A stretch of 32,000 nt of DNA. It comes from Zymomonas mobilis subsp. mobilis ATCC 10988 (GTDB taxonomy: Bacteria; Pseudomonadota; Alphaproteobacteria; Sphingomonadales; Sphingomonadaceae). Both the position numbers and the translations under genes were made by a program. The stretch spans positions 810,001-842,000 of the forward strand of contig NC_017262.1 of assembly GCF_000175255.2 (NCBI RefSeq), in the 5' to 3' direction. Within the stretch, counting starts at the first letter, position 1; every line of letters begins with the position of its first letter. A model generated the notes under the pieces. It did no database searches. It worked only from the letters and a program-made list of their open reading frames with translations, and had not been told where the DNA came from. Of the stretch, positions 1 to 32,000 are shown in pieces.

Positions 1-959
1 TGTTCAATGAATTCAGCCGGACGATGGCTAATATCCAGATAAACGTAATTCAGACCTAAACGCTTGATTTCATGGTCAATGGCACGTGCGACAATATCAC
101 GGGGAGCCAATTCATTGCGATCATCAAAATCGGGCATAAAGCGATGACCATCGGTCGGAATTTTAAGCTGTCCTCCCTCTCCGCGCATCGCTTCGGTAAT
201 CAGAAAATGGGTGCCTTCAGGATTATAGAGGGCAGTCGGATGGAATTGGTTAAATTCCAGATTAGATACCCGCGCCCCAGCCCGCCAAGCCATCGCGATA
301 CCATCACCGGTCGCGCCTTTTGGTGCCGTTGAATGTTGGTAAACTTGTCCCGCGCCACCTGTTGCCAAAATAGTGGCACGGCCTAAAAAGCGCTGAACCT
401 TTCCATTCCAGGAATTATAGGCATAGACCCCGTGAATATCGCGGCTATCGGAAGAATCCTGACAATGGCGACCGGATATCAGATCAATGGCTGCCATATC
501 GGGAATTAAACGAATACGAGGATGGGCATGTGCCGCTTTTTGTAAAGCCTTCTGCACCGCCAATCCGGTCGCATCGTCAACATGGACAATACGGCGATGA
601 CTATGCCCCCCTTCACGGGTCAGATGCCATCTTTCGCCGAATTGATTTCCCGGATTAAAAGGGACACCGATTTCAGCCAAATGCTCAATGGCTTCCGGCG
701 CATGTTCTACCACATATTCAACCGTGGAACGGCGATTCAACCCAGCCCCTGCGGTAAAGGTATCCTTGATATGGTTTTCAAAATTATCACCCGCATCCAA
801 GACGGCGGCAATACCCCCCTGTGCCTTTGCGGTTGATCCGTCAGAAATCGACCCTTTGGCCAAAACGGCCACATCAAAACGGTCAGCCAGATGCAAGGCG
901 GCGGTTAATCCGGCCGCACCAGACCCGACGATAACGACGTCGAAAATTTTGTCACTCAT
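1..959 (-). CDS. nadB: L-aspartate oxidase, first ~319 codons; the 3' part runs off the left window edge
   Basis: Missing from the ORF track because it is open at the window edge. My manual reverse-strand translation from the ATG at 959-957 gives MSDKIFDVVIVGSGAAGLTAALHLA (FAD GxGxxG). Later blocks are STAKAQGGIAAVLD, GGHSHRRIVHVDDATG, ATGDGIAMAWRAGA and FHPTAL..FLITEAMRGEGG, all typical of NadB and the fumarate-reductase flavoprotein family. The frame stays open to position 1. Confidence 0.9.
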   Translation of the reverse strand, partial: MSDKIFDVVIVGSGAAGLTAALHLADRFDVAVLAKGSISDGSTAKAQGGIAAVLDAGDNFENHIKDTFTAGAGLNRRSTVEYVVEHAPEAIEHLAEIGVPFNPGNQFGERWHLTREGGHSHRRIVHVDDATGLAVQKALQKAAHAHPRIRLIPDMAAIDLISGRHCQDSSDSRDIHGVYAYNSWNGKVQRFLGRATILATGGAGQVYQHSTAPKGATGDGIAMAWRAGARVSNLEFNQFHPTALYNPEGTHFLITEAMRGEGGQLKIPTDGHRFMPDFDDRNELAPRDIVARAIDHEIKRLGLNYVYLDISHRPAEFIE

Positions 960-1023
960 AAGGTCAAAAGACCTCCATTCCTGATGCCGATTTTTCCCAA
1001 ACTCAAAGCTCGAAAAAAACCAA

Positions 1024-1983
1024 CTATGTTAACGATGCCTCTGGATTATTTTTGGTCAATCTCAAAAAGACATCTTCCAGATCGGCTTCGTGGGTCGACA
1101 CATCGACAATAGCCAATCCGGCCTGTTCAATGACCGTCAATATATCACCGGCGGTAATCTTCTTCTTGTCATAGCGAATATGCAAGCGGGTCGGATTAAC
1201 CATTTCGGCGGAAACATCATGATGATAGCGGGCTAACCAATCAGAGACATCAGAAGGCAAAACCTCCATCGGCTGGCGCAAAACAACATCCATGCTTTTA
1301 TCGCCTGCCATGTCCAAAAGCTCGCGGGTCGGCTGATCCGTTACCAAATGGCCATGATTGATAATGGCGATCCGGTCGCATAATTGCTCGGCTTCTTCGA
1401 GATAATGGGTCGTCAAAACAATCGTGACCCCTTGGTCATTCAGTTTTTTGACATAAGACCAAAGCTGTTGCCGCAATTCGATATCGACACCGGCCGTTGG
1501 CTCATCCAAGACCAGAACCGGCGGCGAAGCCACCATGGCTTTTGCGACCAATAAACGGCGCTTCATACCACCGGATAAAGAACGGGCATGGGAAAAGGCT
1601 TTATCCTCCAAATGCACCGCTTCCAAAAGCTCCATCGTCCGGCGCTTATGCTTCGGAATCCCGAAAAGACCGGCATAGACTTCCAGCGTTTCAAAAGGGG
1701 TAAAGAAAGGATCAAAGAATATTTCCTGCGGCACAATCCCGATAGAGGCGCGGGCATTTAACGGGTCTTGGTCAATATCGAAACCCCAGATAGAAACCCG
1801 ACCAGCAGTTTTTCTGACAAGACCTGCCAGAACATTGATGGTTGTTGATTTTCCGGCACCATTCGGGCCCAACAAACCATAAATGGAACCACGCGGTATC
1901 CTCAGGTTAAGATCAGTGACGGCTTGTTTCCCGCCCTGATAGACTTTGGATAACCCTTCGATCAGAATAGCCGCTTCGCTCAT
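1024..1983 (-). CDS. ABC transporter ATP-binding protein (ABC-2/DrrA-like, with a C-terminal extension)
   Basis: Walker A GPNGAGKST, ABC signature LSGGMKRRL, Walker B VLVLDEPT and H-loop TTH. The ORF-track start at 2001 is a GTG. The ATG at 1983 (MSEAAILIEGL) is preceded by AAAGGCGGGGGA, so I prefer it. Confidence 0.9.
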   Translation of the reverse strand: MSEAAILIEGLSKVYQGGKQAVTDLNLRIPRGSIYGLLGPNGAGKSTTINVLAGLVRKTAGRVSIWGFDIDQDPLNARASIGIVPQEIFFDPFFTPFETLEVYAGLFGIPKHKRRTMELLEAVHLEDKAFSHARSLSGGMKRRLLVAKAMVASPPVLVLDEPTAGVDIELRQQLWSYVKKLNDQGVTIVLTTHYLEEAEQLCDRIAIINHGHLVTDQPTRELLDMAGDKSMDVVLRQPMEVLPSDVSDWLARYHHDVSAEMVNPTRLHIRYDKKKITAGDILTVIEQAGLAIVDVSTHEADLEDVFLRLTKNNPEASLT

Positions 1984-2000
1984 TCCCCCGCCTTTCAACA

Positions 2001-2681
2001 CTATTCCCGATGACCGAATAAGGCGGTGCCCACACGGATATGGGTCGCACCAAGGGTAATCGCTAATTCATAATCAGCCGACATCCCGATCGACACCGCA
2101 GGCAAAGCAAGATCATGCGCCATTTTCACGGTCAGAGCGAAATAAGGGGCGGGATCAACTTCCAAAGGCGGCACCGACATCAACCCGATAACCGGCAATC
2201 CGGCATCACGGCATTGCTGTAAAATAGCCTTGGTGTCGGCAATATCACAGCCACCCTTCTGGTCTTCTTCACCAATATTGACCTGAATAAAACATTCCGG
2301 TTTTTTCTCGGTGCTTTCCATCGCGCGCCCCAAAGCCTCAATCAAAGAAGGCCGATCTACCGAATGGATCGCATCGAATAATTCGACTGCGGTTTTGGCC
2401 TTGTTAGATTGAAGCTGGCCGACACAATGCAACCGGATATCGGGATGCGCCTTAATCAAAGGCGGCCATTTCCCCAAGGCTTCCTGAACGCGGTTTTCAC
2501 CGAAAACGCGTTGACCTTCGGCAATCAAGGGCAGAGCCGCTTCCGCTGGATGCAATTTGGAAATCGCAATCAACTCGATATCGTCAGGATTCCGACCGGC
2601 AATTTTTGCCGCTTTTTCGATTTTCGCCCGCACAACAGCGAGAGGCGAAAGATTTTCATTTTGAGAAGTCGCGTTAGTCAT
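2001..2681 (-). CDS. yggS: YggS-family pyridoxal-phosphate homeostasis protein (alanine-racemase N-terminal fold)
   Basis: The translation has ISKLHP (PLP-lysine context), FGENRVQE, HCVGQLQSNK and MGMSADYELAI..GATHIRVGTALFG, typical of YggS/PROSC. I trimmed the start to the ATG at 2681 (MTNATSQ), because the longer ORF-track N-terminus looks non-native. Confidence 0.85.
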   Translation of the reverse strand: MTNATSQNENLSPLAVVRAKIEKAAKIAGRNPDDIELIAISKLHPAEAALPLIAEGQRVFGENRVQEALGKWPPLIKAHPDIRLHCVGQLQSNKAKTAVELFDAIHSVDRPSLIEALGRAMESTEKKPECFIQVNIGEEDQKGGCDIADTKAILQQCRDAGLPVIGLMSVPPLEVDPAPYFALTVKMAHDLALPAVSIGMSADYELAITLGATHIRVGTALFGHRE

Positions 2682-3037
2682 GGCAGAAGACGCTATCACT
2701 TTTTTCCTGATTTCCAACCGATTTTCCCGATATTTCGGAACAAAGCCCGAAAAGTCGGGAAAAAGCACAAAACCGATATAGCATCAGAGCATTTTCCGGT
2801 AAAAACCCAAAAAATACGATAAAGAACAAGGCAAAAAGCCAAATATCCCAGAAAAGCTTCACAAAGCGCTACAGAAAAATAGGAATTTCACCGCCGTTTT
2901 TTCCCAAAAAACAGTGATGTATACCCCTCGCTATTCAGGGATAAAAAATCTAAAATTAAACATAACGATGGATGAATCCGTTTAATCCTTTTATCCGATC
3001 CGAAACAAAGCCTTTTTTTGCAGGAGTCCTAAACCCG

Positions 3038-3517
3038 ATGACCTCGACCCCGACCGTGCTTTTTGTCTGCCTCGGCAATATTTGCCGTTCCCCCTTGGCA
3101 GAAGGGGCTTTTCGCGATCTCGCCCAGCAAAACGGCTTCAAGGTTAAAACGGATTCCGCAGGAACGGGCGATTGGCATATTGGCCGCGCACCGGATAAAC
3201 GCGCCCAAGCCGCCGCCCGCAACCACGGCCTTGATATCAGTGATTTAAGAGCGCGGCAGGTCTCGAAACAGGATTTTCATCTCTTCGATTACATCATTGC
3301 GATGGACGGTAAAAACCTCGCCAATCTCAAAAGAATGCAGCCCAAAGATGGCAAGGCCAAACTCAATCTTCTGCTGGATTACGTCGCGGGGAAAGAAGGC
3401 AAATCGGTAGCTGACCCTTATCATGGCGGGGCAGATGACTTTGAAAAAACATGGCAAGATGTCTCAACCGGCGCAAAAGCCTTGCTTGATTACATCGAAA
3501 ACCGGAATAAAGCTTGA
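3038..3517 (+). CDS. Low-molecular-weight protein-tyrosine phosphatase
   Basis: P-loop VLFVCLGNICRSPLAEG (C-X5-R-S) and the general-acid motif DPY (VADPYHGG). The ATG at 3038 lies 12 nt after CAGGAG. Size is ~159 aa. Confidence 0.9.
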   Translation: MTSTPTVLFVCLGNICRSPLAEGAFRDLAQQNGFKVKTDSAGTGDWHIGRAPDKRAQAAARNHGLDISDLRARQVSKQDFHLFDYIIAMDGKNLANLKRMQPKDGKAKLNLLLDYVAGKEGKSVADPYHGGADDFEKTWQDVSTGAKALLDYIENRNKA

Positions 3518-3582
3518 TCTAAAGGCTAAAAAGAGACCTAACTATTTGATATCTCAAGAATCGCTGTTGCGAAGGTAATCCC

Positions 3583-4413
3583 ATGAATGACCAATCCTCT
3601 GCCTCTGTCGCAAATGAAGCCGCCTTTTTAATTGGCAAACCATTGGTCACGGAAGAACGATTGCATGGGGGCGACATTTCTCAAGTCACGCGTTTGTGGC
3701 TGGAAGATGGTAGCCATGCCGTCGCTAAAAACAGCCCCTTCCCCGAGATAGAAGCCGCCATGCTCGCCGCAATCAGCCAAAGCGGCGCACCGGCACCCAT
3801 GGTTTACGCCACCAATGAAAATTTGCTGGTAATGGAATGGCTTCGCAATCGGGACGTGCTGCATCATGCTTGGGATGACCTCGGCAAAGTCATTGCCCTA
3901 CTTCACAGCACCGAAGGCGCGCTTTATGGCTGGCCAAAAGATTACGGCATCGGCGGTATCCCGATGGTCAATAAATGGATGAGAAGCTGGCCGGATTTCT
4001 GGGGTGAATATCGCCTCCGCCCCCATCTCGAACATATCTCGGCCGATCTGGTCGATAGACTGGAAGAACTGATTGAAGATTTACCGCAAAGGCTTCCGAT
4101 GACCCCGCCTGCGGTTTTACTGCATGGTGATTTATGGGATGGTAATATCTTGGTCGATGATGGCCGAATTTCAGGCTTGATTGATCCTTGCTGCTATTAT
4201 GGTGATGCCGAAGTCGATATTGCGATGATTAATCTCTTCGATCGCGCCAGCGGCTCTTTTTACGAAGCCTATGAAACCTACCACCCCTTAACCCCGGGCT
4301 ATAAAGAAAGATTGCCTATCTATAAATTATGGCCAGCTTTAATTCATCTCAGATTATTCGGGGACGGCTATCGCCCCTTGGTCACCCATCTTCTAAAGGC
4401 TGTTGGGGTCTAA
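3583..4413 (+). CDS. Fructosamine/ketosamine-kinase family protein (aminoglycoside-phosphotransferase-like fold)
   Basis: Catalytic-loop block LLHGDLWDGNIL, followed by LIDPCCYYGDAEVDIAM. 276 aa. Confidence 0.85.
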   Translation: MNDQSSASVANEAAFLIGKPLVTEERLHGGDISQVTRLWLEDGSHAVAKNSPFPEIEAAMLAAISQSGAPAPMVYATNENLLVMEWLRNRDVLHHAWDDLGKVIALLHSTEGALYGWPKDYGIGGIPMVNKWMRSWPDFWGEYRLRPHLEHISADLVDRLEELIEDLPQRLPMTPPAVLLHGDLWDGNILVDDGRISGLIDPCCYYGDAEVDIAMINLFDRASGSFYEAYETYHPLTPGYKERLPIYKLWPALIHLRLFGDGYRPLVTHLLKAVGV

Positions 4414-4516
4414 CGGGCGGGATCACCGCCCCCGCCCCAGAATCCTCATCAACCAGAAAACGCATTCTACTCCGATAATAAGATAAAAGAAAAACGCCCT
4501 TCATCCTATCCTAACG

Positions 4517-4545
4517 AAAAAGGCCGGACGACACCTCGCCCAGCC
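4517..4545 (-). terminator. Intrinsic terminator after SLR gene 1
   Basis: In the minus-strand RNA, GGCUGGGCGA-GGUG-UCGUCCGGCC forms a 10-bp stem with two G-U pairs, followed by a U5 run. The same element recurs at 5327-5356 and 7111-7140. Confidence 0.75.
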
Positions 4546-4572
4546 CATAAAAACCTATCAAATAGAACAAAA

Positions 4573-5181
4573 CTAATAAAACAATTTTTGCAAATTCTCT
4601 TTAGCCTTGGCCTCACCCTTATCAGCCGCCTGCTGAAACCAGAATCGCGCAATCCCTTTATCTTGCACAACACCCTGACCAAAATAATAAGCGACACCTA
4701 AATTATATTGAGCGTCGGCATCGCCTTGATTGGCAGCCTTCTGATACCAAAACACCGCTTTCTCATAACCCTGCGGAACACCCGCACCTTGATAATACGC
4801 ACTACCTAAATCATATTGAGCAGCGGCATGTCCTTGATCAGCAGCCTTTTGATACCAAAACACCGCCTTCTCATAATCCTGCGCAACGCCCATACCATTA
4901 GCATAAGCGACACCTAAAGCATATTGAGCCTTGGCATTGCCTTGATCAGCTGCCTTCTGCCACCAAAACACCGCCTTCTCATAATCCCGCGCAACTCCCT
5001 TACCTTGAGAATAAGCAAAACCGAAAACGAATTGGGCAGCAGCATCACCCGCTTCAGCTTTTTTCTGAAGTTCAATGATAGCACTGCCACGGGACACTTG
5101 ACTTGTCCGCGCCACCCCCGCCGCTTGAACAGGCTCAACAAACAAAGGAAAAAATACTGCTACCAATAATATTCTTTTCAT
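4573..5181 (-). CDS. Exported Sel1-like-repeat protein (4 units)
   Basis: Signal peptide MKRILLVAVFFPLFVEPVQA|AG, then 36-aa units of the form xxAQyxLGxaYxxGxGVxQDYeKAvfWyqKAADQG. ATG at 5181; the ORF-track start at 5190 is a GTG. Confidence 0.9.
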   Translation of the reverse strand: MKRILLVAVFFPLFVEPVQAAGVARTSQVSRGSAIIELQKKAEAGDAAAQFVFGFAYSQGKGVARDYEKAVFWWQKAADQGNAKAQYALGVAYANGMGVAQDYEKAVFWYQKAADQGHAAAQYDLGSAYYQGAGVPQGYEKAVFWYQKAANQGDADAQYNLGVAYYFGQGVVQDKGIARFWFQQAADKGEAKAKENLQKLFY

Positions 5182-5418
5182 GAAAACCACATTATTTATA
5201 AAAGAACAGAATAATTATTCTACGGCATCAATAAACATAATTACATTAAAACTTGTACCGACACCCTAATAAATTCATCATTCCAATCTTTTTCTATAAA
5301 CCCGAACATTAACACAGTTACTTCACAAAAAAGGCTGGACGACACCTCGCCCAGCCCATAAAAACCTATCAAATAGAACACAAACTAATGAGACAATATT
5401 TGTAAAGCCTCCTTAGCC
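5024..5418. repeat. Segmental duplication, copy A (~395 bp, near-identical to 6808-7202)
   Basis: Base-by-base comparison at a constant offset of 1784 bp. The copy covers the 5' end of SLR gene 1, the whole 194-bp intergenic region (5191-5384, essentially identical to 6975-7168), the terminator and the last ~11 codons of SLR gene 2. I saw only scattered substitutions. Confidence 0.9.
5327..5356 (-). terminator. Intrinsic terminator after SLR gene 2
   Basis: Same stem-loop as 4517-4545 (plus strand GGCTGGACGA CACC TCGCCCAGCC), with a U6 run on the minus-strand RNA. Confidence 0.75.
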
Positions 5419-6965
5419 GCTTCATTACCTTTATCCGCCGCTTTCTGAATCCAGAATCGCGCAACCCCTTTATCTTGCACAACACCTTGACCTTTCAGAT
5501 AAGCTACACCCAAATTTAATTGAGCGTCGGCATAGCCTTTATTGGCAGCTTTCTGATACCAAAACACCGCCTTCCCATAATCCTGCGCAATTCCTGCTCC
5601 GTTGTAATAAGCTAAACCTAAAGCATATTGAGCAGCGGCAAGTCCTTGATCAGCTGCCTTCCGCCACCAAAATACTGCCTTCCCATAATCCTGCGCAGCA
5701 CCCTGACCTTGATAATAAGCATCACCCAAATTATATTGAGCATCAGCATAGCCTTGATCAGCAGCTTTCTGATACCAAAACACCGCCTTCTCATAATCCC
5801 GCGCAACTCCCTCTCCATTATAATAAGCATTACCTAAACCAAATTGAGACTTGGGATTGCCTTGTTCAGCAGCCTTCTGCCACCAAAACATCGTTTTCTC
5901 ATAGTCCTGCGCAACTCCTTGACCAAAATAATAAGCACTACCTAGATAAAATTGAGCATCAACATTGCCTTGATCAGCTGCCTTCTGATACCAAAATACT
6001 GCCTTCTCATAGTCCTGCGCAATTCCCTGACCCAAATCATAAGCCAAACCTAAACTCAATTGAGCATCGGCAAGTTCTTGATCAGCTGCCTTCTGATACC
6101 AAAATACCGCCTTCCCATAGTCCTGCGCAATTCCCGCTCCATCATGATAAGCATTACCTAAAAAATATTGAGCAGCGGCAAGTCCTTGATCAGCTGCCTT
6201 CTGATACCAAAACACCGATTTCCCATAATCCTGCGCAACACCGGCTCCATTATAATAAGCATTACCTAAAAAATATTGAGCAGCGGCAAGTCCTTGATCA
6301 GCTGCCTTCTGCGACCAGAACATCGCCTTCTCATAATCTCGCGCAACTCCATAACCAAAATAATAAGCACCACCTAGATAAAATTGAGCATCAACATTGC
6401 CTTGATCAGCGGCCTTCTGCCACCAAAAGGCTGCCTTCTCATAATCCTGCGCAACGCCCATACCATCACGATAAGCATTACCTAAATTAGATTGAGCAGC
6501 AGCATCACCTTGTTCAGCAGCCTTCTGATACCAAAATATCGCTTTTACTTTATCTTTTGGGACGCCTGCCCCTTGATCATACAAAAGGCCTAAATAATAT
6601 TGAGCCGAAGCATCGTTTTGATCGGCAGCCTTGTCAAACCAAAATACGGCCTTCTCATAATCTTGTGAGATACCTTGACCCGAAATATAAGCGACACCTA
6701 ACTTACGTTGAGCCGAGACATTATCTTGATCAGCTGCCTTCTGCCACCAAAACACCGCCTTCTCATAATCCTGCGCAATTCCCGCTCCTTTTTGATAAGC
6801 TAAACCTAAAACGAATTGAGCAGCGGCATCACCTGCTTCAGCCTTTTTTTGAAGTTCAATGATAGCACTGCCACGGGACACTTGACTTGTCTGCGCCACC
6901 CCCGCCGCTTGAACAGGCTTAACAAACAAAGGAAAAAAGGCCGCTACCAATAATATTCTTTTCAT
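5385..6965 (-). CDS. Exported Sel1-like-repeat protein (13 units; largest paralog)
   Basis: The signal peptide is almost identical to gene 1 (MKRILLVAAFFPLFVKPVQA|AG). I counted 13 consecutive xxAQxxLG...KAADQG units. ATG at 6965. Confidence 0.9.
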   Translation of the reverse strand: MKRILLVAAFFPLFVKPVQAAGVAQTSQVSRGSAIIELQKKAEAGDAAAQFVLGLAYQKGAGIAQDYEKAVFWWQKAADQDNVSAQRKLGVAYISGQGISQDYEKAVFWFDKAADQNDASAQYYLGLLYDQGAGVPKDKVKAIFWYQKAAEQGDAAAQSNLGNAYRDGMGVAQDYEKAAFWWQKAADQGNVDAQFYLGGAYYFGYGVARDYEKAMFWSQKAADQGLAAAQYFLGNAYYNGAGVAQDYGKSVFWYQKAADQGLAAAQYFLGNAYHDGAGIAQDYGKAVFWYQKAADQELADAQLSLGLAYDLGQGIAQDYEKAVFWYQKAADQGNVDAQFYLGSAYYFGQGVAQDYEKTMFWWQKAAEQGNPKSQFGLGNAYYNGEGVARDYEKAVFWYQKAADQGYADAQYNLGDAYYQGQGAAQDYGKAVFWWRKAADQGLAAAQYALGLAYYNGAGIAQDYGKAVFWYQKAANKGYADAQLNLGVAYLKGQGVVQDKGVARFWIQKAADKGNEAAKEALQILSH

Positions 6966-7202
6966 GAAAACCACATTATTTATAAAAGAACAGAATAATT
7001 ATTCTACGGCATCAATAAACATAATTACATTAAAACTTGTACCGACACCCTAATAAATTCATCATTCCAATCTTTTTCTATAAACCCGAACATTAACACA
7101 GTTACTTCACAAAAAAGGCCGGACGATATCTCGCCCAGCCCATAAAAACCTATCAAATAGAACACAAACTAATGAGACAATATTTGTAAAGCCTCCTTAG
7201 CC
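6808..7202. repeat. Segmental duplication, copy B (partner of 5024-5418)
   Basis: See copy A. This copy covers the 5' end of SLR gene 2, the intergenic region, the terminator and the 3' end of SLR gene 3. Confidence 0.9.
7111..7140 (-). terminator. Intrinsic terminator after SLR gene 3
   Basis: Plus strand reads GGCCGGACGA TATC TCGCCCAGCC, preceded by A6 (U6 on the minus-strand RNA). Confidence 0.75.
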
Positions 7203-7762
7203 TTGGCATTACCCTTATCAGCCGCCTGCTGAATCCAGAATCGTGCAATCCCTTTATCTTGCACAACACCCTGACCCAAATAATAAGCCTTACCTAAATT
7301 TAATTGAGCATCGGCATAGCCTTGATCTGCAGCCTTCTGCCACCAAAAGGCTGCATGCTCATCACTTTTTGGCAGACCTTGGCCTTTGACGTATAAAAGC
7401 CCGAGATTATATTGCGCTTGTATAAAATTCTGATCAGCCGCTTTCCGATACCAAAAGGCGGCTTTTTCATAATCTACCCCGACACCTCGCCCATGAAGAT
7501 AGGCATCCCCCAAATTATACTGGGATTCCTTCATGCCTTTATCGGCCGCCTTCTGATACCAGTAAACAGCCTTTTCATCATCCTGCGGCCGCCCTCTGCC
7601 ATGCGCATAAGCCTCGCCCAGAACCTCTTCTGCCAAACGGTTACCGGCCTTCGCCCGTACTTCCAAAGAAGAGATCATCTCACGGTCATAGCGTTCCTTA
7701 TCCGCTTGCATCGTTAAAGGCGAAACAGACAGGGACAAAACCACTAAAGGAACAAAAAACAT
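7169..7762 (-). CDS. Sel1-like-repeat protein (4 units)
   Basis: SLR units as above, and a C-terminus nearly identical to gene 2 (...KEALQILSH). The N-terminus MFFVPLVVLSLSVSPLTMQA is hydrophobic but lacks a basic n-region, so export is less certain. ATG at 7762; the codon at 7765 is a TTG. Confidence 0.8.
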   Translation of the reverse strand: MFFVPLVVLSLSVSPLTMQADKERYDREMISSLEVRAKAGNRLAEEVLGEAYAHGRGRPQDDEKAVYWYQKAADKGMKESQYNLGDAYLHGRGVGVDYEKAAFWYRKAADQNFIQAQYNLGLLYVKGQGLPKSDEHAAFWWQKAADQGYADAQLNLGKAYYLGQGVVQDKGIARFWIQQAADKGNAKAKEALQILSH

Positions 7763-7869
7763 CAAACCCCACGATAAAAGAAGGCCAAAACCGCCCTCTA
7801 TTCCCTCATTTTAAAACGCGTTATTCTCAAAATCACATGAATATTAAGACAAACAGAATCCTTGTCAGA

Positions 7870-8478
7870 TTATCGCACCAACATCGCCAGTAACTTTTGC
7901 GCTTCAGCATCCCCTTGGTCAGCGGCTTTCCCAATCCAGAAAAGCGCTTTTTCTTTATTTCTTGGCATGCCCTTTCCCAAAGCATAAGCCGATCCCAAAG
8001 CCCTTTGAGCCTCAGCATTGCCTTGATCGGCGGCTTTTTGATACCAATAAACAGCCTGCTCATCGCTCTGCGGCACCAGCTCCCCTTTAGCATATAAAAG
8101 AGCTAAATTCCGTTGCGCGTCTATATAGCCTTGATCCGCCGCCTTTCGGTACCAATAGACAGCTTTTTCCCCATCTTTAGGCCTTCCTGCCCCCTTATAA
8201 TAAAGCCCGCCTAAATTATATTGAGCCTCAGCGACAGCTTGATCGGCCGCTTTTTGATACCAGAAAAAAGCCTTTTGGTAATCCTGCGGCGTTATTTTTC
8301 CAAAATCAAAGGCCTCTCCCAAGGCAGCTTCTGCCTCGGTATCGCCCTGATCGGCAGCCTGTTTTAATTCATACAGTTTTTTTTGGGAAAAAATGGACGG
8401 CGTTTTACGCACCTGCGAATAAACAATCTGGCCGCCGACAGACAAAAGCAGCCCTAACAGAATAATTCTTTTCTTCAT
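7870..8478 (-). CDS. Exported Sel1-like-repeat protein (4 units)
   Basis: Signal peptide MKKRIILLGLLLSVGGQIVYS, followed by SLR units (FWYQKAADQ, YWYRKAADQG, YWYQKAADQG, FWIGKAADQG). Confidence 0.88.
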   Translation of the reverse strand: MKKRIILLGLLLSVGGQIVYSQVRKTPSIFSQKKLYELKQAADQGDTEAEAALGEAFDFGKITPQDYQKAFFWYQKAADQAVAEAQYNLGGLYYKGAGRPKDGEKAVYWYRKAADQGYIDAQRNLALLYAKGELVPQSDEQAVYWYQKAADQGNAEAQRALGSAYALGKGMPRNKEKALFWIGKAADQGDAEAQKLLAMLVR

Positions 8479-8599
8479 AATCGCCGTATAATTTATAAAA
8501 AGATATGTATAAAATAAGCTACGGCAATATTCCTTTATTTTTCAATTTGTTAAACGCCCTATCCGCTTCAATGTCTCTCCAGAAACAAGCATAACCAAC

Positions 8600-8632
8600 A
8601 AAAACGGGCATAAGCTCATCGCCCATACCCGT
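8600..8632 (-). terminator. Probable intrinsic terminator after SLR gene 5
   Basis: In the minus-strand RNA, ACGGGUAU pairs with AUGCCCGU (8 bp, one G-U). The loop is 13 nt, which is long, and a U run follows. Confidence 0.5.
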
Positions 8633-8660
8633 TATTCAATCGTCAAACAGACTCTCAAAT

Positions 8661-9485
8661 CTATTTATTCATCATTTCCAATACATCTTGGGCATGGCTG
8701 TCGCCTTTATCTGCCGCTTTTTCGAGCCAGAAAGTCGCTTTATCCTTATCTTTCTGCACCCCTTGGCCTTTCAAATAGGCGATACCCAAATTGAATTCAG
8801 CCTCGACAAGTCCCTGATTAGCGGCTTGCTGATACCAGAAGGTCGCCTGTTTCTCGTCTTTTTTGACGACTTTGCCCTCGTGATAAATCAGCCCCAAATT
8901 ATATTGGGCATCGGCATAGCCTTTATCGGCGGCCTTATGAAACCAGAATAAAGCGCGGTCATGATCCTCTGGTATGCCCGCTCCATTCCGATACATAACA
9001 CCAAGATAAAATTGGGCAGGAACAAAGCCTTGATTGGCAGAACGCTGAAACCAGAAAGAAGCCTGCCCATAATTCTGCGTCACACCGCGCCCAGTATAAT
9101 AGGCGATAGCCAAACTATATTGAGCCTCAGCCAAACCCTGATTGGCCGCCTTTTGATACCATGAAACGGCCTGCTCATCACTTTGGGTCAAACCAATGCC
9201 CTGCAGACAAGCATTACCCAAATAATATTGGGCAAGCGGATAACCTTGGTTAGCCGCCTTCTGATACCAGGAAATAGCCTGCTTATAGTCCTGCGCCATG
9301 CCTTGGCCGTTATAATAAGCCGTGCCCAAATCCGTTTGCGCCTTCGGGTTACCGGCTCTGGCCTTCTGTTCCAAAGACAGAGCCGTTTTTCCGGCTACCA
9401 CTTTCGTCGATTTAGCCGTCTGGGCTTGCACCGGATTAGCAACAAAAGGCAAAAAAACGGCCGTAAAAAACAGGAATTTTCTCAT
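8661..9485 (-). CDS. Exported Sel1-like-repeat protein (6 units)
   Basis: Signal peptide MRKFLFFTAVFLPFVANPVQA|QT, then 6 SLR units. I prefer the ATG at 9485 over the longer ORF-track start at 9506. Confidence 0.88.
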   Translation of the reverse strand: MRKFLFFTAVFLPFVANPVQAQTAKSTKVVAGKTALSLEQKARAGNPKAQTDLGTAYYNGQGMAQDYKQAISWYQKAANQGYPLAQYYLGNACLQGIGLTQSDEQAVSWYQKAANQGLAEAQYSLAIAYYTGRGVTQNYGQASFWFQRSANQGFVPAQFYLGVMYRNGAGIPEDHDRALFWFHKAADKGYADAQYNLGLIYHEGKVVKKDEKQATFWYQQAANQGLVEAEFNLGIAYLKGQGVQKDKDKATFWLEKAADKGDSHAQDVLEMMNK

Positions 9486-9622
9486 AACAACCGCCCATCC
9501 TCTCAAAAAAGCTGAACTTCTTTTCCTTGAACCTATTTAAGAGGTTTTAGCCAATATTAAACAGCTTTGTCGAAAGAAACAAAAGCCGTTTCAATCCTTA
9601 ATACCCGCACAGAGGAAAGCCC

Positions 9623-10990
9623 TTAAAGGGGATAGTGATCCAAATTATGCAAGGTTGACTGCGCCTCGACATCCCCTTGAGCGGCCGCCTTTTCCAGCCA
9701 GAAAATGGCTTCATTCCTATCTTTCGGCACGCCTTCGCCTCTCATATAGAAAGCTCCAAGATTATATTGGGCGCTCATTTCCCCATGACTGGCGGCTCTC
9801 TGGAACCAATAGATCGACTGGGCAAGATCTTTCGGCTCACCCACACCATTATAATAAGCGATAGCGAGATTATATTCAGCCTTACTATCGCCTTGCTCTG
9901 CGGCTTTGCGATAGAGAAAAATGCCACGCGCATAGTCTTGCGCCACACCCCTAGCTTGATAATAGGCAAAGCCCATATTCAATTGCGCTTTTACATGCCC
10001 TTGATCGGCCGCTTTCTTATACCAAAAGGCTGCCTTTGCATCATCTTGCGAGATACCTTCGCCTTTTCGATAGGCTAAACCTAAATTATATTCTGCCTCG
10101 GCATCGCCTTTATCGGCTGCCTTTTGATACCAATAAACCGCTTTTTCATCATCTTTCGGCACGCCATAACCATGACGATAGGCATTACCCAAATTATCCT
10201 CGGCTGCGCTGACATCTTTATCAGCAGCTTTACGAAAACAATCCAAACCGCGCTCATAATTCTGCGGCACGCCGCGTCCCGTCATATAAAAAACGCCTAA
10301 AGCGGTTAGCGCTTCACCATCACCTTGATCCGCCGCTTTTTGATAATATGAAACCGCTTTTTGATCGTCCTGTTTTACACCGGCACCCCGACGATAGGCA
10401 TTACCCAGTGCCATTTGCGCTTCAGCATAATAGACCTGACGATCCGCTTTCATGAAAAGCGCCACCGCTTTTTTATCATCACGAGGCAGCATAATCCCCG
10501 CCTGATAAGCCAAGCCTAAATGCGTCTCTGCCTTGAAAAAATTTTGATCCGCCGCTTTTTTCAGCCAGAAAAGCGCCCGCTCATAATTCTGCTCAACGCC
10601 CTTCCCCTGTTCATAAGCAAGGGCAAGATTATATTCTGCCTCATCAATGCCCTGTTCGGCCGCTTTCTCATACCAAAAGGCCGCCTGCTTATCGCTCTGA
10701 GCAACCCCCTCTCCGGTGGCATAAAGACCGGCCAGATTATATTGCGCCGCTGAAAAACCTTTACTTGCAGCTTTTTCAAACCAGAAAGCTGCCATCGCGG
10801 CGTCTTTAGGCACGGCAGCTCCGACATAATAAGCCAAACCTAAATTGGATTGTGCCGCGATATCACCCGCTTCGGCTGCCTGTTTAAGCGGGATCTGATC
10901 CGATTCAACAACATGCGGTTTTTCTGGGGCAGCCATAGAAGGCGTGACAGAAGACGATAACAAAACAGATAAAAGCAGAATTTTTTTCAC
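9623..10990 (-). CDS. Exported Sel1-like-repeat protein (11 units)
   Basis: Signal peptide MKKILLLSVLLSSSVTPSMA|AP, then 11 SLR units. The start codon at 10990-10988 is a GTG, and no in-frame upstream ATG exists. Confidence 0.88.
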   Translation of the reverse strand: MKKILLLSVLLSSSVTPSMAAPEKPHVVESDQIPLKQAAEAGDIAAQSNLGLAYYVGAAVPKDAAMAAFWFEKAASKGFSAAQYNLAGLYATGEGVAQSDKQAAFWYEKAAEQGIDEAEYNLALAYEQGKGVEQNYERALFWLKKAADQNFFKAETHLGLAYQAGIMLPRDDKKAVALFMKADRQVYYAEAQMALGNAYRRGAGVKQDDQKAVSYYQKAADQGDGEALTALGVFYMTGRGVPQNYERGLDCFRKAADKDVSAAEDNLGNAYRHGYGVPKDDEKAVYWYQKAADKGDAEAEYNLGLAYRKGEGISQDDAKAAFWYKKAADQGHVKAQLNMGFAYYQARGVAQDYARGIFLYRKAAEQGDSKAEYNLAIAYYNGVGEPKDLAQSIYWFQRAASHGEMSAQYNLGAFYMRGEGVPKDRNEAIFWLEKAAAQGDVEAQSTLHNLDHYPL

Positions 10991-11168
10991 AATAACCGTC
11001 TATTCAAAAGGAATAACAACCACAGATAGCGCTCCCCCTGAAAGCCATCCGTGATAAAAAAGATCATTCGGAAATGATGCCTGCCCCCAATCTCCGATAT
11101 CAATAAAAGCAGGGCAGCCCCATAAGAAGCCACCCCAGCCTTTTCTCAAAAAAGCCTTTCAGAAAAAT

Positions 11169-11891
11169 TTATTTCTTCAAAGCAGGTAGAATTTTTTGAG
11201 CCGTCACATCCCCCTGATCGGCGGCTTTCTGAATCCAAATCAGCGCATTATCTCTACTTTTCGTCACGCCCCGACCTGTAATATAGGCAACACCTAACGC
11301 CGTTTGCGCCTTGGCATCGCCCTGTTCAGCTGCTTTTTGATACCAAAAGACGGCCTGACCGTAATCCTGAACGACCCCTTCGCCGTGATAATAGGCGGCA
11401 CCTAAATTAAATTCAGCAGGGGCATAACCCTGATGTGCCGCTCTCTGATACCAAGAAGCGGCCTCTTCATCACTATGAGGCACACCCTGACCATTTGAAT
11501 AGGCCATGCCTAAATTATATTGAGCCGAAGCATTACCCTGATTGGCCGCTTTTTGGAAAAAAGAAACCGCCTGTTGATCATCATGGGGCACACCCAATCC
11601 AGAGGAATAAGCATATCCCAAGGCCGCCTGAGCCGGTGCATAGCCTTGGCTGGCAGATTTCTGATACCAAGAGACAGCTTGTTCGTCACTTTTGGAAACA
11701 TCTTGGCCTTTGGAATAGGCATTACCCAAAGCATATTGCGCTTTGGCATCTCCTCGTTCAGCCGCTTTTTGAAGCGGCGATTTCAAACCATCACGGGTCA
11801 TTTTTACAACGCGACCAACACCGATACGGGCAAAAGCGGGTTGGGCAAAAACAGGAAGAAGGGCGGCAGTCAAAACAAGTATTCTCTTCAT
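11169..11891 (-). CDS. Exported Sel1-like-repeat protein (5 units)
   Basis: Signal peptide MKRILVLTAALLPVFAQPAFA|RI, then 5 SLR units. I prefer the ATG at 11891 over the ORF-track start at 11936. Confidence 0.88.
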   Translation of the reverse strand: MKRILVLTAALLPVFAQPAFARIGVGRVVKMTRDGLKSPLQKAAERGDAKAQYALGNAYSKGQDVSKSDEQAVSWYQKSASQGYAPAQAALGYAYSSGLGVPHDDQQAVSFFQKAANQGNASAQYNLGMAYSNGQGVPHSDEEAASWYQRAAHQGYAPAEFNLGAAYYHGEGVVQDYGQAVFWYQKAAEQGDAKAQTALGVAYITGRGVTKSRDNALIWIQKAADQGDVTAQKILPALKK

Positions 11892-12121
11892 AATCACCGT
11901 ATAATTAGTAACAAAGACTGCATAGCCCTTATACAATCATGGCTATAATATCATTCAAAATCCGCTTATAATTTTCTCAAATTGAAAAATATTGTAATAA
12001 CTCTCTGTTTTATCTAAGCACAAATAACGAAATCCTCATGCAAACAACGCATAATTCTTCCAATACAGGGATATAAAAATCCTCTATTGATAAGATAAAA
12101 ATTCCCTTATTATGGATTGGG

Positions 12122-12940
12122 CTATTGTAGTCTTTGCAGGATTTTAAAGGCGTTATAATCCCCTTGGGCAGCCGCCCTTTGTAACCAGAAAACCCCGTCA
12201 CGCTTGGATCGCGCAACGCCCTCTCCTTTCAAATAGGCCATACCCAATAAATATTGCGCCATCACATCACCCTGATGGGCAGCCTTCTGATACCACATGA
12301 AAGCTCGCCCCTTATCCTGCGGAACGCCACTACCGTAATAATAGGCCACGCCAACCATCGTTTGCGCTAAAAGGGATCCCTGATGGGCGGCTTTATCGAA
12401 CCAAAAAAAAGACATCTTATCATCTTTGGGAAGACCGCGCCCTTGATGATATACAAAACCTAAACGGGCTTCGGCCTCGATATTATTTTGCGCCGCCGCC
12501 TTTTGATACCAAAAAGCCGCTTTTGCTTCATCGCGCCCCACGCCCGTTCCATTGTGATAGGCATCCGCTAACGCTACTTCCCCCTCGGCATAGCCTTGAT
12601 TGGCAGATTTTTGGAACCAGAACACCGCCTGTTTACTATTTTTAGGGACATCGGAACGCCCCGTCAGATAGGCTTTCCCTAAAAACATTTGGGCTTCAGC
12701 ATCGCCTTTCTTGGCGGCCTCTTGAGGATGCAAAAAAATTTGATAACGAAGCGGAGGATCAGGCGGTATACTATCTTTTTCGACGACAAGACGACGCCCA
12801 GAGCTCTTTTCTTGAACAGGCTTTTTTATCAAGGCCGCATATTTCGACTGAAAGGATTCTAATTCTTTTCTAATCTGCATTTGCGTGCGGCTCGCGACAA
12901 AAGAAAAAACCACAACCCATAAAAGCAGAATTTTTTTCAT
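12122..12940 (-). CDS. Exported Sel1-like-repeat protein (5 units, with a ~70-aa non-repeat N-terminal region)
   Basis: MKKILLLWVVVFSFVASRT hydrophobic leader, a unique linker (QSKYAALIKKPVQEKSSGRRLVVEKDSIPPDPP), then 5 SLR units. I prefer the ATG at 12940 over 13015. Confidence 0.85.
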   Translation of the reverse strand: MKKILLLWVVVFSFVASRTQMQIRKELESFQSKYAALIKKPVQEKSSGRRLVVEKDSIPPDPPLRYQIFLHPQEAAKKGDAEAQMFLGKAYLTGRSDVPKNSKQAVFWFQKSANQGYAEGEVALADAYHNGTGVGRDEAKAAFWYQKAAAQNNIEAEARLGFVYHQGRGLPKDDKMSFFWFDKAAHQGSLLAQTMVGVAYYYGSGVPQDKGRAFMWYQKAAHQGDVMAQYLLGMAYLKGEGVARSKRDGVFWLQRAAAQGDYNAFKILQRLQ

Positions 12941-13447
12941 GATCACCGTCTGTTTTCTATCATCGAATATGGATGCCTCGAAATGACCGCATCGCTCATG
13001 GGTAAAGACAGACAACGATCAAAGCCGTTTCACGCCAAGGCCTTCATTCTTGTAAAAACAGCCCCTCCAGCGAAACACGTCCTTCCGCATCGCTTTAGAC
13101 ACAAGCCCCAAAGCGCTTCAATTCAAAAATGACTTGTGGTGCATAATCCACAATAAAGCCAATTAGTTACATTCATTCAGACAGTGATGACTAAAACGTC
13201 TTACATTCTTTCAAAAAATCAGTATCAGAGGGAATAAAGGCTGTAACAATACAGTCACTTTTCTACTCTAGACACATAAAATCTTTCTTGGGGCGGGGGG
13301 CTTAAACAAGCTGGATGGATAGTTTGTGTTCAAGGCATATCATCGGATATCGCCCTCTCTATTGGCTTGTCTGGCCTCATTTCTCTCGAAATGAAAATTT
13401 CAAAAACCGATATTTTTGTAGGTTCACGAGGAAATAGGGTAGAATCC

Positions 13448-14392
13448 ATGATCTCTTTTAATCGCCGCCGCTTCCTGTCACTCTCTGCTGGCGCAACATT
13501 CGCCGCCGCAACAGCACCTCGCCTTTATGCCGGTGTTCCCAATCGTCCCCCGCTACGGTCTCACCAATCCTTTACCTTTGTATTTATTACAGACACTCAT
13601 CTTCAACCAGAATTAAACGGTGCCGAAGGCTGCCACGAAGCCTTTTTAAAGGCTCGCCAATTTCCTGCTGATTTTGCCATTCATGGCGGTGACCATGTTT
13701 TCGACGCGCTAGGCGTTAACGCGAACAGAGCCACCATGCTCGCCGATCTATACAAACGCACCGCCGATGATCTGCGATTACCTGTCTATAATACTATGGG
13801 TAATCATGACTGCTTCGGTATTTATAAAGAAAGCGGCGCCCAGCCGACCGATCCTTTTTACGGTAAAAAATACTTTCAGGACAATTTCGGGCAGACCTAT
13901 TATTCCTTTGATCATAAAGGTGTGCATTTCGTTATTCTGGATTCAATCGGTATTACAGAAGATCGCTCTTATGAAGGTCGCGTTGATGCCGAACAATTCA
14001 ATTGGCTCTCGCGCGATCTCGCTGCCCAGCCTGTCGGTACACCGATTATTGTTTCCACCCATATTCCGATTATGAATGCGATTGATTACGCCTCTGTCCC
14101 CCTCAATAAAATGAAACATCATTCTTTATCGGTCATCAATGCAGCCGATATTCTGGAATTATTCGACCATTATAATGTGATCGGGGTGTTTCAGGGGCAT
14201 ACCCATGTTGTCGAACGGGTCGAATGGCATGGCGTGCCTTATATCACGGGGGGATCAGTCTGCGGCAATTGGTGGCATGGCACGCGCTACGGCACGCCGG
14301 AAGGCTTCATGGTCGTCAAAGTCGAAAAGGGTAAAGTCATTCCGCATTACGAAAGCTATGGCTTCCACACGATAGACCCGCGCAACACATAA
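13448..14392 (+). CDS. Tat-exported calcineurin-like metallophosphoesterase
   Basis: Twin-arginine leader MISFNRRRFLSLSAGATFAAATAPRLYA. The metallophosphoesterase motifs appear in order: DTH (ITDTHL), GDH (HGGDHVFD), GNHD (MGNHDCF), STH and GHTH (QGHTHV). I trimmed the start to the ATG at 13448. Confidence 0.88.
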   Translation: MISFNRRRFLSLSAGATFAAATAPRLYAGVPNRPPLRSHQSFTFVFITDTHLQPELNGAEGCHEAFLKARQFPADFAIHGGDHVFDALGVNANRATMLADLYKRTADDLRLPVYNTMGNHDCFGIYKESGAQPTDPFYGKKYFQDNFGQTYYSFDHKGVHFVILDSIGITEDRSYEGRVDAEQFNWLSRDLAAQPVGTPIIVSTHIPIMNAIDYASVPLNKMKHHSLSVINAADILELFDHYNVIGVFQGHTHVVERVEWHGVPYITGGSVCGNWWHGTRYGTPEGFMVVKVEKGKVIPHYESYGFHTIDPRNT

Positions 14393-14549
14393 TTGTCTTA
14401 TTATAGCCACATGATATTTTTATGTTACAATTTTAAACTAAAATTAAGAATTAAATTCTTGAAATAAAGGTTTTTTTATTAAAAGGATAGGAAATGTCGT
14501 GAAATCGGCATTTTCTATCCATATTATATAACAAGGGAAGACTGACGAC

Positions 14550-15344
14550 ATGATAAAAGTCCCGCGGTTCATCTGTATGATCGCGCTTACATCCGGCGTT
14601 CTGGCAAGCGGCCTTTCTCAAAGCGTTTCAGCTCATACAGAAAAAAGTGAACCCTCCTCGACTTATCATTTCCACAGCGATCCCCTTCTTTACCTTGCGC
14701 CCCCACCCACTTCCGGCAGTCCATTACAGGCGCATGATGATCAAACCTTTAACAGCACCAGACAATTAAAAGGTAGCACGCGCTGGGCATTGGCAACTCA
14801 AGATGCCGATCTTCATCTCGCTTCAGTGCTCAAAGACTATGCCTGCGCCGCAGGAATGAATCTCGATATTGCGCAATTACCGCATCTTGCCAATTTGATT
14901 AAACGCGCACTTCGCACCGAATATGACGATATTGGCAGAGCCAAAAATAACTGGAATCGCAAACGGCCTTTTGTGGATACCGATCAACCTATCTGCACGG
15001 AAAAAGATCGCGAAGGTCTGGGAAAACAAGGCTCCTATCCTTCAGGTCATACGACTATCGGTTGGAGCGTTGCGCTCATTCTGGCTGAATTGATCCCCGA
15101 TCATGCGGCAAATATTTTGCAGCGTGGCCAAATTTTTGGAACCAGCCGGATTGTCTGCGGCGCGCATTGGGTCAGCGATGTGCAGGCAGGCTATATCATG
15201 GCATCGGGCGAAATTGCAGCTTTACATGGGGATGCCGATTTCCGCCGAGACATGGAATTAGCTCGGAAAGAATTAGAAAAGGCACGCGCATCAGCGCACA
15301 CGCCAGACGATCTTCTATGCAAGATTGAACAAAGCGCTCGCTAA
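14550..15344 (+). CDS. phoC: Class-A non-specific acid phosphatase (PAP2 family)
   Basis: Signal peptide, plus the three PAP2 signature blocks KNNWNRKRPF (KxxxxxxRP), YPSGHTT (PSGH) and SRIVCGAHWVSDV (SRxxxxxHxxxD). At 264 aa, the sequence matches my recollection of Z. mobilis PhoC. Confidence 0.92.
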   Translation: MIKVPRFICMIALTSGVLASGLSQSVSAHTEKSEPSSTYHFHSDPLLYLAPPPTSGSPLQAHDDQTFNSTRQLKGSTRWALATQDADLHLASVLKDYACAAGMNLDIAQLPHLANLIKRALRTEYDDIGRAKNNWNRKRPFVDTDQPICTEKDREGLGKQGSYPSGHTTIGWSVALILAELIPDHAANILQRGQIFGTSRIVCGAHWVSDVQAGYIMASGEIAALHGDADFRRDMELARKELEKARASAHTPDDLLCKIEQSAR

Positions 15345-15666
15345 ATTCAATCAGGTATTATTTCAACAAGGGGAAAGATTGCTTGCTGTAATTTTTGGAT
15401 ATCAAACAGGAGAAAAAATGAAAGAGCGCAGCCTCTTTCAAAGGCAATTGGATTTAGTCCGGTGGCATTCTCACGCCACAAACCAAATCATAAATAACCG
15501 CCTCTTTTCCGCCAGATAACTGCAAAATTATAGAATACCGACAGGCTGGAATATCGTCATTTTTCCTAGACGTAATATTTCTAAAACAAGCAATCATCGA
15601 ACTTAATCATTGTAAACCGCTATTTGTATCATAGCAGGATCGGGAAATATTTTAAGGGGGGACGGG

Positions 15667-18159
15667 ATGAAGAATCTTTTATCGGCTAAAACAAAATCTT
15701 TTTTGTCATTTAAACAGTCCAGATTAAATTGGGTCATTTTATATTCGTCTTTATGGGTTTCCGGCGCAATGGCACAAAACACGGTGCCGCCACAGCCCGC
15801 AACCGATGACACATCCAGTCAACAACATGCCGTCACCGATAACAGCGCCAATCATCCGGCAAAAAATGACGGGGCCATTGTGGTGACGGGGCGTTCCTAT
15901 GCCGATGGGGTGACCAGACGGGCATTCGGTGGCGGTCTGATGATCAAGGAAGATTCCCCCAAATCAAAATCGACACTGACTCGCGATTATATCGAAAAGC
16001 AGACACCGGGGCTTAACCCGATGCAGTTGATCGCCCTCTTGCCAGGCGTTAACTCGTCAGATTCCGACCCGATGGGCTTGACCGGTGGACATACCTCGGT
16101 GCGCGGCATGAATGAAAGCTCAATGGGCTATATTCTGGAAGGCTTCCCGCTAAACGATGTTGGTAGCCATGCCGTCTATCCGCAGGAAATCGTCGATTCC
16201 GAAAATTTGTCGACTATTCAGGTCGCTCAAGGCTCTGCCGATCTCGACAGCCCAACCGTCAGTGCTGCCGGTGGTGTGGTCAACATGCATATGATTGATC
16301 CGGCTAAAAAGATGGGCGGTCGCGCCAATTTTACCTATGGCTCTTATAACACTTTCCGTGGTTTTGCTCGTTTTGACACGGGTGAAATCGGCAATTCCGG
16401 CACACGCGCCTATTTCTCTTTCTCCGACACCCATGAAGATTTATGGCGTGGGCCCGGCACCGAAAAGAAACTTCACGGTGAAATGAAAGTGGTCAAGGAA
16501 TGGGGCAAGGATAACAAAGCCTCATTGCTTGTCATCGGGAATAACCTAGACAATATTAACATGCCCAGCGTTAATATGGCTTCTTGGCAAAAATACGGGA
16601 AAGGTATCATGGGCGGGCCCGTATCCGGCATTGCCAATACCGTTTACAGCTCGGTTTATACCGGAAATACCAAAGCCAACACGACCTATTATAAATTACA
16701 TCCCAATCCCTTCACCAATATCTATGTCAGCGCGCCGGTTCATCTCAATCTCGGGCATAAAATGACGCTGACGGAAACCCCCTATTTCTTATATAGCAAC
16801 GGAAATGGCGGCGGCGCTTATTGGCAGGACATGAACAAAATGTCCTATGGTTCCCAAACGATGAGCGGAACAGTCGACGGGCAGAATTATGGCCAAACGC
16901 TGCTTTATGAACCCTCAATCACCAAAACCTATCGTTCCGGTTCTACAACCAAATGGACATGGACATCAGGCATCAACCGCCTGATGGTCGGCTATTGGTT
17001 TGAATATTCCTCTCAACGCCAAACGGCACCTTATTCTTTATTGAATGACGATGGCAGCCCGCGTGACAAATGGGGGGGTGGTTCAAATGTGATTTTAGCT
17101 AATGGTGAGAAAGCCGAATATCGCGACAACTTGACCCGCACCTTTATTCATACGCCTTTTATTGGTGACACAATTTCTTTGCTCAATGACAAATTGACGA
17201 TTGATGGCGGGGTTAAAATCTCGATTATCAACCGTCAGGGCAGAAATTATCTCCCTGACACCTCAACCGGCAAAAATATCAACCAAACTTACCGCGAAGT
17301 CTTACCCAGCGGCTCTATCCGTTATAAAATCAATGACGAACATCAGGTATTCTTCTCGGTCGCGACCAATTACCGCATCCCGATGAATACCTCACTATTT
17401 GATTCCGGCTCCTATGTTGCCGGAACCGGATATAGCAATCAGGCGGTGAAAGATCTCAAGCCAGAAACCTCGATATCCGAAGAATTCGGCTGGCGTTATC
17501 ATGGTAAATTGATCAACACCTCGTTGACCTATTTCCATTATGACTTCCATAACCGTCTATTTTCTCAGACTGTTATCGATCCCAACAACCCAACTTCTTA
17601 CTATTCCAGAAGCATTAACGGCGGTAACCAAACGACGAATGGTGTCGATTTTGAAATCGGTACGCGTGCTATCTATAATATCCGACCTTACGTCTCTGCC
17701 GAATATATCGATGCCCGTAACAGAAGTAATCTCGCCGCTTCGGCCGCCGGTGTTTCCGCTATTCTGCCAACAAAAGGCAAATTTGCGCCGCAAACGCCTC
17801 GCTATCAGGTCGGCTTCGGTCTCGACTACGACAACGGTCATATCTTCGGTAACTTCAGCCTGAAATATGTCGGATCGCAATATTCAACCTTTATGAATGA
17901 CGAACAGGTGCCTTCCTATGTTCGTATGAATATCGGCGGCGGCTATCGCTTCAAAAGCTGGGGCGGTCTCAAAAGCCCAACCATCCGTTTCAATCTTTCC
18001 AACATCACCAACAAGCATTATCTAAACTATGCTTCCGGTCTCCAGACCAACGCCCAATATGCCAAGGCTCTGGATGGACAGATGGTCAAAGGTTCTGCAC
18101 CAACCTACAGCATTGCGTCACCTTTCTCGGCCATGTTCTCTATCAGCAGCGGTTTCTAA
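15667..18159 (+). CDS. TonB-dependent outer-membrane receptor
   Basis: 830 aa with a signal peptide ending AMA|QN. A candidate TonB box/plug start is GAIVVTG. The body is long and rich in beta-strands, Gly, Tyr and Asn. The C-terminus ...FSISSGF ends in the aromatic residue typical of OM beta-barrels. A strong RBS (AAGGGGGGA) precedes the ATG. Confidence 0.88.
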   Translation: MKNLLSAKTKSFLSFKQSRLNWVILYSSLWVSGAMAQNTVPPQPATDDTSSQQHAVTDNSANHPAKNDGAIVVTGRSYADGVTRRAFGGGLMIKEDSPKSKSTLTRDYIEKQTPGLNPMQLIALLPGVNSSDSDPMGLTGGHTSVRGMNESSMGYILEGFPLNDVGSHAVYPQEIVDSENLSTIQVAQGSADLDSPTVSAAGGVVNMHMIDPAKKMGGRANFTYGSYNTFRGFARFDTGEIGNSGTRAYFSFSDTHEDLWRGPGTEKKLHGEMKVVKEWGKDNKASLLVIGNNLDNINMPSVNMASWQKYGKGIMGGPVSGIANTVYSSVYTGNTKANTTYYKLHPNPFTNIYVSAPVHLNLGHKMTLTETPYFLYSNGNGGGAYWQDMNKMSYGSQTMSGTVDGQNYGQTLLYEPSITKTYRSGSTTKWTWTSGINRLMVGYWFEYSSQRQTAPYSLLNDDGSPRDKWGGGSNVILANGEKAEYRDNLTRTFIHTPFIGDTISLLNDKLTIDGGVKISIINRQGRNYLPDTSTGKNINQTYREVLPSGSIRYKINDEHQVFFSVATNYRIPMNTSLFDSGSYVAGTGYSNQAVKDLKPETSISEEFGWRYHGKLINTSLTYFHYDFHNRLFSQTVIDPNNPTSYYSRSINGGNQTTNGVDFEIGTRAIYNIRPYVSAEYIDARNRSNLAASAAGVSAILPTKGKFAPQTPRYQVGFGLDYDNGHIFGNFSLKYVGSQYSTFMNDEQVPSYVRMNIGGGYRFKSWGGLKSPTIRFNLSNITNKHYLNYASGLQTNAQYAKALDGQMVKGSAPTYSIASPFSAMFSISSGF

Positions 18160-18176
18160 TCGCATAGGATATTCTC

Positions 18177-19136
18177 ATGACGGATAATCGCGTTTTAAAG
18201 TTGTTTAAAAAACGACTGACAAAATTGGCTATAGTCGCCGCTATGCTGACCCTGCCCCAACCGCTTTATGCTTGGGGCATGGAAGGCCATGAAGCCATCG
18301 CCGCTTTGGCATGGAAATATATGACGCCGACAACCCGCAAAAAGGTCAATGCTATTCTGGCAATGGATCACGATAGATTGACCGAACCGGACTTCATGTC
18401 TCGCGCCACATGGGCAGATAAATGGCGTTCGGCTGGACATGGTGAAACCGAACCGTGGCATTTTGTTGATATCGAAATCGACAACCCCAATCTTGTCACG
18501 GCTTGTGCAGCGGCCTCCAACCGTTCCAATCCGATGAAAAATGGCGGCGCACAACCTTGCGTCGTCAGTCAGTTAGACCGCTTTGAAAGAGAACTTTCCA
18601 GTAAACAGACCTCCGATCAAGATCGGGTCTTAGCGCTGAAATATGTCCTTCATTTTGTCGGTGATCTTCATCAGCCGCTCCACGCCGCCGATCATGATGA
18701 TCGGGGCGGCAACTGCGTCAAAGTCTCGATCAATAATGCAAGGTCGCTCAACCTTCACAGCTATTGGGATACCTATGTGGTCAAAGAAATTGACCCCGAC
18801 CCGCAACATCTTGCTGATAGCTTGAAGAAGGAAATCTCGCCGGAAGATAAAAAATCTTGGGTTCTCGGTGATAGCAAGCAATGGGCAATGGAAAGTTTCC
18901 AACTCGGTAAACGCTATGCCTACAGCTTCAATCCCCCCGCTGGCTGCGATGCAACACGCCCCCCCATTCCGCTTTCTGCAGGCTATGACTCAGCCGCTCG
19001 AAAAGTCGCCGCTTCACAGCTCAAAAAGGCAGGGGTGCGTCTGGCTTATATCTTAAACCATCGCCTGCGCTCTATTCCGCTTTCCTATTTTCTTCAGGCA
19101 CAAAAACAGGACGCCGCCGCCAATAATAACGGATAA
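18177..19136 (+). CDS. Secreted S1/P1-family zinc nuclease
   Basis: The leader ends ...PLYA|WGMEGHEAIA, giving the mature N-terminal Trp-Gly-x-x-Gly-His zinc ligand block. Also present are HFVGDLHQPLH and DRGGN. It starts 18 nt after the receptor's stop codon. Confidence 0.88.
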   Translation: MTDNRVLKLFKKRLTKLAIVAAMLTLPQPLYAWGMEGHEAIAALAWKYMTPTTRKKVNAILAMDHDRLTEPDFMSRATWADKWRSAGHGETEPWHFVDIEIDNPNLVTACAAASNRSNPMKNGGAQPCVVSQLDRFERELSSKQTSDQDRVLALKYVLHFVGDLHQPLHAADHDDRGGNCVKVSINNARSLNLHSYWDTYVVKEIDPDPQHLADSLKKEISPEDKKSWVLGDSKQWAMESFQLGKRYAYSFNPPAGCDATRPPIPLSAGYDSAARKVAASQLKKAGVRLAYILNHRLRSIPLSYFLQAQKQDAAANNNG

Positions 19137-19165
19137 GCCTGTTTCAATAATTTTCATCTCAATCA

Positions 19166-19215
19166 TTTTATAGAATGGCCCGTATGTTATTCCGACTATG
19201 GGCTATTCTATAAAA
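19166..19215. repeat. Imperfect inverted repeat (16-nt arms, one G/T mismatch, 18-nt spacer) at the GC-to-AT transition
   Basis: TTTTATAGAATGGCCC (19166-19181) against GGGCTATTCTATAAAA (19200-19215). No U run follows on either strand, so it is not a canonical intrinsic terminator. Confidence 0.6.
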
Positions 19216-19434
19216 GCTCGAATCCATGCGTTTATATCCTGCGTATACGTAGGAATTAGGCATTGCATACCCATTTGAATTTTCTCAAAATCTTTTCACT
19301 AACAACATTATATTTTTAGACACATCCAAAAATACACAAACAATACCAATAAAAAAGAAGAAAGAATGCAAAAAATTTATTTATTTATTTAAATATTTTT
19401 ATATAATACTAAAAAAGTAATTTTGAGATTCATC

Positions 19435-20097
19435 ATGATTTATTTTATTTTTACAATAATTATTTTACTATGTTTTGCAGGTATACTTGTTCCTTATATT
19501 AAAGGAGTAAATAGAGGCCATTTTATAGCAGCTACTATAGGTGTAGCATTTTTATATGGAACTTTTACAAGCAACAAAGAAGAACAGAAAAAAGATAGAA
19601 CAATTTCAGAAAACAACACAGAATTTTCTAATAAAGTACAGGTTACACCAAATTCTAATGATAAAAAAGTAGAATCTTCACCATGGGTTTATAGTGAAGG
19701 CAAAGATGAAATGCGTGGAACCACCTCTTATTTTGCATCAATCACCAGCCTAAACAATGTATATTTCCCATTTCCTTATGATACATCATATGCTCATGTA
19801 ATGATTAGAAGAAGACCTAAAGATGGATTGAATATACTATTTTCAGTAGATTCAGGGCAAATACTCTGTCATTCTTTCTCAAGGAGTTTTTTTTCAGTAA
19901 AATTTGATGATAAACCCATTCAAAAATTTAAATGTTCAAGTTCTGATTCAGGTAGATCTGATATATCTTTTATTGAATCTGCAACCTCATTTTTGAAACA
20001 AATAAAAAATTCTAAAAAAATGATTATAGAAGCGCCATTTTATGAATCTGGCAACCAACAATTTACATTTAATACAAAAGATTTAAAATTTGATTGA
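19435..20097 (+). CDS. Hypothetical membrane-anchored protein (orphan, AT-rich)
   Basis: A 220-aa open frame in DNA that I hand-counted at ~12-25% G+C on sampled lines. Stop codons should be frequent in such DNA, so the length argues for real coding. Two N-terminal hydrophobic helices (IYFIFTIIILLCFAGILVPYI and HFIAATIGVAFLYGTF) precede a Lys/Ser/Asn-rich soluble domain. I recognise no family. Start is ATG 19435 or TTG 19423, with a weak RBS. Confidence 0.6.
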   Translation: MIYFIFTIIILLCFAGILVPYIKGVNRGHFIAATIGVAFLYGTFTSNKEEQKKDRTISENNTEFSNKVQVTPNSNDKKVESSPWVYSEGKDEMRGTTSYFASITSLNNVYFPFPYDTSYAHVMIRRRPKDGLNILFSVDSGQILCHSFSRSFFSVKFDDKPIQKFKCSSSDSGRSDISFIESATSFLKQIKNSKKMIIEAPFYESGNQQFTFNTKDLKFD

Positions 20098-20105
20098 ATA
20101 GGATT

Positions 20106-20314
20106 TATAACTGCCGCACAGGCAGCTTAGAAACATAAAATTTATCTATGATGCCTATGATACTGGTTCACTGCCGCGCAGGCAGCTTAGAAAATTAAAG
20201 GAAACCCATTTTCCCGCCTTGTCTTGTTCACTGCCGCACAGGCAGCTTAGAAACTTGATGGAAGTTTACGGGATTACAATACAGTCGTTCACTGCCCCAC
20301 AGGCAGCCTCCAAC
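20106..20314 (+). CRISPR. Type I-F CRISPR mini-array: 4 repeats and 3 spacers, with no adjacent cas genes
   Basis: 28-nt repeats at 20106, 20166, 20226 and 20287. R2 and R3 read GTTCACTGCCGC(G/A)CAGGCAGCTTAGAAA. R1 has TATAA in place of GTTCA. R4 is degenerate (GTTCACTGCCCCACAGGCAGCCTCCAAC). Spacers are 32, 32 and 33 nt. The CTGCC-N5-GGCAG hairpin is intact in all four. The repeat matches the canonical I-F (Cas6f) repeat family. Confidence 0.9.
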
Positions 20315-20436
20315 ATAAAAGCATTTAAAAACAACCACTTAACTACCAATATATTATACCCTTTAAAAAATATTATACATTTTTTCAAAGATTTAGGTTG
20401 ACGAAAGCCAAAAATCCGCGCATTTGCGCTTGAGGT

Positions 20437-20510
20437 GGCTCGATGGCGGAGTGGTTACGCAGAGGACTGCAAATCCTTGCACGCCGGTTCGATTCCGGCT
20501 CGGGCCTCCA
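20437..20510 (+). tRNA. tRNA-Cys (anticodon GCA)
   Basis: Hand-folded 74-nt cloverleaf. The acceptor stem is GGCTCGA/TCGGGCC (one G-T pair). The anticodon stem is GAGGA/TCCTT with loop CT-GCA-AA. The T arm is GCCGG-TTCGATT-CCGGC, and the 3' CCA is encoded. Confidence 0.9.
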
Positions 20511-20866
20511 GATTTCTTTTTATCGGCTGAAGGCAAATGGCCTCACCCTGCCGACATCTCCTAAATTTATCCTCCTAATAGATACATCCTGCCATAATGG
20601 GACAGCTGTCAGCTATCCCCTCAACACCACCGTTCTATTTCAAAACATTCTTTTCGCTTTTCTTCCCACTATCCCGATAATTCTCATATCCTCTCTTTTC
20701 ATCGCTTCGATCGCCCTCTTTTGATATAGATGCGAAACCGCTATATTACGTCTTCACAGGCTGGCGATATGGCCAAAACACAGTCCATAAGCCATCCGTC
20801 TGTTCACGACCTCCCCATTTTCACTTCAACTCTTTTCGATCAAAAGAGAACAGGGTATTTGAAAAT

Positions 20867-21340
20867 ATGACTAAGAAAACACGCGGAACCGCTTTTCTTG
20901 AAAAAGCAGGCATTGCTTTTACCGTTCATCCCTATGACTACGATCCCAAGGCATCAGCCGCTGGATTACAAGCCGCCGAAGCCCTCCAGCAACCCGCCGA
21001 GATCGTCTATAAAACTCTAATGACTGAAGTCGATGGCAAGCCGGTTTGCGTCGTGGTGCAGGTCAATCACGAAGTCTCGATGAAAAAATTGGCTGCCGCA
21101 GCAGGGGGAAAATCAGCCAATATGATTAAACCTGTCGATGCAGAACGGATGACCGGCTATCATGTTGGTGGGATTAGCCCTTTTGGTCAGAAGAAACGCG
21201 TTCCGGTCATCTTTGATGAATCTGCGTTTCAGGCTGAAAAAATCTTTATCAATGGCGGTCAGCGCGGGGTATTAGTCGCTCTTGCTCCCGAAGATGCTCG
21301 TCGCGCTGTTGATGGCAAAATCGCATCGGTCGCCAATTAA
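20867..21340 (+). CDS. ybaK: Cys-tRNA(Pro)/Cys-tRNA(Cys) deacylase, YbaK family
   Basis: 157 aa, with KTLM...VVV, a HVGGISPFG block and a FINGGQRG block, characteristic of the YbaK/ProX editing-domain family. Confidence 0.8.
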   Translation: MTKKTRGTAFLEKAGIAFTVHPYDYDPKASAAGLQAAEALQQPAEIVYKTLMTEVDGKPVCVVVQVNHEVSMKKLAAAAGGKSANMIKPVDAERMTGYHVGGISPFGQKKRVPVIFDESAFQAEKIFINGGQRGVLVALAPEDARRAVDGKIASVAN

Positions 21341-21352
21341 CCTCGATTCTCA

Positions 21353-22936
21353 ATGGCCATAAATAAGGAAAGAGACGAACCCTTTTCTTATTTATGGCAA
21401 ATTCTTTTATTTTTGACTGATCTGCCCTTGCAGAAAAGGACAAGCCTTGCTCAAAGATGCCGCATGACTGTGATGATCGACATGGGAAAAGATCCCAAGG
21501 GACAAGTTGTCCCGATGGATCTCGAAGAATTGCTGGCAACAAGATTGTTGGTTCAGGGTAATTCCGGTTCCGGTAAGTCCCATTTATTGAGGCGGATGCT
21601 GGAAAAAAGCGCCCGTTTTGTGCAACAGATTGTCATTGATCCCGAAGGCGATTTCGTCACCCTCGCAGAACGCTTTCCTCATGTTGCAGTCGAAGCAGCG
21701 GCTTATAATGAATCCGAAATTCGGGTTTTGGCGCAAAGAATTCGTGAACATCGCGTTTCCGTGGTGCTTAATCTCGAAGGTCTTGATGTCGATAACCAGA
21801 TGAAATGCGCGGCGTGGTTTCTGGCAACGCTTTTTGATGCTCCGCGCGATCATTGGTATCCAGCAATTGTCGTTGTGGATGAAGCCCAGATATTCGCTCC
21901 CGCCCAAGCAGGAGAAGTCTCGGACGAAGCACGCCGTCTATCTCTCGCGGCTATGACAAATCTGATGTGCCGTGGCCGGAAAAGAGGCCTTGCCGGTGTC
22001 ATTGCAACCCAACGTCTTGCCAAATTAGCCAAGAATGTTGCCGCCGAAGCCTCAAATTTTCTCATGGGGCGTACTTTTCTTGACATCGATATGGCGCGGG
22101 CAGCCGATTTGCTCGGCATGGATAGAAGACAAGCCGAAAGCATCCGCGATCTTGAAAGGGGCCATTTTCTCGCCCTAGGGCCTGCTTTATGCCGCCGCCC
22201 TATTGCGGTCAAAATTGGGGAAGTCGAGACTAAGAGCCGGACAGGCGGATTTAAACTGATGCCGCTCCCCGACAGCAAAAATAGCAATCCCGAAGATTTG
22301 CTCTTCTCTGAACCAGAAGAACCGGCTTTACCTTTGGCCTCGCCGGAACCACCTCCACCGCCGTCATCCAGTCAATTGATGGAATTGCTACAAAAGGAAA
22401 AGGAAGAAGAGGCGAAAATAGCCGAGGCAGAAGCCGCCGAAAATCCGGTCGATAATAGCCAGAAAGAAGCGCTCATTGATGCCCTACTTTCCAGCATCGT
22501 CGAAGAAGAAGAAAATGCTTACCGTCAAGCCAATCTGCTCTATCCCGAATTTACAATCGGTTGTCGGATGCATGGCCTATCCACTCCGCCTTTGGATTTA
22601 ACCGCCTTCACCAAAAGGCTGACTATCGCCAAGGCAGGGCTTAGCAATGACGACTTACAGGATGAATTGTGGCAACCAGCGCTTAAGGCAGCCAGTATCC
22701 TAGAAGACGATATACAAGCGGTGTTCTTGTTCTTGGCAAAAACCGCCAAAGAAAATGCCCCCTGCCCTGATGATGAAATGATTGCCCGTATTTATGGCAC
22801 GCGCTCGGCTGGGCGTGCCAGACGGCTGATCGGCTATATGGAAAATCAAGGCATTATCGCTATCAGAACCGATTTTGGCGGACGGCGCAGCATTACTCTT
22901 CCGGCTTTAGGCTGGACGACCAGCACAGCCGCCTAA
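21353..22936 (+). CDS. HerA/FtsK-superfamily (DUF87-like) P-loop ATPase with an acidic/Pro-rich linker and a C-terminal putative winged-helix domain
   Basis: Walker A LLVQGNSGSGKSHLL, then VIDPEGDF, Walker B AIVVVDEAQIFAP, then GVIATQRLAKL. Residues ~310-390 are low complexity (EPEEPALPLASPEPPPPPSS...KEKEEEAKIAEAEAAE). The C-terminus IARIYGTRSAGRARRLIGYMENQGIIAIR looks like a wHTH. The start is uncertain: in-frame ATGs lie between 21353 and 21515, and none has a clear Shine-Dalgarno (SD) sequence. Confidence 0.7.
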   Translation: MAINKERDEPFSYLWQILLFLTDLPLQKRTSLAQRCRMTVMIDMGKDPKGQVVPMDLEELLATRLLVQGNSGSGKSHLLRRMLEKSARFVQQIVIDPEGDFVTLAERFPHVAVEAAAYNESEIRVLAQRIREHRVSVVLNLEGLDVDNQMKCAAWFLATLFDAPRDHWYPAIVVVDEAQIFAPAQAGEVSDEARRLSLAAMTNLMCRGRKRGLAGVIATQRLAKLAKNVAAEASNFLMGRTFLDIDMARAADLLGMDRRQAESIRDLERGHFLALGPALCRRPIAVKIGEVETKSRTGGFKLMPLPDSKNSNPEDLLFSEPEEPALPLASPEPPPPPSSSQLMELLQKEKEEEAKIAEAEAAENPVDNSQKEALIDALLSSIVEEEENAYRQANLLYPEFTIGCRMHGLSTPPLDLTAFTKRLTIAKAGLSNDDLQDELWQPALKAASILEDDIQAVFLFLAKTAKENAPCPDDEMIARIYGTRSAGRARRLIGYMENQGIIAIRTDFGGRRSITLPALGWTTSTAA

Positions 22937-22946
22937 CATCAATCAC

Positions 22947-22981
22947 AAGGGCAGATGGCTTTATCTCAACTCTGCCCTTTT
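22947..22981 (+). terminator. Intrinsic terminator after the ATPase gene
   Basis: A perfect 9-bp stem AAGGGCAGA/TCTGCCCTT with a 15-nt loop, running into a short T tract. Confidence 0.6.
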
Positions 22982-23112
22982 ACATAAACAACAAGCTGTT
23001 TTTTCAGATACAGACGACCAACGCTCTTTCGTCCGCTTTCGCAAAAAAAGCCTTTTACCCTATCGCCTTCATCCAGACGCAAATTTGCATCATGCCTTCC
23101 GACATCCTAGCT

Positions 23113-23128
23113 TGTTTCACGTGAAACA
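23113..23128. repeat. Perfect palindrome TGTTTCACGTGAAACA, copy 1 (extends to 18 bp, TTGTTTCACGTGAAACAA)
   Basis: Read directly from the sequence. An identical 16-mer occurs at 25273-25288, and both share the flank CTTGTTTCACGTGAAACA. Confidence 0.9.
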
Positions 23129-23149
23129 ACAGGATCAACAATATTCAAT

Positions 23150-23181
23150 AAAAAAGGCGCCCTCTTCTTAAAGAGAGCACC
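23150..23181 (-). terminator. Intrinsic terminator after the 110-aa hypothetical gene
   Basis: In the minus-strand RNA, GGUGCUCUCUU-UAAG-AAGAGGGCGCC forms an 11-bp stem with two G-U pairs, followed by U6. Confidence 0.8.
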
Positions 23182-23202
23182 CTTCAAACCCATTATCCAC
23201 CA

Positions 23203-23535
23203 TCAATTTTCGCGAAAATATTCCAGAAGCTCTTCCTTAAAATCAGGCATCTTACTGGAAACCATTTCTTTCAACTGGTCGTGTTTAATATCGCTGTGGA
23301 CAAGACGGTTATGCGATATATCGTAAAGGACGCGTCCGGACTCACCTTTAAAAACCACAGGAATTTCGGCAATCACAGCACCACTATCTTCATAAAGAAA
23401 GATATGATCAAGGGCATTAGCGGGTTTAACTGATAGCTGATCTGGGTCATCGACCATATAATTCATATGATCCATAATCTCAGCGGCCATGCGGTGCCTT
23501 ATTCCGGCAGACACTTCCAGTTTTTTATGGGACAT
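23203..23535 (-). CDS. Hypothetical protein (110 aa)
   Basis: An open frame with an AAGGTG RBS 7 nt upstream of the ATG at 23535, and its own strong terminator. I recognise no motif. Confidence 0.6.
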   Translation of the reverse strand: MSHKKLEVSAGIRHRMAAEIMDHMNYMVDDPDQLSVKPANALDHIFLYEDSGAVIAEIPVVFKGESGRVLYDISHNRLVHSDIKHDQLKEMVSSKMPDFKEELLEYFREN

Positions 23536-23724
23536 AACAAGCACCTTTACTCTTTCCGCCCTTTGCCCTCATTTTACTCGACAAAAGGCGTCTTTATGAA
23601 AGGTAATACGTTAATTCAGGCCTTTTTGTTCCCCAAAAACCCAATCCCGATAAAAGTGATCGCCGTCAATGCCGTTTCAAAAGCCGACATAAATTCCTGC
23701 CTTGCCCGATATTTTCACCCGCTT

Positions 23725-25074
23725 TTACTTACCGCTAGGCTTTCCTTTTTTTCTTTCCTGTCGCAAATGCTCCCAAAAAGCTAACCTCTCCGTGATATGC
23801 TTTTCATAACCCCGTATATTCGGTTGATAGAGGGTCACAGGCGGCAAATTCTCCGGCCAGTAATTATCCCCTGAAAAAGCATCGGGCATATCATGGTCAT
23901 AGTGATACCCCTCACCATAACCCTGCTGTTTCATCATCTCGGTTGGTGCATTAAGGATATTGGGTGGTGGCAAGACAGAGCCGCTTTCGCGCGCCAAAGC
24001 CATTGCCTGATTATAGGCCTTATAGATCGCATTGGATTTGGGTGCGGTCGCGACATAGACACAGGCTTGAGCAATCGCCAGCTCGCCTTCTGGCGAGCCT
24101 AAAAGCTGATAAGTCTCTTTAGCCGCAATACACTGCTCCATAGCCCTAGGATCAGCCAAGCCCACTTCTTCATTGGCCATACGGGTCAAACGGCGCAGCA
24201 GGTAAAGCGGGTCTTCACCAGCAACCAGCATCCGCGACAAATAATAAAGCGCGGCCTGCGGATCAGACCCCCTTACTGATTTATGTAGCGCCGATATCAA
24301 ATTATAATGGCCATCCCGATCTTTGTCATAGATCGCCATCCTTTTTTGAAGGATTTGCGCCAATTCTGGCACGGATAAAGATTTTGTCAGATTCATTGCC
24401 AACAGGATTTCTGCCTGATTTAGCAAAAACCGACCATCACCATCAGCCGAAGCGATTAAGGCTTTTCGGGCATCTTCATCCACAGGCAAAAGCTGACCAG
24501 AAACCGTCTCGGCTCTTTCTAGCAACAAGCCCAAGGCCTCTTCATCCAGACGGTTCAGCGTTACCACTTGGGCGCGGGACAACAAAGCCGCATTCAAAGC
24601 GAAAGACGGATTTTCAGTTGTCGCCCCTACCAAGACAAAAGTGCCATTCTCGATATAGGGTAAAAAGCTATCCTGTTGCCCTTTATTGAAACGATGGATT
24701 TCATCAATAAAAAGAAGAGTCTGACGCCCCTGCTGTCGATGATGCTCCGCTTTTAAAAAAATCTTTTTGAGATCGGCAACACCTGAAAAAATGGCCGATA
24801 CCATTTCAAACCGTATCCCGACCGATTCAGCCAAAAGCTGGGCAATACTCGTTTTTCCCGTTCCGGGCGGGCCCCATAAAATCAGAGAGGATAACCGACC
24901 AGCCGCCACCATTCGACCAATAATGCCGTTTTCTCCAGTGACATGCGCCTGCCCGATCACATCAGATAGATGCTTGGGGCGCAAAATATCCGCTAAAGGC
25001 CGATTTTCAGGCAAAGGCTGTTTTTCATTTTCGGTAAAAACAAGCGGCTCTACAGAATTGAATAAATCATCCAT
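23725..25074 (-). CDS. rarA: Replication-associated recombination protein A (AAA+ ATPase)
   Basis: Walker A GPPGTGKTS, Walker B LLFIDEIHRFNK, and the C-terminal MgsA blocks HYNLISALHKSVRGSD and YLLRRL...DVGLADP-like (EEVGLADP). Confidence 0.92.
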   Translation of the reverse strand: MDDLFNSVEPLVFTENEKQPLPENRPLADILRPKHLSDVIGQAHVTGENGIIGRMVAAGRLSSLILWGPPGTGKTSIAQLLAESVGIRFEMVSAIFSGVADLKKIFLKAEHHRQQGRQTLLFIDEIHRFNKGQQDSFLPYIENGTFVLVGATTENPSFALNAALLSRAQVVTLNRLDEEALGLLLERAETVSGQLLPVDEDARKALIASADGDGRFLLNQAEILLAMNLTKSLSVPELAQILQKRMAIYDKDRDGHYNLISALHKSVRGSDPQAALYYLSRMLVAGEDPLYLLRRLTRMANEEVGLADPRAMEQCIAAKETYQLLGSPEGELAIAQACVYVATAPKSNAIYKAYNQAMALARESGSVLPPPNILNAPTEMMKQQGYGEGYHYDHDMPDAFSGDNYWPENLPPVTLYQPNIRGYEKHITERLAFWEHLRQERKKGKPSGK

Positions 25075-25237
25075 CTACCAATCATACAGGGTAAACGCCC
25101 TTTTTGGCTATCGTTAGCACGGGGTTTTTTACAATAAAATCTCTTCCAGAATCGCTCGAGTTATACTCACGACTTCGCTAGCCAATTTCACTCTGAATAG
25201 CCGTCCCGAACCGTGCCCACCTCCAACCCACATAAAC

Positions 25238-25270
25238 AAAAAAAGGCAACGCTCGAATAGAGGCGCTGCC
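25238..25270 (-). terminator. Intrinsic terminator after the DHOD-like gene
   Basis: In the minus-strand RNA, GGCAGCGC pairs with GCGUUGCC (8 bp, one G-U). The loop is 10 nt and U7 follows. Confidence 0.7.
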
Positions 25271-25272
25271 CT

Positions 25273-25288
25273 TGTTTCACGTGAAACA
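25273..25288. repeat. Perfect palindrome TGTTTCACGTGAAACA, copy 2
   Basis: Identical to 23113-23128, and directly abuts the terminator at 25238-25270. Confidence 0.9.
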
Positions 25289-25342
25289 GAATGGAGCAAA
25301 CATCGCATAACGCCAAGTCTGCCCCTTTAAATCTAAGCTAAT

Positions 25343-26410
25343 TTAAGCCAAAAATTTCTTAGTTTCTTCTGCCAAATGTGGATTCCACATAGATCCCGTG
25401 GCGGTCATCACAGCATTCGCACCCGCCTCGATATAAGCCTTATAATGTTCAGGCTTATTCACGCCTCCAACACCCACAATAGCATAATCGAGTGATTTTT
25501 CTTCACGAAAAGCTGCCAAACGCTGCACCATTTCCAGTCCAGCCCAACGGATAGCATCACCGCAAACCCCACCTTCAGGACGGCTCGGGGATAAAGCAGC
25601 TTGCCCTTTTTCATCGAGAGGCCGCGCACTCAAAGTATTAATCGTGCTAAACCCACTTACTAGATGGCCAACGCGCGAGACGAGATCGGCTAGCTTGGCA
25701 TTATCTTTGAAATAAGCGGTCTTAATCAACAAAGGCCGATCCGGCACAGCTGCTTTGATAGCTTCTACAATCTTTTGAACCAAAGACGCATCAAAGCAAA
25801 GCAAGCTATTCACACCTTCATTGGGACAGCTCAAATTCGCTTCCAAAACAGGTGCGCCGGTTTCCGCAACCATACGGGCAGCCAAGGCATAATCTTCTTC
25901 AATCTTGCCCTTGCCGCGCGTGCCTTGGAAACTGCCGATCATGACCTGATGATCCGAAGCTGCTTTAACCGCTTCGGCCATATCCGGCTGCCAGATATCA
26001 GGGTTAAAGGAAGGCACTCCAAAAGAATTGGTAATCGATAAAGGCTGATTATAACGGGTATCCGCTAAAACCGCTTCACAATCGGCACTCAAGACACCTT
26101 CGGGATGAATGGCTAGAACATTCGGCAAAGGATGGCTTTTATGCTCCTGCGTTCTAACCGTCTTGTAAACGCATAGATCAAAACCCGCATGAAAAGCCGC
26201 CTTGATATAGCGACTGTTCAACAAAGGGCCTGCCGGAATACCAAAGGGCAGATCAACCGAACATCCAAGAAAAGAAACCGGCTTTTTCACCGAAACCGCA
26301 AAAGAAGGAGCGGGCTTTTCGACAATATCTGCGAAATAGCCGAAAGGGCCTTCCTTATAGTTATCTTCATAACTCAATTCAGGATTGTAATATGGAATTT
26401 CGGTTTTCAT
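25343..26410 (-). CDS. Dihydroorotate-dehydrogenase-family (class-1-like) FMN oxidoreductase, divergent
   Basis: TIM-barrel DHOD/DPD blocks: FGIPAGP, EANLSCPN (Cys catalytic base, as in class 1 enzymes), IKT, STINT and VGVGGV...GANAVMTATG. I trimmed the start to the ATG at 26410 (MKTEIPYYNP). Confidence 0.7.
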   Translation of the reverse strand: MKTEIPYYNPELSYEDNYKEGPFGYFADIVEKPAPSFAVSVKKPVSFLGCSVDLPFGIPAGPLLNSRYIKAAFHAGFDLCVYKTVRTQEHKSHPLPNVLAIHPEGVLSADCEAVLADTRYNQPLSITNSFGVPSFNPDIWQPDMAEAVKAASDHQVMIGSFQGTRGKGKIEEDYALAARMVAETGAPVLEANLSCPNEGVNSLLCFDASLVQKIVEAIKAAVPDRPLLIKTAYFKDNAKLADLVSRVGHLVSGFSTINTLSARPLDEKGQAALSPSRPEGGVCGDAIRWAGLEMVQRLAAFREEKSLDYAIVGVGGVNKPEHYKAYIEAGANAVMTATGSMWNPHLAEETKKFLA

Positions 26411-26695
26411 GCTCTGGCCTCCCAAATGATTCCCGAGAGGAATACAGAAATATCCTTTCATCAGGAAACAAGTTTTTTAAGATAATCGCCCGATATAACC
26501 GGATTTAAGATTTTTCGGGTAATATTTATATCGTCATTTTTCTATCGCAGCAGAAGAGGCAGCTGAAAAAAATCGACGAATAGAAAACCGCATATCCTGC
26601 CTTATTGATCAAACGTATAGCTAAAAATCAAACCAAGCTATTGTCTAATATCGCCCTCTTTTTTGATATAAAAACCGCCTCTTTCATGAATACAG

Positions 26696-26717
26696 AAAAG
26701 GGGAGCCAAAGCCCCCC
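26696..26717 (-). terminator. Intrinsic terminator after hcp
   Basis: In the minus-strand RNA, GGGGGGC-UUUG-GCUCCCC forms a 7-bp stem followed by UUUU. Confidence 0.65.
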
Positions 26718-26751
26718 TTCCCCGTAGAATAAATTAAACTCTTTGAATCTA

Positions 26752-28389
26752 TCAGGCGGCTTTAGCAGCCAAGATTTCCTGCAAATCCTCTTCGGCAGAA
26801 TTACCGATTGGTTTAATATCGAAATTATCGACCAGAATTTTCAGCATATTCGGCGTGATAAAGGCCGGAAGCGTCGGGCCCAAGCGGATACCCTTCACAC
26901 CCAAATGCAATAGAGCCAACAACACACAAACAGCTTTCTGCTCATACCAAGACAGAACAAGCGATAAAGGCAGACTATTCACATCGGTATCAAAAGCCTC
27001 GGCCAAAGCCAAAGCGACCCGAATAGCGGAATAGCTGTCATTGCACTGCCCCATATCGAGCAAGCGCGGCAGATCGCCAATTTTACCAAGATCCAAATCA
27101 GTGACACGGAATTTACCGCAACCCAATGTCAAAATGACCCAGTCTTTGGGAGCCTTCTCGGCAATATCGGTAAAGTAATGTCGACCGCTTTTGATACCAT
27201 CACAGCCACCGACCAACATGAAATGCTTAATATCACCTTTCTTGATCGCCGAAACAACCGCATCGGCAGAATCAAGAACTGTATGATGACCAAAACCAGC
27301 GATATGGGAACGGCTTTCCTGATCTTCGGTAAAGCCTTCACTCTCAAGCGCGGCTTCAATTACCTTTGAAAAGTCACGATCAGGCAAATGGGTCAAGCCC
27401 GGCCAACCGACCAGATCACGGGTAAAGACGCGACCGGCATATTCTTTTCTCGGCTCCATCAGACAGTTGGTTGTCATGACGATCGGGCCTGGGAAATTGA
27501 TAAATTCCTGACGCTGAAGCATCCATGCACCGCCATAATGGCCAGCAAGATGCGGATATTTATTCAATTCGGGATAACCATGGGCGGGCAACATTTCGCC
27601 ATGGGTATAGACCTTGATGCCGGTATCTTTGGTCTGCTCCAAAAGCTCTTTCATATCAAGGAGGTCATGCCCCGATACCAAAATCGCTTTTCCTTTTGAC
27701 GGGCCCATTTTAACATTAGTTGGAACCGGATGGCCAAAGGAGGAAGTATTAGCCTTATCGAGCAGAGCCAGCGTCTTATAAGAGGCTTCACCACAACGCA
27801 TCACAACAGCTAACAAAGCTTGGATGTCAAGGCTGTGATCGGTCAGAGCGGCCATGCCTTCCAACAGGAAGTTATCGACATCGGGATCACGATAATCCAA
27901 AACCGCTGCGTGATGCGCATAGGCGGCCATGCCTTTCATGCCATAGGTCAGAAGTTCCTGAAGACCAGTGACGTCGATACCAAGCGTTTTCTGACGGCTC
28001 GCAATGCCATAGGACTCCCCCTGCTTGACCAGCGTTTCACGATCACGTGAAAAATCAAGCGTTGCAGCCAGAGGAAGCTCGACATCTTCAGGTAGTTTGG
28101 CTTTCAGCGCATCGCGGAAGTCAACCAGATGATAAAGGGCTTTGGTCAAAACATCGGCGTCGAAATTGACATTCGTCACTGTCGAGAACAAGGCCTGAAT
28201 GACCAGTGAAGCGGCTTCTTTTCGCTCTGCCTCACAGCTATCCGGCAATTTCTTGGCGACATAAGAAAGACCTGCCGATGCAAAAATCATCAGATCCTGA
28301 ATAGCCGCGACTTCAGGGGTTTTGGTGCAAACACCCCGAATAACGCAGCCGGTGCCGCTGTGTGTCTGTTCACACTGAAAACATAGCAT
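26752..28389 (-). CDS. hcp: Hybrid-cluster protein / hydroxylamine reductase
   Basis: N-terminal Cys cluster MLCFQCEQT..GTGC...GVC. At 545 aa, it carries conserved internal blocks (GHDL, MTTNC, VGGCDG, LGCGK, GQCND) typical of Hcp. Confidence 0.92.
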   Translation of the reverse strand: MLCFQCEQTHSGTGCVIRGVCTKTPEVAAIQDLMIFASAGLSYVAKKLPDSCEAERKEAASLVIQALFSTVTNVNFDADVLTKALYHLVDFRDALKAKLPEDVELPLAATLDFSRDRETLVKQGESYGIASRQKTLGIDVTGLQELLTYGMKGMAAYAHHAAVLDYRDPDVDNFLLEGMAALTDHSLDIQALLAVVMRCGEASYKTLALLDKANTSSFGHPVPTNVKMGPSKGKAILVSGHDLLDMKELLEQTKDTGIKVYTHGEMLPAHGYPELNKYPHLAGHYGGAWMLQRQEFINFPGPIVMTTNCLMEPRKEYAGRVFTRDLVGWPGLTHLPDRDFSKVIEAALESEGFTEDQESRSHIAGFGHHTVLDSADAVVSAIKKGDIKHFMLVGGCDGIKSGRHYFTDIAEKAPKDWVILTLGCGKFRVTDLDLGKIGDLPRLLDMGQCNDSYSAIRVALALAEAFDTDVNSLPLSLVLSWYEQKAVCVLLALLHLGVKGIRLGPTLPAFITPNMLKILVDNFDIKPIGNSAEEDLQEILAAKAA

Positions 28390-28455
28390 GACATTAACCT
28401 CTTCGTAACCTACCCATCAATGCAGAAAAGATTCTGAGGTCAGGAAAACGGATCT

Positions 28456-28893
28456 TCAGCCTTCTTCAGAGCGGAATTTCCAACCGGCTTCGGTAAAGTG
28501 TTTGGCCTTATCCAAGGTCATATTTTCCAATTGCTTGACAATAACCGGACGGGTTTTCAGCCAAAAGCTGTGCATTGGGCAAGGATGCTCATTGGAACAT
28601 CCCGGCAAACCCAAAAAGCAACCACAGCCCCAATCTTTCCCATCAATCGCCTTCACGATTTCCAAAAGAGAAATCGTCTCCGGCGGACGGTTCAAACGCA
28701 GGCCACCATTTTGACCTCGCTTGGCTGTAATCAGTCCGGCTTCTTGCAAGCGACCTAAAATCTTCGTCAGATAAGGGCGTGGAATATTCGCTTTTTCGGC
28801 AATGTCGCGCGCCATGGTGAGCTTTTCACTCTCTGCATGAATAGCAGACAGCGCAAGAACAGCATAACCGGTTGATTGCGAAATTGAGAGCAT
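28456..28893 (-). CDS. Rrf2-family Fe-S transcriptional regulator (NsrR/IscR-like)
   Basis: N-terminal wHTH (STGYAVLALSAI...ARDIAEKANIPRPYLTKILGRLQEAGLI) and a C-terminal Cys cluster WGCGCFLGLPGCSNEHPCPMH. ATG at 28893. It lies 66 nt upstream of hcp on the same strand. Confidence 0.88.
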   Translation of the reverse strand: MLSISQSTGYAVLALSAIHAESEKLTMARDIAEKANIPRPYLTKILGRLQEAGLITAKRGQNGGLRLNRPPETISLLEIVKAIDGKDWGCGCFLGLPGCSNEHPCPMHSFWLKTRPVIVKQLENMTLDKAKHFTEAGWKFRSEEG

Positions 28894-28945
28894 AAAACGC
28901 TGATTCCTTATCGACGAAAAGACTTTTACCACAAAGTTTACAAAA

Positions 28946-28967
28946 AGGTAAAGTTTAAATTTTACCT
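28946..28967. promoter_or_regulatory. Candidate Rrf2 operator: 22-bp AT-rich near-palindrome AGGTAAAGTTTAAATTTTACCT
   Basis: 20 of 22 positions are self-complementary. It lies 53-74 nt upstream of the Rrf2 gene start. Its size and AT-rich dyad architecture fit known Rrf2-family (NsrR/IscR) operators. Confidence 0.5.
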
Positions 28968-29092
28968 AAAGGTCATATTTAAAAAGAAGAGGCCTTCTTC
29001 ATCACTTTCTTTCACTCAAGAAGAATGAAAAATACAAAAAAAGGCAATATCAAAAAATATATTACTCAATATGATAATAAAATCAAAACCCC

Positions 29093-29929
29093 CTATTGAA
29101 AACGACTGTAATTAATCTCGTCAAAAACCATCGACTTCAGCAAAGCCAGCAAGGCCGCCGACCGACGCGGCAAAGCAACCTCCCCTAAATGCGTCACCTG
29201 AGTGATCAGACGCAAACTATTGGTTAGGAAAATGTCATCTGCCTCTAACAGCTCTTCATAGCCAATAGAGCGCTCTTCAACCGGAATATCACGGGATTTT
29301 GCCAAACGCAGAATATTGGCACGCATAATACCTGCCAAAATACCATCACTGACTGGCGGAGTAATCAAACACCCGTCACGGATCATAAAAAGATTGGCCG
29401 TGCTACTACAGGCAACATGTCCTGCGGTATTTAAAAACAGCGCATCATCAAAAGACTTCTGACGCGCTTCTGTCACCGCCATAATCGCATCAAGATAATT
29501 CAGCGTTTTAATCCGCGCCGTAAAAGAGCTTTCATTCCGCCGAAGTGGCGTCAAGACAAGCCGTATCTCAGGACAAAATATTGTCGCTGCTATCGGGGAA
29601 GCTGAAACAATAACATTAGGCTTGGCTTCGGGACTAAAAGCCATTCCCCTTGGGCCCACGCCTCCCGTCACGGTGATCCTTATTACGCCCAAAGGCAGGT
29701 CTTTCGCTGCCTCCTCCATCATTTCGCTTAAAAAAGAGGAAGCGACCGGCAAGGACAACGCCGCACAGCTTTTTGTCAATTTTTCAAGATGCGCTTCCCG
29801 ATAGGCAACTTTATCAGCGATAACCAAGGCGGTATCGAAAACACCATATCCCAGTAATAACCCTTTATCATTCAGGTTAAATTCTGCGCCAGCATTATTG
29901 GCTAATACACCGTTCAGCCATATCGGCAT
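29093..29929 (-). CDS. pabC: Aminodeoxychorismate lyase (class-IV aminotransferase fold)
   Basis: Fold-type IV blocks (GYGVFDT, ITVTGG, KTLNYL, FLTNS). GGAGGA lies 9 nt upstream of the ATG at 29929. It is the last gene after pabB and pabA. Confidence 0.8.
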   Translation of the reverse strand: MPIWLNGVLANNAGAEFNLNDKGLLLGYGVFDTALVIADKVAYREAHLEKLTKSCAALSLPVASSFLSEMMEEAAKDLPLGVIRITVTGGVGPRGMAFSPEAKPNVIVSASPIAATIFCPEIRLVLTPLRRNESSFTARIKTLNYLDAIMAVTEARQKSFDDALFLNTAGHVACSSTANLFMIRDGCLITPPVSDGILAGIMRANILRLAKSRDIPVEERSIGYEELLEADDIFLTNSLRLITQVTHLGEVALPRRSAALLALLKSMVFDEINYSRFQ

Positions 29930-30506
29930 AGAAGGCTTCCTCCAAATCAAAAAAGCGCGACAAAAGCGCGTCGCCATATTCGGTCAAAACCGATTCAGGA
30001 TGAAACTGGATACCATAGGTAGGATGACTTTTATGCGATAAAGCCATGATCTCGCCTTCCGGTGACAGCGCATCAACCGTCAAATGCTGTTCCATCTCTT
30101 CGGTTTTCTGGATAATCAGCGAATTATAGCGTGCCGCCTTAAAAGGATTAGGAATATCTTTAAATAGTCTTTTCCCGACATGGCTGATTTCCACGGCACG
30201 CCCATGAAGCGGATAGCTGGCACGAGCAATAACACCACCAAAAGCAACACCAATGGCTTGATGTCCAAGGCAGACCCCTAAAATAGGTATCTTGCCAGAA
30301 AATTGCCGTAAAACATCCAAAGAGATACCGGCTTCTTCCGGTGAGCAAGGCCCCGGAGAAAGGATAATCGCTTTGGGCGACATCACCTCGATCTCTTCAA
30401 GGGTGATTTTATCATGGCGAAACAAGCTGACTTTACGGCCAAGCCTTTCGCAATAGCGCGCCAGATTAACGACAAAAGAGTCGTAATTATCAATCATCAA
30501 AAGCAT
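29895..30506 (-). CDS. pabA: Aminodeoxychorismate/anthranilate synthase glutamine-amidotransferase component
   Basis: MLLMIDNYDSFV start, catalytic GVCLGHQ, and the HPES triad region. The ATG at 30506 has a GAGGA RBS 9 nt upstream and lies 16 nt after the pabB TGA stop. Confidence 0.88.
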   Translation of the reverse strand: MLLMIDNYDSFVVNLARYCERLGRKVSLFRHDKITLEEIEVMSPKAIILSPGPCSPEEAGISLDVLRQFSGKIPILGVCLGHQAIGVAFGGVIARASYPLHGRAVEISHVGKRLFKDIPNPFKAARYNSLIIQKTEEMEQHLTVDALSPEGEIMALSHKSHPTYGIQFHPESVLTEYGDALLSRFFDLEEAFYADMAERCISQ

Positions 30507-30522
30507 CAGACATTCCTCACCA

Positions 30523-31986
30523 TCAAGCCATTTCAGAAACCGATGTGCCAAAACTTTCAAAGATTTTTGCTGCCTTGGTCAGGGTCTCGACATATTCCGC
30601 TTCGGGATCGGAAAGCAGGGTAATCCCGCCGCCGACCTGAAAAACCGCTTTGTTTTCACTCAGGGTGACGGTTCTAATCGCAATGTTGAAATCGAGATTA
30701 CCGCCAAAATCAATATACCCAATCGACCCGCAATAAACGCCGCGTGCCAATTGTTCGATTTCTGCAATAATTTCCATCGCCCGAATTTTGGGCGCACCTG
30801 TAATCGACCCACCGGGGAAGCAGGCTTTCAAAAGATCAACGGAAGAATTTTCAGGCCGTAATTTTCCGGTAACCACGGACACCAAATGATGCACACCAGC
30901 ATAGCTTTCTAGGCGGCATAAATCGGTTACTTCGACAGAATCCGCTGTTGACACATGTGACAAATCATTCCGCAACAGATCGACAATCATGATATTTTCA
31001 GCGCGGTCTTTTTCGGAATGAAGCAATTCTTCAGCGGCGGCTCTATCTTTCTCAAGATCCGGTGACCGGCGGGCAGTCCCCTTAATCGGACGCGTCTCAA
31101 TCTGATTATCCTGCAACAGAACAAAACGTTCCGGCGAAGCCGATGCAATAACCTGATCGCCAAAAGCAAGATACGCCCCAAAGGTTGCAGGATTGATGCG
31201 ACGTAACTGGCGATAAAAAGGCCAAGGCTGAAAATCATCCGGCAATTCAGCTGAAAAACTCTGGGCGATATTCGCCTGATAAATATCGCCTTTTCGAATA
31301 TATTCCCGAACTGTTTCGATCGCCTGACAATAATGTTCTTTCGTAAAATTCGATTGCCAATTTAATGAAAGCCTGTTGGGCTTTTCATCCAAAGATGCCT
31401 GTTTAGAAGGCATCGAAAGCCAGTCAGAAAATTGTGCCAAACGGGCTTTTGCTCGGCTTTCTTTTTTGTCAGGTTGGGTTTCAGGATAACCGGAAGAGCA
31501 AAGGTAACTTTCCCCCGTCATATGGTCAAAAGCCAGAACCACATCGTAAAAACAAAAATTGATATCGGCGGCTTTGTCTTCTGTTTCAGGATAGCCATTG
31601 ATGACTTCAAGGCAGCGGCCATAATCATAACCGACATAACCAATACATCCGCCTTGAAAAGGAAAGCGCCGTTCAATTTTTTCATCAAAAGCGAATTGCG
31701 CCAAATGCCGTTGCAAAATTTCTAAAGGATCACCTTTTTCGGGAACTGAATTCCAATAGGCTTGGTCACCACAAACCGTCAGTCTCGCAAAAGGATCAAC
31801 TGCGATATAAGAATATCGCCCCAATTTATCCTGATGCATCGCACTATCAAGAAAAGCAAAATACGGTCGGGAAGAAAGGATATTCGCGGCGACCAACGGG
31901 TCTTTAAGATCAATTTTTTGTAGCCACATTGCTTTACCGATCTGAAATTTATCAGGATTGCTGATAGTCGGGCGGAAGACTTCCAT
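30523..31986 (-). CDS. pabB: Aminodeoxychorismate synthase component I (chorismate-binding enzyme)
   Basis: Chorismate-binding blocks: SPERF, RPIKGT, VDLLRND, FPGGSITGAPK and RGVYCGSIGY. The start is uncertain: ATG 31986 or 31929. Only 14 nt of upstream sequence lie inside the window. Confidence 0.85.
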   Translation of the reverse strand: MEVFRPTISNPDKFQIGKAMWLQKIDLKDPLVAANILSSRPYFAFLDSAMHQDKLGRYSYIAVDPFARLTVCGDQAYWNSVPEKGDPLEILQRHLAQFAFDEKIERRFPFQGGCIGYVGYDYGRCLEVINGYPETEDKAADINFCFYDVVLAFDHMTGESYLCSSGYPETQPDKKESRAKARLAQFSDWLSMPSKQASLDEKPNRLSLNWQSNFTKEHYCQAIETVREYIRKGDIYQANIAQSFSAELPDDFQPWPFYRQLRRINPATFGAYLAFGDQVIASASPERFVLLQDNQIETRPIKGTARRSPDLEKDRAAAEELLHSEKDRAENIMIVDLLRNDLSHVSTADSVEVTDLCRLESYAGVHHLVSVVTGKLRPENSSVDLLKACFPGGSITGAPKIRAMEIIAEIEQLARGVYCGSIGYIDFGGNLDFNIAIRTVTLSENKAVFQVGGGITLLSDPEAEYVETLTKAAKIFESFGTSVSEMA

Positions 31987-32000
31987 CCGGCAACGAAGAA

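What the first reader, a model, noticed from the sequence alone, without database searches (positions are those of the whole stretch)
4573..12940. Battery of eight tandem, co-oriented genes for exported Sel1-like-repeat proteins (~52 repeat units in 8.4 kb)
Eight consecutive minus-strand ORFs have 4, 13, 4, 4, 6, 11, 5 and 5 units, by my count of xxAQxxLG...KAAxQG units. Each consists of a Sec-type leader and almost nothing but 36-aa SLR units. Each is separated by a 100-190-nt AT-rich spacer that could hold its own promoter. No enzyme, transporter or regulator is interspersed. Known SLR proteins act as adaptor or scaffold modules, for example eukaryotic Sel1/Hrd3, H. pylori Hcp proteins and Legionella LpnE/EnhC. 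Unlike the H. pylori Hcps, these have no paired cysteines. An expansion this large is unexplained in what looks like a small free-living fermentative genome. It suggests a periplasmic or surface scaffold family under diversifying or copy-number selection.
Basis: partly seen in the sequence, partly recalled or inferred. Interest (0 to 1): 0.62.

Follow-up and report, generated by a model that had tools for sequence, protein, structure and literature searches.

The report
Strain-variable Sel1-repeat gene array in Zymomonas
Eight neighbouring genes of Zymomonas mobilis each encode an exported protein made almost entirely of Sel1-type helical repeats; the array is real, found only in this genus and changes gene and repeat number between strains, but it is an already annotated example of a known kind of gene family and its function is still unknown.

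Summary
Window 4573-12940 carries eight co-oriented minus-strand genes of 198-526 aa. Pfam Sel1 (PF08238) finds 4, 13, 4, 4, 6, 10, 5 and 5 units (51); my own unit HMM finds 52. Each gene has a hydrophobic N-terminal leader. None has a lipobox or paired cysteines, and nothing else lies between them.

The organism is Zymomonas mobilis. The locus is the annotated ZMO0132-ZMO0137 plus ZMO2040/2041 region of strain ZM4, already reported as a 2.4-kb assembly-collapse site.

The expansion is genus-specific: 36-93 Sel1 units per ~2-Mb Zymomonas genome, against 0-17 in 37 other Sphingomonadales.

Across ten assemblies, the five genes next to the metallophosphoesterase gene are constant and under purifying selection (piN/piS 0.04-0.23). 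The end next to the fructosamine-kinase gene is reshuffled by recombination: 6-11 genes, 34-59 units, chimeric leader and C-cap combinations. I found no sign of gene-wide diversifying selection.

The closest precedent is the strain-variable tandem slrV/msf locus of Haemophilus influenzae. The most likely role is a set of independently transcribed periplasmic or secreted binding solenoids with an unknown ligand. Verdict: a new member of a known kind, of modest interest. Earlier notes of this scan describe variable Sel1 arrays on other DNA too.

The parts
4573..5181 (-). g1: exported SLR protein, 202 aa, 4 units. Leader MKRILLVAVFFPLFVEPVQA (type N0), C-cap type C0.
5385..6965 (-). g2: exported SLR protein, 526 aa, 13 units. 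Same leader and C-cap types as g1. Its units are the youngest in the array: each unit's closest relative lies in g1/g2, at 67-86% aa identity.
   Evidence: AlphaFold pLDDT 89.4 with 28 helices
7169..7765 (-). g3: SLR protein, 198 aa, 4 units. Leader MMFFVPLVVLSLSVSPLTMQA (type N6, no K/R). In this strain it is a chimera carrying the C0 cap of g1/g2; most other strains have N6-5 units-C4.
7870..8478 (-). g4: exported SLR protein, 202 aa, 4 units (3 units in ZM4).
8661..9485 (-). g5: exported SLR protein, 274 aa, 6 units. Constant in all strains compared. By inference ZMO2040 or ZMO2041 of ZM4.
9623..10990 (-). g6: exported SLR protein, 455 aa, 10-11 units. Constant in all strains compared. By inference ZMO2040 or ZMO2041 of ZM4.
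11169..11888 (-). g7: exported SLR protein, 239-240 aa, 5 units. By inference ZMO0133 of ZM4 (723 bp).
12122..12940 (-). g8: SLR protein, 272 aa, 5 units after a non-repeat N-terminal region of about 80 aa. Leader MKKILLLWVVVFSFVAS; cleavage uncertain. By inference ZMO0132.
4521..4546 (-). Terminator-like hairpin after g1 (11-bp stem plus T run). It lies in a 59-nt 3' flank that g1, g2 and g3 share at 93-95% identity.
   Evidence: (family D7)
5332..5357 (-). Terminator-like hairpin after g2.
7116..7141 (-). Terminator-like hairpin after g3.
8603..8633 (-). Terminator-like hairpin after g5.
11110..11137 (-). Terminator-like hairpin after g7.
5010..5434 (-). First copy of a 425-nt direct duplication, 95% identical to 6794-7218. 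It comprises the end of the upstream gene, its terminator, the whole spacer, the leader and the first helices of g1. It is a ready substrate for deletion or amplification of g2.
6794..7218 (-). Second copy of the 425-nt duplication (upstream and 5' end of g2).

Best explanation
This is a lineage-specific tandem family of Sec-exported Sel1-like-repeat solenoid proteins of Zymomonas mobilis (ZM4 names ZMO0132-ZMO0137 plus ZMO2040/2041).

Each gene is a cassette: its own AT-rich upstream region, a leader with an N-terminal capping helix, n x 108-nt repeat units, a C-terminal cap and, for most genes, its own terminator.

The five genes at the metallophosphoesterase end are old, diverged from one another, constant between strains and kept by purifying selection. 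The genes at the fructosamine-kinase end are young. They are continually remodelled by homologous recombination between units and between shared 5' and 3' modules. The outcomes are in-frame gain or loss of units, gene gain or loss, and leader/cap chimeras.

Inferred, not shown: the products are non-enzymatic periplasmic or released binding scaffolds. Their concave surfaces, where the variable unit positions 1, 4, 5, 8, 11, 12, 14, 17 and 35 would lie, would hold protein or envelope ligands. The genes would be regulated individually and mostly silent in rich medium, with one paralogue induced in stationary phase.
For: Shown:
- Sel1 HMM matches and unit counts.
- Confident all-alpha solenoid model, with bacterial SLR structures as best hits: 6ok3, 4bwr/EsiB, LceB, LpnE, HcpC.
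- Leaders on all eight genes, and on all 13 SLR genes of the genome.
- Terminator hairpins after five of the genes.
- Genus-specific expansion: 93/79/36/86 units in Zymomonas against 0-17 in 37 relatives.
- Same insertion site in a sister species, and absence at that site in a more distant Zymomonas.
- Seven distinct architectures in ten assemblies, all differing at one end, with chimeric N/C modules.
- A 425-nt 95% duplication bracketing g2.
- g1/g2 units are each other's nearest relatives, whereas g4-g8 units are only 50-69% alike.
- piN/piS 0.04-0.23 for g4-g8.

Against: No ligand, localisation or phenotype is known, so the functional part is inference from family behaviour.

Signal-peptide cleavage was judged by eye only. 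g3 lacks a positively charged n-region, and g8 may keep its leader as an anchor.

Some inter-strain differences may be assembly artefacts. CP035711 (L006) repeats the known 2.4-kb collapse of the old ZM4 sequence, and L007 contains an N gap.
Confidence: 0.6

Rival explanations
1. Orphan immunity array. The exported SLR proteins neutralise periplasm-acting toxins of competitors, in the way the tandem SLR immunity proteins PA5086-PA5088 neutralise the type VI phospholipase PldB. The shuffled end of the array tracks changing toxins.
For: The proteins are exported, tandem, variable in number and lack a partner gene. Tandem SLR immunity genes are documented (PMC13736854, listed). Two ~270-aa 'uncharacterized protein' chains (5jkp, 5jjo) give weak matches, E 5e-9 and 5e-8; from memory only, not checked here, I take these to be the PA5086/PA5087 group.
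Against: The genome has no type VI sheath gene (PF05943), and no toxin gene lies in or beside the array. Similarity to 5jkp and 5jjo is far weaker than to generic SLR proteins (1e-111 for 6ok3). Five of the eight genes are invariant between strains and under purifying selection. PADLOC gives only spurious low hits.
Confidence: 0.1
2. Factors for interaction with a eukaryotic host or vector ('eukaryote-like' SLR proteins), as in Legionella LpnE/EnhC/LceB, H. pylori Hcp, H. influenzae Msf and the secreted SLR proteins of Oxalobacter formigenes.
For: The closest sequence and structure matches are exactly these proteins. SLR expansions and strain-variable tandem SLR loci are typical of host-associated bacteria (PMC4792463; PMC1941758, listed). 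The genes are mostly silent in laboratory rich medium.
Against: Zymomonas is known from plant saps and fermenting beverages, and no host association is established (general knowledge). SLR proteins match one another strongly through the repeat consensus alone. The best identity outside the genus is below 50% and is scattered over many phyla, so the matches say nothing about shared function.
Confidence: 0.12
3. Envelope-stress or signalling adaptors in the periplasm. Examples are ExoR-like inhibitors of a sensor kinase, or NlpI/EnhC-like adaptors that control cell-wall hydrolases or proteases. They would be used under heat, ethanol or acid stress.
For: ExoR, an alphaproteobacterial periplasmic SLR regulator, gives weak matches. 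Two SLR and three TPR genes were reported up-regulated at 40 C in thermotolerant Z. mobilis strains (PMC12984119). ZMO2040 rises in stationary phase.
Against: ExoR scores are 23-57 bits against a cut-off of 450. The heat-induced genes could not be mapped to this array. Eight or more paralogues with variable unit number are not expected of a dedicated regulator. No sensor kinase or hydrolase gene is linked.
Confidence: 0.13
4. Largely dispensable repeat DNA. The array persists and varies only because 108-nt repeats recombine readily, and the products have no important function.
For: Most members are expressed at very low levels in ZM4. There is presence/absence variation at the left end, and the array is absent from this site in one Zymomonas species.
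Against: Every gene is an intact frame in every assembly. All unit changes are in frame. piN/piS is 0.04-0.23 within the species, and orthologues are retained in a sister species despite saturated dS.
Confidence: 0.05

Closest known systems
Variable SLR (slrV / msfA1-4) locus of Haemophilus influenzae (PMC4792463)
   Same: Tandem, co-oriented genes at a fixed site between core genes. Each encodes a signal peptide plus Sel1-like repeats. Strains differ in gene number (0-5) and in repeats per gene. Subfamilies are recognisable by signal peptide and C-terminus, while individual motifs are shuffled. The Zymomonas array shows the same pattern.
   Different: The Zymomonas array is larger (6-11 genes, 34-59 units). 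It lacks the C-terminal cysteine pair of SlrV. It has a stable five-gene half. It occurs in a bacterium not known to live in a host, and no phenotype is known for it.
Oxalobacter formigenes Sel1 repeat proteins (PDB 6ok3, 6onw, 6ork, 6ur7) and E. coli EsiB/c5321 (4bwr)
   Same: These are the best sequence matches (E 1e-111 and 3e-82) and the best fold matches. They are cysteine-poor consensus SLR solenoids of similar length.
   Different: Only about 38% identity. The similarity is that of the repeat consensus, not orthology. Their reported roles in host interaction have no known counterpart in Zymomonas.
Helicobacter pylori Hcp (cysteine-rich SLR) family
   Same: A secreted multi-member SLR paralogue family with lineage-specific evolution (PMC1941758 and PMC3608669, listed). 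HcpC (1ouv) is a fold match.
   Different: Hcp repeats are stapled by paired cysteines, whereas the proteins here have 0-1 cysteine each. Hcp genes are dispersed, not in one array.
PA5086-PA5088, tandem SLR immunity proteins of the P. aeruginosa PldB toxin (PMC13736854)
   Same: Several exported SLR genes lie side by side.
   Different: Those lie next to their toxin and a type VI system. Here there is neither. No specific similarity to them was shown: the only candidate chains (5jkp, 5jjo, identified from memory) match weakly.

Membership tests
Sel1-like repeat proteins (Pfam PF08238 / SMART SM00671) | Repeated 36-aa units matching the Sel1 HMM above the gathering score | tested here: met
   All eight proteins score 142-439 bits against a cut-off of 30.7, with 4-13 stretches each.
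Sel1-like repeat proteins (Pfam PF08238 / SMART SM00671) | Antiparallel helix-pair solenoid fold | tested here: met
   AlphaFold model of g2: pLDDT 89.4, 28 regular helices. Foldseek top hits are SLR crystal structures. Only g2 was modelled.
Helicobacter cysteine-rich proteins (Hcp) | A pair of cysteines in each repeat forming a disulfide | tested here: not met
   0-1 cysteine per protein.
ExoR (NCBIfam NF045484) | Score above the equivalog cut-off (450 bits) | tested here: not met
   23-57 bits.
MerG NF033786, MotX NF047621, AlgK NF038194 | Score above the equivalog cut-off (350, 330 and 700 bits) | tested here: not met
   Best scores are 228, 125 and 101 bits, all of them multi-stretch repeat matches. 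No mer, flagellar or alginate genes are adjacent.
Type VI lipase immunity proteins of the SLR type (Tli5b: PA5086-5088) | Encoded beside a cognate PLD/Tle effector and linked to a type VI system | tested here: not met
   No effector-like ORF lies in or next to the array. No TssC/VipB in the genome.
Sec-exported proteins | Cleavable N-terminal signal peptide and extracytoplasmic location | tested here: inconclusive
   The n/h/c regions are seen by inspection on all eight, weakest for g3 and g8. No SignalP tool was available and there are no experimental data.
Strain-variable tandem SLR loci (H. influenzae slrV type) | Fixed chromosomal site; gene number and repeats per gene vary between strains; subfamilies defined by leader and C-terminus | tested here: met
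   compared with PMC4792463. This is a resemblance of organisation, not shown to be common descent.

The most novel reading that the evidence does not exclude
The fructosamine-kinase end of the array is a recombinational cassette system. By swapping leaders, caps and unit numbers it produces new exported binding surfaces. These would serve as decoys or shields against periplasm-acting toxins or phage proteins met in mixed fermentations. If so, this would be a population-level, immunity-like repertoire in a bacterium with no type VI system of its own.
Probability: 0.08. Interest if true: 0.6.

Novelty: new member of a known kind. Interest (0 to 1): 0.3.

Why it matters
Z. mobilis is an industrial ethanol producer with a small, heavily studied genome, yet about 0.4% of it is an exported repeat-protein battery with no known role.

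There is a practical consequence. The locus misassembles, as shown by the ZM4 2.4-kb collapse, and it very probably generates false variant calls in resequencing studies.

Biologically it adds a case, in a bacterium not known as a pathogen, to the known pattern of strain-variable tandem SLR loci. That makes Z. mobilis a tractable laboratory organism for asking what such arrays bind. It does not open a new category.

Tried and rejected
- Exact-sequence look-up of the eight proteins returned nothing. Strain comparison was done through the flanking kinase gene instead.
- Gene-wide dN/dS between species is unreliable because dS is saturated at 1.2-2.7. The within-species piN/piS was used instead.
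- A blastn self-comparison at 85% identity or more missed the g1/g2 5' duplication. Direct alignment and offset scanning found it.
- Defence-system models (PADLOC) gave only weak matches to a Sel1-like piece of the PtuA model. Rfam gave nothing in the spacers.
- I looked for a recurring neighbour around the five dispersed SLR genes. The neighbouring ORFs showed no recurring partner by their N-terminal sequences; I did not run family searches on them.
- The heat-induced SLR genes ZZ6_RS05750 and ZZ6_RS06260 (PMC12984119) could not be mapped to this array.
- Homologues outside Zymomonas are at most 49% identical and phylogenetically scattered, so no donor or orthologue could be named. Of the 57 non-Zymomonas loci, only two held four or more tandem SLR genes within +/-6 kb.


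Full report
**What is there**

Window 4573-12940 holds eight co-oriented minus-strand ORFs. With the most plausible starts they are:

| Gene | Coordinates | Length (aa) |
|---|---|---|
| g1 | 4573-5181 | 202 |
| g2 | 5385-6965 | 526 |
| g3 | 7169-7765 | 198 |
| g4 | 7870-8478 | 202 |
| g5 | 8661-9485 | 274 |
| g6 | 9623-10990 | 455 |
| g7 | 11169-11888 | 239 |
| g8 | 12122-12940 | 272 |

- Pfam Sel1 (PF08238) matches all of them far above its cut-off, with 4, 13, 4, 4, 6, 10, 5 and 5 stretches.
- An HMM built from the window's own units finds 4, 13, 4, 4, 6, 11, 5 and 5, which is 52.
- The DNA shows the 108-nt period throughout.
- The unit consensus is xAQYxLGxAYxxGxGVxQDYEKAVFWYQKAADQGxA. The variable positions are 1, 4, 5, 8, 11, 12, 14, 17 and 35.
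- No curated NCBIfam equivalog (MerG, MotX, AlgK, ExoR) is reached.

**Leaders, spacers and fold**

- Every protein starts with a hydrophobic leader followed by small residues at -3/-1. Seven of the eight also have K/R before the hydrophobic stretch.
- g3 lacks that positive charge, and g8 may be an uncleaved anchor.
- There is no lipobox, no twin-arginine motif and 0-1 cysteine per protein. SignalP was not available.
- The spacers are 104-233 nt with GC 0.30-0.44, against 0.47 in coding sequence.
- Strong terminator-like hairpins follow g1, g2, g3, g5 and g7. The genes therefore look like mostly separate transcription units rather than one operon.
- No Rfam family lies in the spacers.
- AlphaFold2 models g2 as 28 regular helices (pLDDT 89.4) with residues 1-26 unstructured.
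- By sequence and by fold, the nearest solved structures are Oxalobacter formigenes Sel1 proteins (6ok3), E. coli EsiB (4bwr), Legionella LceB and LpnE, and H. pylori HcpC.

**Which organism and which locus**

The flanking fructosamine kinase and metallophosphoesterase are Zymomonas mobilis proteins. The genome is 2.14 Mb in 7 contigs.

ZMO0130 is the acid phosphatase and ZMO0131 the metallophosphoesterase of strain ZM4. By gene order the array is therefore ZMO0132 onwards.

PMC5930841 reports the following:
- The first ZM4 genome lacked 2400 bp inside ZMO0133.
- Restoring them added two further Sel1 genes, ZMO2040 and ZMO2041.
- ZMO2041 and ZMO0133-0136 are very low in rich medium.

The 723 figure given there fits g7 in base pairs (240 codons). 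So ZMO0133 is g7, and ZMO2040/2041 are g6 and g5; this is my inference.

**How unusual is it**

- The genome has 93 Sel1 matches in 13 genes, all with hydrophobic N-termini. Twelve of the genes lie within 96 kb.
- Four Zymomonas genomes of about 2 Mb have 93, 79, 36 and 86 matches. Thirty-seven other Sphingomonadales genomes of 2.2-6.9 Mb have 0-17.
- A sister species, whose kinase is 92% identical, has an array of 9 genes at the same site. My unit HMM counts 52 units there.
- A more distant Zymomonas (kinase 79% identical) has unrelated genes at that site and no metallophosphoesterase.
- Outside the genus the best relatives are below 50% identical and scattered over many phyla.
- Of 57 non-Zymomonas loci, only two held four or more SLR genes within +/-6 kb.

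The expansion therefore arose within Zymomonas.

**Variation between strains**

I fetched the locus from eight other Z. mobilis assemblies through the invariant kinase gene and from one MAG. I then parsed each gene into leader type, unit number and C-cap type.

The five genes g4-g8 are the same everywhere. The two exceptions are ZM4, where g4 has lost one unit in frame, and CP035711.

The end next to the kinase differs in almost every strain:

| Assembly | Left-end architecture |
|---|---|
| Window and L001 | N0-4u, N0-13u, N6-4u-C0 |
| L002 | N1-11u, N6-5u |
| NCIMB 11163 | N1-5u, N6-5u |
| ZM4 | N0-10u, N1-5u, N6-5u |
| CP003715 | N7-5u, N1-3u, N6-5u |
| CP021053 | N1-2u, N6-5u |

- Totals run from 6 to 11 genes and from 34 to 59 units.
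- Leaders and caps recombine. The window's g3 carries the cap and 3' flank of g1/g2.
- A 425-nt duplication, 95% identical, brackets g2.
- Units of g1/g2 are each other's nearest relatives at 67-86% identity, while units of g4-g8 are only 50-69% alike.
- Two caveats apply. CP035711 shows exactly the 2400-bp g7/g5 fusion of the old, mis-assembled ZM4 sequence, and its length is within 2 bp of that sequence, so I treat it as an artefact. L007 contains an N gap.

**Selection**

| Comparison | SLR genes | Flanking genes |
|---|---|---|
| Within Z. mobilis, piN/piS | 0.04-0.23 (g4-g8) | 0.00-0.02 (three flanking genes) |
| Against the sister species, aa identity | g5 70%, g6 65%, g7 83%, g8 63% | 92% and 89% |
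| Against the sister species, dN/dS (dS saturated) | 0.06-0.15 | 0.04 and 0.06 |

The proteins evolve faster than their neighbours but remain under purifying selection. Gene-wide diversifying selection is not supported. Selection confined to surface positions was not testable with these data.

**What it most likely does**

Shown here or supported by prediction: exported-looking, non-enzymatic solenoids. Supported: independent transcription units. Shown: a stable half and a recombining half.

Inferred from how SLR proteins behave elsewhere: they bind protein or envelope ligands in the periplasm or outside the cell. I give this generic reading about 0.6.

Four rival readings remain:
- An orphan immunity array of the PA5086-5088 type. 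No type VI sheath gene, no toxin gene, no specific similarity shown, and PADLOC empty all count against it.
- Host- or vector-interaction factors. The best structural relatives are of this kind, but the similarity is consensus-level only.
- ExoR- or NlpI-like stress adaptors. ExoR scores are 23-57 bits against 450. The reported heat induction of some Z. mobilis SLR/TPR genes could not be mapped to this locus.
- Near-neutral repeat DNA. Intact frames and low piN/piS count against it.

No recurring partner gene was seen beside the five dispersed SLR genes.

**Comparison with what is known**

The closest precedent is the slrV/msf locus of H. influenzae (PMC4792463). There:
- Tandem signal-peptide SLR genes sit at a fixed site.
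- Each strain has 0-5 genes, and repeats per gene vary.
- Subfamilies are defined by leader and C-terminus, and motifs are shuffled.

The Zymomonas array is a bigger, cysteine-free version in a bacterium not known as a pathogen, with an added stable half. Earlier notes of this scan also record variable Sel1 arrays on other DNA.

The finding is therefore real and well delimited. It is a new member of a known kind, already annotated, with function unknown. Interest 0.3.

Noticed in passing
window 11169-11888 (g7 = ZMO0133); PMC6321654 Table 2: PMC6321654 lists 14 'SNVs' in ZMO0133 at ZM4 positions 122147-122235 in one mutant. That is exactly the joint (122195-122196) where the old ZM4 reference lacks 2400 bp of this repeat array. 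They are very probably read-mapping artefacts of the collapsed reference, not mutations.
   Followed up: partly
L006 (CP035711) 14749-15624: This assembly has a g7-leader/g5-tail fusion gene and lacks g6. The 2400-bp loss is identical to the error in the old ZM4 sequence, and the record length (2,056,361) is within 2 bp of that old sequence. It is likely a reference-guided artefact.
   Followed up: partly
PMC5930841, text on ZMO0133: The paper's text gives ZMO0133 as '2493 to 2169 bp (831-723 aa)', while its Table 1 says 831 bp to 723 bp. The gene in the corrected genome is 240 codons (723 bp), so the table is right and the text is not.
   Followed up: yes
G000:C1 882082-883209, 893758-895191, 904834-906732, 909791-910738, 1405319-1406113: Five further SLR genes (6-14 units each, all with hydrophobic N-termini) lie outside the array. 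Four of them are within 60-90 kb of it, among housekeeping genes.
   Followed up: partly
L005 11078-11797, L007 11292-12011, L015 (sister species) 9721-10431: Other strains and the sister species carry, at the kinase end, an SLR gene whose N-terminus looks like a membrane anchor followed by lysines (MAFIIPFIIMILLPLFFGKKKQQ) rather than a cleavable leader. This type is absent from the window.
   Followed up: no
window 11000-11149 (-): A 49-aa gene is called here in several public records. It lies across the g7 terminator hairpin in the g6-g7 spacer and has no repeat or family match, so it is probably a spurious call.
   Followed up: partly
L014 (G002:C1:1233000-1252000): The most distant Zymomonas genome keeps synteny up to the fructosamine-kinase gene. 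It then has unrelated genes, including a HerA-like ATPase also present further along the window, and lacks the metallophosphoesterase. The array site coincides with a rearrangement breakpoint.
   Followed up: partly
window 9438-9499, 10943-11004, 12893-12954: The translation-start regions of g5, g6 and g8 share a 62-nt motif (...GACGGT.AT..TGAAAAAAATTCTGCTTTT...) at 63-79% identity. This suggests a common ancestral 5' module for these old paralogues (family D8).
   Followed up: no

Follow-up and report, generated by a model that had tools for sequence, protein, structure and literature searches.

The locus lies between the stop codon of an S1/P1 nuclease gene and tRNA-Cys on the chromosome of Zymomonas mobilis subsp. 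mobilis, ATCC 10988/"Drainas" strain group, within a window of 32,000 nt (contig NC_017262.1, positions 810,001 to 842,000; coordinates count from the first base of this window, and the features below are on the + strand). The interval is an AT-rich composite of four parts: the nuclease terminator together with a gene's upstream region, the gene itself, a CRISPR array, and a 122-nt trailer. The compositional shift is real (GC content of 0.18 to 0.34 in 200-nt windows, against a background of about 0.5): GC content falls from 0.55 at 18900–19099 to 0.175 at 19300–19499 and remains at 0.24 to 0.34 within the open reading frame (ORF), and the hand counts from which the first-pass annotation had described an abrupt drop after the nuclease stop codon (0.60, 0.12, and 0.25) were reproduced exactly.

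The first part (19137..19434; GC 0.27) contains a hairpin after the nuclease gene (inverted repeat I1, arms at 19166–19184 and 19197–19215), aligns to Z. mobilis subsp. francensis at 71 to 76% identity, and is wholly missing from strains whose array carries a leader. The gene follows at 19435..20097, where an ATG start yields a protein of 220 aa (an alternative TTG start, 19423..20097, yields 224 aa); its GC content is 0.28, and its GC3 of 0.14 deviates from the 0.45 to 0.54 of five neighboring genes. Its stop codon (20095–20097) precedes the first CRISPR repeat (frame 20106) by the 8 nt originally reported. The trailer, which includes the region upstream of the tRNA (20315..20436), is kept in all strains examined and in francensis (0.80 identity), and it abuts tRNA-Cys (GCA; 20437..20510), the neighbor named in the first pass. 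Across the region, Rfam matched only the tRNA and the CRISPR repeats.

A scan of ten flanking ORFs turned up no mobility gene, integrase, or transposase, and the ten scanned around the array likewise yielded no cas gene. A tRNA-associated genomic island was considered and rejected: the patch lies 5′ of tRNA-Cys rather than at the tRNA 3′ end, and the neighboring ORFs include no integrase. A search for a repeat of the tRNA sequence bounding the patch found none.

The 220-aa protein gene, its age and its relatives

In subsp. francensis (L001/L036 and L037), the same site, between the same nuclease stop codon and tRNA-Cys, is occupied by the gene without an array, and the gene is intact in L037. 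Its nucleotide identity to the francensis copy is 0.85 (flanking core genes, 0.74 to 0.87), and dN/dS between the two is 0.34 for the whole gene, a clear coding signal, and 0.25 for the C-terminal domain. The gene is missing from most strains of subsp. mobilis; L003, L004, and L005, for instance, have the interval without it. Given the shared site, the core-like identity, the dN/dS of 0.34, and the intact copy in L037, the gene is both real and old: it is anciently resident and predates its junction with the array.

From its N terminus, the protein has a transmembrane hairpin, then a low-complexity linker, and finally a conserved, beta-rich C-terminal domain of ~140 aa (AF2 pLDDT, about 96); the two N-terminal helices read from the letters in the first pass appear at residues 2–21 and 27–42 of the AF2 model. 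The gene is no "orphan," as it had been called: a first search returned 91 homologues and an exhaustive one 4,282 representative clusters, and the protein matches phrog_1848 over its C-terminal domain (E 7.6e-9; residues 72–217 on profile positions 16–152 of 166), as do 43 of 43 family members sampled. This is an uncharacterized PHROGs family. Its members resemble the morons of siphovirus tail modules in adjoining tape-measure or tail genes, and homologues are housed in prophage tail modules of Acinetobacter, Psychrobacter, Raoultella, and Rahnella. Structural matches include the uncharacterized phage protein A0A8S5RM77 (E 4e-9; target-normalized TM-score [TMt], 0.71) and uncharacterized proteins of phages RB16 and KP15. 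In Zymomonas and sphingomonads, unlike prophage morons, the gene stands alone in the chromosome; placement inside a prophage between structural genes was seen only for the gammaproteobacterial homologues, and the window gene has no phage neighbors. The anchors also differ, being a transmembrane hairpin in the window protein but a zinc ribbon plus one transmembrane helix in phrog_1848-type relatives. Deviant composition recurs in every locus examined, with the gene 3 to 16 GC points below its flanks in 22 of 22 homologue loci. The gene, in short, has prophage-moron character.

Searches with the protein in PADLOC, Pfam, and NCBIfam returned no match, and a sequence profile run against the PDB returned nothing meaningful. 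Among solved structures, the C-terminal domain is matched best by the invasion-associated locus B protein (IalB) of Bartonella (PDB 3dtd), which, like the domain itself, is small, beta-rich, envelope-associated, and alphaproteobacterial. The match spans 141 aligned columns at a Foldseek probability of 1.00 but is weak (E 7e-3; TMt 0.51 to 0.54; rmsd about 5 Å; 9 to 11% identity), and no Pfam family, the IalB family Invasion_assoc_B included, was matched at E ≤ 1. As an inner-membrane-anchored protein, it probably has its beta-rich domain in the periplasm; a guess, based on other tail-module membrane morons, would be that it takes part in superinfection exclusion or modifies the envelope. The protein represents a large uncharacterized family common to phages and bacteria, which has no Pfam model and whose structure is predicted with high confidence.

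The first-pass annotation had raised the prospect of a new CRISPR-associated accessory protein or effector and had asked if the ORF always sits beside a type I-F array. It does not: an array lies within 6 kb of the gene in 0 of 22 homologue loci, the francensis site has none, and three more annotated contexts turned out to be prophage tail modules or unremarkable chromosomal surroundings. CRISPR association is not a trait of the gene's homologues. The main value of the analysis is accordingly one of correction, in that an apparent new CRISPR-linked membrane gene is a chance neighbor.

A type I-F array without its leader

The array is composed of four type I-F repeats and three spacers (32, 32, and 33 nt). 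Four copies of the repeat core are present where 0.01 would be expected by chance; on the + strand, each of the four repeats is hit by Rfam CRISPR-DR4 (50.1, 46.9, 34.2, and 20.9 bits), and the 28-nt consensus contains the Cas6f stem-loop CUGCC-N5-GGCAG, whose stem is intact in each. The repeat is identical to the Z. mobilis/Pectobacterium I-F repeat quoted in PMC6868425. Repeat 1 (TATAACTGCCGCACAGGCAGCTTAGAAA; 20106..20133) opens TATAA instead of GTTCA, its 5′ GTTC being replaced by TATA, and is recognizable only from 20110, which is position 5 of the Rfam model (the match covers positions 5–28 only); its Cas6f hairpin and 8-nt handle (CUUAGAAA) are intact. Between the stop codon and this recognizable part lies the junction, ATAGGATTTATA (20098..20109). 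Spacer 1 (32 nt; 20134..20165) is unique to the window and L002. Repeat 2 (20166..20193), full length and matched by Rfam, has the loop variant GCGCA and opens GTTCA; spacer 1 was therefore not added by duplication of the present repeat 1. Spacer 2 (32 nt; 20194..20225) leads to repeat 3 (20226..20253), the canonical I-F repeat (GTTCACTGCCGCACAGGCAGCTTAGAAA; 50.1 bits), and spacer 3 (33 nt; 20254..20286) recurs unchanged as spacer 5 of the L003 array, which carries a leader. The terminal repeat (20287..20314; Rfam match) is degenerate at its 3′ end and looks like a hybrid, with a canonical 5′ part joined to the CCCCACAGGCAGCC of the L004-type terminal repeat.

Across eight loci, 17 of 18 distinct spacers are limited to a single arrangement (the identical arrays of the window and L002 count as one arrangement, and the remaining spacer is common to different arrays), such that the spacers are strain variable. 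For spacers 1 to 3, no target was found by blastn in PLSDB plasmids or INPHARED phages or by seed-tolerant exact patterns in IMG/VR. The syntenic chromosomal context in all strains, together with this absence of spacer targets, does not fit a mini-array borne by a virus or other mobile genetic element (MGE).

This small chromosomal array is already catalogued as "CRISPR3" of ATCC 10988 (PMC5919020, S1 Table: 204 bp, 3 spacers, 24-nt consensus ACTGCCGCACAGGCAGCTTAGAAA). The L004 coordinates correspond to "CRISPR2" of CP4 in the same table, an array that occupies the same chromosomal locus as that of the window (coordinates checked). An assignment to "CRISPR1" of ZM4, made from a CATAGG repeat variant, was dropped on the PMC5919020 coordinates, which suggest that the locus corresponds instead to an array of 8 spacers at about 1.24 Mb; in the naming of Zheng et al. 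(2019; PMC6868425), this is probably "CRISPR2." The window array shares with the chromosomal I-F arrays of the species (CRISPR1 to CRISPR4 of ZM4; PMC6868425 and PMC5919020) the same 28-nt repeat, 32- to 33-nt spacers, and a degenerate terminal repeat but differs in that it has no leader, that repeat 1 is without its 5′ GTTC, and that a protein-coding gene ends 8 nt upstream, a feature for which no mention was found in those two sources. This strain group probably possesses the I-F system, since the Cas3 of the Drainas group is 97% identical to that of ZM4 (PMC8088579). For ATCC 10988, cas1, cas3, and csy1 to csy3 have been reported, and csy4 (Cas6f) is not listed in the corresponding table (PMC5919020), which may reflect an annotation gap or an array that is not processed at all.

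In most subsp. mobilis strains, the same array has an intact first repeat and is preceded by a leader of ~280 nt that contains a match to the IHF consensus. The description of the gene as taking the leader's place is borne out: at this locus, L003, L004, and L005 carry a canonical leader, followed by a canonical first repeat, where the window has the gene. In L003, which served as a control, the IHF match (AATCAACAACTTA) lies ~90 nt upstream of repeat 1, and the first repeat begins 5′-GT. The window patch has neither feature; no IHF consensus occurs in 19137–20436, and similarity of the AT-rich segment to the L003 leader is absent (local score of 27, versus 23.1 ± 2.6 in shuffles). The alternative under which this segment would be an ordinary I-F leader thus fails on its unlikeness to the canonical leader and on its clear coding signal. 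The window array is homologous to the leader-bearing arrays, and the leader and the 5′-GT of repeat 1 are absent from it. The species holds a natural polymorphism, with leader-bearing and leaderless versions of the same I-F array. The native I-F system of Z. mobilis is already used for genome engineering, and the locus could serve as a natural test of the leader's part in expression versus adaptation.

The junction is identical in L002 and L008 and resembles neither the canonical leader nor francensis sequence; a supposed leader remnant within it was rejected, because 713 of 1,000 shuffles reached the score that ATAGGATTTATA obtains when compared with the L003 leader end. L008 carries this junction in a second strain background and with a different single spacer: it has L004/L005-type nuclease single-nucleotide polymorphisms (SNPs), yet only 2 differences from the window over the 970-nt AT-rich segment. 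The leader-carrying haplotype diverges from the window at the first base past the nuclease stop codon, consists of a 13-nt tandem repeat plus the leader, and has nothing in common with the window up to the array. From there on, the terminal repeat and trailer are common to all strains, and francensis retains what appear to be the final 12 to 17 nt of a terminal repeat (GCAGCTTTATCACA) ahead of that common trailer, which makes it probable that the gene and the array stood together before the subspecies separated. A four-gamete argument from the proximal and distal array ends was dropped, as the distal types are derivable from one another by repeat-repeat deletion.

Origin of the gene-array junction

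Degenerate or orphan CRISPR arrays can lose their leader or cas context, a process of array decay. The window array is like such arrays in being short and far from cas genes, with a truncated first repeat, a degenerate last repeat, and no identifiable targets; it differs in that a cognate I-F system is reported for the strain group (PMC8088579), such that it may still guide interference, and in that its lost leader is replaced by coding sequence rather than by random intergenic DNA. We consider it probable that the leader was lost by rearrangement, which joined the array to a neighboring resident phage-type gene, and that the locus records array decay, not a new CRISPR-linked gene. Two unrelated things, an old moron-type gene and the species' chromosomal I-F array, would thus have been pushed together. 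The ancestor would have had the order nuclease-gene-leader-array (no strain among 24 contigs has gene, leader, and array together, and this ancestor is therefore hypothetical), and a deletion would have removed the leader and the leader-proximal units, with its breakpoint at repeat position 4/5, 8 to 12 nt past the gene's stop codon. The first-pass idea that a mobile-element remnant had undergone recombination at a repeat comes close to this explanation; the breakpoint lies inside repeat 1. The separate proposal of a cargo gene carried along with an MGE-borne mini-array is unsupported.

What the array can still do may be read, with due caution, from its parts. The three spacers should remain transcribable, whether transcription reads through from the gene or starts at a promoter-like site within the gene's final 36 nt, as nothing resembling a terminator lies in between; all four hairpins and their 8-nt handles are intact, so that Cas6f could process the transcript into CRISPR RNAs (crRNAs); and the array probably still yields crRNAs. 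It would no longer acquire spacers, because type I-F integration needs an IHF-folded leader and the 5′-GT of the first repeat; in Pseudomonas aeruginosa, type I-F integration is abolished when the leader is scrambled or the GT is changed to AA (10.1101/2023.05.26.542337).

Some observations are harder to fit to loss of the leader in place. Deriving both haplotypes takes two independent deletions or a replacement, and the L008 junction with its different spacer takes later repeat-repeat deletions or recombination; alternatively, a junction-bearing array could have gone on evolving. Simple decay also leaves unaccounted for the near-identity of the gene's last ~110 nt, which could mark a cis element serving whatever is downstream.

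The same haplotypes bear on whether the junction arose by recombination instead of in-place deletion, either by import of the gene haplotype into an array-bearing strain or by replacement of the gene with the leader segment in most strains, with one of the crossovers located in or at a CRISPR repeat. Between the nuclease stop codon and the array, the two haplotypes have no sequence in common, the L008 mosaic (its nuclease SNPs against 2 differences in 970 nt) implies exchange between strains at the locus, and hybrid terminal repeats show frequent repeat-repeat recombination. However, the gene haplotype and the outgroup francensis have the same left boundary, which makes presence of the gene the ancestral state there, the francensis remnant GCAGCTTTATCACA points to earlier coexistence of gene and array, and no donor was identified for the leader segment; on balance, such an origin is unlikely. 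Far more improbable is that an MGE cargo gene arrived with its own mini-array for inter-element conflict, or that the gene encodes a novel membrane protein acting as a CRISPR-associated accessory or effector. Its strong AT richness, its phage-associated family, and the depressed GC of all 22 homologue loci speak for this, but it is largely refuted by the occupation of one chromosomal site in two subspecies with core-like divergence, the lack of integrase or transposase in the ten flanking ORFs, the position of the patch 5′ of the tRNA, and the homologue loci without arrays. Moreover, the array is the species' strain-variable chromosomal one, sharing a spacer, terminal repeat, and trailer with leader-bearing arrays, and its spacers match nothing in plasmid, phage, or viral-contig collections.

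A further possibility turns on the gene's 3′ end. In a nucleotide alignment, 19961..20076 differs from francensis by 4 mismatches in 116 nt (background, 17%); across 10.6 kb, only two other stretches reach ≥95% identity. A third-position change is seen in 1 of 39 codons of this stretch, compared with 40 of 175 codons in the remainder of the gene (P = 5e-4), and family-wide protein conservation is no higher there. Such synonymous-site conservation hints at an embedded cis element. Folding of 19955–20135 on both strands gave no signal of RNA structure (z-scores of −1.2 and +0.1), Rfam did not match the stretch, neither it nor the junction was found in JGI metagenome contigs, and the stretch was not found in IMG/VR. 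Of the sigma-70-like matches in the region, the highest scoring is TTTACA-16-TAAAAT (10 of 12; 20062..20089), from which transcription is predicted to begin near the stop codon, immediately before repeat 1; francensis keeps both hexamers and their spacing with a different spacer sequence. Gene and array could, on this evidence, be functionally coupled, with the gene's 3′ end both coding for protein and acting as a promoter for the leaderless array, and perhaps also for tRNA-Cys, in one selected transcription unit whose mRNA 3′ end is set by Cas6f cleavage at repeat 1. The lack of a terminator-like site between stop codon and repeat 1 and the persistence of the junction in two strain backgrounds are consistent with this. 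Even so, we regard coupling as rather unlikely: francensis keeps the stretch without an array and without I-F Cas3 (PMC8088579), so that the element, if real, is not array specific; both hexamers fall in conserved codons (QFTF and LKF); promoter-like sites are not enriched (6, versus 6.6 in shuffles); and most strains do without the gene. Quite unlikely, too, is the specific form in which the last ~110 to 140 nt of the phage-derived gene are a conserved dual-use element, coding as well as outward promoter or regulatory DNA, that took over the lost leader's expression role in this strain group. Were it true, mRNA and crRNAs would issue from one transcription unit, and a Cas6f cut at the truncated repeat 1 would form the 3′ end of the mRNA.

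A leaderless array behind an AT-rich gene

The locus holds a leader-deleted array from a known array family, beside a member of a known, uncharacterized phage-type gene family. From 19137 to about 20100, GC content in the window falls from ~0.5 to 0.18 to 0.34, and the 220-aa open reading frame (ORF) at 19435–20097 has a GC3 of 0.14, versus 0.45 to 0.54 for neighboring genes. Every feature described in the first-pass annotation (the drop in composition, the ORF, the array, and the tRNA-Cys at 20437–20510) was found, and its three hand counts of G+C were exactly reproduced. Neighboring genes encode a TonB-dependent receptor, an S1/P1 nuclease, a YbaK-like editing protein, and a HerA-like ATPase; a scan of ten ORFs around the array turned up no cas gene.

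The type I-F repeat frames start at 20106 (8 nt after the ORF stop), 20166, 20226, and 20287 and enclose spacers of 32, 32, and 33 nt. All four match Rfam CRISPR-DR4 on the + strand, with Cas6f hairpins and 8-nt handles whole in every repeat. The array itself is already cataloged, agreeing with the entry for “CRISPR3” of ATCC 10988 (830110–830314, 204 bp, 3 spacers, consensus ACTGCCGCACAGGCAGCTTAGAAA) (PMC5919020). In the ATCC 10988 row of S1 Table from the same source, cas1, cas3, and csy1-3 are present and csy4 (Cas6f) is unlisted; if csy4 is truly missing, all arrays of ATCC 10988 would go unprocessed. Over its first 16 nt (20134–20149, CATAAAATTTATCTAT), spacer 1 agrees at 14 of 16 positions with the region upstream of the gene (19369–19384, CAAAAAATTTATTTAT), a likeness that is probably due to chance in AT-rich DNA; the remainder of the spacer has no match to that region.

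The gene does stand in place of a leader, as first proposed: sequence comparison detected neither similarity to a canonical leader nor an IHF consensus in the AT-rich segment. Repeat 1 reads TATAA instead of the expected GTTCA, its Rfam match beginning at model position 5. In Pseudomonas aeruginosa, I-F integration requires an IHF-folded leader of ~150 bp and the 5′-GT of the first repeat and is abolished by scrambling the leader or by changing GT to AA (10.1101/2023.05.26.542337). Repeat 2 begins with GTTCA, so the present repeat 1 was not duplicated to add spacer 1. The array is presumably frozen with respect to adaptation. Because hairpins and handles are whole and no terminator-like site lies between the gene and repeat 1, three crRNAs could still be produced, via read-through or from a promoter-like site (TTTACA-16-TAAAAT, 20062–20089).

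The protein family of the ORF

The gene, initially described as an orphan, belongs to a large family: 91 homologs were recovered in the first search, an exhaustive profile search returned 4282 representative clusters (E ≤ 1e-3), and 43 of 43 aligned members match phrog_1848, a PHROGs family of unknown function. No model in Pfam, NCBIfam, or PADLOC matched the 220-aa protein. Homologs from Sphingomonas and Sphingopyxis share 40 to 46% identity over their full length; in those from Acinetobacter, a zinc ribbon replaces the first transmembrane helix. AlphaFold2 models the C-terminal ~140 residues as a beta-rich domain (pLDDT about 96), which is probably periplasmic, judging from the positive-inside rule and comparison with the zinc-ribbon forms. 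The best solved-structure match, Bartonella IalB, is weak, and uncharacterized phage proteins match better.

Homologs in Acinetobacter, Psychrobacter, Raoultella, and Rahnella lie within siphovirus-like prophage tail modules, adjoining tape-measure or tail-tip genes, the classic site of morons; sphingomonad homologs are chromosomal and stand-alone. At all 22 homolog loci fetched from reference genomes, the homolog is 3 to 16 points lower in GC content than its flanks. No locus of the 22 adjoins a tRNA-Cys, and none shows a CRISPR array in the surrounding 6 kb, the latter arguing against the suggestion of a new CRISPR accessory; the other suggestion, a mobile-element mini-array with cargo, was unsupported.

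Strain variation and history of the locus

Strain loci were obtained by looking up the YbaK-like protein, which returned many strains. Strain uvs51, an ATCC 10988 derivative (PMC8088579), carries the same gene and array, and its flanks do not differ from those in the window. In three other loci (L003, L005, and L004, the last being strain CP4, with 15 further similar places beyond those listed), the AT-rich gene is wholly missing, and the order is nuclease stop, 13-nt tandem repeat, ~280-nt leader with an IHF-consensus match ~90 nt upstream of the first repeat, intact first repeat, and array of 1 to 7 spacers. Coordinates of the L004 array are those of CP4 “CRISPR2” (PMC5919020). Window spacer 3 is identical to L003 spacer 5, and a degenerate terminal repeat and a 122-nt trailer are common to all strains; the window array is therefore of the same lineage as the leader-bearing arrays. 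The perfect 13-nt tandem repeat (AAAGGCTCGGCTC) directly 3′ of the nuclease stop (L004 2190–2356, L003 2155–2217, also L005) varies in copy number (12.8 in CP4 versus 4.8 in L003) and occurs in neither the window nor Z. mobilis subsp. francensis.

Both francensis loci (L001/L036 and L037) carry the AT-rich gene at the same site, and no array is present there; this subspecies is reported to be without a homolog of ZM4 Cas3 (PMC8088579). Nucleotide identity of the gene between window and francensis is 0.85 (flanking core genes, 0.74 to 0.87), with a dN/dS of 0.34 for the whole gene and 0.25 for the C-domain. Downstream of the francensis gene comes GCAGCTTTATCACA, then the trailer common with the window. 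By its sequence, GCAGCTTTATCACA looks like the 3′ portion of the terminal repeat, and such a remnant suggests that gene and array probably shared the locus before the subspecies diverged. The gene is much older than the present gene-array junction. L037 has it intact. In L001, the francensis type genome, a poly-A run (5950–5962; window 19660–19670) is 1 nt shorter, dividing the gene into ORFs of 79 and 128 aa, which could reflect a sequencing error, recent pseudogenization, or a slippery tract. In L037 (about 4466), the poly-A is in frame and the start ATG is ATA, leaving a conserved upstream TTG as start codon. The francensis cassette is bounded by an 11-nt direct repeat (ATATGGGCTAT, L001 5498–5508 and 6403–6413), whose left copy (window about 19197–19207) corresponds to the 3′ arm of the hairpin that forms the nuclease terminator. 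The repeat may be the trace of an ancient insertion. By itself, an 11-mer recurring within 1.6 kb is not significant.

Francensis shares the left boundary of the gene-bearing haplotype, so this haplotype is ancestral. In the simplest scheme, the ancestor would have had the order nuclease-gene-leader-array-tRNA, from which the window strain group would have lost the leader and proximal units, most strains the gene, and francensis the array. No strain with gene, leader, and array together was found among the loci examined, which keeps replacement by recombination, instead of losses, a live alternative. Another strain locus, L008, has a junction identical to that of the window and only 2 differences from it over the 970-nt AT-rich segment, combined with a different single spacer, an L004-type distal end, and nuclease SNPs of the L004/L005 type. 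Therefore, either the junction haplotype crossed strain backgrounds or repeat-repeat recombination later reshaped the arrays; hybrid terminal repeats indicate that such recombination is common here.

Conserved gene end and neighboring genes

Between subspecies, the 3′ end of the gene (19961–20076) equals tRNA-Cys in conservation, synonymous sites included: it has 4 mismatches to francensis in 116 nt against a gene background of 17%, and 1 of its 39 third codon positions differs, versus 40 of 175 in the rest of the gene (P = 5e-4, for a tract picked after data inspection). Family-wide protein conservation does not rise over this tract, and no RNA structure or Rfam family accounting for it was found; the tract may hold an embedded promoter or regulatory element or may have arisen by gene conversion.

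Directly downstream of the YbaK-like gene, the DUF87/HerA-like ATPase (527 aa, 21353–22936, +) matches the PADLOC models HerA (E 2e-17) and mad8 (E 1e-16) and has at least 95% identity to francensis across 21410–21529; it is kept in all strains and is therefore probably a core gene. Outside Zymomonas, the S1/P1 nuclease (18177–19136, +) has its nearest relatives in acetic acid bacteria (Komagataeibacter, 62%; also Gluconacetobacter and Acetobacter) rather than in sphingomonads, a kinship that may reflect exchange among bacteria of one fermentation niche.
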